A stretch of 64,000 nucleotides of DNA from Cetorhinus maximus (Eukaryota). Position numbers and translations under genes: made by a program. A model generated the notes under the pieces. It was given only the letters and a program-made list of their open reading frames with translations, did not search any database and had not been told where the DNA came from. Shown here in pieces: positions 1 to 64,000 of the stretch; within the stretch, counting starts at the first letter, position 1; the number at the start of each line of letters is the position of its first letter. The DNA lies in the NCBI RefSeq assembly GCF_964194155.1, contig NC_135890.1, forward strand, positions 85,064,001 through 85,128,000. The letters run 5' to 3'.

Positions 1-3000
1 ATCTGGAAGCCAAACTGCAGACACAGCGCAACATAACAGGAAAAATACCAGGACACTCATTCACTCACTCTAGAATCGCTTCATCCAATTCAGGGTTGTG
101 GGGAGTCAGAGCCTATTCTGACAGGCAATGGGCGCTAGAAGATGGTAATTTCTCTTAGAATAGGGTTGTATGTTTTGGTCATCGGTGAGGGACAGGAGGA
201 TGTGACTGTGAGGCAGGTAAAGGGACCGAGCAGACAGTAGTGGAAGAGCCTCAGACTTTGCAATTGTCAAACAGGTTTGAGGTGCTCACAACCTGTGGAA
301 AGCAGGTTGGCCATGATACAGTGAAGCTGTTCAAGCAGGGGGAGCAAGCAAGAATGTAAGGGTAGTAGAGGACAGTATGGTGAGGGACACTGTCACGGTT
401 TTCTGCAACAAAGAGCGAGAGTCCAGATGGCTGTGTTGCCTGCCTGGTGCCAGGGTTTAGGACATCTATTCAGGGCAGGTGAGGAACTTGCAATGGGAGG
501 GGAAGGATCCAATCATTGTGGTCCATGTAGGTACCAATGGCATAGGCAGGGCAAAAAAAGAGGTTCTGCATAGTCAGTATGAGAAGCTAGGTACCAAATT
601 AGGAAGCAGAACTTCAAAGGTAATCAATTCTGGATTATTACCTGAACCACGTGCAAATTGGCATAGAGCAAATAAGATTAGAGAGATGAATGCGTCATTC
701 AAAGATTGGTGTGGGAGAAGTGGGTTCCAGTTCATGGGGCACTGGCACTAGTACTGGGGAAAGTGGGTGCTGTACCATTGGGATAGTCTATACCTGAACC
801 GTGCTGAGACGAATGTTCTTTCGAATTGCATAACTAGGGAAGTAGAGTGGAATTTAAACTAAACAAGGGTGGGGGGAGGGCGGGGGGGTGGATAGTGAAG
901 GATCAAGTTTGGGTAGATGTAGCAAATCAAGGGGTAGATTCAAGGCAGGAGACCATAATAGTAAATGAGGTCATAGGATAGCAGGAATGGACAGAGAGAT
1001 AAAACCTAAGAATACATCTATAGTCAAGATTAGATGTTGCAAGGATAACAAAAAGACAAAACTAAAGGCTCTGTATCTGAATGCATGTAGCATTCATAAC
1101 AAAGTAAATGAATTGATAGCCAACATTGAAGTAAATAAAGATGATCTGATAGCGATTACAGAGATGTGGCTGCAGGATGATGAGGATTGGGTCCTGAATA
1201 TTATGGGGTATATGACATTCAAAAAGAATAGGGAGCTAGGTAAAGATGGAGGGGTAACACTGTGGATCAAGGATAGCATTAGTGCAATATTTAGAGATGA
1301 CCTGGGTTCAGGAGATCAGTATGTAGAATCGTTTGGGTTGAGATGAGGAATAGTAGGGGAAAGAAGTCACTACTGGGAGTCGTCTACAGGCCCCCAACAG
1401 TAATCACGATGTAGGACAAGTACACAAGAAGAAACATCGTGTGATAAAGGGACAACAGTAATCATGGGTGATTTTAATCAAAATATAAACTGGAAAAATC
1501 AGATTAGCAGTAGTAGCCTGGATAAAAAGCAGCTCGTTCTGGAACCAACCAGAGAGCAGGTTATATTAGACCTGGTATTTGTGTAATGTGAATGGATTAA
1601 TTAATAACCTCAGAGTGAAGGCGCCTCTAGGTAGTAGTGACCACAATATGATTTAATTTTCCATCCAGTTTGAAAGGGAGAAGAGTAGGTCTAAGACTAG
1701 TATTTTAAACTTAAATAAGGGCAACTATGTGGGCATGAAAGCTGAGCTAGCTGAAGTGAACTGGAATACTAGGCTAGGGGATAGATCAATAGAGAAGCAA
1801 TGGCAGACATTTAAGGGGATATTTCAGAATACTCAGAATAAATATGTTCCTACTATAAAGAAAAATTCTAAAGGGAGGACCCACAGTCCGTGGTTAACTA
1901 AAGAAGTTAAGGATGACATCAAACTTAAGAACAAAGCATATAACTGCGCAAAGATGAGTCAGATGATTGGTCAGAATATAAAAAATGGCAGAGAATGACT
2001 AAAAGGTTAATCAGGAGAAAGAAATTAGAGTTTGAGAAGAAGCTAGCTAGAAATGTAAAAACGGATAGCAAGAATTCCTACAGGTATTTAAAAAGGAAAA
2101 AAGTAATGAAGTAAGTTGGTCCTCTAGAAAGTGACAATGGGGAGTTAATAGTAGATAATAAGGAAATGGCAGATGAAATTAACAAATATTTTGCTTCTGT
2201 CTTCACTATAGAGGATACAAAAAACATTCCAGTAATAGCTATAAATCAAGAGATGGAAGGGAAAGGGGAATTTGGTGAAACTACAATAACTAGGGAAGTG
2301 GTACTGAGCAAACTGATGGAGATGCGGGCTGACAAGTCTCCAGGTTCTGATAGACTTCATCCTAGGGTCTTAAAAGGTGGTGGCTTATGAGATAGTAGAT
2401 GCGTTGGTATTAATTTTCCAAAATTCCCTAGATTCTGGAAAGGTTCCATCAGACTGGAAAGTAGCAAATATAACCCCTCTATTCAAGAAAGGAGGGAGGC
2501 AGAAAGCAGGAAATATAGACCAGTTAGCTTGACATCTGTCGTGGGGAAGGTGTTAGAATCGCTCATTAAGGAAATTTTGCCAGACACTTAGAGAAACTCA
2601 AGGTAATCAGGAAGAGTCAGCGTGGTTTTGTGAAAGGGAAATCATGTTCAATCAATTTATTGGAGCTCTTTGAAGGAGTAACGTTCGCTGTGGATAAAGG
2701 GGTGCCTGTAGACATGCTGTACTTGGATTTCCAGAAGGCATTTGATAAGGTGCCACATCAAAAGGTCATTGTGGAAAATAAAAGTTCATCGTGTAGGAGG
2801 TAACATATTAGCATGGATAGAAGATTGGCTGGCCGGCAGAAAACAGACAGTATGCGTAAATAGGTCTTTTTCTGATTGGCAGGATGTGACAAATGGAGTC
2901 CCGTGAGGGTCCGTGCTTTTACAATTTATATCAATGACTTAGATGAGGGGAGAGAAGGCATGGTAACTAAATTTGCAGATGACACAAAGATAGGTAGGAA

Positions 3001-3880
3001 AGTATGTTGTGAAGAGGACATGAGGAGGTTGCGAATGGATACAAATAGGTTGAGTGAGTGGGCAAAATTCCAGCAGATGAAGTATAATGCAGGAAAATGT
3101 GAAACTGTTCACTTTGGCAGGAAGAATAAAATAGCCAAGTATTACTCAAATGGAGAATGGCTGCAGAATTCCGAGGTGCAGAGGGATCTAGGTGTTCTAG
3201 TGCATGAGTCACAAGAAGTTAGTATGCAGGTACAGCATGTATTTAAGAAGGATAATGGAATGCTTTATTACGAGAGGAATTGAACATAAAGTAAGGATGT
3301 TATGCTTCAGTTATACAGGGCATTGATGAGACCACATCTTGAATAGCGTGTGCAGTTTTGGTCTTCTTATTTAAGGGAGTATAAATGCATTGGGGGTGGT
3401 TCAGCGGTTTGCTAGATTGATACCTGGAATGAGTCGGTTTTCTTATGAGGAAAGGCTAGACAGACTGGGCTTGTTTCCACTGGAGTTTAGAAGAGTGAGG
3501 GGTGACTTGATTGAAGTATATAAGATCCTGAATGGTATTGACAAGGTGGACGTGGAAAAGATGTTTCCTCTTGTAGGTGAATCCAGAACTAGGGGCCACT
3601 GTTTTCAAATTAGGGCTCGTCCTTTTAGGACAGCGATGAGGAGAATTTTTTTCTCAGAGGGTTGTGCAACTTTGAAGGTGCCTTAAAAGGTGGTGGAGGC
3701 GGGGTCATTGCATATTTTTAAGGTGGAGGTAGATAGATTCTTGTTAGACAAGGGAATCAAAGGTTATCAGGGGTAGATGGGAACGTGGAATTTGAAACAC
3801 AAACAGATCAGCCATGATCTTATCGAATGGCGGAGCAGGCTTGGTCTACTTCTGCTTCTATTTCGTATGTTCATATGAAG
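1..3880 (+). mobile_element. Near full-length decayed CR1-clade LINE (ORF1 esterase, ORF2 APE-RT)
   Basis: ORF1 SGNH esterase motif VVHVGTN (479-751); APE start LYLNACSI..IAITEMW (987-1346); RT KFADDTK (2876-3283); C-terminal SYEERLDRLGLF..RGDLIEVYK (3390-3686); short-repeat tail near 3860-3878. Many stops and frameshifts. Confidence 0.92.
57..140 (-). mobile_element. Short 3' fragment of a V-SINE/Mermaid-like SINE inserted in CR1 ORF1
   Basis: ctcattcactcactc tail followed by cagggttgtggggagtcagagcctattc interrupts CR1 ORF1 and resembles the reverse 3' end of fish V-SINEs (from recall). Confidence 0.45.
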
Positions 3881-4389
3881 TGGCGGTATAAACACATTTA
3901 TGCCTTTTCAGAAAATTTGACCAACACTAGAAAAAGTTTGCAGATGCAAACTTTTCTGGGATCTGGGATACAGCCTCACAAATTAAGCTGCAGGTACATC
4001 TAGAATTTGTCAAGAAGGAATAAGCTATGGGTCATGAATAGTGCTATATAAAGGAAAGTTCTTTATTTCTTTAAGTTCTGGTATCTACACTAATTTTGAA
4101 AGGAACCGATAAGAGAAAGTTACTTACTGAGTTTGTAAATATTCAAGTGTGCTTCTCTTCACTAAGTCATACAGTGGTGTTTACAAGTACAATAATGCTC
4201 ACTTTCAAAAGGACTTCAATGTTTGATAACATTTATGTGGTTTGATAAAATCTGACAAAGCAATTGCATTAAAATTCTGAAGCAAAATTACTTTCCCTCG
4301 GGGGGGGGATTAAAGATGAAAAGTACATTAAGCCAATGTAAACAATCAAGCATGAAGATCCAGGTTTTATATAAATATTTTTCACATAC

Positions 4390-4517
4390 TTCCTGTCCTT
4401 GTTTCCAGTAACAGCTAGATAAGGAGGACTATCCTTTAGGTTCACACAGGTGAAGTCTCCTGCAGAGTTCCCCAGTGTTGCCAAAGGTTGAGATGTTTGT
4501 AGGCAATAAACTTGTAC
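4390..4517 (-). CDS. FBXW8: FBXW8 coding exon, 128 bp
   Basis: Acceptor ttttattatcttctag|GT and donor AA|gtatgt. Translates VQVYCLQTSQPLATLGNSAGDFTCVNLKDSPPYLAVTGNKDR, matching FBXW8 LGN..DFTCVNLSDSPPNLMVSGNMDGR. In frame with the upstream exon. Confidence 0.94.
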
Positions 4518-6368
4518 CTAGAAGATAATAAAAGTTCTCCAATGATAAAGTATACCAGACTGAAATGACTTGAAACCAGAACAAGTGTTTTAAATGCAAC
4601 TGACTTTATTTTGTTATAAGTATTAGTATTTATTGCAATGTCAATAAGATGAGCAGTTTCTGCTACATTTGCCTGCCACGAGTTGGTGAAAAATATAGCC
4701 TCATGATTTACTCAGACCTGCCCCTGCAAATGACTATGTTGGTACTGGATGACTGAAACTTTTTCAAAACAAATAAAACAATGCCACAAAGGATTAACCT
4801 ATTATCAACTTTAACAGATGGATCATAATGTTAATTATTAATCTTTATTAAAATCAACAAGAAAGACTTTAAGAAAAGGCTTGTACTTGCTAGGTCTCTG
4901 AATTTATATTTAGCAACTATTTTTTCCTGTCATTTATGTCATTTTACACAGGTCACTGGATTAGCCCTATGAATCCATTACTGACTCAGCTAATTGATTA
5001 TTTTCTTTGTTACCTAATATATTGAATATTGCTGTACTTGGTCAACTCGTCAAAATTTTAAAAAGGTCATCAAAAAGAATTAAGTAATGTTCCCAGGAGC
5101 ACAGCATAGCTTTTGAAACAGTAATGGACTGACTGCAAGAAACCACTAAGTAAATAATTCAATTTTCAATATTTCAGATTGGAACAATGAGTAACACTAT
5201 CAGGAGCTGATGGCAGAATACAGAGAAGAATTATGCATAATTATTGTGATATTTTACAAAAAAAGGTCAAAATGCATCTGATTAATGCACTTAAAAATCA
5301 ATAGATTTCTGAGACAAACCATTTGTTTTAGATGTAATCAAAGCATCAGTTTATAGTCTCAGGCTTGAGCTGCATTTAAGTATGCAGGTCTGATTTCTGC
5401 ACATATTGTTAGGGCATTAAATATTCTGGGAGTTTGCTTAATTCAAGGTTTCATTCTTCTTTGATACATATAGTTCTCTTACGCAAAGGTTAAGGAACCT
5501 AACTATTACAATCGACTTTTTAAACTCTTTTCAAATTATCCATTATAATTCAACAATTTGGTAATTTACAGATTTATTTCATATGCAAATATTTAAATAA
5601 TCATGTGATGACTGAATAAAGCTGTAAAAAAGTGGTAGTGAAATGTTAAATGGTTAAGGGCAGAAACTTTCACCTTGAGTGTTCAAGAATGAAAGCACTA
5701 TGTAACCTCCACTAACATTAACATTATTGCATGTCGCAAATAGTAGCAATCAGCAACCTCAGTGCCTCACAAATCGTAAATTTGGGGCTGTAAGTTGTGG
5801 ATCCTAAATTTGCATATACTTTGATCTGGACAAGGTCACAGATTGCCCTGCTAAAATTCAGTTGTGATTCTCACTTTATTTTTATTAGGCCCTGAAATTA
5901 CAACGTGAAATACTGTTGTATAAATTCTTGTATCTATCAAAGATTCCGCTCTCTATTGCTGTATTAATAGCCAATTTAAATATTATAAATATTTCTGCTG
6001 AGAGAATTTTCAGATAAAATAAATTAAGTTTTATAATGTTAGTATTCCAGGCATAATTTCAGAGACTCAGTATTCAAACATGCATTTCCAAACATATGGT
6101 AGATTTGCCGACCAACAACAGCAATTTTCACTTACATACTGCCTATAACGCGACACAAGATCCTAAACTGAGCAAGAATAGGGAAAATGTTAATGGAGGC
6201 GTGAGCTAAGAGGCAGGTGTTCAGCAGTTTTTAAAATGGTGAAGCAAGGCAGATCTATCTGGGAACACTACTGATACCTTATCTAACTAACATTCTTCAT
6301 CTCGATTCCATGACAGTTGAAAGCTCTGTCACCAATGACTGACTGAAAGAGGTGGTTGCACATAGTAG

Positions 6369-7430
6369 TGTTACGACAGGAGGGGGGGTTAATTTAAGCA
6401 GCACTATTTTCTCCTCTCACCATCCATCCATAAACAAAAAGATCTTTTGATTTGTTTCTCTCTTTATACGTGGTGGCGTATTTCCCAACCCCTCAGTTTT
6501 ATTAGATCCAATTTTCTATTAATAATCCCACAGCAAACTCAAGATAGAATGAACTCAAAGGGTTAGTTTGTTTGCACACATTCAAAACACAAGAGGGTCT
6601 CAACATCGCCTTCTAATTCAAATAGTATAGGGAGAGAGAGAAAAGAAAGTTTTATAGTACAGAGACCACAGAGAAAAGAAATATTGGATCACATGAGTTC
6701 CAGAGTCCAGAAACAAAGTCCAATGAAGTATTCCTTCCTGGAAGTTGGTGGGCTGCAAATCAATGTTGTAGGATTCACTTTTCCGATGGTGTGGACTTCA
6801 CACAATGAGATAGGCATGCAGAGATGAATCAGTCTTGAAGGTGATGGTACAGAGTTTCCAGCAGCAGTGTAGATGGGGGCCAGGTATTCCATCTGGGTAG
6901 AGCTCCTTGTCTGTGACGTTGCTGGTCAGATGGTTAACAGAAGAACTATGTAGTTCAGCAAGGCAAAATTACTTGTTCCACAAGCCAGAGGCCCATGTCA
7001 CATGACTCCCACCTCTCTGCCAGGTCTTTGACAAAGGATGTGTATCCATTGTCTGGATTCCAAAGACTGTTAAATGTTCCAGCCATTAGGAATTCAAAGG
7101 AATGTTGCAGGGCCTTTGTGTTAGCAGACAATCCATCTCCTTCTGGCCAGCCTGGGTTATTACATGCAGATGGCCTTTGTGTGGCTCTCTTTGAAGTTGG
7201 CCTGTACAGTCCACATGTGGTCGTTAATGGCTCCTCAGAGATAACGAGATGAGAGTTTACCCAAAACTGCCAAGTAGCTTATTTTGTTCAGTGGGGTGGG
7301 GTTCATAGTCAGACATTGGTTCATCCATTTTAAAGGTCTTTGTTCAGTTTTAAATTTTTAGAAATAGCAATAAGCGTATAGATATGTATTTGATAAAAAA
7401 ATATACAGTGAAAGGTCTTAGTCCCTCACA
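6369..7430. mobile_element. Solo LTR (Gypsy/ERV-type), 1062 bp
   Basis: Begins TGTTAC and ends TCACA, flanked by 4-bp TSD GTAG (6365-6368 / 7431-7434). Interrupts an old L2-like fragment. Confidence 0.75.
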
Positions 7431-7829
7431 GTAGTCTGAAAGCACATGAGCAAGAGGGTGCTTGCTGAGACACAGGGCTGGTAGAGACAGCAGAGATAGG
7501 GTTAGGGAATAATTTTACAAATGAGGACAAGATTTCTGAATTTACAGATCATAATTACTGTTTTCATCTGAAATGTGTTATGCGAATTCAATAATTTGGG
7601 TCTGGATGAAAAAAAATATTTAAAGGTTCTATTATTCACCCACTTTCTGCATTTATTCTAAAAATTGCACAGTTGCTATTTTTATGATGGAGAATGCCTT
7701 ATGATCCTCTAGACTTCTTCATTGTAAACTGATTTTTTCAGTTCACATTTATTGTGAATAAAAGAAGAATGGGTCTAGTTAACTTCATTTGTGCATTACT
7801 GATCCATTTTTAGGCTTAAAATTTATAAA

Positions 7830-9265
7830 TATTTTGCTTGTTGCTTGACCCAATCCCTCAACTCCAGTCTGCCTATTGTACACCTTCTCTAGACCTACTT
7901 TTCTTTTACGTGTCCCATTACAATCTCTTTTTGCTTTGTGCCATCATCCCTTTGGTAATTTCATATTTCTTGCCTTCCACTGTATCATCGACCTTCCCTT
8001 TTGTTCTTTCTTCCTCCCCCCACTTTCCCTGCCTCTGTACCTGTTTAAAAACTGTTACGTCTCTAACTTTTTCCAGTTCTGATGAAAAAACACCAACCTG
8101 AAATGCTTACGAGCTTCTAAAAATGGTGGTCCCACCCCCATATCTGGCAGATCCAATTTTTGGGGAAAGGGGTCTGGCGTGATTCACATAGGAAGGAAAC
8201 CTGAACTTAGCAGGGCTTTTGCTGATGCAAGGGCCTTAACCTGCAGTGAGGGAGTCATGAATTGATGGATTGACGTTAACACTCTTGAAGGGTAGGTAAG
8301 ATCTGTATAGCTGTCATGATCTGAAGTTTTTTTAAATGCTCCATTCTTTAAATTTAAGAAAAACAGGCTGCACTTGTTAAGTAAATGTTAAAAACCACCC
8401 TGTGCTAGTTTTCTTTCATTGACAGGCCTAAGTTAGAAAAAAAAAAGCACAAGGTCATGCAGTTTCAATAGAGGTCCTTGTCGACATTTCCCAATGACTA
8501 TTGTGAATGCTTGGCTGAGTTTCAAAAGCTATTATCTCACTAGGGGGTTCCAAGTTCACAGTTCGATTGACAGATTAAATAAGTTATTAAAGAATTAGCT
8601 GTCTTTGATGTGGGTCTGAATAGAAGTTTGTTTGTTTTTATAAGAGATTATCCACTTGAGTAGATTAAAAAATTTTGAATGGGTTTTATGAATGGGAGTT
8701 TTTTTTCACTATCAGGTGTTTGGAATGGCAGCTGAACTAGATTGTTTAGAAGTTTTTTGTCATCTCCATATGGCTCCTGAGGTCTGCCCGTGGTAGATAC
8801 TGGGTGAGTGGCTATGGAAATGGCATGAAGGGTATGGGGGGCATTTGGAGGTATGTTGGCATTGAGGGTTGGAGGGTCCACAGGGGGTAGGTGGCGGGTG
8901 AGAGAACTAGAGAGCCAACAACTTCTAAAACAACTGGGACAAAGTCCAAGAATTGAGGTGGACCTTCTAAACAACCTGCCTTGGCACTTGTCTGCCAATG
9001 TGGCTGCTTATGTGCTGCTTCTAGGGGTTGGCAAGCCCAACTTCCGTCCTGCACCTACCCACCCCCAGAACAAAAATCATGTATTTTTTTACCCAGGTGA
9101 GTCTGGTGAGTTGGGAAATTTTCCAACTCGAGCTACCTGCTTTGAAATTTCAACATTGGCTACCGCTTTGGTAGCCAAAATCCAGGCCACTAACTCTGTT
9201 TCTCTCTCCAAAAATGCTGTCTGACCTGTTGAGTATTTCTAGCTTTTTCTGGGTTTTTTTTAAAT
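7830..9265 (+). mobile_element. Penelope-like element 3'/pLTR fragment split by a MITE
   Basis: ccagttctgatgaa...ctgaaatg (to about 8105) resumes as taactctgtttctctctcc...gacctgttgagtatttctagc (9190-9265). Same repeat as at 12431, 33655, 36708 and 56735. Confidence 0.7.
8108..9188 (-). mobile_element. Non-autonomous DNA transposon (Harbinger-type MITE)
   Basis: Terminus aaaatccaggcc at 9188. Internal sequence is the reverse complement of 33736-36050 (shared gtgaaaaaaaactcccattcat.aaacccattcaaaa and cacatcaaagacagcta). Confidence 0.7.
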
Positions 9266-11589
9266 GAATGCTTTGACAAATGAGGTCTAGGGGATGGCAG
9301 CAACATCTCTGATGGCCTTATATGGTTAAGATTTGAGCAGTGGAATTCTGGATAAGTTGTTTCTGTTACATTGGAAGAAGTCACATTTTGAAGTGATAAG
9401 CATGTGAATGAAATGTGGTTGGAGATGGTAACATCTCACAATTGGAAATAGTTGATTTTGGTGATGTAGATATACAGTTTCACAGTACATGACCATTCAT
9501 TTGCCAGTATGCACATCAATTCCACATTTCAATAAAGGGAATTTCAGAATGTGTGGATGGACTGCAAGTCCTCCAGTGTTTTTCTGTATTGGAGATAAAT
9601 TAATCTAACTGTTTTATACAGAGGACAGGGAATAGCTCTGTAGTCAGATCTTAAATTGAGAATTAATGAAAACTGGAACCATGCTTTGATAATAAAATTC
9701 TATGAATTATTTTCTTTCCTTTTGCAAGTACATATTTCTAAATCTGATCCAGAATAACAAGATACATTTCACACATTTCTTTACTTACCTTCCCCAGCCA
9801 ATTTCTGAGAGTCTGGACAGTGAGTGTCAGGAGACCATTCTTTTCATGAGGTGAGGGGGCATTTCCACAATTCTGTTAGCCTGACAAACTTATCCATGGG
9901 TATTCCAGCAAGTCACTGAACAGTGGGAACCAGGCTATTTTCCCCCATCTAGCTCAATGATGCTGAGGCAAAGTATAGATTCTCCCAACTCATCTAGAAA
10001 TAGATAGTTTAGACTGGGGATCAAAACTGGGGCCTTCCCTATCTGTGTATTTATTAATTGAGTCATTTAGCTGTACTTAATGTTCATAAATTCTGTTTCA
10101 CAACAAACTACATTAGTTATGTGTAAAAATTATCTTTTCAGTATTGTGAGCTAAGAACCCTGATGATCTAGTGATAAATATTTAAATCTATTTTTCTTGC
10201 TACTACAATATTGTATAATTGTACCAAATATTACCTGATGGTCTAGAAGGGTGCAGCATGATTCCTCACCCTGGTAGTAGATAGCTATGGTGTTGCATTG
10301 ACGATGACCTGATCTGTCCTTTGCTGAAGCAACCAGATACTGCTTACTTTGTGCAATCCCTCCAAGAAAGTACAGAATAGTGAAATATAATACTGCCTTC
10401 TGGTGGCTTTCCTCTCTCCTCCCAAACCTGCTACTGATTTTAATAGAGTATTACAGTTAATTATTTGGATTTTGGATTAAGTATCTGAAGCTCATTCAAA
10501 CGTTAATGCTCTTTCCCCATTATCATTTGAGATAGAAAAGCCAACTGTTAACATTTGTTGGTATACATGTGAAATTTATAGACATGTGGAATTTATAGTT
10601 GAAATAGAAGAGCTGATTATTGGAAATAGGATATTGTAGCTTTCAAGGTGTGAGTAACACTATCACTCTCAGTTAATGTATTAATACAATTAAAAACACA
10701 GTGTATTGATCCAAGAGGCATTAGTAAAGTGGTTCAGTAGTGTATATAATGATAAGTAAACCAAAGTGCTGCACTGATTGCAGCTACAGAGAGCCTTATA
10801 CAGTCACCCTATTATGTAGATTACATATGATAAGTATGGATGAGGGGGTTGGGACAGGTAACAAGTAAAACATTTACAAATTTTAATACAGTAATGAATA
10901 AGCTGCATTGTTAACCACATCCACTCTTTTTTTCTATTAACAATAATTGTGAATTTAAAAAATCATAATAAATGCAATGGAGAAGTCCAGAAGATCATAA
11001 GGCATTTTCCATCACTAAATTAACAACACTGTGCAACTTTTTAGAATGAATTTCTGCAACACATTTCAAATGAAAAACAGGATTAACAGTAATTATAATT
11101 CAGTGCAATTAGATCCTGACCATAAGGCATCGTAATTATATATGAACTTGTGTGATTGAAATACTTTTTCTCATAAATACGTTATAAATCATTTTTTGAG
11201 AGCCTGAGATGATTTATTGTACAGTTTTTACACCTTCTCCCTGGAGAGAACACTGGTCAGACTCAGGGTTCCACTGTGAATTGGAATCTTTTGGCCTGTG
11301 GCCTTGCAGTCCTGTAGCACAGTAGAATGATTGTCCATGATTACAGTTTTCAAGGTGAAAGTTAGAAAAGTATTTTAGAAACAGAAAACTGAACACTGCA
11401 TTTAAATATAATCATACTTCAAAACAAAAGTCATGTGATATTCACTTTCTGGTTGCCAAAAAAGTAACTGTTGCAGGAATTTTATCAGAATAAAAACCTG
11501 TAGTGGCATTTCAGAATCTACAACGTGCATTATTAATCAATAGTGCAATGTCACTTGGGAAATTTGTTTAAACAAAGTAACTAGGAGTG

Positions 11590-11790
11590 TAGGGGAAGCA
11601 TAGTGCATCACCTCTGAGGCCTGAATCAAATACAACTCAGACAGAAGACAGATGGGATAAAGATCTTTTACCTTGATTGCTGTGAGGGATTCCAAGTGAA
11701 AGATTCAGGTCATTTCAAATCAGGTTCTAGTGGACAGGAGTCTGTAGCACAAAACTGGCCACATGCTCAGCAAGAATACATGAAATAAAT
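11590..11790 (+). mobile_element. Ancient LF-SINE-like fragment
   Basis: gtgaaagatt...caggttctagtggacaggagtctgtagcacaaaac resembles the recalled LF-SINE core ccagttcctagtggacaggtgtccacatcacaaaac. Confidence 0.45.
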
Positions 11791-12430
11791 GGTGCAATTG
11801 TATTCAAGAGTAATTAGTCAGAAATTAACATGAGCACCATTTTGTTTATAGTTAACGAATACAAATTATTCATTCTGAAGGATCTTTGGTTTATATTGTT
11901 TCACAGGTTGCTGCACTATAGAATACATACTGCAGCATTCATACTGATTTATAGGTTACATAGTCATTTCAGACACATTGAAGTCCTATAAATCTATATA
12001 TACCAGCTCTTCACATTATGGCAGGGACAGTAACCGGCAGAAGCAGGGTCAATCCTCATCAGAGGATTCAAGATACACGAGGGGGAAGGGAGAGTTAGCA
12101 TTGAGCACTGGCATGAGGTTGTGCTTGGACCTTGTTGGGGAGAGGTCAAAAGGTTTTATCCCTTAAGGTTAGGCCGAGGAGTATCTTTGGTTTTGAGGGT
12201 GGGCAGGGAATATGTATGGATATCTCCAAGCCTTTCCTAGTTTTAGGTGTAGTTAATGCATCATTTGTTTTGCTCTGCGGATGACCCACAGTTATTTTTG
12301 TGAGGATCGCTAAATTGCCCCAGGTTTGAGAGGTGTACCTTCTTTCTACTTCAAATGAAACTTTTGTAAACTTACAAGCTGTGATTCCTTGTCCAGAAAA
12401 CAGTAGGCCAAGCAGGCAAGGCATTGGGTC

Positions 12431-12653
12431 CAAAATAAAAACAAAATACTGCAGATGCTGGAAATCTGAAATAAAAACAGAAAACACTGTAAGAACTCAG
12501 CAGGTCTGGCAGCATCTGTGGAGCCAGAAAGAGAGTTAACGTTTTGAGTCCGTATGACTCTGAAGAAGAGTCACATGGACATGAAACATTAATTCTCTCT
12601 CCACAGATGCTGCCAGACCTGCTGAGTTTTTCCAGCATTTTCTGTTTTTATTT
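12431..12653. mobile_element. Penelope-derived inverted pLTR insertion forming an approximately 200-nt hairpin
   Basis: Arms aaataaaaacagaaaa..ctcagcaggtctggcagcatctgtggag / ctccacagatgctgccagacctgctgag..ttttctgtttttattt. 13-bp TSD aagg(c/t)attgggtc at 12418-12430 and 12654-12666. Confidence 0.85.
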
Positions 12654-12759
12654 AAGGTATTGGGTCTCGTGTAATATTCTATGGTTTAGATAGTCTTCAG
12701 GTGGCTGCTCCATTCTACTCCTCCCCCATTGTCCAGCTCCATAGACTCCCCTCATGTGA

Positions 12760-13010
12760 TGGCACTCTGCCTTTCCTTAATACAATCAGTGCATCTCCAG
12801 CAATTACTTTTATTCTCACTCCACAATAACTGTTGTATGGTCAATTAAGGATCCACCTGGAGCCCCCTGCTCTTCTACACCTGCATGTTACCCCTCAGTG
12901 ACCTGCAGGCACTTTTTCTATGTGGCTGTTGGCATCCAGTTCTACGTTTCTATCACTTCCCTCAATTTCAACATCATCACTTGGATGCTAGACTACTTGT
13001 CTGACACCTG
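12760..13010 (+). mobile_element. Old L2 LINE RT fragment
   Basis: Degenerate QGS.LGPLLF..Y.LPL and Y.DD.QLY coding region. Confidence 0.45.
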
Positions 13011-14124
13011 CTAAACCTGCACCAGACTGTACAAAACCATAGCATTCTGCCTGATTCTTTGTACTGTTTCTCTTTTTTATATTAAAATAATAGCCCTTCA
13101 CAACAAAAGTGACATTTGTGAATGAAACGGCTACAATTCAGGATGCTTTAGGAACATAAAAATTATGAGTAACTGGTAGACAAAAGCTAGCATTGAAGAT
13201 AACTTCACAACAATTAGAACTTGCACAATCGGAGTAAGAACAAAAGTTATTTCTGAAGTGATATGACTAATTTACAACTCCCAAATGAGCTTCAGCATTA
13301 GATTCAGTTATAATCACAATGAGAAATATAAAACATTAGCCACCTCAGTGTAGGTGATTGATAGATGAAAAATGCTTTAAGTAGCAGAGCCTATTTCTCC
13401 CTCCCAATGCTGACCAAACAAGACATTAATTTTAGTTGCCCTGCCTGATAATTTCAATTATTCATGCATATATAGCACTTAGAAAAGTGTATCAAATCCA
13501 TAAAATGTTATACTATGAAACCCCGTTATCGAACTATTGTTTTGATATACGCACACATGCACAAAGGAATATGTTAGAAGCAATAATTCATGTTATTTGA
13601 GTGGCAACTTACTTTAAACACTTTACCTTGACCACAGCACAGTGAATCTGTGCCAACATTCACTTGCATTAGACAGTCTCGATCTTCAGCAGCCAATAGT
13701 CCCCATTTGCCAAGGGTCAAATAAGTTAAAGTTAAAACTATTTTACAACTTGTTAGGTTGTACTTTCAAATCTCAATTAAGCATGATACACCAGCGACAC
13801 AAGGGATTAGAAACTTGCGTGTTTTAGTGGATTATGTGTGTGCTGTATGCATAAAACACAACATCATTAGGTCTGCTTCACTGTGACTACCTCCTACAAA
13901 AAGGCCACTGGATAAATCAGCCTTGCAATTGTGTTCCGTGCTTCTAACAAGTGAGTAAGCAGCTGTGATATGAATACGTGTTATCTAAATGAACGTTCTG
14001 TGGGAAAGAAATCAGACAAGCTAGACAATGGTGGATATGATTTGCATGCGATGTACCTCAAAGTCTTCAATATTTTACAAGAAAATAGTTATCATTGAAT
14101 TTTCACTGTAAAATTATTAGGTGT

Positions 14125-14710
14125 CACATGAGTGTACAGAGTGCAAAAGCAAGGAAGTGAACCTTTATAAAACACTGGTTTGCCTCAACAGGCCAATTTT
14201 GAACACCATGGCTTTAGGATGTGAAGGCATTGGAGAAAGTGCAGAAAATACTTCCAGGGATGAGGAACTTCAGTTACGTAGATAGATTGGAGAAACTGTA
14301 GCTGTTTTTCTTAGAGAACAGAAGGTTAAGAGGAGATTTGATAGAGGTGGTCAAATTTATCAGGGGTCTGGACACTGTACTCTGAGAGAAACTGTTCCCA
14401 TTGAAGAAAGTGTCTAGAACCAGAGGACACTGATTTAAGGTTAATAGCAAAAGAACCAAAGGCAATGTGAGGAAAAACTTTTTTATGCAGCGAGTGGTTA
14501 GGTTCTAGAATGCACAGCCTGAGAGAGTGTGCTGAATGCAGATTCATCATGGCTTTCAAAAAGGTATTGGATAATTAACTGAAGGGAAAAATTTTCAGGG
14601 CTTTAGAGAAAGAGCAAGGGGGTGGAACTAACTGAGTTGCTCTTGCAGAGAGTCAGCTCAGTCACAAAGCGCTGAATGGCCTCCTTCTGTGCTAAAAATG
14701 TTCTATGATT
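14125..14710 (+). mobile_element. 5'-truncated CR1 LINE 3' end
   Basis: tataaaacactggtt, aggttaagaggagatttgatagag, 3' UTR gctgaatggcctccttctgtgc and ttctatgatt tail. Confidence 0.85.
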
Positions 14711-15365
14711 TAGGTGAGACTTGTGTTCCAGACTGTAAATGTGGGGATTTTGTAGATTAAATTGAACTACTGTTAGCTCATATTTGCTGGAATCCGAAAA
14801 TACAGCCCAAAATTCTTTTTTGGGATTTTCCTTTGGTTAAAAGTTGTAAACTGTTTTAATAATCCTAAAGACAAAGTCAATTAAATAGATTTTTTGAAAA
14901 TGACTAAACTGCACTGTATGATTCATGTCAATAAGATAACAAAACAATATAAAGTATGCACCATTTCTAATGATTTAATAGTTTAATGTAATAGTCAGTC
15001 AATTAGAATATGGATAGAATTAGATATTGGATATTAATGAAATATGTAACAAATATCATTAGTCAATTGAAAATGTGGGGACTGTAACAGCATCATGATG
15101 TCATTGTCAACAAAAGGAAACAATGATAAAGCTCTCAAAATAGAAAATACCACGAGTGCTCAGCTGGGGAAAATTTAGTTTTAAAATAGCATTACAATCA
15201 TTAAACAAATGTTGAACATTCTCTATGTGTTGAAGCTCATAGGAGGACAATGTTAGATGATTGTATTTGGCAAAATAGACTTGCATTGGCAAGAAAACAA
15301 GGCATACTTATGTGGTGCTGGTGGCACTGCTGACTTCAATGGCAAGAATATAAAGTAAATGAGCT

Positions 15366-15524
15366 GGTACCACTACCATTGGCGGCATCAATATTTACCG
15401 TCACAATACTGGAGGCGTCAATATCTACCGTAAAAATGTTGGAGGATTGAATACCTTCCTCTATACTATTGAAGTCACCAATACCTACGTTAACAACTGT
15501 GTATTGTTCGGTATATGCAAATAA
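15366..15524. repeat. Degenerate 30-bp tandem repeat (about 4 units), open on both strands
   Basis: attggcggcatcaatatttaccgtcacaat / actggaggcgtcaatatctaccgtaaaaat / gttggaggattgaataccttcctctatact / attgaagtcaccaatacctacgttaacaac. Confidence 0.75.
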
Positions 15525-15679
15525 TAAAGAGTCAAAGAAATAATAGAATAAAGAAGGCAATAGCAAAAAAATACAAGGCACAAATTAATATGAAACCAAG
15601 TTAAAGGCATCAATTAAATATAAACTCAAGTAATTGCATTTTTGGAACTCAATTAATACTCATCAATAAAAAAATTGGA

Positions 15680-18600
15680 AGTGGAGGCAATGTGTCAGGA
15701 CTGTAATATGTGGAACTGTGTGTACAGTGATACTCTCCTAGACTGTAACATCTGCAGTAACTGTCTCTGTGGCTTCAGTGACTTTGGCTCAGTCTTTGAG
15801 CTGGAATGTGTGTCAGAGACACTCCATCATATAAGGGAGGGGGAAGAATTTTTGAATAGTTTTCGCCAGAGGACACAGTCATAATTCAGAGGAAAACTCA
15901 GGTGTCGGAAGGGGAGTGTGTGATTATTAGTCAACAGGATAAGGGTAACCAAGGAATGACAGAGAAAAAGATCCTGCAGATACTGGTGTTGATCGACAGG
16001 TACAATGTACTTGCTACTCATGAGGATAAGGATGCAGGCTGAAGGGCTGACTGCCAGAACATTAACCATAGCACTGTGGAGCAGGAGGCAGTCTGGGGGA
16101 AAAGGTGGCAGGAAGGGGGGATGTGGGGATGGGGGAGAGCAGAATATAAAGATTGTAGTCAAAAGGACTCGATAATTAGGGGGATAGATAGCACCCTCCG
16201 TAGTCATGACTAAGAGTCCAGAAGGGTGGTGTTGTTTACCTAGTACAAAGGTAAAGGATATCCTGCAGCAAATGGAAAGGAATTAAAGGGACAAATGGCA
16301 CATGGAGGAAAAGGGAAGAAGTCCACTCAAGGGAAAATCAGAAGTTAGGAACCAAAATAACAATTGGAGGACCTTATGGGTTACTACCCAAGCCACATGA
16401 TAACGGGCATAGAGATTCACAGATCAGAAAGGTGAATGCTTGACTGAAAGATTGGTGTGGGAAGGAGGATTTCCAGTTCACAGAACGCTGGCACCAGTAC
16501 TGGGTAAGGAAGGAGCTGAACTGATGGGACTGGCTCCACCTGAACCAGGAGTGGGACCTGTGCCATAGTGGAAAGTTGGGCTGTTGATAGGACTAACTAG
16601 TAGGATAGGTTGAGAGTGGGGGAGGGATTTGTTTAAATTAATGCAAGTCTGAAGATAAAAGAAGTAGTAGATGAAAGTAATGGTCAGACCAAGGTAAGTA
16701 ACAAGGCTAACATAAATAGCAGTTAATAAACAGAAGTATAAAATAAATGCTAATAATTAAGTAAAAGGAACAACTACTTAAGACAAAATATACTGCCTGG
16801 ACAGTAAGGCACATAGCATCCAAAATAAAACAGGGGAACTGGAGGCAAAAAATCTCTAATGATACAGTAATGACAATGCCATTGAATGTCAAGGGCGATA
16901 ACACAGGTTATGGAGTTTTTTCTAATTTGTGGAGGATTCCTTCCTTACCCAGTATAAAATGACCAACAAGAGAAGGAACATTGCTGAATCTAGTAAGGTG
17001 AAATGAACCGGAAGAGATATAGAAGCAAGTGTAGGAGAACATCTAGGCAATAGTGATCACAATGTAATAATGTTTATCTTACTGAGAATGACATAAGTAA
17101 GACAAAGACCAAAATAATAAATTGAAAATAGCTGATCTTAAGGGGATAAGAATAAAACTAGGGAAAATAAACTATAAAAAATTTACTGACATAAAATAGC
17201 AGTGAGAAACATTTCAGTGATCAATAGGGTCCAGTAGAGATATATCCCACTAAGACTAGGAACAAACTATCTAGTAATGACACACCATGGATGAATAAAA
17301 AAAAAGGGTAAAACTGAAAATAAAGAAAAAGATATATATTAAGTACATGGAGAAAGGAGAGAATGACATATGGGAATATAAAAAGGTTTGGAAAGAAGAC
17401 AAAAGCACAAATTAGAAGGCAAAAATATACAAAATTAAATTATTTACGAACATAAAAATAAATAGTAAAGCATTCTATAGACTCATAAATCACAAAAGAA
17501 AACTCACAACAGGAATAGGGCCACCAAGAGATATATGTAAAACTCATAAATAATTACAGCATATTTACCAGGGAGACTAACATGAGAGACATGACACCAG
17601 AAGAAAAGATATATTAAAAAATGAAGATATTTAAGCTAGAATAGGATGAGGGGAGATAATTGGTTAACTAATCAAACTTAGAGAGGATAAAACTCCTGGG
17701 TGGATCCATGCATACTAAGATAAGTTAGGGAAGAGAAAGCTGAAGCACAATCACAGATATAAAATTATTCCGACAGGGAACAGTGCCAGAAAACTTGCAG
17801 GCAGCTAATATGATAATTATATTATAAAAGGGAGATAGAACAAATCCAAGGAACTGTAGGCCAATTGGCATAACATCAGTATATGGAAAAGATCATGGAA
17901 TGCTTAATCAGTGATTCAACAGAAAGTTTTAAAGAAATTGAAAATATAATTAAAAAAAGCATGGATTTCAAAAGGGTAGGTCATGATTGACCTTACTGAA
18001 TTTTTTGAAGAAATAACAGAAAGGATAGACAACAGCAATGGAGTAGACGCAAGATATTTGGATTTTCAAAAGGCCCTCAAGATGGTACTGCATATAGTAG
18101 ACCCATGACTCAGATCAGAATATGAGGGTCAGGAGACCAGTAGCAGAAAGGATAGCAAGCTGGTTACAAAACAGAGAGTAGGAGTTAAAGATAGTTACAC
18201 ATGATAAATGGTGGATAGTGATGTTCCACAAGATTGGTGCAGGGAAATAAATGTCTAAATAGAGTAGATGAATAGAGGGATATGGAGGTGGAAACAGGTA
18301 CACAGGTTAATAAGATCTTTAAAATGCAAAAAAAGCACTGGGGTTCAATTCTAAAGGGACAGAAATGAAAAGCAGAGAAATTACATTAAACTTGTACAGA
18401 TCCCTGGTGGTGTACTGTGAACAGTTCTGATCTCCGCATTATATAAACAACATAGTGGCAGTGAAGAAGGTGCAACAATGTTATACTAGAGTGATACCTG
18501 AACTGAGAGATTATATCTAACAGGAAAGACTGAGCAGGCGAGGGCTCCTTTTTCTAGAAAAGGACAACTCCTTTTCTAGAGAAAGGAGCCCTCGCCTGCT

Positions 18601-18925
18601 CAGCAGTGGCCTTATAGAGGTTTGATAGGGTAGACGGACACTTACAGGCAGACAAAACTAGGGGCCATAAGAAAAAGATAGCCACTAATAAATCAGGTAG
18701 GAAATTCTGGAGAAACTTCTTCACTCAGGGTGGTAAGAGAGGTTGCAGCAAATAGCATTGATGCATTAATGGGAAAGTTAGATAAGCATGAGGGACAAAG
18801 GAATAGAAGGATATGACGCTGGGGTTAGGTATTGAGGGGTGTCAGGAGGCTTATGTGGAACAGAAACACCAACATGGATCCATTGGGCCAAATGGCCTGT
18901 TTCTGTGTAACACTATGTAATATAT
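15680..18925 (+). mobile_element. Old, heavily decayed CR1 LINE with internal deletions
   Basis: ORF1 zinc finger CQDCNMW..CNICSNC (15675-15884); esterase end gattggtgtgggaagg..ggcaccagtactggg; APE SDH motif (agtgatcac); RT gattttcaaaaggcc; 3' UTR gggccaaatggcctgtttctgtg. Confidence 0.85.
18530..18603. repeat. Near-perfect inverted duplication (35-bp arms, 4-nt loop)
   Basis: ctgagcaggcgagggctcctttttctagaaaagga caac tccttttctagagaaaggagccctcgcctgctcag; one mismatch between the arms. Confidence 0.95.
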
Positions 18926-18939
18926 ATTTAAAGGGCACC

Positions 18940-19400
18940 TTCAATATGGTAGACATCTTAAGGGGTTTTAATGATGAGGTGGGGATAGGGGGAGAATAAT
19001 AAAGGAACAATAAAAATGTATCAGAGGTGAGGGAGTGAAAATTTGGTTGAAACTTGAGTTTTCAGAAGGTTTTTGAAAGTGGAGAGAGAAGTGAGGGGGG
19101 TTTAGTGAGAGAATTGCAGAGAGTAGGGCTGACTCCGTTGAAGGATTTCTGACATTCATAAGGCAAAGAGAGTTGGGATGCACAAAATAGCAGAGCTGGA
19201 GGAAAGAAGAATGCAAGAGGGGACACTACAAAGCTAAAATGAGGCAAAGCTATGGAAAGATTTGCCGATAAGAAGGATTATAAATTCAATGCATTGGGGG
19301 TACAGCAGGTTAATGTAGATCAGTGAGGGTCAGGTAATGAGCAATTGGGACTCAGTGCAGAATAGAATATGGTCAGGTGAGATCTGAACAAGTTGGAGTT
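18940..19400 (-). mobile_element. Old L2 LINE 3' fragment (continues at 23292-23428 after the Harbinger insertion)
   Basis: Purine-rich reverse L2 3' region (gagagaattgcagagagtaggg, ttataaattcaatgcattgg), continuing as ctgggtcaaacaggactccaaggtt. Confidence 0.55.
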
Positions 19401-19649
19401 AATGGGCAGAATTTTCCGTTTGTCGGGTGGGCGGGCCTGACCCAATCGCAGGCGGGCGTGGAGCCGCTGGCGAACTGGGCCGTGCCGCCATTTTGCGCGG
19501 GCGGGCCAATTAAGGCCCGCCCAGCGCATTTCACACTCCCATGGAGAGCAGGATTTTCAAATTTGTGGTGGGCGTGTACAGACCAATTTCAATGGGTATC
19601 GGCAGTCTGTATAAAGAATGGCCAGGCAGCCTCCTTTAGGCTGATGACC

Positions 19650-22270
19650 ATGGCCAGCTATAGGTGCAGGGGGTCTGCACAGCAGGCTCTGGAGGAGGGC
19701 AGGCCAGAGGAGGAGGACAGGCTGCAGGGTAGGCCAGTGGGGAGCCAATGTGCCCCTCGTTTCTCTGATGCCTGCCTTGTTGCCCTTCTCGAGGAGGTGG
19801 CAGCACGATGAGGGGTCCTGTTTCCTGAGGATGGGAGGAGGAGGGCCCCCCACGTCACAAAGCAGGCCTGGCAGGAGGTGGTGGAGGTGGTCAGCTCCCA
19901 AGATGCTGTCCGTCGAACAGGGACCCAGTACCGCAAGCGCTTCAATGATTTGTTGCGCTCTGGATGGGTGAGTACCATGTCGACTGTGGCCATTTAACCC
20001 AGCAGGTAGCCTTAGCCTTTGAGGCCACCCCCCATGTCTTAGTGTCGTTACTGCATTGAGCAGTTGGCGCACGCTGGGTGGGCAAACAGATAGTGACCAT
20101 GCTTATATCAGCCTTAGTGGTTGATGAGAAGATGGGTTCTCCCCGCAGCATATGTTGGTGTTTGTCACATTTGAGTAGTCTGGGGGCAACCTGCAGGAGA
20201 GGCAGCTAGGTACATACTCAGAACTCCAACACATGTCTTATTGATGGTGTTGAGATGGTGGAAGGGGAGCCTCAAGGTGCCGTGGCCAAGAGCCATCTGC
20301 TGGCCTTGGCGCCACACCTAGTTGCGCCTCCTTGCCATGGGCGCTAAGACCCCTGTGATATTGAAAGTGATGGACGCCGAATATGTCCAAGGTGGTCGTT
20401 GCTGGAGGGGGTTGGGAGCAGCCGTACTATCTTCTGGTGACTGATCACCAGTAGTGTGGACAGGAGCCGCTGGAGACCTCAGATGGGCCACTGTGGTTGG
20501 GGTGCGGCGTGCCCGTGCAGAGTACATGAGCGATCAGCCCCAATAAATGGTGTTCTCTGTTCTGCAGGCGAAAACTGAGCACAACACCCAAGAGTGTTTG
20601 CGCACTGGTGGTGGCCAGGCCATGCTGCACACAGTGACCCACTTCGAAGAACAGGCCATGGAGCTAGAAAGAAGCCAAGCGGCCAGGTCGGCAGGTGTCG
20701 GTGAGGCTGGGGTGCAGCAGCCAGGTATTTGAGGCCCACGGTTCCATCCACTCTGTCTTCCCACCATCCAAAGCACTGATGATTGCTGCAATCGCCAATG
20801 CAGCAACACTGCTCATTCATAGACTGATACAGTCAGACATGTGGGTCATACACAAAGGTCCCTCGGCCCCTTGAGGATGCACGTCTCTAGCATCTTCCAA
20901 AGTCGCCTTATCCCATTTCTGACCACTATCCCCATGGCCTAACATGCCATGGCATTGCTGCTGCACATCCAAATATTTATTGCATCTTAGGAGGGTTTGT
21001 ACCTCCACCACCCTTTCAGCCAGTGCGTCCCACATTACTCTGTCCAAAAGGTCCTCAGCACCTCACCTGTCAACCTCATGGCACTCAACATAAATCAATG
21101 CCACCACGTTAGTCATCTCTCCACCAAGGGGAAATGTTGCCTTCTGTCCACCCGGCCTATGCCCCTCATGACGGTATGAAGGTCAATAATTTGACCTATC
21201 AATCTCCTGTGCTCCACGGCAAATGTCACAAGTGTATGCAATGTTTCCTCATAACTCCAACTCTCCAGGCCAGCATGCATTCTGGTCAGGAACCACTGCA
21301 CTCTCTCCACTCCAATGCCTTCCCTCCCATGAAGCGCAGGTCACAACTGAACGCAAAAGTGTAGCTGTGGCCTCGACAGCGTTTTCTGCACTTGCAACAT
21401 AACCTCCCTTTTCCTGCATTCTATTCCTCGGCTAATAAAGGCAAGTCTGGCTTTTACCTTGATAAAAACCTTATGTTCCTGTTCTGCTACCTTAATGGGT
21501 CTGCCCAGCAAGATCCCTGTGATCGTCCTAACTTTCCATGGTCCTACCATTTCTACTGTATTCCCATACCTTGTTTGTCTTGCCCAAGTGCTTAACCTCA
21601 CACTTATCCACCTAACATTCCATGTGGCATTCCTTAGGCCATCTGACCAGCATGTCTGTATGCGCGTGTAACGTTTGGGCCTCCTCTTGACTATTTACCA
21701 CCCCACCAATGTCTGTCTCCTTAGGTTCTTGAAGGTTGAGCGCATTATGAGCCTGGGGGGGGAAGGGATGAATTGTGTTACTGACTGAACGCTAACTGAT
21801 GCACTGTCCTTGTTGTTAATTTCAGCATCACCACCGCATGGCTGCCAGGAGGACGTCCAGAGTCCCGCTTCCACGCCTGAGGGGCGTCAATTGGCACGAG
21901 CGTCACATCATTTCAGTGAGCCAGGCACCAGTGCAGCGACTACCACATCGGTGGGGAATATAACGTTGGCTAGTGTCGCGGGGCACAGTGGAGAGGGCAC
22001 TTCACAATCGCTGGAGGAGATGGCACGGACAGAGAGTGCCGATGGCGCCAACAACCGGAGGACTACATGGAACCAGGTACATGCTGAGTCGGGCCGTGAT
22101 ATGCTGCCTCTGGAGATGTCAGCCATGCAGCAGCTGCAGGACAAGCGGCCGGGTGCGCGGGAGCATCTGGCAGGGTTGCATGAGAGTGTGCTTCACTTGG
22201 TCTCTGTGGTGGAGGAATCCAGGCAGAATGTCAGTGATGGCATGAACCTCAGGACAGAGCGTCAGGCTGA
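19650..22270 (+). pseudogene. Harbinger Myb/SANT-like (NAIF1/MSANTD-type) DNA-binding gene, exons 19650-19967, 20568-20724, 21826-~22270
   Basis: PRFSDACLVALLEEVAAR*GVLFP..W.EV...RT..Q.RKRFNDL trihelix motif. GT-AG sites are phase-consistent (0 then 1). One TGA at 19809 (probable CGA decay). 3' end lost in the deletion. Confidence 0.85.
20895..21725 (-). mobile_element. Diverged CR1 3' fragment inside the Harbinger Myb intron
   Basis: LAFISRGIECRKREVMLQVQKTLSRPQLHFCVQ and ERVQWFLTRMHAGLESWSYEETL..RRLIGQII are CR1 ORF2 C-terminal motifs. Confidence 0.8.
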
Positions 22271-22872
22271 CTTGCCTGGTCGCAGCGGAAGTGCATGATG
22301 GTCAATGCACGTCTGAACAGAGTATCTGTAACCTGCTTGACACAAGTGTGGACAGCTGATTGGGAGACACTGCAAAGATCACCCATCGAGCTCTGGAAGG
22401 AGCCAGATGCATAGAAGTGGAGGGCAACTGTGAGCTTCAGAGCTGCTGGCATGGGGTGTCCGCCCACACAGTTAGGAGATATCTCAGGGCCAATCATCTG
22501 ACAGATGTAGTTGACTGTTTCTCTTGACAGTCGGAGCCTCCTTTGGCACTGCACCTCAGTTATATTGAGGTAGCTGCTTCACCGCCTGTATACCCTGGCA
22601 GCAGGATAGTGGCGTCTTCTGTGGCCCCTTCCACCCTAGTCAACCTCTTGGACCTGTGCCCCTTGTGCCTGCGCCTGACCTCCCAAAGGTGGCTCCCCTG
22701 GAAGCTGATTGTCCACTCCTGGCCTCCTCCTTATTCTGGCCCTCCCTTCATCCACCGAGGAGCTGCCTCCAGTGGAGATGTCAGAACCCAAAGCCAGGCT
22801 AAATGGAGGCCTCCGGAAAGCTGCAGGCCCGATAAAGATTACTGACTGCAGAGTGCTGAGCTGAAGCTTCAT
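22270..22872 (-). pseudogene. Harbinger (HARBI1-like) transposase N-terminal part, DDE domain deleted
   Basis: CQRRLRLSRETVNYICQMI..LKLTVALHFYASGSFQSSMGDLCSVSQSAVHTCVKQVTDTL is the HARBI1-type HTH region. Confidence 0.9.
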
Positions 22873-23429
22873 AGTACAGAGGACGCTGCTGGAAATCGAT
22901 CTGAACTGCTACCGATCACACAGGCAAGTTTAAAACAGTTGCTGCAATAAATACTTCACATAAAACATTGGCAACCCCACTGAGCCCACATATCTCGCTC
23001 GTGGATGAGTTTTGTTAAAAAATCACTTACCCACCTGCCTGTTGTGCCCATGCGCCGAGCTGAAGATCGCACAGGCGCCTCAAAATCGGTGTCGATTGCC
23101 GAGTTAAGGGCCTTAACAAGCCCTTTAATTAATGGCGGGTGCGCGTCGCACTTCATCGCGTGCCCGCCCAGCTAAATATCGCGATGGCGCGTGGTGATGT
23201 CGGGACGCTCGCCCGACGTCAGCGTGCGCCATTTTAAGCGCTGATGTGCGGGGCCCGCCACCCGCACGTCATCCAGAAAATTCTGCCCAATATGTTGGAT
23301 GAAAAATGGGAAACTGACAAAAAGTGATAAAAACATTGTAAAGGATGTAAACAAACTTGGTGATGGAATGAAGTTGAGTTCTGGGTCAAACAGGACTCCA
23401 AGGTTATGTATGGCTTGGTTCAGCCTGTA

Positions 23430-24860
23430 TATGGACACTGACAACATCCCGGCTGAAGCACTGAAGGCTTGTGTTCCAGAACAAGCTGCACTCCTAGCCA
23501 AGCTGCTCCAGTACAACTACTATACTATCATCTACCTGATAATGCAAAAAATGTCAGGTATGTACTGTCCACAAAAAGCAGGACAAATCCAATCCAGACA
23601 ATTTCTGCCCTATCAGTCTACTCTCCATTGTTGGAAAACAATAGAATGTGTCACTGACAATGTTATCAAGCAGCATTTATCCAGCAATAACCCGCTCACC
23701 AATGCTCAGTTTGGGTTCTGCCAAAATCACTTGGCTCCAGACCTCATTACAGCCAAACATGGACAAAAGAGCTGAATATTCAAGAGCTGAGGTGAGAGTG
23801 ACTACCCTTGATATCAAGGAAGCATTTGACCAAGCAGGGCATCAAAAAGCCCTAGCAAAATTGTAGTCAATGGGAATTGGGGGGAAAAAAAGTGTCCACA
23901 AAGCAAGATAGTTGTGGCTATAACAGCCCTATCCTCTCAGGCTCAGGACATCACTGCAGGAGTTCCTCAGGGTTGTCTCTTATGCCCAATCATCTTCAGT
24001 TGCTTTATCATTGACCTTCCTTCCATTGTAAGGTCAGAAGTGGGGATGATTGCAGAGTGTTCAGTAATATTCGCAATGCATTAGATACTGAAGAAGTCAA
24101 TGTTCACATTCAGGAAGACTTGGATAACATTTAGGCTTGGGCTGAAAAGAGACGAGTAACATTCATGTCACAAGTGCTAGTTAATGACCATCTCCAACAA
24201 GAGAGAACTAATCATCTCTCCTTGATATTCAACTGCGTTCCATTGTTGTATTCCCCCACCATCAATATACTGGGGGTAGCATTGACCAGAAACTTAACTG
24301 GACTAGCCATATAAATACTATGGCTACAAGAGCAGATCAGAAGCTGAGAATTCTGTGCTGAGTAACTCACCTCCTGACTCCCTAAAGTCTGTTGATCATC
24401 TACAGCAGCATGATGGCTTGCCTGAATGAATACAGCTCCAACAACACTGAAGCAGCTCAACACCATCCAGGACAAAGCAGCTTGTTTGATTGGTTTCCCA
24501 TCCATCATTGTGGTAGCAGCGTGTAGTATCTACAAGATGCACTGCAGCAACTTACCAAGCCTCCCTCGACAGCACCTTCCAAAGCCACAACCTCAACCAC
24601 ATGGAAGGACAAGGGCAGCAGACATTTGGGAATGTCACCACCTGCAAGTTTCCCTCCAAGCCACAAACCACCCAAGCTTGAAACTATATTGCCATTCCTT
24701 CACTGTTACTGGGTGAAAAACCTGGAAATCCCTTCCAAACTGCACCACATGGACTGCCGCGGTTCAAATAAGGTGACTCACCACCACTTTGAGATTTAGG
24801 GATGGTCAATAAATGCTGGCCTTGACAGCGATACTCACAGCCCATGAACAAATAATAAGT
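23430..24860 (+). mobile_element. 5'-truncated L2/Crack-like (CR1-group) LINE
   Basis: LTNAQFGFCQNH, TLDIKEAFD, APTTLKQLNTIQDKAACLIG; 3' tail ttagggatggtcaataaatgctggcc. Same family as 39775-42103. Confidence 0.85.
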
Positions 24861-25221
24861 GATATAGATACTGGTTGCGTTTTTTCTGGCTACAGTTAGA
24901 CTAAACATTCAGACCATATCTCATTTTAAATAGGGCAGTAATACAATTTTCTGCTTACTGGCCTGTATGATCTTTTCTCAGCTATCAGGTAATAATATGC
25001 CTCTCATCTTATTAACACTTTTAACTTGTGAATCTTTACAATGTCTCCTTGCCCACTTTCAGAGAGTAACAGTCAGAGTTAATGAAATTGAAACTTATTG
25101 TTCTTATTACAATCTGACCAACAAAATTGCAAGAACCCAGCAAAAACTATTTTTCCTTAGCAGTGCAAACCTCAGTAAAACAGTGACTTTCCTCCATTTG
25201 CAGTGAATATATAACTACTGA

Positions 25222-25480
25222 TGGGGTCTTGTGGTATAGTGGGTAGCATCCCTGCCTCTTCGCCAAAGGTCTGGGTTTGAGTCCCACCCTAAGACTTGAT
25301 GGCCAAGTTCGTAATGCAGCCAAGCAGATCAAGTATCAATCTGCAAATCCTTCCAACACACATTAATGGCAGGTGGTAAGAACAGAAGAGATTTCTGCTC
25401 AGCCATGTAATGGAAAGAACATTGGCGCCTCTACCATCACTATCCATTGCTCCAGCATGTAAAAGCCACAGCAACTCGGA
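25222..25480 (+). mobile_element. tRNA-derived SINE
   Basis: A box tggtatagtggg and B box ggtttgagtccc followed by a non-tRNA body. Confidence 0.6.
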
Positions 25481-28400
25481 GTCCGAATGAAATGTAACAC
25501 ACCATCATATAACTATTCAGGATTGAAAGGACTGCTTCATGACTGATTTGCAAATCCAATACAATAGAATTGTTTTAAAGTAAGAGATGACCAAGATTGA
25601 TTATTCTATCAGAAGCTTGTCTGGTTATGTAGCAAGATTTGAAAAGTGAAAATGCTGAACACAGAATTTAAAGATATCTAGTTTTGTTACATTCTAATTT
25701 AAAAAATTTATTTGAGCTTTATATCTATGTTTTAAGTTGATTATCCTTCACCTTATTTGCAATTGTGTAAAACAATCATCCTTCTGAACAAACAGAACTA
25801 AGTTCACTAATTTTGTAATTTCTAATAGACATTGTCATTCCATGCAAAATAATACTTCAGTAGTAGGTGCTCAACCAATATCACAAAAGAAGTGACGAAT
25901 GAGGTAATGCGCACATATTTGTATGGGCGATTGAACTGCTTATTTATGTGCGACATTAGATGCTTTTTATTGGCAATTAAGGGGATAAGGAGAAGCAAAC
26001 AAGAAGGAATTACAAGGGTTTTTAAATTTTGTTTTACCTTCCTTATGTATGTCCACCATTAGCAGACCCATCCCATTGTATAAAAAGCTGTCCTGCTAAG
26101 TTGTAACAGTTTTACGGCTGTAAAACCAATTTCTTCTTTTCTATTGTTGTTTTGTACACATATTTGAATTAAATAGCAAATGGAAATGGGCCCATTTATA
26201 TTAATTGTACAAATGAAGTGGATAAATATTAAGTTTTAAAAAAATGCTAGCTGTAGAAAAAACAATCACATGAAAACTTGGAATAGTGCTACAGTTGAAT
26301 CATGACAAACTATGCTACTTTATAATGCTTAGTTGAGATTAATATTTCTGTAAACTTCAGTCTACCACAGGAAAGTCGAAAGATATATATGCCACAAACA
26401 TGTATTTGTTACTTAGGTGCTCAGGAAAACAACAAATATAACCTTTACATAGAAACATTCTAAATTGTGCTGCTACCTTCTTGGGAATTGCACCACTCCA
26501 AAGAAGCTGGATAAAATGGAGAGAATTGCAATTTTGAACCAGGATTTTGTCAATTTTGAACCAGGATTTTGTAGTTAAATATTTCCTTGAAAAAGAAATT
26601 CTGCTTAACTCGTGTTGAAAGGGACATAGTGGCTTATGCCTGAACTCCATGCTTGGCTCTATATATTTACGTGCCGCTGATTTTATAGTTAAAACCAGTA
26701 GGGCCAACCCTAACAGCAAAGTACAATACAGTCAAACCAAGTGAGCTTTAAAAATTGTTCAAAGGAACATGGCTATCATCATATAGTTAGTACATAATTT
26801 TAGCGAAGCCTTGAAAGAAGTGCAGTTATGCAATTAGTGCAGAAATAGCACTGTTTCGCAAATTGAATTTGGCATTACAAACTGCTCATTTTGTAGAGTG
26901 GTCACAAAAAATAGATACACAATAAAGATCGTGCTGTGGTAGACATTGTGTCTGCTGCAGTTAGAATATTTTCTGACAGGCATGGCATAGTGTGACAGTG
27001 GAAATCTTGAAGATGGTTGTTCCTGGAATAAAGTCTGTCCAAAAACTCCTGGGTGATACACTGATATACCTTTAATTGTCTCCAATCATTGATGTTCTAT
27101 ATCTTGACTTTGAATTTGTAATCCCCGAATATCAAGCAGCTGAGGTCTTAGAAAGGGCAAATAATGCAATATGACAGCTGCTTATAAAAAAAATTTATCT
27201 TGGGACATTGAAATACTTCATATGAAGTGCAAATTTAGAAAAATAGCAATTGTGATTGCCATTGTTGTTAGACAGGAGGCTGATCAGAGACCCACTACTT
27301 AAGCGTAGTTGATGGGTCTGCAACGACTCTCTGAAGTATCGTCCAGGGAGCAAAAATTATGAAATAATTCATACAGTAAATGGTGAGGAAGAACAACAAA
27401 GCAACTCGTGTATGAATAATGCATTGCAAATCGAAGAGCAGTTTTACTCTTATTTTAAATGATGTAATCTTTGAACAGAAGCCAAATCATCTATCTGTTA
27501 AGGTTTCAGCAAACCCATCTGATCATGCTCTACTGTTCTAGTGCCAAACAGAATATTCATTTTAAGTCTGACTCTTACTGCAATCTGAGTTTTAATTTTG
27601 ATTTACAAATGTGAACTTGAAACTAACAAAAAATAAAGCAAATTTACTGATTTCAGTCACCTAAATAAACCTCTACCTCCTTAGTGATGTTACATATTTC
27701 TAATACATTTGCCATTTCTTCTTGTTCAAAGGGGATGCATTTATCATCAAAATACGTTATCTGATAGTTGTCCGCCTTATCTCTCAGGCAAAGGCTGGTA
27801 TGGGTTTTGGGTAAGCTAAAGAGGTGAATGAAAGAAATAAAAAAGAAAAAATAGGATTAAATAGCAAAAAAAAAAGGGGGTGCTATATTGTAGTAAAATT
27901 GCATCAGAATTAATTGCAAGGATGGCAGAATTTCACCAATGGTATTAGATATATATCACCTTATGTAAAAATAGAAGATACTTTCTTCCCCTCAATGGCT
28001 TTTATATTTTGCTTAGACTATTTCTAACAGAAAATTAATTATTCCACATTTGAATCAGTCCTAAGTTCTCTTATTATGAAGACGACATTCGTTTTTAGAA
28101 AATAAACATAACCATGTGCTAAACAGAATTAGTAAATATTGTGCTGCCTGATAATCAAAGTGATGTCAGTGATTCCCTAATTTTTCCCTGTAGGACGATA
28201 CAGGCACCTGCACCAACTTCATCCAGCAGCAGCTGTGTGGAAAAAGAGTCATTTGATTGGATATGCAAATCTAAATGATCCAATCATATATTTAGAACCA
28301 AAATTCTCAATCCAGTTAAATGGAGCTATTCTGAAGCAACCATTAACATAACATCCTCACAAGATATGGAACAGATGATCCAATGTTTACCTACAGGTTT

Positions 28401-29220
28401 TTTTGCATTTAAAAAAAGAACTTACTCAGGTTAAGGAGGGAAAGTGATATGCTATGCAATTAGATTAAAGTTCAAAATCAATTTTTGAAATAAGTTTGGA
28501 TTTTAAAATTGTAGTTTATCCCTTTTTAATCTGCAAAGTCTGCACTGCTGGAAAAAGTTGGTCATAAATCTATGCAAAATTATTTAAGAAGCATGCACCG
28601 TAGAACTGTTTATAAGCATATTTTTAAACCTTTCAGTGAGCACTCTGAATTCGGAAAATGTACTTCTGCAATTGGCTCATGAAAGCGCAATTGCAAATCT
28701 AAACTTCCCATAAAAATCCCACAGTGCTGGCAAACCTTTTTGTATCTCACCTCAAAAGGCCAACGTAGATAGTGATCTTAGATAGCACCAGTGTCATCCT
28801 ACCAGAGAATGCCCAAATTCAATTATACAGCTAAAGTTAAATAAAATTGTAGCAATGAACATGACTAATGAAATCCTACTAAACGGCACTTCAATTTGAT
28901 GTTGGATTTCCTTGTCCCAATACTCAGCTGTCTATTTTACCCCACCTTCCTATCATTCATTTTTTTAACGCTTTCAGGGAGCTTTCTTAGACTCCAGCAC
29001 ATTTGCACACATTAGAATGATGAGCATGTTCACAGTAAATTAAGTTATTGATTTACTGCCAAAAATTAAAATAGACTGTTTTATTGTATTTTTAATCCAA
29101 TTCCCTCGTAGCTTTTGGTTTCCCATTAAGACAGTTTCAATAACATGCCCAGTTAAACAACTGAATGATTACATCAGTATTGGCCCACACCTTGGCCCCA
29201 TGCACTAAAACACACTCCTA

Positions 29221-29348
29221 GGGCAGGACTTTCCGGCTCTGCCAGTCGCCGGGATCGTCCGGTTCCGCCAGAAGTCAAAGGACTTTTGGTCGGGCTGCTG
29301 CATCCCCCGTGGTGCATCCCACCATGCCAGGGCCAGAAAATCCCGGCC
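29221..29348. mobile_element. 128-bp Harbinger-type mini MITE
   Basis: Termini gggcaggactttcc / agaaaatcccggcc resemble the Harbinger TIR. Flanks cta/tta. GC island in AT-rich DNA. Confidence 0.7.
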
Positions 29349-29398
29349 TTAGTTTTTCCTTCTCCATTAAAATTCGTTGGTACTAAATTCTTGACAAA

Positions 29399-30292
29399 TG
29401 TGGCAAGATGAGAAACAATGCCACCATCAAGGTGCTAAATTAGATTTTATATCAAGGAATTAAATACGGACAGAATTTGTATGGTCCCTTCCAGTCCGTA
29501 ATTAGGATGTTTGTTTGTGAGCTGTGTATATTTCCTTATTCTCAGTGATTTTTCCTAATTTAAAGTAAATTCCAGCTGCAAGCGTTTTGGTGATTTTAAA
29601 AATAAAGGTATTTATCATTACGCACTTGTCCTGGTTGTTTGAAACGCAACATCTCAATCACTCATCTCACTCTGACTATCACACACACACAAAGATTAGA
29701 TACAGGTGAAGTTAAAGCCATAATTATAAAAATAGAAATGATAACTGAGTCTCTGTATCGATGCAGTCATAATGTCTTCTTAGTTGAGTTGATACTTTAT
29801 TAGAATAAAGGTCTTTTAGGAACAAAGGATTCTCATGAAGCTGCGAAGCCTCTTGGAGAGGATTAGCCAGGAGATTGGTTCTCAGGTGGATTTGGAAGCT
29901 GGAACAAGTACAGTAATTTGGCTGCATTAGAAGACTTCCAGCTATGATTGTTCAGCTGTTTCAGATGTTTCTCTCTGCCAGATTTGCTTTGTTCAGCTTA
30001 TATTATACTGCAGTCTCTGAAAATTAGTTTCAATTACAATGTAGTGTTAATACTTCTGGAGTCCAGAGCGCCATGATACAGTGGCAGTTGACAATGGTCA
30101 TTCACTCTTATCGATGCCCCAACTTGAGCTCAAATATTCTCCTTTGTTCAATCTGGCACTCGGAGACCAACAGTGTAGAGATCCCATATTCCTCAAACGC
30201 TGGTTCATTCTTAAACAATGAGATGTTTAAATTTCACAGGTGGTTACGAAGTACCCTTATTCAGGTACATGTTTAACTAAATGTTGGCCACA
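29399..30292. mobile_element. Possible old solo LTR
   Basis: Inverted termini tgtggc...gccaca and LTR-like internal composition, but no matching TSD. Confidence 0.3.
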
Positions 30293-32434
30293 GAATCGAA
30301 TACTGCCCACGGTTTAAATACCCATCGTTCCAAGTTAAATTGCAACCATCCTACCAGGTTTTGTTGCCGCTTTCACAAAGTATGATCTTACAGTCTGTAA
30401 TATTCAATATTCTAATGCTTATATTGAACATAACAAAGTATACTAACAAGGGTAAATTGCTTTATTTAAAGTGGGCTTAGATGGCCATTTGCAGGAAATC
30501 CACATTCTAAATAAGATTTGTTTTTACTTTGGAAAATTCTGTTTGCAATACTTTGGTGGTCTTATAAAGGCTTCATCTTTGTAAATTAATAAGCAATTTG
30601 TTCTAAGTTGTGGCGGCTCAATAATTATACATATTGGGGGAAATTTTAATGTACCTGACCCATCCGGTGCAGGTGAACTGACAGAGCACAGGGAATACAA
30701 AAGTCGGACTCCCCTACACACTGTGGAGTTTTAAATAACAATTTCTACATTGGGAAGTGAGCTTGATTGTCAGACTTGGTTTCCAGTTCAATAGGGAGTA
30801 AGTATCGAGGTGGCCCTGGGGAAATGGTTGCAAAGAAATCAGAGGCCATGGGTGGGGGAGTTGGTGTTGATGGTGAAGACTTGAGACCTTGGTAGTGGGG
30901 TAGTGGAGGGGGTTGATGGAGAATGGAAGCGTTGGGCAGCGGGAGTGGTTTTCAAAGCAGGCACACAGGATCCAGCAGGTAAGTGGGAAAGCACTTACCT
31001 TCTGATCCAGCACTCCCTCACCTGGGTTGAGCTGCCAGCTTTCCTGGGGTGCAAGAAACCTGGCTGTCCAATGTTAAATTTCAATGTTAAATAGCAATCA
31101 AGTACAGAGCCTCAACATAATGTTTAAAGTGCTAACCCACTAACTTGGAGTAGGGTTGATTGCTCTCCCACTCAACCTTTGTTAAAACTGGAAGCAAGTA
31201 GGTTGGCTTTCAGACTTTTAACACTTTCAATCTCCCATTATGTTGAGACATCTGTATCTTTTCTCAGGTGGATTACAAGGTTACATGGATACTATATTTA
31301 ACAGGCATCATTTTCAGAAGTGTGAATCAACAGCAAATACTGAAGTATCAAATTCACAAATCAAAGCAGTTCGAATGTGTCCATTTATCCAGCGAACTTG
31401 TAATTTCAGATCAGCTTTGAACTGAAGTAACCAACAGCTCAAAAGTTCTAAATAATCCATGGACAAATGCATTCATACTGAAAATAAGGACAATTCAAAG
31501 CAAGGAAAATATCAAAGCCCTCCCAAAATAAAACAGAAATATTTTCTCAGTTACACATCGGGTTAGAAAAAGATCCAAAGACATGTTCATGTTTCCACAG
31601 AGATAACTACCACTGACTTCAAGCTCAGTAATGAAACACCAACATGGCATCAGTTTGGAGAATATCTGACAAACTACTGGTTCTTGTCTAATGCAATCCA
31701 ACCATCTAGAAATCCTTCACTCTTATCACCAAGACCAAAGAATGTTATCATAACAAAAACTAGTTACATGATTTGTAATATTTAGGATTTAATTAGGATG
31801 GATTAATCATCAAGTACAGTTTGTGCCTTGGAGCTTACACTCCTATCCAGTATCTACCTAAGTCTACAGATAAAATCTAAAGAAAAACTGAGGCCCAGTC
31901 ACTTCTGCACAGATAATGTATTAATCAAGCTTACTTGTGTTTTTGTACATAGCAGTATGTAAAGTGTAGTACATCACAGCATATTATAAAGCATACTGAA
32001 TAATTTTAGCAGCATCCACCTGAGCATTTGGAAGTTGTGGGGAAAAACAAATCAGTTAAAGGTTAGAAAAAGTTTACTGTACAAGCTTGATTTTTGTTGT
32101 TGCAAATCTTCAATGAGAATATCTAATGACAAACTTCAGCACACCCAACAGAGAAGGAAGGGGAATTAAGATTCTCAAAGTGAGAATGAATTACATTTCA
32201 AAAAGGAAATTAGATCGCGCCAGCCTACCAACACAAACTGGGTACAGAGAATGATTCTTTGCACTGGAACTAGGCCTGCATCCTAGTAGAAAATATGAGG
32301 TTATTGACAATCTCACAACGGAGCAGAAAGTTTGCACAGTGTATGGTGATGGTACTGAAGTTACAAACTGAGCTAAGGTTTTCAAAGATTTGATAAATTG
32401 GCGAAACAAGATTCATTCAATGTTATTAACAGTA

Positions 32435-33085
32435 GCAACCTGCATTTATATAGTGCTTTTAATTTAAAAAACACACATCAGAGCATTTTACAAAGGGAAA
32501 GGGATGAATATTGAGAGAGCAGTGAAGGAATTTAGGGAAGGGAGAACAAAAAGTAGTTCTTTAGGGGGCTTTAAAAGAGGTATGAAATTGGATGAAGAGA
32601 CTGAAGTAATTTGTGGACAGGAGTGTAATGGCTGAAAGGTTGACCTGGATAGTAGAACTGAGAAGACAGGGAACAAGACATCACCCAGGATGCAAGCAAG
32701 GGCATATGGCCAGAGAAATTTCCCACAGTTTTACAAAGTCATTTGGAAATTTGAGGAGGAGGATGTTCAAACTAATTTGTTCAGTTTTAAGGAGCCAGTG
32801 AAGTTGGGGAATGGTCAAGGTCCTAATGATCAAGGGAGAGGGATCTGAGCCTCATAGTTCTGTATTAAATTAAGTTTATGCAGGGTGAAGGCTAGTCAGA
32901 AAAAATGTATCCTGAAGGAGTGATGGCATGAATGAAAGATTCCAGCAGCAGGGACTAGTGAAGTAATGGTGCAAATGACTAATGCTCTGGAAGTGGAAGG
33001 TAGTGATCTTGGGTGCATAGACAATGTTGGGAAGAGGGATAAGCTCCAGGTCAAACAGAACGTGAGCTCCATTTTGGTTTAGATG
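32435..33085 (-). mobile_element. Old L2 LINE 3' fragment
   Basis: Reverse L2 tail aacctgcatttatatagtgctttt followed by a purine-rich L2 body to caggtcaaacag. Confidence 0.55.
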
Positions 33086-33735
33086 TTTTATATGTCTGTA
33101 AGAAGTAAAAAAGTGTCAAACACATTTACATAACTCTATCTCCTGCCACCGCAATGAAACAGGAAGTCAGAGCCACTGACATCATTAGTGTGCGTCTAGA
33201 ACAGGAAGTGGAAACCCACTCTGCCCTAGTGCTACTGACATCATTGTTGTGCGCCTGGGTGAATGCTCACCACCCACTTGCTCATCTTGCTTGCTGTCCC
33301 ACTCATTACTTTGCTTCTGCCCCGCTCCCAACCAGTGAAAACTGAAATCGTTAATCATGGTGAAAAAAAAACACATTTTACTCATGCTGCACTTGTTTAA
33401 ATATCTTTATATTGCTCAATATTATGGATGGTCGTATTCTTTGATGCAAGCAGCTATCTGTGACTGGCAGTGATGTCACAAGCACTGCAACTGCATGTTC
33501 AGTGAATGCGCCCTGCAATTGTGGCGGCAGCAAACGCAGCCTTTATTTAAATACCCTTGAGTTCATGAGTCCCACTAGCTGTATCACCGGCAGCAAATCT
33601 CAGGCAGATTTCTCAAGCTTATCAATGATGTAGAAACAACAAAGAAAAATTAATTAAAAAATTAGAAATAAAAACAGAAAATGCTGGAAATACTGAATAA
33701 ATCAGACAACATCTGTGGAGAGAAACAAAGTTAAT

Positions 33736-36050
33736 GGGCTGGATTTCCGTGACCGAGGCAGGTAGGTTAAGGCAGGAAGTTTCCCGACTTGGCAGACTTG
33801 TCTCAGTTTAAAGGGTCCTGTTGGACTCAATTTCTGCTCCAGGGAGGCGGGGGTGAGATAAAGTCAGGCCCCCTGATCCCAGAAGCAGATCCTAGGGGGC
33901 AAGGGGGCTGGGCGAGTGCTGAGGTGGGCTGATTAGAAGTTCTCAGTTCTCTGTGTTGTTTTAGCAGCTGTTAGGCACTCAAGCTCTCACCCTTCACCCA
34001 CTTACCATGTCCCCTCGTGCCCCCATGTCACCTCCATGCCAACACATGCCACTCACCCAGCCACATGGCATCTCATACCTCCATGCCACTTCCATGCTAA
34101 CTCATGTTCCCACCCACTCATATGCACCCTCTTTCCCCATGCCACCTGCATAGCCACTCACCCAGGATCCATAGAACCATAGAAAAGTTACAGCATAGAA
34201 GGAGGCCATTCAGCTTATCTTGTCCATGCCAGCCCGATGACACCCAGGTGCCCTTTCTAATCCCACCTTCCTGCACCCGGCCCATTGCCCTGCAGCTTAC
34301 AGCACTCAAGGTGCAGATCCAGGTACTTTTTAAAAAGAGTTTAGAGTTTCTGCCTCTACCACCAACTTGGGCGGCGAATTCCAGGCACCCACTACCCTCT
34401 GCGTAAAAAAGTTCTTCCTCATGTCCCCCCTACACCTTCTGCCACTTATCTTGAATCTATGTCCCCTGGTTCTAGAATTCTCCACCAAGGGAAACAATTT
34501 TATCCTGTCCACTCTATCTATTCCCCTCATAATTTTGTACAGCTCAATCAAGTCACCTCTCAGCCTTCTTTGTTCTAAAGAAAATAACCCCACCCTATCC
34601 AATCTCTCCTGGTAGCTACACTTTTCTAACCCTGGCAACATTCTTGTAAACCTCCTCTGCACTCTCTCCAGAGCTATTACGTCCTTCCTGTAATGTGGTG
34701 ACCAGAACTGCACACAATACTCCAGTTGTGGCCTCACCAGTGTTTTATACAATTCCAACATTATATCCTTACTTTTATATTCTATACCTCTGCCAATGAA
34801 GGAGAGCATTCCATATGCCTTCTTTACAACCTTGTCTACTTGAACTGCTGCCTTCAGGGACCTGTGTACTTGTATGCCAAGATCTCTCATTTCATCTACC
34901 CCTCTTAGTATATTCCCATTTATTGTGTAATCCCTGTAACTGTTTGACTGCCCTAACTGTTTGACCGCCCTAAATGTATGACCTCACACTTCTCTATGTT
35001 AAAATCCATCTGCCACTTTACCGCCCACTCCACCAACCCATCTATATCACTTTGGAGATTATGGCGATCCTCTACACTATCCACTACTCGGCCAATCTTT
35101 GTGTCATCTGCAAATTTCCCAATCGTGCCCCCCATGTTCACGTCCAAATCGTTAATGTATAACACAAACAACAAGAGTCCCAACACCGAGCCCTGTGGAA
35201 CACCACTTGAAACAACTTTCCATTTGCAAGGGCATCCATCGACCATTTCCCGTTGTTTCCTGTTACAAAGCCAACCTTTTATCCAATTTGCCACATTACC
35301 CTGAATCCCATGGGCTTTTACTTTCCTGACCAATCTGCCATGTGGGACCTTGTCAAATGCCTTGCTAAAATCCATGTACACAACATCCACTGCACTACCT
35401 TCATCAATGCTTCTTGTCACTTACTCAAAGAATTCAATCAAATTTGTGAGGCAAGACCTTCCTTCAACAAATCCATGCTGACCATCCCTGACTAGTCCAT
35501 GCCTTTCCACATGACAGTTAATCCTATCTCTCAGGATTGATTCTAATAATTTGCTCACCACCGATGTAAGACTAACTGGCCTATAATTGTTTGGCATTTC
35601 CTTTGATCCCCTTTTAAACAATGGAACTACATTTGCACCATGGGCAGGCCTCCGGAGCCATGCAGAGATGAAAAAAAAAATTCTAAAATTCTAATACAGC
35701 TCTCACTCATACACATTTGACAGTGAAAAAAAACTCCCATTCATGAAACCCATTCAAAACTTTTAAATATCAAGTGGGTAACCTGTTATAAAACAAACAC
35801 ACTTCTATTAAGTAGCCACATCAAAGACAGCTATTTGTTTAATAACATTGTCTCTTTATACTGTCAAACAAATGGTGAACTCAGAACACCCTGCTGAGAT
35901 AAGTGCTTTTGTAGAATTGTAACTCAACCATGCATTCAGAACGACAAAACAACAGCCCTCAGGAAACGTAACAAAGACTCCTATTGAAACTGTGGAACAG
36001 TTAGTTATGTTATATCATGTGCCCCTGAGGGTATCATAGAAGGATGTTCC
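33736..36050 (+). mobile_element. Harbinger-type MITE (same family as 8108-9188), split by CR1
   Basis: Terminus gggctggatttcc after aat; ccatgcc-rich minisatellite 34000-34165; resumes at 35638. Confidence 0.7.
34170..35637 (-). mobile_element. Young 5'-truncated CR1 (HER1-like) LINE
   Basis: Long ORF2 pieces: NYRPVSLTS, YMDFSKAFDKVPH, GVPQGSVLG, KFADDTK, RDLG..LYKTLVRPQLEYCVQFWSP. (ttctatg)n tail reversed at 34170-34185. Confidence 0.95.
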
Positions 36051-36705
36051 CTTCAGAATGCTGAAACAAGAAGGGAGGGGTAGATGTGTTCGGTGGTAGC
36101 ATCATGCTGAAGGTGGCTGAAATTGCGGAGGATGATCCATTGAATATGGAGGCTGAACCGTATCATGTTTCTAGGAGGGAGGGGATGGGGTGAGAGCAGA
36201 AGCGCGTGAAATGGAATATACACAGTTGAGGGCCCTATCAACCATAATTGGGGGCGGTGGGGGGGCGGGTGAGGGAAGATGAAGGGGGTGGAAATCCTCA
36301 GTAGTGGAAAAGGAAGCCATATTGGAAGTGCTAGTGTGGAAGGTTGCATCATCTTAACAAATACGATAGACACGGAGAAACTGGGAGAATGGAATAAAGT
36401 GCTTACAGGAAGCAGGGTGTGAGGAACTATAGTTAAGCTAGCTGCAGGAGACAGTGGACTTATAATGAATATTGATTGATAGCCTATTTCCAGAAATGAA
36501 AACAGAAAATTCAAGGAGAGAAGACCACATGATGGCAAGGGAAAGGTGGAAATTGGGAGCAAAGTCGATTAAATTTTCCAATTAAGGGCAAGAGCAGTAA
36601 ACGGCAGTCTTCAATTTACCCGAAAAAGAAAAAGTTAGTACCTTTTTACCTATGAATGTGAGGAAATGTACATAAGAATGCTGTAAGCAAATGTATATAA
36701 GAATG

Positions 36706-36740
36706 CTGATGAAGAGTCATATGGACTCGAAACGTTAACT
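36706..36740 (+). ncRNA. Minimal type I hammerhead ribozyme motif (Penelope pLTR type)
   Basis: CTGATGA-a-GAGTC atatg GACTC-GAAA-CG-TT-aact: catalytic core boxes, 5-bp stem II and palindromic stem III (ACGT). The 5' strand of stem I is truncated in this copy. Confidence 0.7.
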
Positions 36741-36836
36741 CTGTCTTCCTCTCCACAGGTGCTGTCAGACCTGCTGAGTTTTTCCAGCTATTTTTGTTTT
36801 TGTTTAAGGTTTCCAGCATCCGCAGTATTTTGCTTT
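36708..36836 (+). mobile_element. Short Penelope-derived insertion with 14-bp TSD
   Basis: TSD tatataagaatgct at 36694-36707 and 36837-36850. Body is the pLTR repeat. Confidence 0.88.
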
Positions 36837-39071
36837 TATATAAGAATGCTATGTTTTGCTAAGTAGAAAATTGAACATTAGGTAGGAAGGGATTTGTGTG
36901 TATAACTCTGGTAACATTTACAAGCACTTTTCTAAAATCAAAAATGTAAGCTGGAACATTTGTTTGACCACTCTCACATTTAGTACCTGGTGGAATGGAA
37001 GTACCCTACCTCTAATAGGAGAATCAAAATGATTATGCACCTTCAATCCAATCCCTCATACACATGAACCCACAGCACAATTTCCATAACATGCCCTCAA
37101 GCAAGCATGCATTGCTCAAGCAGAACAGACATTGTTATGGCAGAGTAGATGGAGGCAAACTTTGTATAGGTTCAGTTTAAGTGACACAGAGGTGTTAGAT
37201 TCTAATAAATGGCCAAAGGAGGAGTGTGTCCTATACCCCGCTAATGGCACTTTTCACCTTGAATAAAAAGTGTTATTGCACTTACTTATATGTAAAGCCT
37301 ATCAGCAACCTATGAAAGATTCTGTGCGCTACAGGTAGTTTTCATTAAATAAAAACTCTTTGTAGTCATGTAAGATTAAACGGCTGTGATATGTTTTGGA
37401 ATAAGCCATCACAGCTGTCAAAGCCAGGTGTCAAAGAAGACACAAAAGAAAAGACAATTTATCTAATACGACCTTCCTTGAAGCACATCTCTTGACAGTT
37501 GTGACAGCTTATTTCTAAATCAAAAACATACAGTTTAATCTCATACTACTGCTTATAATGAAAGTCATACCTATCCTGACAAGATCTTTTTATCGTGTCC
37601 TACTGTTTATTAAATTTACCAGTAAGTGCAATTAAAATTCTGACAGGTGGCAAACATTAGCAAAATAGAGAATTACTTCCCACCACTTATGAAATTTGAT
37701 CAAGTCACTTGCCATGTAGTCAACGTTTCTGTTAACTACAGAGTAGAATCTCTCAGTGCAGGGAGAGACCATTCAGCTCATCGCTCACAAAAGGTGAATG
37801 GACAGTGAACATCCAAAACTCTGTTCTATGTATACACATTGCATTCACTCCTAGAGATTATAAGCGTGTTGTAGGATGTGTTCACTATAGTGAACCAGAT
37901 TACAATCATTTAAAACTGTCTGAAATATATACATTTTTGAAAACCTTCCACTTAAATTTAAAGAGAGAAATTTTTTTAAAGACAGTTGTTTGGCATTAGA
38001 CATTTAGAGGGAATAGTCAACACTTCCAGTGATGAATATAGTGAAAAAAGGAATCAATAAAATGCATTTATGCACCTAATGAATTTGTATAATACTGGGT
38101 AAATCATAGTTGCTGGAAGTATATTTCTGGAATTGAAAGTTAAAGAGTTACATGAACTGGTTGGAAAGGAGGTATTGAAAATAATCACGATGTTAAGGAA
38201 TAATTAAAAGCCTTTAAACAGAAAATATCAATAAAAAAGGGAGGTAATTAGTGTAACTTACTGAATTTTTAGACAACCAATAGGCAACATACTGAGGGAA
38301 AGTTTTACAATGAAAATTAGATACCTGCGCTCAGCTGGGAGTAATTTCATTATAAACCTGCAATAATGTCACATTTATTAATCTCATTGTGTGGATGCCA
38401 ACATGTATCAAGTGGCAGCCTGACAGTAGTAACAGAAAGTGACTAAGATAATTACCTTACTCAGAACATAAAATTGAGACCAGAGATTTATCACGAACAA
38501 TTATAGATACCAGGCACCAATCCCAAGAGTGAATTGCCATCTTAGAGATTCAGATAGCAGTTACTTAACTAACTGCTCAAAGTTTATTTTTGTAGTTTTT
38601 GACAATATCTGTTTCATTTAGATTGCTGTCTTCTAATCACTGCCAGATATCCATTATGATATACATATGGGATGTACAACAGCAAACTACTGAATACATA
38701 ATTTATCCCATTAGTAAGCTGAGGTGGTCTACGGATGCGATAAATTCAGCATTCAACTGCCTGTCATTTAGTGTTGTTAATGCAATAAATAAGGTATGAT
38801 ATATAATAACAGTAAAATTTAATTACAGGGTTTAATTATATTTTAGCCTGGGATATTCAAGTATGGAATATGCTTTAGAGGTATCTCAATTGAGGAAAAA
38901 AGTGACACTATCAAAACTACAATGCAGAATAGACATGAAAAGTATAGTTACAATAAATGTTTTGCCAGCACTCAGTGCATGTTAAAGGAACAAGGCAATT
39001 TTGAGCAAGCCAATATATATATTATGTTGCACTGAAAAATGTATGGGGAAAATCCATAATGCACATAGTAG

Positions 39072-39180
39072 AAAAGATAAAAACAAAAAATGCTAGAAAC
39101 AATCAGGTCTGCTGCATCTGTGGAGAGAGAAACACAGTCAATGTTTAAATGCTGAGCATTTTAGCACTTTCTGTTTTATC
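39072..39180. mobile_element. Degraded Penelope-derived inverted pLTR fragment
   Basis: ataaaaacaaaaaatgctagaaac..gcatctgtggagagagaaacacagtcaatgttt..tagcactttctgttttat. Confidence 0.6.
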
Positions 39181-39774
39181 CCATCGTGTACCTGACCGCC
39201 TTTCAAACTACCTAGGATGGCTAAAACTGCAAATTAATTTATTCCAAGAAATAAATTCACATCAAAATGAAATAAGCAAAGCCAGAACAGCATATAACTA
39301 TTTACTTCTTGAACTGGAAATAACAATGCTCTCTGGAACCGAAAGTCTTCCATTTCAAAATCTTTACACAGAGCCATTTAATGACACAGTTGCATTCTTT
39401 TGCAACATAAAATTCTGTCTCAATGCCCAGGACATGGAAATACGATTAAATTGAATTAACTAAAAGTATCAGTGTTAACATTTTGAGACAATAATTATCT
39501 ACCATTCTTATATGTAAAAAACATATTTTATATATATACACATTATAAATAATAGTTTTTCAAAAGCTTGAATATTAACCAAAGAATCAATACAATCAAC
39601 ATGCTAATGAGTCACTTCCATTGCTAGAAATGTGTGTCTGCTTGGTCAGTGTCTGTGTACTCTTTTAAACCAAAGTCCAACACACAGACACAGGACAAAC
39701 AACCGACAAGAATTCCATTTTAAAATCGCAGGATGTTGTCCTTGCTACAATTCCATGTGAACAAGATATAATAT

Positions 39775-42103
39775 ATGGTGGAATTTTAATTCACTAAATA
39801 TCTGGAATTAAAAGTTAAATGATGACCATGAAACCATTGTCGGTTGTCGTAAATACCCATCTGGTTCACTAATGTCCTTTAGGGAAGGAAATCTGCCATT
39901 CTCACCTTGTGGGGCTTACATGTGACTCCAGATCCTCAGTAATGTGCCTTCTGAAATGGCCTAGAAAGCCACTCAGTTGTATCAAACTGCTAAAAAGTCA
40001 ATAAAAAGGAATGAAACCAGATGGACCACTGGCATCGACCTAGACACTGGAAACGACAACGGCAAACCCAGTCCTGTCGACTGTGCAAAGTCCTCCTTAC
40101 GAACATATAACCTCATGGCCCAGCATATTCCCCACCCTACCATTACCACCAAGCCAGGGGATCAACCCTGTATCAATAAAGAGGGCATGCAGGACAAGCA
40201 CCAGGCATACCTAAAAATGAGGTGTCAACCCAGTGAAGCTGCAACAGATGGACAGAGCTAAGCGATTCCACAACCAAAGGATCAAATCTAAGCTCTGCAG
40301 TCCTGCCACATCCATTCATGAATGGTATGGACAATTAAACTGCTCACTGGAGGAGGAGGCTTCACAAATATCCCCATCCACAATGATGGAGGGGCCCAGC
40401 ACATCAGTGCAAAAGAGAAGGCTGAAGCATTTGCAACAAACTTTAGCCAGAAGTGCCGAGTGGATGACCCATCTCGGCCTCCTCCAGAGGTCCCTAACGT
40501 CACAGATGCCAGTCGTCAGACAATTCGATTCACTCCACGTGATATCAAGAAATGGCTGAAGGCACTGGGTAATGCAAAGGCTATGGGTCCTGATAATATT
40601 CCAGAACTAGTGCTCCAGAGCTTGCCACACCACTGGCCAAGCTGGTCCAGTACAGCTACAACACATGCATCCACCCAGCAATGTGAAAAATTGCCCAGGT
40701 ATGTCTTGTATACAAAGAGCAGGGCAAATACCAACTTGGCTAATTACTGCTCCATCAGTCTACTCTCCATCATCAGTAAAGTGATGGAAGGGGTCATCAA
40801 CAGTGCTATCAAGCTGCACTTGCTTGGCAATCACCTGCTCACTGACGCTCAGTTTGGGGTCCGCCACGGCCACTCAGCTTCTGACCTCATTACAGCCTAG
40901 GTTCAAACATGGACACAAGAGCTGAACTCCAGAGATGAGGTGAGAGTGACTGCCCTTGACATCAAGGCAGCATCTGACCTAGTGGGCATCAAGGAACCCT
41001 AGCAAAACTGGAGACAATGTGAATCAGGGGGAAAACTCTCCGCTGGTTGGAGTCATACCTATCACAAAGGAAGATGGTTGTGGTTGTTGGAGGTCAATCA
41101 TCTCAGTTCAGGACATCATTGCAGGAGTTCTTCAGGGTAGTGTCCTAGGCGCAACCATCTTCAGCTGCTTCATCAATGACCTGCCTTCCATCATATGGTC
41201 AGAAGTGGGGATGTTCGCTGATGATTGCACAATGTTCAGCACTTTTCATGACTCCTCAGATACTGAAGCAGTCCATGTCCAAATGCAGAAAAACCTGGAC
41301 AATATCCAGGCTTGAACTGACAAGTGGCGAGTAACATTCGTGCCACACAAGTGCCAGGCAATGACCATCTCCAACAAGAGAGAATCCAACCATCACGCCT
41401 TGACATTCAATGACATTACCATCGCTGAATCCCCCACTATCAACATCCTGGGGATTACCATTGACCAGAAACTGAACTGGAGTAGCCACATAAATACTGT
41501 GGCTGCAAAAACAGTCAGAGGCTAGGAATCCTGTGGCGAGTAACTCACCTCCTGACTCCCCAAAGCCTGTCCACCATCTACAAGACATAAGTCAGGAGTG
41601 TGATGGAATACTCTCTGATTGCCTGGATGAGTGCAGCTCCAACAACAATCAAGAAGCTTGAAACCATCCAGGACAAAGCAGCCCACTTGATTGACACCCC
41701 TTCCACAAACATTCACTTCCTCCACCACCAACGCACAGTACCATATACAAGATGCACTGTAGAAACTCACCAAGCCTCCTTAGGCAGCATCTTCCAAACT
41801 CACGACCACTACCATCTAGAAGGACAAGGGTAGCAGATACATGGGAAAACCACTGCCTGGAAGTCCCCCTCCAAGCCACTCACCATCCTGACTTGGAAAT
41901 ATATAACCGTTTCTTCACTGTCGCTGGGGTCAAAATCCTGGAACTCCCTCCCTAACAGCACTGTAGATGTACCTACACCACAGGGACTACAGCGGTTCAA
42001 GAAGGCAGCTCACCACAACCTTCACAAAGGTGATTAGGGATGGGTAATAAATGCTGGTCTAGCCAATGATGCCCACAGCCCATAAAAATGAATGAAAAAA
42101 AAA
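39775..42103 (+). mobile_element. L2/Crack-like (CR1-group) LINE with SINE-like 5' body, endonuclease region deleted
   Basis: RT motifs NYCSISLLSIISKVME, AGVLQGSVLG, MFADDC; tail ttagggatgggtaataaatgctgg..atgaatgaaaaaaaaa. 39775-39960 matches the body of the SINE at 52648. Confidence 0.9.
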
Positions 42104-42407
42104 GGAATATTTTATGATTAATGCACAATTGGGACCTTGTCAATGACAAGTTAGATCTGAGAAAAAAAATGTAAGGAATCGAGAGAGTGAAAGTGCAGTA
42201 AAAGATTATGGAAAGAAGTGGTGGACAGACCATTGCTCAGGCCCTTATGCCTTTATTGTTCCCAAATTACACAAGTGAGCTGGATGCTTAAACCAAATAC
42301 AAATGTCAAGTAGGTGGAATTTGCAAAAACAGATGTTGCAACTAACAACTTGTAGAATTGCCAAAAATGTTAATGAGATTTAACATTCAAATATGAAATA
42401 TTGCAGG

Positions 42408-43420
42408 TGTTATGATCCTTGACCGGATCCCCAAGTCATTGGCAAGATTTGGTTAGGGATCAATAACCTTTTATTTAAAGTGGACAAAGTTTGAAATTCA
42501 AAACACTTGCAAATAGAGCAAAACCACAAGATTCCATAGTTTTTGAGCAAACAAAAATAAACACTACTATAGAAGGTCAGAAAGGTAAAACAATTTACAA
42601 TATCTATCTTATACTCTAACATTCAGGGTTAATGTGAGGTACATGTGAATTAACTAGCCAACTGTGGTCGAACACACCACACTACACAATAAATGGCAGA
42701 TGTGACCAGTGTCCATGGATTTCTCAACAACCCACCCAGACTTTAGTAACACTATGAGTCAACCAATCTCACGGAAACTGTTTCTCTCACAAGGGTTTCT
42801 AGTCTTCACCTTTGAAGATTTTGCCTTGGAATTCTCTCCAAAAGTCACTCCAGCTTGGATGGCTCCAATAACGGCCCACCTCGCAGGATTTCACTCTCGT
42901 CTTCTGAGATTCTGTTCCCCCGGATTCCCCGAGTATACACTTGGGCATCAACTCACAAGCACATTTTCAAATCTTCAGCTGTGCTGAGCAGAACACTGCT
43001 GCTCCGAAAGGGTACCTTTGCCCCAAAGGCCCACAGCACGGAGTCACCAACCTTCAGCTACTTTCTTCACTTAAAGTCTGTGTCCATAGCCTTCTCCTGT
43101 TTAGAGCCTGTTTCTCTGCTCCTTTCTTTTTAACTGAACTGGGACCTCTTTCTGTTCCTGTTCCCATTCTGGAACTTTTCTTTTGGGACCTCTCCGTGCC
43201 TCTCTCCCTGTCTCCTGCCTGGGACACTTGCCTGTGATGGCTCCCCACTCCTGTCCCAGTTTTCGCACCGTTTCCTTATGCACAAGTGCACTGGGCCTGA
43301 AAAAACAAAAATGCGGGTCTGCGCATGTGCAGCCTGCTCTCAGTCTATGCACGAGCAAAAGCTCCGAAGCGTTCCCGACCTCTCTGCTCTCCAACAAGAT
43401 ACGTGTTGGTTTCCTAACAC
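42408..43420 (-). mobile_element. Solo LTR-like element (related to 61390-62740 and 63180-63792)
   Basis: Starts tgttatgatcc and has ttcctaaca near the end. Shares ggccacagcacggagtcaccaaccttcag and gcgcatgtgcagcc with 63180-63792. TSD not resolved, and strand is inferred. Confidence 0.65.
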
Positions 43421-43493
43421 ATAACATCCTGACATGCGCACTGGTATAGAACAAGTGGACTTTAATTAGCTCAGAGATATTTAGAAAGAAACA

Positions 43494-43658
43494 GGGATAA
43501 CTTTAACTTTGGACAATGGTATAAGATGGAAGCCATATGATCAGCTGGCCTTTATACACCATGCCCAATTTTCCTTTGGAAAGTGGGGAGAGTTGTATAA
43601 TTGGCAGCCAGTCCTCCATCTGCAATTTTACAGCATCACCCAAAGTTAAATTTACCCC
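43494..43658. mobile_element. 165-bp MITE
   Basis: TIR gggataactttaactttgg / ccaaagttaaatttacccc (17/19 match). Confidence 0.7.
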
Positions 43659-44857
43659 ATCGTCTTTTCCTTTTCAAAGTTGAACTAATCTTTGGAACAT
43701 CCTGCAGATATGATAAGGTACAATATGAACGCCAACTTTCTTTTTCTTCCTATGCAATGTATCAAAATTATTTAAAAGAAACGGAACCCTGATATGCATA
43801 GCCACAAGTGTTTAGTTTACATAGATTATGACCAAGATTTACAATGGATTTTTCAGGCCATATTTACAATACTATGTTCTATTGTGGTCACCACATGACA
43901 AAAATGAAATATATGCTTTGGAAAGAATGAGAAGAGTATTATGAATGATCCCAAGCACAAAGTTCATAAGCTACAAGCAAAGGTTCGAGAAATTCACGTT
44001 CTGCCAAACGGGCTTTTCGATCTTCACTTTTTCTTTAATGTTCTTGTGGGAAATGTTATTTATTTTCCACTGGAAATTTTTGTCTCCTCATTTAAGATTA
44101 GAAGTTATAGGAATGTAATTCTCTACTAGCGTTTATTGTAAAATAGTGTCATGGTGCTGGTCTAGATTTCCAGCACCATAGGTTTATGGCACTCTAAATG
44201 TTACAAGAGTGCAGTACACAGCCTTCCTAAAATGATTTTGTAGTATAATTTTATTTGCAGTGGCACCATGTCTCAGAGTTGGGTGAGTATTAAGACAAAT
44301 TTTATTGTCACAGAATTCACTGAATTTCCTCAGCATCAGGTAGATATGAAATTAATCCTAGCTTCTGTGCCTCAATATAGGTTAAGTTAATTGAAAACAA
44401 AATTTAAAAAATCCATCATCTACGATGTATTTTCTGCCTTATTTCTATTTTTGAAATCATGAAAGTACTGACACCTAATTTGGAGCTAGTAAATACTGAT
44501 CAATCCTGAAACTGCAAAAAAATTATTGCTTGCTTCCATACCAATAAACAATAATATTCTAAGTTGAATAGGAGCTCAAAAAAGCAAAATGAAAATTGCA
44601 CATCATCCATTTAAGAATGCAGATATTACAGAATATTGCAGCAAAATCCAACAGGAAACTTAAGACGATTCAAGACATGAATTGGAACATAAATAAAGCA
44701 TAAAAAACAAGCATAAAGTGGAATCTAATTCATCATGTATAATATTGTACGCTCTAACCAATAATTTCAACATATTTTTACATTTACTAAATATTGTTAT
44801 AATTGCTGCCACATTTTTCAATAAAATTACTGTGGTAGAATTGAGAAAAAAAAATAC

Positions 44858-45079
44858 CTTATTGCCATGGCTCATTATCCAACCAAAACTTTTGACACCA
44901 CAGGCAATCCGATTAATAGATACATCCAGGCAGGTCACAGTATTTCCATAGATGGAGTGAAGTATCTTTGGCTCTGTATCATGGTTGAGTAAGTAAACAG
45001 TATCTTCAGCTGCTGCTACTATTGGTTGATTTTCATCTGTATTTACAGCAACACCTGGAACAAGCTGAAGGTAGCTAAC
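44858..45079 (-). CDS. FBXW8: FBXW8 coding exon, 222 bp
   Basis: Acceptor ttattttatag|GT and donor AAG|gtattt. 74 open codons VSYLQLVPGVAVNTDENQPIVAAAEDTVYLLNHDTEPKILHSIYGNTVTCLDVSINRIACGVKSFGWIMSHGNK, matching the FBXW8 VQYLEIVP...VTCLDVS...GW motifs. Phase 0/0. Confidence 0.94.
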
Positions 45080-47944
45080 CTATAAAATAATGGGATAAAA
45101 TTAATCTCAGCAGTTTTATGGATTACATGTTTTGACAGAGAAAAAAAATTGAAGTATCAATTAAACATGTTTGACATACATGGTAGTTACACTTTTTAGG
45201 AAGTGAATTAAACCCTCGCTTTTCACACAATGTAACCTCAATTATTCATGTTAATTATCTGCAAGAATAATGGAATAATGAGAGACTGGCAGGAGGTGGC
45301 CTTATTTCTACTCCACTCACCTCTCTGTTCTGCTCCCACCAGTGAGATCAGCTGGCATTGGAACAGCTTATCTGCCAACTCAAAGCATCCACACACACCA
45401 ACCTCAACAGACCCAAAAAAGCTGGCCTAAAAATATTACTCAAGCCTGAATGGCAGCTACAGAGGTGGGTACTAAAGGATGCATGCGGTCACCTCCAGCT
45501 ATCCTACTGGCAGTCTCCATTAAACTCAGCTTGCAGAGCTGTCGACTTAAAAATCAATAGAGCCTGCCTGTTCAAACTGCTTCCAATGCCACCAAGTGCA
45601 GCCTGTATTGAATATAACGATATTGACTTTGGCCTGCTCGTTTGGACTTATGACTGGTCCGGCAGCTGCAGTCATGAATGAGTACATGGGGGAGTTTTGA
45701 TGGCAGATCACCTATCCAGTGCCAGTAAATCTTGCCAGCAGAAACAGAGCAAAGGATGGGAGTGCTGCGACTGAGGCAGGATGCAACACATTCAAAATTT
45801 ACATTACCAATTTCCAATGTCTTTCTGAGGTAATCTTGGTTATGGCAGATAATTAAAGTTCCGCTGTATTACTCTTGTTTCTTTTCAAATGCAGTGAATA
45901 TTTCTTTTTTGACTTATCTAAACACTTTTTAAAAAATTAATAAACGAGTGAATGGTGTTCCTACAGACTCAGTCTGGCGCAAAGCCAGCATTATATTCTT
46001 ATTAGGTAATGAAACTGATATAATTCTTGGCAAGAAAATGATGTCATGGCAACCCAGCAGGTTTAAATGAGTGACCATGGTTAAATGATTCGAATAACTA
46101 ACACCTGTGAAATTCACGGTAATTAAAGGGATGTATGAGTGACTTCTATAATTAAATGAAATACTTCACCACTGGAGTTTAGTTCTCTTTAAAAACTACA
46201 GTGTATATCCCTCAGGGCCCACATTAATAAACATTTCACACATTGTTCAGTGGATGTTTTGTGTCTCTCCTTTCTCAACATATAATTAAATGCTAGCTTT
46301 GGTAAATGCCAAAAGCAATATAACTGATAGTGCCTGCTTTTATTGTACATCGATTTTAGCCAGTGCCTGCTTTTATTATACATTGATTTTAGCCAGTCTG
46401 CTGACTGTGCCAACTTGAAAAAGATAAATCAACAACTTTAAGGTGTTCTTGCTGTACAATCACTGTTAAATGTTCAGATTTTCTCAACACTTGCACTCAG
46501 CGCTTTAAGCAAAATGGCAGCTCAACACCAGGCTGTTTTCCAATGAACCAAAACGTGCAAACTTAGACAAGCTATAAATTGGATAGTGTGCCATGAAAGG
46601 AAGGAAAACTGGCATTTACACTGTGCCATCTACATCCTCAGGATGTCCCAAAGCACTTCACAATTAACCAGGTATTCTTAAAGTATCAGCACTGTTGTAA
46701 TGTAGGAAATCAATTAACCCTAATTACATTGAAATGCAGTAGTCATTATTTAGATTGTAGAATACCCATCATGTTCATTTGCCTACACTGAAAGCCAGTA
46801 AATAATACACTGTCAGCACTTAACATTTAGGTTAACAAATAATTTTGTAATTAAAGTTACACAGAAGTAGAAAGACACAGCAAGAAATAAATAGCATAAA
46901 GCTTGACTCATAATATATTAATTGTTTCAAACCAAAGAAAAATCCCAAAATGTTCATGTCTTTTTGATAGCTTCTAATAGGCATTACCTGGGAAAATAAT
47001 CCTGTATACAGCTCATGTTAGCCCCATTTTGTGGCTCAGTAAGTATGAAGCAGGGAACTGGGGGCTACAGGGTTGCTCCTCAATGATATGTCTACCTGTA
47101 GTTTGATCTTACAGTCGATCATTCCATGATTGAAAAATGCCAAACAAATGCTTTTCTATGGTGAGTCAGTTAAGATATTAATCCTTTCTAAAATATAAGC
47201 AGACAAGATGTCAAGAGTAAGTTCCTGGCCACCTGTTGTTTCTTTTTATTCTCATACCAGATAGCACTAAAAACAGATTTCTTCCAGCTCTTGCATACAT
47301 TTGAATGATTTTAAACGATGTACAGCCCAACCCTTCAGAAAAAAGCTCCCTTCATGGGAGCAATTTAGTATGCAATAAATGTATGTACATGCTAGATACT
47401 TCAACATTTATAGCAATTGGGTCTCCATCTGTGCATCATGTCCCCTCCCTCCTTCCTGAGAAGGAATGGTCTCCAGAATGGTGCTTCTGTCCTGCTTGTT
47501 GAATAACTGTAACCCAGACTGTGCAAGGCTCCTGGAGTTCTACCCCCTGTATCCCTTCAGTCTATTGTCAGCTGCTCATCAACATTGGGTTGTTGTCCGC
47601 CACTTCTGTTTTCTGCTGGAAGCCCCAGCCAAAAACTCCATTGGAGTTCTCCTTATTGATCACTGAAGTTATTTATTGCCTTATGCCCAAGTTCATTACT
47701 GCAGTCTATGGCTTCTCTCTTGACCGCTCTTAAACTCTTCCCAAAATTATTTATTGCCACTCACTGCCAAACAGCACTCTTTCCTTTAAGCCAAACTTAT
47801 TTATTCTAGTTTGTATCCATTCTTTCATATTATGTAATCCCGCCAGCATCTGTTACTCTGTACTGATCTCTTTCTGCATCTTCATTCAATATGCCATTTC
47901 TATCAATAATCAATTAGCACAGAATCAGAAATACTGTTCTTATA

Positions 47945-49330
47945 GTATCATAGAATGGTTGATTACAGCACAGGAGAAGGCTATTCAGTTCATTCTGTCA
48001 TGCCAACTCACTGCAAGAGAAACTCGGCTAGTCCCACTCCCCCAGCTTTTCCCCATAACTCTGTAAATTTCTTTGCTTTATGTAATTATCCAATTCTCTT
48101 TTGAAAGTCACAATTGAATCTGCCTCCACCAGACTCTCAGGCAGTGCATTCCAGATCCTAATTGCTCACTGCACAAAAAATGTTTCCTCATGTCACCTTT
48201 GCTTTTGTCATTAAATTACTGTCCTCTGATTCTCAATCCTTCTGCCAATGGGAAAGATTCTCCCCATTTACTCAGTTCAGTACCCTCATGATTTTGAACA
48301 CCTTTACCAGATCTCCTCTCAACCTTTTCTCTATGTAGAACAGCCCCAGCTTTTCCAATCTATCCACGAAACTGAAGTCCCTCAACCCTGAAACCATTCC
48401 CATAAATGGTTAACCGTAACCTGCTTGTTTTTGTACTTTATACCTCTATTTATAAAGCCCAGGATCTCATATGCCTTTATTAACCATTTTCTCAACTGGC
48501 CTTGCCACCTTCAATAATTTGAGCACATACACACCGAGATCCTTCTACCTTGCACCCCTTTAGAATGTTATCTTTCATTCAGAGAGAGAATCTTTCCACC
48601 TGTGGGAAAGACCATAACTAGAGGCTATCAATAAAGATAGTCACCAAGAAATCCAATAGGAAATTCACAAGAAACTTCTTTCCTCAAAGAGCGGTGAGAA
48701 TGTGGAAATCACTACCACAGGAGTGGTTGAAGCAAGTAGTATAGATGCATCTAAGGGGAAACTTAATCTGTTGGGGAAGGAAACAATTGATTCGCAAGGA
48801 GTTCAACTGGTAATTATCAGTTAACTAGCTAAGTACCCACTTGAACGTATAAAAGAGAAAACTTATGAGAGAGAAGGGATTGGAGTAATATGATGATAGA
48901 TTTAGAAGAAGAAAGATGGGAAGAGGCTCAAATGGAGCATAAATGCAGGCATGGAATGGTTGGGCCGAATAGCCTGTTTTGTGCCGGATATCTTTGTAAT
49001 CTTACGTAATACATATTGCTGCTCCTTGTTCTTCCGACTGAAATGTATCACTTCACACTTCAATTAATTTTCATGTGTCACATATCTGCCACTCCAACAG
49101 CTTGTTTATGCACTCTTAAAGTCACTATCCTTCTCAGTTCACAATTCTTCCAAGTTGTGTCATCCACATATCTTGAAATCGTGTTAAGGACATCCAAGTC
49201 TAGATCATTAATATAGATCATGATATAATATATGATCCTAATACTGACCCCTGAGGAAACCCACTAAATAGCTTCTTCCAGTCCAAAAAACAATCATTAA
49301 AAATCTTTCACATCTGTCAACCAACTTTCT
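47945..49330 (-). mobile_element. CR1 3' fragment interrupted by an opposite-strand CR1 3' end (about 48578-49012)
   Basis: Reverse CR1 tail at 47945 and reverse VPQGSVLG (cctaatactgacccctgaggaaac). The nested plus-strand piece ends ttgggccgaatagcctgttttgtgc. Confidence 0.8.
48765..48862 (+). mobile_element. Isolated U3 fragment of the Copia LTR, in inverted orientation
   Basis: aatc|tgttggggaaggaaacaattgattcgcaaggagttcaactggtaattatcagttaactagctaagtacccacttgaa is the reverse complement of about 49920-50026. Flanked by aaactta repeats. Confidence 0.9.
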
Positions 49331-50022
49331 TAATAACATAAGTCTTCTCTCTCCACCAACTGCTCCCCCCAATCCAACACTTATTCAACTACTGCTCTCT
49401 TCACATCATCAAATACTTCGAAGCGCCACTCATATACTTCTCTACAGCTGCCTAAACAACCCACTACCCTTACCACTCAAATCTGCCTACTCCCTATCCT
49501 ACAAAGTCACTCCCAACCCAAAATCCCTAGGTCTCCTCCCATACCTCATTCGCTTAAATTCAAACTCCTCATATCAAATTCTCCAATTAACACTACGAAA
49601 TATACAAAAGATTATCACTTACTTTGAATGCACTCTCCCCACTTACACTTAAATATCACAATTATTCCACCTTTTCAGATCACAATGCTACCAGTAATAC
49701 CACTTGCACGTGAGCAAGCACAATCTCTAAGCCATACTTCAGTTCCAGCACACTAATACGAATCACTCCCAGACCTACTGTCCAAACTGTCTCACATGAA
49801 CAAAAAGAGGCAGTTGATAAAATCACAATACCTGCTTGAAATATAGATAAAGACTAAGACTGGCTTCTTCAACAGAGTTTTATTTTTTGATCCATAAAAC
49901 TCTATAACTTGTCTCACCCGTTTTCTCTTTTATACATTTTATACATTCAAGTGGGTACTTAGCTAGTTAACTGAAAATTACCAGTTGAACTCCTTGCGAA
50001 TCAACTGTTTCCTTCCCTAACA

Positions 50023-50034
50023 GATTCCCCTCTT
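50023..50034 (-). other. Polypurine tract of the Copia element
   Basis: Minus strand AAGAGGGGAATC immediately precedes the 3' LTR TGTT. Confidence 0.85.
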
Positions 50035-52647
50035 GTTAAGGTGAAAGTAACTCTTAAGTATATATAATATATTTTCCCATTCAATAAATCCCCTTCTTAA
50101 AAAAATACATATATAGAAATGTCAACACAAAAAGAATGTTCCTTTTTTGTCTTCTCAAAAGGAAAAGACGTCCCTCTTTGAAGATCTCCAATAACTGTTC
50201 GGAGTTCGCTCCTCTTTTCATGAAGCAGTCGGACAATTGGTAGCTGCTATCAATCCATTTGATCTTGACAATCTCCTTATTCTCTAACATCTGTTTTAAG
50301 CTTGCAATGTCAATTCGCAATCTCTTTTTGTTAACACACTTTGTAGAATGAACATTTTTCCAAAGTGACGTATTATCAAAAAGATATTCTAAAGATACCT
50401 TCCCTGAATACCTTTTACCAGTTAAAATTTCTGCCAGCATCTTTGATATAAAGAATGCCATATCTACCGCCTCAACAAGAGTGGAGTCTCCGCCACCGGA
50501 GTACTTTTTACAACTCTTCCTATTTTTTTCACTTCCCATGCCAAAGGGCAACATTTACGTTTTTCCCACCCATGAGAAATATTATAAACCTTCCCACACT
50601 CGAAAATCCATCACGCAGATTTGCATAAGACACATCACTAAACACAATCAGTTTCATTTTTCTAAGATCACCCAGAGATGGGAATTTCAAAACACACTGC
50701 TCCATTTTTAATTTTGTCAATATTTTGTTTACTCAAATGATTTCTTCAACCTTGGGATCATTCATTTTAGTGGTCAATTCCAAGACATCAAAACTGACTT
50801 CTGGCCTTGTTTGTTTGCCCAATTAGACTTCTGAGTTCCCTTTTTTCTGTTTCAGAAGCTGCTGTATCTTTCTGGGAGGCCCTATCATGACTAATTGTAA
50901 TGGGATTGACATTCTCCAAGTAGGATTGCTGATGTAAAATGACATGTGATCCGCTCTGCCTGATTTCCAATCCCATGTATTTAAATGCACCAGAAACCTG
51001 ACTTCCAATTTTGAACTCCGTTCTGAGCCCATGAATGATAACCATTTCAAATTCACTACTACCATCCCACAAAATATTGTCTACAAGCACCACAAAGATG
51101 CCTGCATGTTTCCTTCCATGGTGGCGATTAAACATTGCCCGGTCTGCTTCCAACTGAAGACAGCCCAACTGAGACAAAACTGACTTCACTGAGAAATACC
51201 AAACTCTAGGGGCATCATTTAAACTGTATGCGCATTTATTTAGCTTCCAGAGTGTTCATTCTGCGTTTGGTGCCTCTTTCGGTGGGTGGAGAAAAACTTC
51301 TCTTTGAGGTTGGTGTCCCTGCAAAAAAGGCAACTTTAATATCAATTGACTTGCACTCCCAAACACTTGTAGCCAAGATCATCTTCAGAATAACTTTTCC
51401 TGCTGTAAGTGAATCCACTCTTATATCCTGGTCACTTCATTTTTCTTCAAAACCTTGGTGTCACTAACCTGGCTTTAGCTTTATAAGTCCCATCAGGAAG
51501 CACTTTTTCCATGCATATCCATCCATGAGATAGAGCTGGTTGTCCCCTATCTGGCACCTCTGTGTACACCCCAAATTCTTTCCAACTATGTAGATCTTGC
51601 TGTTTGGCATCCTTAATTAATTTATCGTCTAATTTGTTTGAAGCTACTAAGACTTCTCGATCACATGGACTTCTGTTCCTTGTAGCATTACTTGTCTGTG
51701 CCATATTCCTTGAACTTATTAAGCTACATCCTCTATCCCGCCCCGAACTGTTACTGCTTGGTCTCCCACCCTCTTACTTATAGATGTTATTTCAATCATT
51801 CGTGATCTCTTCCTAGAGTCATGTTCACTCCCAGACCCACTGTCCGAACTGACACTACGTTTCTGTGCCTTCCATTTTTGTACTTCGTGTTCCCAATCCA
51901 TAGGCCTAACCCTCCTGCCCTTTCTCTCGTACATTTAAGCAGATTTTATATTTTCCCGTGGCCTTCCCTGCTCTACCTACAATCGTTACATCCCCCCATT
52001 GGCTAGCCCCTTCTGATGAGTATGTACCTTTAGTACCAGTTTTTGGCAGTTGTCCTCTGGGGCAAATTGCCTCAGCCTGTTCATCCAAATTACTGTATCC
52101 ATCTTCAGAGACCCGGTCAACCTCAGCAACCTGGTCTTCACAATCATGCAACATATGGGTATGAGAAGTACATGGTTCCTCACCCTTCCTACAGCCCTTT
52201 ACAGACCCGCAAATTTGTAATCCGTGCCAAGTAACCTCGATGAGTGTACCCGAATAGTCTGGTTTCCATGCTGTAAAATGACTGTTTTACCATCTTTACC
52301 TATAACCTTGCCTGGGCCTTTTCACTTGTTAAGTCCTTCTCTTTTATAATATACCATGTCTCCCTGATTAAAAATAGTTTCCGATGGTCATACATTGTGT
52401 GTCTTAGAGCTTGCTGAATTCTTTCTGAAACTTCGGCTTTAAGGAACGCTCTTCTACCCGTATGTTCAAAATGTTTAAATGTTCAGAAAAGGTAGACCTA
52501 ATTGTAGTTCCCTCCCAAGCTGGGGGGTGGTCACTCAGAACTGAAGGAACTTGGGTTTCTACCAAAAACCAACTGATATGGACTATAGCCCCCTAACATC
52601 TGCAGTGAGTTCTTAGCATGGACAGCCCAAAACTCATTGTTAGCATT

Positions 52648-52988
52648 GGGGAGGCAGTGGCATAGTAGTATTGTCACTGGACGAGTAATCCAGAGACCCA
52701 TGGTAATGCTCTGTGGACTTGGGTTCAAATCCCACCACTGCAGATAGTGGAATTTTAATTCAATAAATAAAAAGTCTGATGATGACCATTGTTGATTGTC
52801 ATAAAAATCCATCTGGTTCACAAATATTCTTTAGGGAAGGAGATCTGCCGTCCTTATCGAGTCTGGCCTACATGTGACTCCAGGCCCATAGCAACGTGGT
52901 TGACTCTTAAATGCCCTCTAAACAAGGGCAATTAGGGATGGGCAAGTCAGTGACACCCGCATTCCATGAATGAATGATAAAAAAAAAT
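52648..52988 (+). mobile_element. tRNA-headed SINE inserted in the Copia integrase
   Basis: A box tggcatagtagt and B box ggttcaaatccc. Body matches 39775-39960, tail matches 42030-42103, ends atgaatgaatgataaaaaaaaa. Splits DNGGEF/ANNEF. Confidence 0.88.
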
Positions 52989-53732
52989 TCCCCCCCACCC
53001 CCATTATCAGTGAGGAATTTTGCCAGTGCTTCCAATCTGGTCCCTATCCACTTTTCCATTACCTGATCCACAATTATTTTCTTTTCTTTACTGTGTAGGA
53101 TTGTCAACTGGCTTAATCTTACGGCCAAATCTATGAAATGTAAAATAAAAATGTTCTTTTCTTTATCCCACACCTTTAAATTCATCGCCACAACTTCATT
53201 GAAATCCCTCGTTAAGGGTAGACTCACTATGGGCCGCGATGGTGTCCTTCAGTATTTATTACATATATCACATCTATCGCTTATCTCCTCTGAATTTAGT
53301 GTACTCTCCATCCCTTATTCCTGCAACCCTTAGCAAAACTTTTAATCTTTGCAAAGAAGGGTGGGCAAACTGTGGAGGCAATTTTAACACAATTAGCTTT
53401 TTGGTTTCTAAATTCCTATCCCCTGATGCTAATAACAGTTCTTTAATCTCCTTGGTAGAAAAATTAGGTTTTGTTAAAGGACTACAATAGTGTCCAGATT
53501 GCGCAAATTGCAAATCTACAGGTTTTGCCGTGTTGTTCTCCATGTTCAGCTTCATTTGCGCTTTCTTCATCGATGGCCTGCTCAACAGTAATGGTATTTC
53601 GCTAGACACTGCTTCTGTACTGATGAAAAGATTGACCCCAACTATCTTACAGGGAATCACTACCCTTTTTAAAGATTTTAGGGTATCATCTTCAAATCTG
53701 AAGCTGGTGGAACTCTCAAATTCCTTAACCTT

Positions 53733-54402
53733 GGGGAGAATTTTCACATTGGTGCGTGGGGACAGGCCCCACATGCCGATGCGTAAAATGATGCGCGATG
53801 ACATTGGGTGAGAGTCCCGACGTCACCATGCGTCATTCCGATCGGCGGGCACACACCGAAGGCGGCTGTGTGCCCGCCAAACTGTCAAAGGCCTGTTAAG
53901 GTCATTAGGAGAGTAATTTAAATAATTGACAGGGCTGCCCGTCCAACCATAAGGTTGGCGGGCAGGTGAAGAGCCCAAGCAGCCTTTGCGTTTTTCATGA
54001 AACCTCATCCATGGGCGGGATGAGGTTTCATGAAGGTTTTATTAAATTAATAAATATTTTTCACACATTTTATAAACATATCCCAGCTCATGTGACACTG
54101 TCACATGAGGGGGCATGTCTAAATAATTTAAACCTGTCTTTATTTTAAACTTTCAATTTGAACTTAATCTCCCTGAGGTAGCTCTGTGCCTCAGAGATTT
54201 CTGCACTCTTTCGCGCACATGTGCAAAACAGCGCAGGCCCCAACTCTCCCTCCTCCCCCTGCTCGCACAGGTAGCGCTATTGGGCGCATGTCACGCTGGG
54301 TGGGCTTAATTGGCCCGCCCATGTAAATGGCAGCGTGCAGCCGATCGCAGGCGGCGATCTGCTCTGTACCTACTCCCAACCGACAGGCAGAAGATTCTGC
54401 CC
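53733..54402 (-). mobile_element. Harbinger MITE inserted in the Copia protease region
   Basis: TIR ggggagaattttc / gaagattctgccc and 3-bp TSD CTT. Both subterminal regions align with the ends of the 19404-23288 element in opposite orientation. Confidence 0.92.
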
Positions 54403-55554
54403 CTTATTTCAGTCCTTGTCATTTAAGGAGTCCAGGTAGCATTTTAACCAGTCTATTCCACAGACTGTAGACATGCATCCGCAGCTGAAGGAACCTGCAA
54501 CCTAGACATTCATCACTGGGCTGAAACCTCTTGTAACTAATACAATGCCCTCTCTTTGGTCAATATCACCATCTTCCGAGTCTTCTGCCTCATGTTTAAT
54601 TTCGAACACCTTATTATATCATTTAGGATAGTTCATTGCATAATGATATTTTCAACTGCATCTAAAACACCGTTTGACCACACCCCAGTCATTTATGGGG
54701 TTCATCCTTTTGTTGTAATTCTCCAATTCTTTTCTCCTGCCATAACTGTCAAAGGTGATTCTGTCTTCATTGTTTCTTGTTACAAATCTCCATTCGTACT
54801 GATGCTTGTGTCCTTTTTCTTGACGGTCTCACCGTCAACATTGTATCCTCCATTTTCTGTCTACCATCAAATGACCCATTTGCGCCATGAATGCTGCCGG
54901 AAAGAAATGTTTTCCGAGGAATTTTTTTTAAAAAAAGAGCTCCTGACATCTGTTTTAGCTGTGTGTGTCTTTCCGCGAATTTAACAAAACTAGAAGTCTG
55001 TCCATATTCGATACCCTGGCACAGTCTAGTAACTTAAATGCCCGCACTGACTGGGGAATTTCTAGACAGAACTTTTGCAATCTTGCATATGGCCTACTGA
55101 GTTCCATTAATCTTCTATGGGATTATCCAGCTTTCTAAATTTGTCAAAATCTGACCACGCTTCATAAGCACTTAACAGTCATCCTTCTGATAGATCTTAT
55201 CCATAAAATCTAATAGCATCTCCAAACCTTCATCCATGTTCAAATGCTCAGGCTCCAACTCCAAAAATACTTTGCATCTTATTTTGCTTTTGTATCGTAA
55301 CGAAAGTGCCAAGGCCATTCCTGGTATTTTTTCTTTGGCAAGGACATAACCAGTGTCCACATGATTACTACATTCTTCTGGCGCTCATAGGGTTCACTTT
55401 CAGAAAACCTCGGTGGGTAATCATACCCTTAAATGCTACATTTTGATTCAGCCATTCTCCAAAGGTAATCAAAACCACTTTTCTCAAAGTTAAATCCAAA
55501 TGCAGTCTTTTGTCTGAAGAAAGCTTAGTTTCCAATCTTTTACTTATAAGCAGG

Positions 55555-55572
55555 AACCATCCTCTGCTACCA
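55555..55572 (-). other. Primer binding site complementary to tRNA-iMet
   Basis: Minus strand TGGTAGCAGAGGATGGTT, 1 nt from the 5' LTR. It is the 18-nt complement of the vertebrate initiator tRNA-Met 3' end (AACCATCCTCTGCTACCA). Confidence 0.93.
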
Positions 55573-55765
55573 CTGATAAAGTCACAAGGCCTGCTTGAAA
55601 TAAAGATAAAGATTAAGACTGGCTTCTGCAGCAGAGTTTTATTTTTTGGTCCATAAAACTATACAGAGAATTTGTCTCACCTGTTTTCTCTTTTATATAT
55701 TCAAATGGGTACTTAGCTAGTTAACTGATAATTACCAATTAAACTCCTTGTGAGTTAAGTGTTTC

Positions 55766-56040
55766 TTCAGCTGTGGCTCAGTTCATAGCACCCTCGCCTT
55801 TGAATCAGAGGGTTGTGGGTTCATGTCCCACTCCCGGAAACCAAGAACTGTGATTGTACTCGAAAGAGTTGCAATCTGTGACTGTTGATAACTCGAAAGA
55901 GTTTCAGCTGTGGCTCAGTCCATAGCACCCTCGCCTTTGAATCAGAGGGTTGTGGGTTCATGTCCCACTCCTGGAAACCAAGAACTGTGATTGTACTCGA
56001 AAGAGTTGCAATCTGTGACTGTTGATAACTCGAAAGAGTT
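55766..56040 (+). repeat. 137-bp tandem duplication of a tRNA-derived SINE head plus hairpins, inside the Copia 5' LTR
   Basis: Two near-identical units starting ttcagctgtggctcag (55766, 55903). A/B boxes tggctcagt and ggttcatgtccc. Each unit has actc-gaaa-gagt twice. Confidence 0.9.
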
Positions 56041-56734
56041 TCCCCAACAGCAGTCACTTGTAATGTACAAATTCTCTAGCACAGGAGGTACCAGAGCAGC
56101 AAAAGACCAGGACCACGATATCTGCAGTATCTTAACAGACCACAAAGTGTTGACATAACATCCTTTGACAAATCTTTAGCTTTGCTTTAGCAGCAGAACA
56201 CCACACTAACCTGGATATAGCAAGAACATTTCTCCCCATGGTATTATGAACTCTAGGCAAAGGCAGTTAATGATCTGTCAATTAAATCCTTGAAAAACAA
56301 ACTAAACAAATATTTGTTCATGACAGTGATTGAAGATTTTAAGGAAAAGTTAAAATAATCACAATGATTCCTGTGTTGCAGGAGACATGGAAGAATTACC
56401 TTTGGAATACAGCAACCCAAAGGGTAAATCTGTATTAATATGTAGTTTTGTATGACTACATTTGAGGGATTAGGGAGATATTTTACAGTGTTACCTTCTT
56501 GAAGATTCACTGTTAAATGGTTTCCTCTTTTAGAAAACTAAATTGATTGCACAAATTGTCCATGATGAAGCAAATTGTATATGATCTGTGATGGGTTAAA
56601 ATGACCTTGCTCATTACAATAGTCACTACATTCCCAAAGTAATTAGTTGAAGATTTTTGAGATCTTTGAACATAAAGTATTCTATAAATGTAAGTATTAG
56701 TGCTTTATTTATATCGATCTTTCTCCTAAATATA

Positions 56735-56920
56735 AAAGCAAAAAACTGCAGATGCTGGAAATCGCAAACAAAAACAAAAATACCTGGAAAAACTCAGGTC
56801 TGGCAGCATCAGCGGAGAGGAACACAGTTAACATTTCGAGTCCGTATGACTCTTCAACAGAACTAAGTAAAAATAGAAAAGAGGTGAAAAATAAGCTGGT
56901 TTAAGGGTGGGTGGGACAGG
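56735..56920 (-). mobile_element. Short Penelope-derived insertion with 13-bp TSD and hammerhead-like motif (56826-56864)
   Basis: TSD tctcctaaatata (56722-56734, 56921-56933). Minus strand agtt-CTGTTGA-a-gagtc atacg gactc-GAAA-tgtt-aact. Confidence 0.88.
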
Positions 56921-57098
56921 TCTCCTAAATATATTTGATTGGTTAACCTTTGGATTGCTCAACCCTTGAAATACGTTAAGGCATTCTAAGGGACATTGGT
57001 GACACACAAGCTTCATGAGTCTGTGATAAAGAATGGGTTTATTAAAGGCATTGGGTAATGACTAGTAAATGAGAGATACAATGGAAGCACAAACTCAC

Positions 57099-57295
57099 CA
57101 GTTTCTGGAGTTCAAACTCGTATGCTCTCCGCCAATATCCTTTCTCATCACTCGATTCTAATCTTACTTGATAGCCTGAGCAAGTTGCTATTGCAGCACT
57201 GTCTGATGCCACTGCTATAGCTTGTATCTCCTGGGTATGTTGATAATGATGAACTGGTTCCCGTGCAAGAACTGTGCTCCATACATCAACAGCAC
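57099..57295 (-). CDS. FBXW8: FBXW8 coding exon (WD40 region), 197 bp
   Basis: Acceptor cctgcag|GT and donor CTG|gtgagt. Translates (G)AVDVWSTVLAREPVHHYQHTQEIQAIAVASDSAAIATCSGYQVRLESSDEKGYWRRAYEFELQKL, matching recalled vertebrate FBXW8 (...PVHRFEHDARIQALALSQDDATVATAS...EEGYWQIAAEFEVPKL). Ends in phase 0, matching the next exon. Confidence 0.93.
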
Positions 57296-57868
57296 CTGCA
57301 GGTGAATACAAGAGGAAATCAGTAAAATGATTATGCAACATAGGCTCAGAAATTATATGCAAATAATATGACTTCTAAAAAATACTCACCCACAATTCCA
57401 TTAAAGCCCTTTAACTTAATACATTCAATAACTCAGCAATCGTTTCTCATTTTAAAAAATGCGTATCACTTTTCATATCACATGGAAAATTTCATAAATT
57501 AAACTTCGCAATGCAGTGGTTGCACACTGCACATTAATTTGGCTTGGACATTATGTTTAAGATCAGACAGATGAAGAAATAGTAATGCAAGATTCAATAA
57601 CTTTCAATTCCTCTAAAATACTTTGGCCTGTGTAAATTATTGGAAGTGCATAATACAATGTTAAAAATCAATTCTCAACAGGTACATAAATTGCAGGACA
57701 ACAAGCTGCTTTTTTGAAATCAAAAAAGTAAAGATCAGTACACAAACTACATTACAATTAGCACTGCAGCTGGTTTCCCATCAGGCCTTAAAGTACTGCA
57801 ATTCATGGGGTAATTTAAGTTGACCTGTATTCTCAGCTGACCCACATTTTGAGGGAATCGCACATTTA

Positions 57869-59474
57869 GGGGAGAAATTCATCTGGGCATTCTTTTCTGG
57901 GCAAAAAATCGGTGCTTTGCAGGCAGTATATGCCCCAACCAGCAAGGCTGCATCGTAATTGGACTATGGACCTCGTTTCAATAATTTAGGCAAGCTGCTA
58001 ACACCTATCATGCATTCATAGGGAGCTTGCCCATTTGAAGACTTGAATGTCGGGCTGCTTGCCTCGCTGGCGCTGTGGGGCGTGGCAGAGTAGGAGTGCG
58101 TTGTGGGGGGCAGTTTGTCACAAGTGCAGTGGGTCAGGGGAGTCCTCTGGCTTATGACACTTCCCAACCTCATTCCTCATTACATTTTGACCCTTGGCAT
58201 CTATTTAAGAGCATTGTCTGAGCTCAAACACCAATCAATTGTACACCAATGAAAATGCGGGCTTGTAACCATGTTATCCTGAATTCCACACCTTCAGTCT
58301 ACATTAAGGCTTTAGATAATTGTAAGAACATCAGAACCTAAGAAATAGTATCAGGACTGATCATACAGCCCTCGAGGCTGCTTTGCCATTCAATAAGAAT
58401 AGGGTGATCATTAACCTCAACTCCGCTTTCCTGGCCTATGCCTACATTCTTTCACTCCCTTGGAGTCCAAAAATCTATTGATCACAGCCTTGAATATATT
58501 CAATGACTGGACAGCCACAGCCCTCAGGGGTCAAGAATTCCAAAGATTCACAACTTTCTCAGTGAAGAGATTTCGCCTCATCTCGGTCCTAAATGGCTAA
58601 ATTATCTTGAAAACATGCCCCTTCGTTTTGGACTCTCGAGCTTCTCTAACTGTGGTCAATTGTGTGTAATGACCATGAAGCATGGTATGAGAATGCAAAA
58701 CAGTGGAGGTTTGAGTGCTGCTGTTCAGCTGGGTGCCTCCAGAGAGGAATGAGTGAGGTACGATGTGCAGGATAATGCTGTGCAAGCCAGAGTGTGGGTC
58801 TTGGTGCCTGACAATGTTAAGTAATTCACCTGCCAGGCCCTCCTGAAGTCCAGGATCCTTCTGATACATGGTCCCAAGGTGAGAGGGGGCCACATTGCTG
58901 CTGCTCACTTCCTCAGACACTTCCATCTATGCTAGCTTGGTTGAATAATTTGTCCTCTTCTTCCTGCTCTTTGGAGAACTCATCTCACTGCAGCCCCTCA
59001 GCTCCCTCACCTCCAGGTAAGAGTGAGAGATCCAGGGCCAGCCTTCCCGAGTCTCATTATTCTGGTGGATGCTGCAGCCTGAAAAATCCAAGCCCTGGTG
59101 AGCTGCTCCGAAACATGCTGTGATTCCTTTAAGCAGAAACCCTTGCCCTGATAAAATTGCCACATCATTCTTGCCACCCTCTCCAATTGATTGATAAGTG
59201 TGGAGGTGGGCTCTTAATTGGTTTGCCTTGGCAAAGAGAAGGCCCATTACTTCAGCGATCAGGTGCACAACCCAAAAATGGTCGCAACGTCTGAAAATAA
59301 AACTAAGATTCCGTCCTTTACATCCTGCTCACAGCTTACTTTTCCATCTAGCTCATCCTTTAAAGCTTTTTGTAAAAACTGGATCTGTCGGAAACGGGGG
59401 CAGGGTTTCCACATCCGGGTCCAGCCGCATTTTCAAAGGTTCTGAGTCTTCCCAACTCTTTGAAAATCCAGCCC
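57869..59474 (-). mobile_element. Old Harbinger-derived remnant with decayed Myb/SANT exon (about 58820-59050); CR1 3' fragment nested at about 58325-58645
   Basis: Right terminus gaaaatccagccc. Minus translation PWISHSYLEV..RKKR..TKLA*MEVSEEVSSSNVAP parallels the Myb exon at 19750-19967. Left boundary uncertain. Confidence 0.55.
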
Positions 59475-59839
59475 AAAATATTCGTTTAATGTCTCTGCCA
59501 CTTTATTTTCTGCCACAATTTCTCCTGTCTCAGCCTCTAAGAACCCATGTTTCCTTTTGCAATGTTTTTTTTTTACACATTTGTAGAAGCTCTAACAATC
59601 TGTTTTTGTATTTCTTGCTAGTTTACTCTAGCAAATTGGCACAAGAACAAGATCGTGGAGTTGAATATGTGATTCAAAGATTGTGTGGGGGAGACAAATT
59701 TTTGATTCATGGAGAGCTCTCTCCAGTACTATAGCCCGGATTGTAATTAAAAAATTATTACCTTTTAGGTTTGTGCTTATTAATTTGGACCTTGCTTCTC
59801 AAACTCACTCAGCAAAACACTCCTCGTTCTCCCTATGTC

Positions 59840-60320
59840 GTTGGGTCCTGTGTGGACCACGACAACTGAATCCTGCCCTTTCCACTCCAAGCTCTTCTCC
59901 AGCTGAGAGCCGGTGTCCCTAAACCTGATACCAGGCAGGCAGCACAACTTTGGAATTCACGGTTGCGGCTGCAGAGAACAGTATTTATCCACCTGCAGAC
60001 TTTTCCTTCATCCACACAGGCAGCAAGAATCTCATTTCTGCTGGGTAAGGGCAAGGCTGAGTCTCCTCCAGTACTGCACCTGGGGTAACCTTACCTGCCT
60101 GATTCATAGTCATACCTTTTTGTCCCTGGCCACTAGTCCAGATAACTCTCTCTCTTTCTGATGCCCTGCAAAATTTGCACTTCAGATTCCAGCTCAATAA
60201 CTTTGCAATAAAGTTTCTTGAAATGCAGACATACTGCGAATGTGGTTGCCTGGCATCGCAATGCTCTCCACAGACTCCGACATGCTGCAGTTGTACCACA
60301 CCACCTGCACTGCCATCTCT
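59840..60320 (-). mobile_element. CR1 ORF1 5' fragment
   Basis: Reverse strand resembles the CR1 ORF1 zinc finger/coiled coil region seen at 15680-16100 and 1-300. Confidence 0.6.
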
Positions 60321-61389
60321 TTATAACCTTGCTATATTTATTTAGTTAATTAAGATGTAGTTAAACTTATCTTATTTAGTTTTTTAAAAACTGATTATTT
60401 GATCTAATTTAAGTTATAAATGGAATAAATGGAATATTAACATGTAACTTAACCCGCTTTCCCGCCTTGCGTTGCGACAACACTTCTATCGCCCAAAGCT
60501 CAGCCATGCCCTTTCCTTAGATCTTAGGTCTATTTATTTACCTAAAGGATACTGTGCTCTTAGACAAATGATACATTAAACATTAAACTCATAACTCGGA
60601 TTGCTCAGCTCCTGCCACTTCTCACCCTATACCAGGTTGGTCAAATTTACTGAACCTAAGAGCCACATACAATAATCTTCAGATGTTCAAGAGCCACAAG
60701 ACATGCACACGCTTTACACAGGCTAATTACTGCTAGAAGAGATCTTATGGATCTCCATCCTGGCTGTAAATCTTTGAAAATCCAGCTGATATGTTGTCAA
60801 GGCTGTATGAAGGCGCTCTGTAAGAGGTTGATTTGTAAGGACTGCACGATGTTTCGACTTTCCAAACTTCATTACAAGTACAGCGATTCAACACAATATG
60901 TTGTGCCGAAAATTGAAATGAGTTGCACACTAGTTTCCTTGAGTTGAGGGTATTTTGTTTCTGGCACTTGCTTCCAGAACTCAATTGTAGATTGTGATTT
61001 ATGCATCATCTTTAGACCCTGGTCCTCCTGAAAGTCCATCTACAGTAGATGCTTCTGTAACCAGAAGTTCAAAAATCAGACAACCATTGTTGACATCAAC
61101 CATGAATGGTTTACAAGAAAGGTAAAGCAGGATCTCAACTTCTGCAAGTCATCAGACTTTGCTCAAAAAGATTATCTCTGTATTCTTCAGGTTTGTGATC
61201 TTTTACTTCCCTCCTTTTGTGATGGGGAATGTGGTTGAAGTTTCTTGACAGCCTGTCTCTTTGCAAAAGCCTTACTTTATTCTGGAAGCTGAAAACTGTC
61301 TGATTAAAGTCCTTCCCCTGCAGTGCGAAGTTGAAAGTTTGTAGATGCTTCATAATAATCAGTAAGAAACATCAGATCCTGCATCCATT

Positions 61390-62740
61390 TACGATGATCC
61401 CAGCTGATGTTACTACTGGACAAGCCTGATGTTACTACTGGATGCCAGGGTGGAACCTGACTTGATAGATCCTAACTTTTATATGTTGTTTAGATATGTG
61501 GAAAGTGGATACTGAACAGAATCACAGGAGCCAACTAATGAACTTTTAACAAAAGAACAACACATTTATTAAACAAGAAAAAATGAACTATATTACAATA
61601 GTCCTTCACCCACAACTATACCTTTACAGATATATAGAGATTTGTAAGGATAACACAAGTTAAAAAAGCTATCTTATTCTCTAATGTTCACAGTAAGTAC
61701 ACAATCCATGTAAACCAATTTGCGACCTGTGGTCAGGCACACCATACTCTGAAACCAAGTGACAGATGCCACCCCAAACAGATGTTATGGATCTCTCCTC
61801 AACTCCCCCCAGACACTTGTCACACCGTGGGTCAACCAGTTTCAATGAACTCCATCTTTCACACGAGGATTTCCCATCTTCATTCGAAGAATTCATCTGG
61901 AATCTTCTCCCAAATCAATGCTTTCTCTCAGTTGCCTTCCGCAAGGGTCCACCTCCAGGTTTCGAACTTTCCTTCCAATGTTCCTCTCATCTGGATCACC
62001 ACGTGCATTCAAGCTTTCTTCCACGCATTCTCTCTCTCTAGCTCAGCCGTCAACAGTGCACCACTGCGTCACATGCCCAAAGCAAAGAGTTACAGACCTT
62101 CAGCTGTCTCCTTGAACCTTCTGGCTTCTCGCACACATATATTGCTTTAAATCTGCTTCCTGCAGCTTTCTCCCTTTAAGCCTGAAGACTTTCTCTCTGC
62201 TCCTTACTGTCACTTCCATAGAACAGGACCTTTTCTGGACTCACTGTTCTTGCCCTTTGACTAGATTGTCCTTTTGGAACCTTTCCTGTTTCACTCCCCT
62301 GGATTTGGGGACTTTCTTCCTTAGTTCCTGGAACCTGCTTCTGCAGTTTCCTCTCCTGTCTAGCCTCTCTTGGCAGCTGGCTTCCACTTTAGTTTGGGGC
62401 TTGCTATCTGTCCCTCTGCTAGGCTGCTCCTGCTGGCAACTGCTTCCAACTGGACTCAAACTGCTTTTTCTAGTTTTGTGTGTGTTCTCCCTCTCTGGGC
62501 CCCTGTTGCTAGGGAACCGCACTGTTTTTTAAAAACTCATTTGCTTTAACTTCTCTTAAAGAGTCATAAATGCAGGCATACAAACATAGATTTAGACTTG
62601 CTGTCTCCACTCAAATCTGAAACTAGATCCTATTTTTCACCTTTTAACTCACAAATAGAAAAAAAAATAAATTAAAGACATATCTTATTCCTAACACACC
62701 CGAATACACACATGACTTAAGCTCTCTCTATTTCCTAACA
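61390..62740 (-). mobile_element. Solo LTR nested in the hAT transposase
   Basis: 4-bp TSD CATT (61386-61389, 62741-62744); ends ttcctaaca. Removing it rejoins hAT coding sequence ENDEW-MQDLMFL. Strand is inferred. Confidence 0.8.
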
Positions 62741-63179
62741 CATTCGTCATTTTCCAGCTGTGGACAGGATCTTTTCTTTTCTTCAAGAAAAGCAATGATA
62801 GGTTTGTGGAACTGTTGCAGCCGATTCAAGACAGTGCTGGTTGACAACCACCTCACAATGCAGTAGAAAGACATCGTCAGGCTGGTCTTCAAGATTCAGC
62901 TCTTCAATAAAACTTTTGAACTGTCGATGAGTCTTCCCATTTCAGCAGATGAAATTGACAATTTCAAGGACCGTTTTCATAATATTTTCTTACTTGATGT
63001 ATCTTGCTGAAGTTCTATTTCATGACGAATAATGCAACGAATGGGGAGAAACTTCAGAAATTTGGGATCACTTTTCAAGAGAGCAATTAGGCCTACATTT
63101 TTTCCCACCATTGCAGGTGTTCCATCCGTTGCAACACTGATGGGTTTATCCTGTGGTATATTGGCATTTGTCAATGCTG

Positions 63180-63792
63180 TGTCATGTGTTTTTTATGTCA
63201 GCATCACGAGTCTGCACTAACAATTGCCCACCTCGCAGGGTTTCAATCTTGCATTCTGAGATTCCTTTCCCTGTATTCCCACGTACACTCAAGCATCAAA
63301 TTACAAGCACAATTTCAGCTCTTCGGCCATGCCAGCAAAACACTACTATTCAAAGGAGTCCCTTTGCCCCAACGGCCACAGCACGGAGTCACCAACCTTC
63401 AGATGCCTTCTTGGATCTTCAGGGCATCTCCTTAGCTCACTTCACTTACCAGGGCTTCTCCTGTGCCCACCTTTAAAGTCTGCTCCCCACAGTGCTTTCT
63501 TTAATTGGAGACTGTTTCTCCTTTTCTCAATTCAACTAGTACCTGTTCCTGTCCCTTGTCTCTGCCTCTGGGACACTTTTTGGGACCTCTCCTTGTCCCT
63601 CTCTCCAGGACAATTCCTGACTACGGCGCTCCACACCTGGTCACACGACCTGGGTTTTTGCATCCATTTTTTTTCCCTCTATGCACAGACGCATAGGGCC
63701 TGAAGAACGAAAAGTTGCCGAAGTGCGCATGTGCAGCCCATTCCTGGCCTGCGCACTTTCCCGGCAAGCAGGTAAGGCTGGATTTTGTAACG
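63180..63792 (-). mobile_element. Partial LTR nested in the hAT element
   Basis: Aligns with 42870-43340 (gcccacctcgcagg, cacagcacggagtcaccaaccttcag, gggcctgaa). Confidence 0.7.
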
Positions 63793-64000
63793 CAGTTTAT
63801 ATTAAATTGAGATGCAAAAAGGTGTTCAGCTAATATTTTTCTGCAAGCCGCACTTTACATGTCAAAGAGCTGCATGTGGCTCACAAGCCTCGGTTTGGCC
63901 ATGTCTGCTCTATACTAACTATGCATCACTCTGGTGCAAGAGTTTTTACACTCTAGGTGAATCTTCAGTCTTCACCACTTTGCCCCCACCCCAAAATTAA

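What the first reader, a model, noticed from the sequence alone, without database searches (positions are those of the whole stretch)
36694..36850. Family of short Penelope-derived insertions carrying minimal hammerhead ribozymes
Seen: at least six copies (8070, 12431, 33655, 36708, 39072, 56735), three with clean 13-14 bp TSDs. Consensus: agtt-CTGANGA-a-gagtc-loop-gactc-GAAA-CG-TT-aact. Known: Penelope-like elements carry minimal type I hammerheads with palindromic helix III that act as dimers. Inference: a high-copy, ribozyme-bearing, retrozyme-like mini-element. The copy at 36706 keeps an intact core with a predicted GUU cleavage site.
Basis: partly seen in the sequence, partly recalled or inferred. 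Interest (0 to 1): 0.7.

Follow-up and report, generated by a model that had tools for sequence, protein, structure and literature searches.

The report
Penelope stumps stop at ribozyme front
The short repeats are likely dead stumps of a very abundant, known kind of jumping gene that carries a tiny hammerhead RNA motif at its end; the flagged copy lacks one arm of the motif, and about a quarter of sampled sister copies break off at the motif's front edge rather than at its predicted cut site, which likely marks where the element's RNA begins.

Summary
The repeats and three target-site duplications are real. They are not a separate retrozyme: they are 3' ends (hammerhead plus 100- or 134-nt tail) of an autonomous 3.3-kb Penelope-like element (RT, CX4CX2C linker, GIY-YIG; Neptune/Nematis type) with tens of thousands of copies in this 4-Gb genome. 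The 36706 copy keeps core, helix II, palindrome and GUU but has lost the 5' strand of helix I; no copy in the window is a complete canonical hammerhead. In 148 copies taken in genome order, 41 begin within 10 nt at the ribozyme's front edge (about 35 times background) and 2 at the cut site. Short and long copies interleave on a tree, so stumps are recurrent by-products. A TATA-like box lies 29 nt upstream, so run-off at the RNA start is the likeliest cause (inferred). Against this: copies that include the ORF start mostly extend further upstream. Only 4,619 of 33,092 complete motifs combine the canonical A6 with a fully paired helix I; most carry U6 or C6. Rare internally deleted tandem units do look retrozyme-like. 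This scan noted both the pile-up and the A6 change before, on other DNA of this and other genomes.

The parts
36694..36707 (+). left target-site duplication (14 bp); its last two bases overlap the first two of the element
   Evidence: exact match to 36837-36850
36706..36740 (+). truncated minimal hammerhead: core 36706-36712, helix II 36714-36728, GAAA 36729-36732, palindrome AACGTT 36731-36736, predicted cut 36736/36737, helix I 3' strand 36737-36740; helix I 5' strand absent
36741..36839 (+). 3' tail of the element, ending at the +134 end class (likely RT start site)
   Evidence: analogy with PMC11167929
36837..36850 (+). right target-site duplication
12418..12666 (.). inverted two-armed insertion in a 13-bp TSD: minus arm 12436-12561 (+8..+131), plus arm 12559-12656 (0..+101)
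56722..56933 (-). copy spanning -58..+131 in a 13-bp TSD; U6 core subfamily, palindrome broken
33660..33734 (-). old tail-only fragment, no hammerhead core, no convincing TSD
39077..39146 (-). old tail-only fragment, no core, no TSD found
7900..8105 (+). 3' UTR and decayed hammerhead of an older related subfamily (74% to a neighbour in L244), tail missing

Best explanation
The 36706 insert is a 134-nt, TSD-flanked 3' end of an autonomous Penelope-like retrotransposon, lacks one strand of its hammerhead's helix I, and is likely a dead by-product made when the element's reverse transcriptase ran off the front of the element's own uncut RNA. Shown: the parent element (HHR, tail, 926-codon RT-linker-GIY-YIG frame, 3' UTR, HHR, tail; unit 3.27-3.30 kb), two 3' end classes (+100, +134), a sharp pile-up of 5' ends at the first bases of helix I, and a TATA-like box 28-31 nt upstream of it. 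Inferred: the GIY-YIG nuclease cuts the target; RT starts inside the RNA at +100 or +134; a TATA/Inr-like promoter in the pLTR starts one RNA class at the A of AGUU; about a third of cDNAs that reach this point end there and are joined to the target by microhomology (CT here), or head-to-head to the second-strand cDNA (inverted pairs). Longer copies would come from the 3' copy of the same start sites, from read-through RNA or from a template jump. Because the stumps keep sequence upstream of the cut site, their templates were not cut at this hammerhead.
For: Full-length parents L061, L062, L064 with HHR at both ends; YIDD, C-x4-C-x2-C, YIGET motifs, weak Pfam RVT_1 and GIY-YIG hits on L062. 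Census of 148 copies (C3=+1, A of AGTT=-3): 41 start in -5..+4 (4.1/nt) vs 0.11-0.12/nt in -299..-51; 41 of 124 at risk vs 8 of 83 and 2 of 75 in the next two 10-nt bins upstream; 17 of the 41 are plain, non-inverted copies; 20 have the long tail and 21 the short, so the stop is set by position, not length; present in AT, AA and TT core subfamilies. No shared upstream exon in 24 plain copies. TATA[AT]3 at -28..-31 in 51 of 60 long copies; TATA plus Inr in pLTRs has precedent (PMC3846280). 43 of 54 inverted arm rows pair one +100 with one +134 end and none pairs like with like, as expected from two internal RT starts and cleavage of both strands (PMC11167929), where unprocessed RNA was also the main template.
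Against: No 5' end was seen in RNA: only contigs were served. Among 29 rows that continue into the ORF start, only 2 begin in -5..+4 and 15 extend past -10, so not all templates start there. Exact TSDs of 8 bp or more abut only 5 of 24 plain copies near the peak. The same site reads as a 3' splice acceptor (pyrimidine tract plus AG), and in D. virilis an intron ends at helix I (PMC4209133). TATA-like words are cheap in this AT-rich UTR. I could not separate a cap-derived G from the templated G. L061 had no Pfam hit at 1e-3 and the PDB search gave no relative. The census covers two tail types on one contig and leaves out the C6 and old subfamilies.
Confidence: 0.6

Rival explanations
1. Same dead stumps, but the pile-up is a sequence- or protein-caused RT stop at a 3' splice acceptor (AG before the hammerhead, U2AF/PTB bound on the pyrimidine tract), or a fold-back/self-priming junction, not the RNA start.
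For: Pyrimidine tract plus AG directly precedes the core; intron end at helix I in D. virilis (PMC4209133); self-priming proposed for inverted junctions (PMC3846280); 24 of 41 peak copies are inverted, and arm ends are also correlated outside the peak; ORF-containing copies mostly pass the site.
Against: No spliced exon-1 copies and no GT..AG joint among the 15 listed of 52 RNA-contig joints; 17 plain copies show the peak; the strongest palindromes (AACGTT, helix II) are not where ends pile up (2 at +28..+35, 5 at +19); TATA spacing fits a start site.
Confidence: 0.25
2. One reading: a self-propagating non-autonomous mini-element or retrozyme of about 135 nt whose ribozyme processes its RNA.
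For: A fixed start and fixed ends give a SINE-like unit; internally deleted tandem units with a hammerhead in each unit exist in this family (19 of 30 rows); animal retrozymes derive from pLTRs (bioRxiv 2026.07.22.740005).
Against: Short copies are scattered over all subfamilies and some are identical to long ones; they lack the upstream TATA-like box and often helix I; window copies are not tandem; cleavage-made units would start at +32; 0 of 148 tail-anchored copies run on past the tail as the deleted units do.
Confidence: 0.07
3. The hammerhead cuts and circularises the element RNA; long copies come from circles and only the stumps from uncut linear RNA.
For: Model of PMC4209133; 4,619 complete canonical motifs; both census ends in +28..+35 fall exactly on +32, as does L313; junctions repeated within one locus (L300, L302, L305, L307, L308, L309).
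Against: No enrichment of the +28..+37 bin (3 of 143 at risk); 77 of the first 100 complete motifs have U6 or C6, and A6C is slow in vitro (PMC3088659); ribozyme mutants did not affect insertion in vitro (PMC11167929).
Confidence: 0.2

Closest known systems
EN+ Penelope-like elements, Neptune/Nematis type (PMC8557442 passages; PMC3846280 passages)
   Same: Single ORF with RT then C-terminal GIY-YIG, CX2-5CxxC linker, pLTRs, inverted 5'-truncated arms, one-sided 30-40 bp tail, TSDs, TATA/Inr-like motifs in the pLTR.
   Different: Very high copy number; a third of cDNA ends stop at one site, which I did not find described. Neptune vs Nematis not resolved: no RT tree was built.
Minimal hammerheads (min-HHR) of metazoan PLEs (Cervera and de la Pena 2014, PMC4209133)
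   Same: Helix I of 4 bp, extra base after A9, G10.1-C11.1, palindromic 15.2-16.2, no loop III, mostly solo copies from truncated PLEs, opposite-strand pairs.
   Different: Helix II is 5 bp (7-8 in S. mansoni); the commonest subfamilies have U6 or C6 instead of A6; the flagged copy lacks the helix I 5' strand.
PAc Poseidon element of Anolis (Frangieh 2024, PMC11167929)
   Same: Two RT start sites about 30-35 nt apart, about 100-135 nt after the hammerhead; both strands used; uncut RNA as template.
   Different: In PAc the ORF starts in stem II; here the ATG in the core closes after 9 codons and the long frame opens after the tail. Different clade.
Non-LTR retrozymes (PMC7229834 passages; bioRxiv 2026.07.22.740005)
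   Same: Type I hammerhead, pLTR origin, non-coding.
   Different: Retrozymes are tandem repeats of 150-450 bp expressed as circles; the window copies are solo or inverted stumps. Only the rare deleted units (230-540 nt, e.g. L305, L308) resemble them.

Membership tests
EN+ Penelope-like element (parent family) | Single ORF with RT and C-terminal GIY-YIG endonuclease | tested here: met
   925-926-codon frames in L061, L062; Pfam RVT_1 6.9e-6 and GIY-YIG 3.7e-4 on L062, both below curated cut-offs, none on L061
EN+ Penelope-like element (parent family) | Direct pLTRs from partial tandem, with hammerhead | tested here: met
   L061, L062, L063, L064
EN+ Penelope-like element (parent family) | Optional 30-40 bp tail, inverted truncated arms, TSDs | tested here: met
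   3' ends at about +100 and +134; 43 of 54 arm rows one of each; TSDs
EN+ Penelope-like element (parent family) | RT groups with PLE/TERT in a tree | not tested
   No reference set on hand; PDB sequence search gave no relative
Neptune/Nematis clades | CX2-5CxxC linker between RT and EN | tested here: met
   CNHRRCNTC in L061; does not separate the two clades
min-HHR (copy at 36706) | CUGANGA, helix II, GAAA, palindromic 15.2-16.2, NUH | tested here: met
min-HHR (copy at 36706) | Helix I | tested here: not met
   5' strand replaced by flank AATG
min-HHR (family) | Complete motif with canonical core | tested here: met
   4,619 exact matches of 33,092 with relaxed positions; 9 of 148 census copies
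min-HHR (family) | Stem covariation | tested here: inconclusive
   Within the sampled subfamilies helix II changes are one-sided (GAGTC/GACTC 54, GGGTC/GACTC 24); helix I has a C-A mismatch in the AGCT subfamily; no formal count was run
min-HHR (family) | Self-cleavage as dimer | not testable with these tools
   Cofold minimum-energy structures were not the active dimer for two A6 sequences and showed only the AACGUU duplex for U6; this says little
Non-LTR retrozyme (window copies) | Two or more consecutive direct units, each with a complete HHR | tested here: not met
   Solo or inverted copies only
Non-LTR retrozyme (window copies) | Expression as monomeric linear and circular RNA | not testable with these tools
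   Only contigs of runs guessed to be RNA
Non-autonomous SINE-like family | Short copies descend from their own master | tested here: not met
   25 label changes vs shuffled mean 27; at least 8 forced by starred branches; 93 columns only

The most novel reading that the evidence does not exclude
Penelope-like elements copy themselves like a hidden retrovirus: RT starts 100-134 nt from the capped 5' end, makes a strong-stop-like cDNA that ends at the front of the hammerhead, and either integrates it (the stumps, a third of events) or jumps to the repeated 3' end, which rebuilds the pseudo-LTR. The hammerhead region then serves as RNA start and jump pad rather than as scissors, which would explain why the youngest lineages could lose A6.
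Probability: 0.2. Interest if true: 0.7.

Novelty: new member of a known kind. Interest (0 to 1): 0.35.

Why it matters
The insert itself is ordinary debris. The family statistics matter more: how PLEs regenerate pseudo-LTRs and what their hammerhead does are stated as open (PMC2377424, PMC8557442). A sharp end at the ribozyme front, few ends at the cut site, and dominant subfamilies without A6 give three concrete, cheap tests (5' end mapping, in vitro TPRT, A6/U6/C6 cleavage).

Tried and rejected
Rfam scan: no hammerhead hit; not evidence against, the minimal motif lacks helix III. DNA searches with two subfamily tails returned nothing because common words are skipped. The first 30 loci were chosen by likeness to a query that starts at the core, so they were not used for the 5'-end statistics; nor was the profile census, where old subfamilies stop aligning at the core; the 30 loci were fetched but not analysed. 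RNA contigs of X1, X3, X5, X9 cover the element but cannot show ends or strand; loose ends near the core reflect subfamily differences. Spliced-leader origin of the short copies: rejected, no shared upstream sequence. Fixed cDNA length: rejected, both tail classes peak. An alternative cut after the GUU of AGUU: rejected on pairing grounds and because the AGCU subfamily also peaks. Nested insertion at -3: rejected where one TSD flanks the whole unit. Cap-G test by eye on 17 plain copies: uninformative. PDB search: nothing. Lunse et al. 2017 was not held. No host gene exon was identified among 26 long frames of the window, so gene context is unknown.

Full report
Numbering: C3 of the hammerhead core (window 36706) is +1; the preceding AGTT is -3..0; the predicted cut lies between +31 and +32.

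1. Observation. The motif is at 36706-36740 as written inside an exact 14-bp TSD; two more TSDs of 13 bp are real. Seven sites of the family lie in the window. Taken one by one: 36706 has core, 5-bp helix II, palindrome and GUU, but flank DNA replaces the helix I 5' strand; 12431 is an inverted pair with arms 0..+101 and +8..+131; 56735 spans -58..+131 with CUGUUGA and a broken palindrome; 33655, 39072 and 9191 are tail-only; 8070 is an older subfamily without tail. None of the 7 is a complete canonical hammerhead. Rfam gave no hit.

2. What it is. The window lies in a 3.99-Gb animal genome; that it is a shark is recalled resemblance and earlier notes, not tested. Of the 30 best matches many run on upstream, up to more than 1.5 kb, into RT (YIDD) and GIY-YIG coding sequence. 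A protein search gave 46,140 first-look candidates and frames up to 926 codons. Of 7 long-frame loci fetched, L061, L062, L063 and L064 show HHR-tail-ORF-3'UTR-HHR in direct order with a period of 3.27-3.31 kb; the other three have inverted 5' parts. The linker CNHRRCNTC places the element with Neptune/Nematis by the criterion in PMC8557442. Pfam support is weak and the PDB search was blank. Two exact 33-mers of the tail occur 11,090 and 12,290 times, controls 0. A profile found 65 hits (56 with score 20 or more) in 67 arbitrary 10-kb stretches, which extrapolates roughly to 3-4 x 10^5 ends.

3. Where copies begin. I took the exact-anchor matches in genome order on contig C1 without skipping (60 loci plus 80 stretches), 158 rows, 148 after removing 10 duplicates, and aligned each to 12 long copies. 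Starts: 39 reach -300 or beyond; 16 in -299..-151; 12 in -150..-51; 11 in -50..-11; 5 in -10..-6; 41 in -5..+4; 8 in +5..+14; 8 in +15..+27; 2 in +28..+35; 6 later. Poisson p is 1.6e-47 against the upstream rate and 1.6e-20 against the +15..+27 rate; for plain copies alone 1.4e-17. The peak holds for both tail lengths (20 long, 21 short) and for three core types (AA 9 peak/8 long, AT 6/11, TT 14/47). A tree of 101 of these copies (33 peak, 68 long; copies without a readable core or at the edge left out) needs 25 label changes against 27 for shuffles; it has only 93 columns, but starred branches force at least 8. So the stumps are made again and again from the autonomous lineages. Inverted insertions pair a +100 with a +134 end in 43 of 54 arm rows (8 events appear twice; 3 rows had no partner call) and never like with like.

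Against or limiting: exact TSDs of 8 bp or more were found for only 5 of 24 plain copies near the peak, others have short TSDs or extra bases. Among copies anchored past the tail, 2 of 29 start at the peak and 15 extend beyond -10, so a single linear RNA starting at -3 cannot be the only template. Both starts in +28..+35 fall exactly on +32, a weak hint of occasional cleavage. The C6 subfamily and old lineages were not in the census.

4. Mechanism. Shown: structure, end classes, pile-up, a TATA-like word at -28..-31 before the A in 51 of 60 long copies, Inr-like TTAGTT/TCAGTT at the peak. From papers: PLE protein cuts both strands, starts RT at two internal sites that define the tail, uses mainly unprocessed RNA, and does not need the ribozyme in vitro (PMC11167929); pLTRs hold promoters and TATA/Inr-like motifs (PMC2377424, PMC3846280). 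Inferred: one RNA class starts at helix I, and RT from the 5'-proximal start sites runs off after 100-135 nt (0.6). The main rival is an RT stop at what also reads as a splice acceptor (0.25); in D. virilis the start site lies 46 nt plus a 75-nt intron upstream and the intron ends at helix I (PMC2377424, PMC4209133). No spliced copies were seen. RNA evidence could not decide: four contig sets guessed to be RNA cover the element but show no ends.

5. The ribozyme. A relaxed complete motif occurs 33,092 times, the form with A6 and fully paired helix I 4,619 times. In the first 100 relaxed matches 62 have U6 and 15 C6 (hand count). A6C is slow in a phage hammerhead (PMC3088659). Helix II variation is mostly a G-U wobble, so covariation is not established here. 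PLE minimal hammerheads cleave weakly even as dimers (PMC4209133). The 36706 copy has no partner within 20 kb and no helix I, so it is unlikely to cleave.

6. Retrozyme question. Retrozymes are tandem units with a hammerhead in each (PMC7229834; bioRxiv 2026.07.22.740005, which reports them in one chondrichthyan). The window copies fail this. Deleted tandem units do occur: 19 of 30 rows anchored past the tail (795 exact matches) join the ORF start to the 3' UTR or core, six with the junction repeated, but 0 of 148 tail-anchored copies run past the tail, so they are a small minority. That these units extend past +199 is partly built into the anchor.

7. Novelty. Solo, truncated min-HHR copies of PLEs have been known since 2014. 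I found no paper describing a pile-up of copy starts at helix I or U6-dominated families (searches); the library lacks most subscription papers, Repbase and Dfam, and Lunse et al. 2017, which treats core variants, could not be read. My reading was written down before the look-ups, which show that this scan noted the same pile-up and A6 loss on other DNA of this and other genomes; one note reports excess starts at the cut site in another genome, which I do not see here.

Papers seen: PMC4209133 parts 1-2 of 4 (abstract, results, discussion, start of methods); PMC11167929 parts 1-2 of 4 (main text, start of methods); bioRxiv 2026.07.22.740005 part 1 of 5, passages and Discussion; passages only of PMC8557442, PMC6765202, PMC2377424, PMC3088659, PMC3846280, PMC7229834; Lunse 2017 nothing (title in a reference list and a review's passage). 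No supplements were read; alignments of min-HHRs in PMC4209133 and the species tables of the preprint may already hold this family. Hammerhead numbering, Inr/TATA and splice consensus, U2AF/PTB binding and the strong-stop analogy are recalled knowledge.

Verdict: new member of a known kind; the flagged insert is debris; the family's end statistics are a useful, testable lead. Interest 0.35.

Noticed in passing
L287-L316 (e.g. L300, L305, L307, L308, L309): 19 of 30 rows anchored just past the tail join the ORF start (+199 to +1087) directly to the 3' UTR or hammerhead; in six rows the same junction recurs in direct tandem (units about 230-540 nt). These fit the retrozyme definition better than the window copies. 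The anchor occurs 795 times; L306 and L307 share one junction at a microhomology.
   Followed up: partly
one search list; window 56826-56864; L061-L067: Core position 6-7 in the first 100 complete motifs, counted by hand: TT 62, AA 15, CT 10, AT 8, CC 5. Of the seven loci with the longest frames, five have U6, one C6, one A6.
   Followed up: partly
L166/L195, L197, L313: Three copies start exactly at the predicted cut site (+32); too few to show enrichment.
   Followed up: partly
inverted pairs: The 5' ends of the two arms are often close even away from the peak (-29/-31, -36/-35, -185/-216, -272/-286, 48/55), as if both cDNAs came from one RNA or one RT dimer.
   Followed up: no
L197 and L199: Two copies 4 kb apart on opposite strands share the same 3' flank; with L198 they may be one complex or duplicated insertion.
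   Followed up: no
window 36673-36686: A near copy of the TSD (one mismatch, TACATAAGAATGCT) lies 21 nt upstream of the left TSD, part of a repeated tip of a flanking LINE-like fragment.
   Followed up: no
window 34956-35420 (-), 50791-51255 (-), 969-1343 (+): Pfam RVT_1, RVT_2 (copia-type) and endonuclease fragments of other retroelements; 23641-24848 and 40784-42086 are two copies of one LINE-like 3' end.
   Followed up: no
window 18530-18603: Near-perfect 35-bp inverted repeat with a 4-nt loop; weak Rfam miRNA hit far below threshold.
   Followed up: no
window 33735 onward; L042, L078, L091: Another repeat beginning with a GGGC(A/T)G motif is inserted into or right beside old copies several times, which can fake 5' or 3' ends.
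   Followed up: no

What the first reader, a model, noticed from the sequence alone, without database searches (positions are those of the whole stretch)
49815..56049. Complete Ty1/copia (GalEa-like) retrotransposon in a probable shark intron
Seen: both LTRs, GCAGT TSD, perfect tRNA-iMet PBS, PPT, and INT upstream of RT. Known: copia elements are scarce in vertebrates, and the GalEa clade (iMet PBS, short LTRs) is mainly described from aquatic invertebrates and some teleosts. Inference: a poorly described chondrichthyan copia lineage, possibly horizontally acquired. The LTRs differ at about 10 of the first 92 aligned bases, so this copy is old.
Basis: partly seen in the sequence, partly recalled or inferred. 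Interest (0 to 1): 0.7.

Follow-up and report, generated by a model that had tools for sequence, protein, structure and literature searches.

The report
Ancient dead copia retrotransposon in shark
This is an old, broken copy of a copia-type jumping gene, likely of the marine GalEa group already recorded in sharks; it sits in an intron of the FBXW8 gene and a related species carries it at the same place, so it is an ordinary genomic fossil and not a recent import.

Summary
The anatomy is real: minus-strand LTRs, GCAGT duplication, 18-nt primer site matching a host tRNA-Met, polypurine tract, gag-PR-INT-RT-RH order, three nested insertions, inside an FBXW8 intron in gene sense. It is not complete: 174 bp of the integrase core, with the catalytic glutamate motif, are deleted and all frames are broken. 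It belongs to a large, apparently extinct family (12 copies form a star clade; LTR pairs 8-14% apart). Termini, primer site and motifs fit GalEa; no named reference sequences were available for a formal tree. A 2025 survey already lists GalEa in white shark and catshark. A second species about 97% identical in the flank carries the same insertion (contigs from three studies), so this copy was inherited vertically and is roughly 3-5 times older than that split. No recent donor was found (best full-length public relatives 52-56% amino-acid identity); ancient transfer is not excluded. Side finding: the 137-bp tandem in the 5' LTR is a very young SINE (5,566 exact 29-mer hits), absent at this site in the second species, found in LTRs of six copies of this family, four at one site.

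The parts
49810..49814 (.). target-site duplication GCAGT (left)
49815..50022 (-). 3' LTR, 208 bp, reads TGTTAG...TATCA on the element strand
50023..50034 (-). polypurine tract
   Evidence: same motif beside the LTR in L009, L017, L019, L029
50165..50800 (-). RNase H region, frameshifted
   Evidence: tblastn with public intact homologues
50800..51630 (-). reverse transcriptase region, stops and frameshifts; PF07727 E 2.5e-13 on the open piece 50791-51255
52230..53400 (-). integrase region, interrupted by an older SINE and by a 174-bp deletion (junction 52629/52630, CCCA microhomology) that removes the catalytic-glutamate motif
52647..52983 (+). nested older tRNA-type SINE with A-tail (family name not established)
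   Evidence: absent in copies L081, L093; same family at 73% identity inside L086 and L092; very abundant in both species
53450..54480 (-). protease region, split by the MITE
53733..54402 (.). nested 670-bp MITE-like element, imperfect GGG-starting terminal inverted repeats, CTT duplicated; Harbinger type by recalled features only
   Evidence: empty site in L081, L092; joints
54480..55455 (-). gag region with decayed zinc knuckle
55555..55572 (-). primer-binding site, 18 nt, tRNA-Met(CAT)
55574..56049 (-). 5' LTR, interrupted near its outer end
55766..56042 (+). nested dimer of a very young 5'-truncated tRNA-headed SINE (2 x 137 bp, TTC at the junctions)
   Evidence: absent at this site in organism B
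56050..56054 (.). target-site duplication GCAGT (right)
57099..57296 (-). FBXW8 exon upstream of the element
   Evidence: GT donor
44858..45079 (-). FBXW8 exon downstream of the element
   Evidence: AG acceptor

Best explanation
This is a dead, near-full-length Ty1/copia LTR retrotransposon, likely of the GalEa clade, that sits in gene sense in an intron of the shark FBXW8 gene and is present at the same place in a related species. Inferred from copia biology: it was transcribed from its 5' LTR as a gag-pol RNA, reverse transcription was primed by host initiator tRNA-Met at the 18-nt site and by the polypurine tract, and its DDE integrase inserted the DNA with a 5-bp duplication, during one old burst that left hundreds of copies and solo LTRs. 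Since then it has decayed: point mutations, frameshifts, a 174-bp integrase deletion, an older SINE, a MITE and, after the split from the related species, a young SINE dimer. It cannot transpose by itself.
For: Anatomy. Primer tRNA in the host. Family in own genome: LTR search 511 candidates, 40 scored, 78-85% identity; RNase H search 2,962 candidates, 150 scored, best other copy 69% and about 139 of 150 with stops (counted by eye). Of 30 LTR loci, 10 have the primer site (16-18 of 18, the window's own included) and 9 look like solo LTRs with 4-5 of 5 flanking bases duplicated. LTR-pair distances 0.083-0.141 in 4 other two-LTR copies. Star clade of 12 own copies plus one unnamed 122-aa record, support 1.0, stem 0.31. 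GalEa table in PMC5445492 Additional file 5: CoRex1/2 termini TGTtag..tatCA as here; PBS 11 of 12; motifs retained in other copies. Orthologous junction in organism B: one single-copy-depth contig joins 55765 to 56039 (37 letters on the LTR side) and runs into the unique flank in 3 of 4 runs, 3 studies; a B contig matches 54759-55081 at 8 differences in 320, where paralogues are 78-86%.
Against: No named GalEa, Hydra or CoMol sequence could be put in the tree, so clade membership rests on features and on unnamed homologues carrying those features. The left junction and the other two nested insertions were not shown in organism B. The window's own motifs are decayed (KARLVT, LVDN, TRPEV, SDCFMK). 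PBS base 12 is G, not the C of the published GalEa PBS (it matches the host tRNA). Only 150 of 2,962 RNase H candidates were scored, so a young subfamily could be missed.
Confidence: 0.9

Rival explanations
1. The family entered a shark ancestor by one ancient horizontal transfer from a marine invertebrate, burst once and died.
For: Star-like single burst; the shark clade lies among unnamed public elements, with named arthropod and cnidarian records (Petrolisthes, Nymphon, Hydractinia) in the same tree; uneven counts among sharks in PMC11889832 (719 and 210 against 1, 1 and 2 in three carpet sharks); that paper suggests transfer may help explain the marine distribution (passages).
Against: No close donor: 52-56% identity to the best full-length relatives and a 0.31 stem. 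GalEa is widespread in deuterostomes (13 species in tree 7; teleosts, tunicates, echinoderms, hemichordates), which allows plain inheritance with losses. A copia RT relic of this type is in a Heterodontus gene model. Low counts in carpet sharks come from a search for intact LTR pairs and can miss old copies.
Confidence: 0.25
2. Recent horizontal acquisition specific to this species.
For: None found.
Against: Same insertion in organism B, family at similar depth in B, LTRs 12% apart.
Confidence: 0.02
3. The element belongs to another marine copia clade (Hydra, CoMol or CoMar) that also uses a tRNA-Met primer.
For: No tree with named clade references was possible.
Against: Termini, PBS and motif set match the published GalEa table; the two sharks classified in PMC11889832 have entries only in the GalEa column. 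I did not see motif tables for the other clades.
Confidence: 0.06

Closest known systems
GalEa clade of Ty1/copia (GalEa1, CoRex1-2, Zeco1, Olco1, Cico1; PMC5445492 passages and Additional file 5 read; PMC3587641 passages and section 20 read)
   Same: TGT...CA LTRs of about 200 bp with CoRex-type ends, tRNA-Met PBS next to the LTR, 5-bp duplication, PR-INT-RT-RH order, about 5.1 kb without insertions (L081 spans about 5,118 bp), DSGC, KARLVA, DIKAAF, HVDD and SDAS motifs in sister copies.
   Different: PBS base 12 follows the host tRNA (G); this copy is dead, with a deleted integrase half and three insertions; subclade (Zeco1-like or CoRex1-like) not determined.
Shark GalEa clusters of Carcharodon carcharias and Scyliorhinus canicula (PMC11889832; passages and Additional files 3 and 7 read; sequence file 8 not readable)
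   Same: Same clade assignment, same host class, hundreds of copies, many orphans (71% in white shark), as expected of old decayed copies.
   Different: Identity with any of these clusters not tested; the passages read give no structure or age for them.
Insertion hotspots of young elements inside older ones (PMC2836564, abstract only) and RTE-type SINE signature (PMC6007223, abstract only)
   Same: The young SINE recurs at one position of this LTR family; its duplications are 13-15 bp and mostly start with T.
   Different: Partner LINE not identified; no T-stretch analysis done; small numbers.

Membership tests
Ty1/copia superfamily | integrase upstream of RT/RNase H in pol | tested here: met
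   the homologues used carry PF00665 before PF07727
Ty1/copia superfamily | copia-type RT (PF07727) | tested here: met
   E 2.5e-13, 50.6 bits against cut-off 31.6
GalEa clade | LTRs bordered by TGT and CA, about 130-310 bp | tested here: met
   TGTTAG/TGTTGG...TATCA, 208 bp
GalEa clade | 5-bp target-site duplication | tested here: met
   GCAGT; 9 of 30 LTR loci with 4-5 of 5 flank match, 3 perfect
GalEa clade | tRNA-Met PBS TGGTAGCAGAGC right after the 5' LTR | tested here: met
   11 of 12 identical; the twelfth base follows the host tRNA-Met gene
GalEa clade | motifs CX2CX4HX4C, D(S/T)(G/A)C, KARLVA, D(I/V)KxA(F/Y), (H/Y)VDD, (T/S)RPD(I/V), SDAS, ADxxTK | tested here: inconclusive
   decayed in the window; among 11 other copies exact knuckle 3, DSGC 4, KARLVA 5, DIKAAF 6, HVDD 1 (YVDD 1), SDAS 2, xRPD(I/V) 0, SDCFTK 3; these motifs are not all unique to GalEa
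GalEa clade | D,D(35)E integrase triad | tested here: not met
   not met in this copy: the glutamate-bearing stretch is deleted; 8 of 11 other copies keep it. A loss in one dead copy, not a family trait
GalEa clade | RT/RH monophyly with named GalEa references | not testable with these tools
   no named reference or other-clade sequences could be fetched; tree holds only own copies and mostly unnamed homologues
catalogued shark GalEa clusters (PMC11889832) | sequence identity to a cluster consensus | not testable with these tools
   Additional file 8 (.fa) not readable
tRNA-derived SINE (nested 137-bp unit) | tRNA-like head, 5' truncations, variable-length target duplications, dispersed near-identical copies | tested here: met
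   24 unselected single loci: 12 full-length 5' ends, 97-100% identity, duplication of 8 or more bases in 9 of 24 against 1 of 552 mismatched flank pairs; A/B-box likeness is recalled, Rfam gave no hit on it
Helitron2 or tyrosine-recombinase element (considered for the 137-bp unit) | fixed ends, no long target duplication | tested here: not met
   13-15-bp duplications and ragged 5' ends in unselected copies; the fixed TTC ends came from ranking by a query that held them

The most novel reading that the evidence does not exclude
A young, species-specific SINE homes to dead GalEa LTRs: four independent insertions sit at one site just upstream of the LTR's TATA-like box, which would mean that its LINE machinery reads something beyond a short motif, such as a promoter still open in the germ line long after the element died.
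Probability: 0.15. Interest if true: 0.5.

Novelty: new member of a known kind. Interest (0 to 1): 0.2.

Why it matters
As it stands it is an ordinary fossil. Its modest value: it gives structure and a relative age to shark GalEa elements, which the passages and tables I read only count, and shows that shared copies can be read as presence/absence markers between slow-evolving sharks; the young SINE, with thousands of 97-100% identical copies and nearly absent from the related species, is a candidate marker set for population work. If the SINE hotspot in the LTR is more than sequence preference, it would be a testable case of an old LTR attracting new retroposition.

Tried and rejected
Homologue search with the RT piece among longer proteins gave nothing; the word-free search worked. 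Pfam on 300 of 339 non-repeat open frames of 45 aa or more found no host exon above cut-off; the gene was spotted by recall in a translation and then tested. Idea that the copia RT exon of Heterodontus FBXW8 isoform X2 is the orthologue of this copy: rejected, it lies in another intron and that intron of the own genome holds no copia match; the 54-aa piece is as close to unnamed public elements (up to 74%) as to own copies (up to 74%), so family identity is open. Helitron, recombinase and ribozyme readings of the 137-bp unit: rejected. A DNA search with the inner 120 bp found no candidate because common words are skipped. One junction pattern was in the wrong orientation and gave 0. A second hotspot at the window's own SINE site was not found: of 5 hits only the window is at that site, 1 is in an LTR a few bases away and 3 are outside LTRs. 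Absolute dating with the epaulette-shark rate of 7e-10 per generation (PMC10587355, passages) gives 8.7e7 generations, implausibly old, so it was dropped. The protein atlas gave no answer. No RNA holder was listed. Literature: searches; in their listings only PMC11889832 dealt with shark copia and none named this SINE; Repbase and Dfam were not available.
Full report
Observation. The element lies on the minus strand. The LTR copies are at 49815-50022 and 55574-56049, bounded by GCAGT on both outer sides. They differ at 10 of the first 92 bases; over the whole LTR the K2P distance is 0.127 (199 columns) or 0.122 +/- 0.027 (198 columns). One base inside the 5' LTR lies an 18-nt primer site. A pattern for its complement has 130 hits in the genome; ARAGORN calls tRNA-Met(CAT) in 1 of 12 scattered loci and 2 of 3 stretches of a cluster on C32, and the gene ends in the matching 15 bases. 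That it is the initiator tRNA is from recalled hallmarks. A 12-nt polypurine tract abuts the 3' LTR. tblastn with three intact public homologues maps gag, protease, integrase, RT and RNase H in copia order with many stops and frame changes; the open RT piece scores above the PF07727 cut-off.

It is not complete. About 60 residues of the integrase core have no counterpart. Alignment with two other copies shows a 174-bp deletion between 52629 and 52630 with CCCA microhomology, 17 bp from the older SINE, removing the catalytic-glutamate motif. The three nested insertions are real, since other copies lack them: an older SINE (52647-52983), a 670-bp MITE-like element (53733-54402) and a dimer in the 5' LTR (55766-56042).

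Host context. An open frame at 44663-45079 matches human FBXW8 in the PDB (E 2.5e-9). The exon is 100% identical to a protein named Cetorhinus maximus FBXW8 and 71-92% to the 12 other chondrichthyan records, so the host is likely a lamniform shark. Exons at 57296-57099 and 45079-44858 flank the element, which lies in gene sense in an intron of about 12 kb.

The family. The LTR search gave 511 candidates, 40 scored, at 78-85% identity. The RNase H search gave 2,962 candidates, 150 scored; the best other copy is 69% identical and about 139 of 150 hold stops. Of 30 LTR loci, 10 carry the primer site and 9 look like solo LTRs (the end was not located in 6). Four other two-LTR copies among 15 stretches fetched have LTR distances of 0.083-0.141. 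A FastTree tree of RT/RH read with X at breaks puts the window, 11 copies and one unnamed 122-aa record in a star clade (support 1.0, stem 0.31, copies 61-77% alike); the best full-length public relatives are 52-56% identical to the window (25 closest full-length plus selected more distant records of 275 were used). This is the pattern of one old burst followed by decay.

Clade. Against the table in Additional file 5 of PMC5445492 the termini equal those of CoRex1/2, the PBS matches 11 of 12, the duplication is 5 bp, and sister copies keep the listed motifs in part. No named reference could be fetched, so the phylogenetic test is missing; GalEa is likely, not shown by tree. PMC11889832 already places copia of Scyliorhinus canicula and Carcharodon carcharias in GalEa only; its sequence file could not be read, which bears on whether this family is one of those clusters.

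Inheritance and age. Runs of a second species label (organism B) share 39-40% of the flank words. In B the family has depth comparable to A, a contig matches 54759-55081 with 8 differences in 320, and the flank differs at 23 of 737 bases. In 3 of 4 B runs, from three studies, a contig of single-copy depth joins 55765 to 56039 and continues into the unique flank: B has the copia LTR at this site without the SINE dimer. The insertion thus predates the A/B split. With 12% between LTRs against about 2.5-3% between species, a clock makes it about 3-5 times older than the split (inference; repeats may mutate faster). Recent transfer is excluded for this copy; ancient transfer is not. A Heterodontus FBXW8 gene model holds a copia RT piece, but in another intron that has no copia in this genome.

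Mechanism. Shown: structure, primer match, domain order, decay, shared site. Inferred from copia biology: transcription from the 5' LTR, tRNA-Met and PPT priming, integrase insertion with a 5-bp duplication, solo-LTR formation by recombination. It is non-autonomous and almost surely inert; expression was not testable.

The young SINE. The 137-bp unit has at least 18 copies identical over 140 bp, and a 29-mer from it has 5,566 exact hits, control 0. In 24 unselected single loci it is 97-100% identical, half have a full 5' end, and 9 show duplications of 13-15 bp against 1 of 552 control pairs, so it is a LINE-mobilised SINE. Its depth in B is about a thousandth of that in A, and what B shows is mostly the shared tRNA-like head. 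It sits in LTRs of six copies of this family (window, L096-L099, L136), in the gag of L095 and beside a related element in L037. A junction pattern finds four insertions at one LTR site just upstream of a TATA-like box, with different 5' junctions. The target 14-mer occurs 340 times; 4 of 30 sampled sites are in LTRs, so roughly 4 of 45 LTR sites and 0 of 295 others are hit. Against this: two of the four prompted the pattern, all four have the variant of the 14-mer that is in an LTR in 4 of 12 sampled cases, the site fits the SINE's general TT(C/G)A preference, a second site was hit mostly outside LTRs, and hotspots in older elements are known in human (PMC2836564, abstract). Sequence preference is the likelier cause.

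Verdict. A real, old, dead copia copy of a clade already recorded in sharks; inherited vertically at this site; low interest. The scan's index held nothing on this place, these words or the SINE.

Noticed in passing
window 55766-56042; G000 loci L031-L080: Very young tRNA-headed SINE of about 143 bp with two ACTC-GAAA-GAGT hairpins, thousands of 97-100% identical copies, frequent tandem dimers and trimers, 13-15-bp duplications; about a thousandfold rarer in the related species.
   Followed up: yes
L096, L097, L098, L099, L136, L095, L037: That SINE recurs inside copia copies, four times at one LTR site next to a TATA-like box; homing or sequence preference not settled.
   Followed up: partly
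P0278 residues 249-335: The Heterodontus francisci FBXW8 isoform X2 model includes a copia RT-derived stretch of GalEa type in another intron; real exon or annotation artefact unknown.
   Followed up: partly
L085 4086-5967: A copy of the family with both LTRs but a large internal deletion (about 1.9 kb long); single deletion or small non-autonomous form not checked.
   Followed up: no
G000:C32 about 8.8-18.9 Mb: Most of the listed tRNA-Met 3'-end matches (88 of the first 100) lie on C32, nearly all in a long run spaced 10-200 kb apart: a large dispersed tRNA gene cluster.
   Followed up: partly
window 19812-19994 (+): Weak Myb/SANT-like domain hit (E 0.00065, below cut-off), possibly a Harbinger-type transposon relic.
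   Followed up: no
window 45079-4517: The next FBXW8 intron is about 40 kb long and rich in LINE relics (for example near 34200-36000 and 39800-42100).
   Followed up: no
P0008: An unnamed 122-aa public record nests inside this shark family (about 65% identity to the copies); source not pursued.
   Followed up: no
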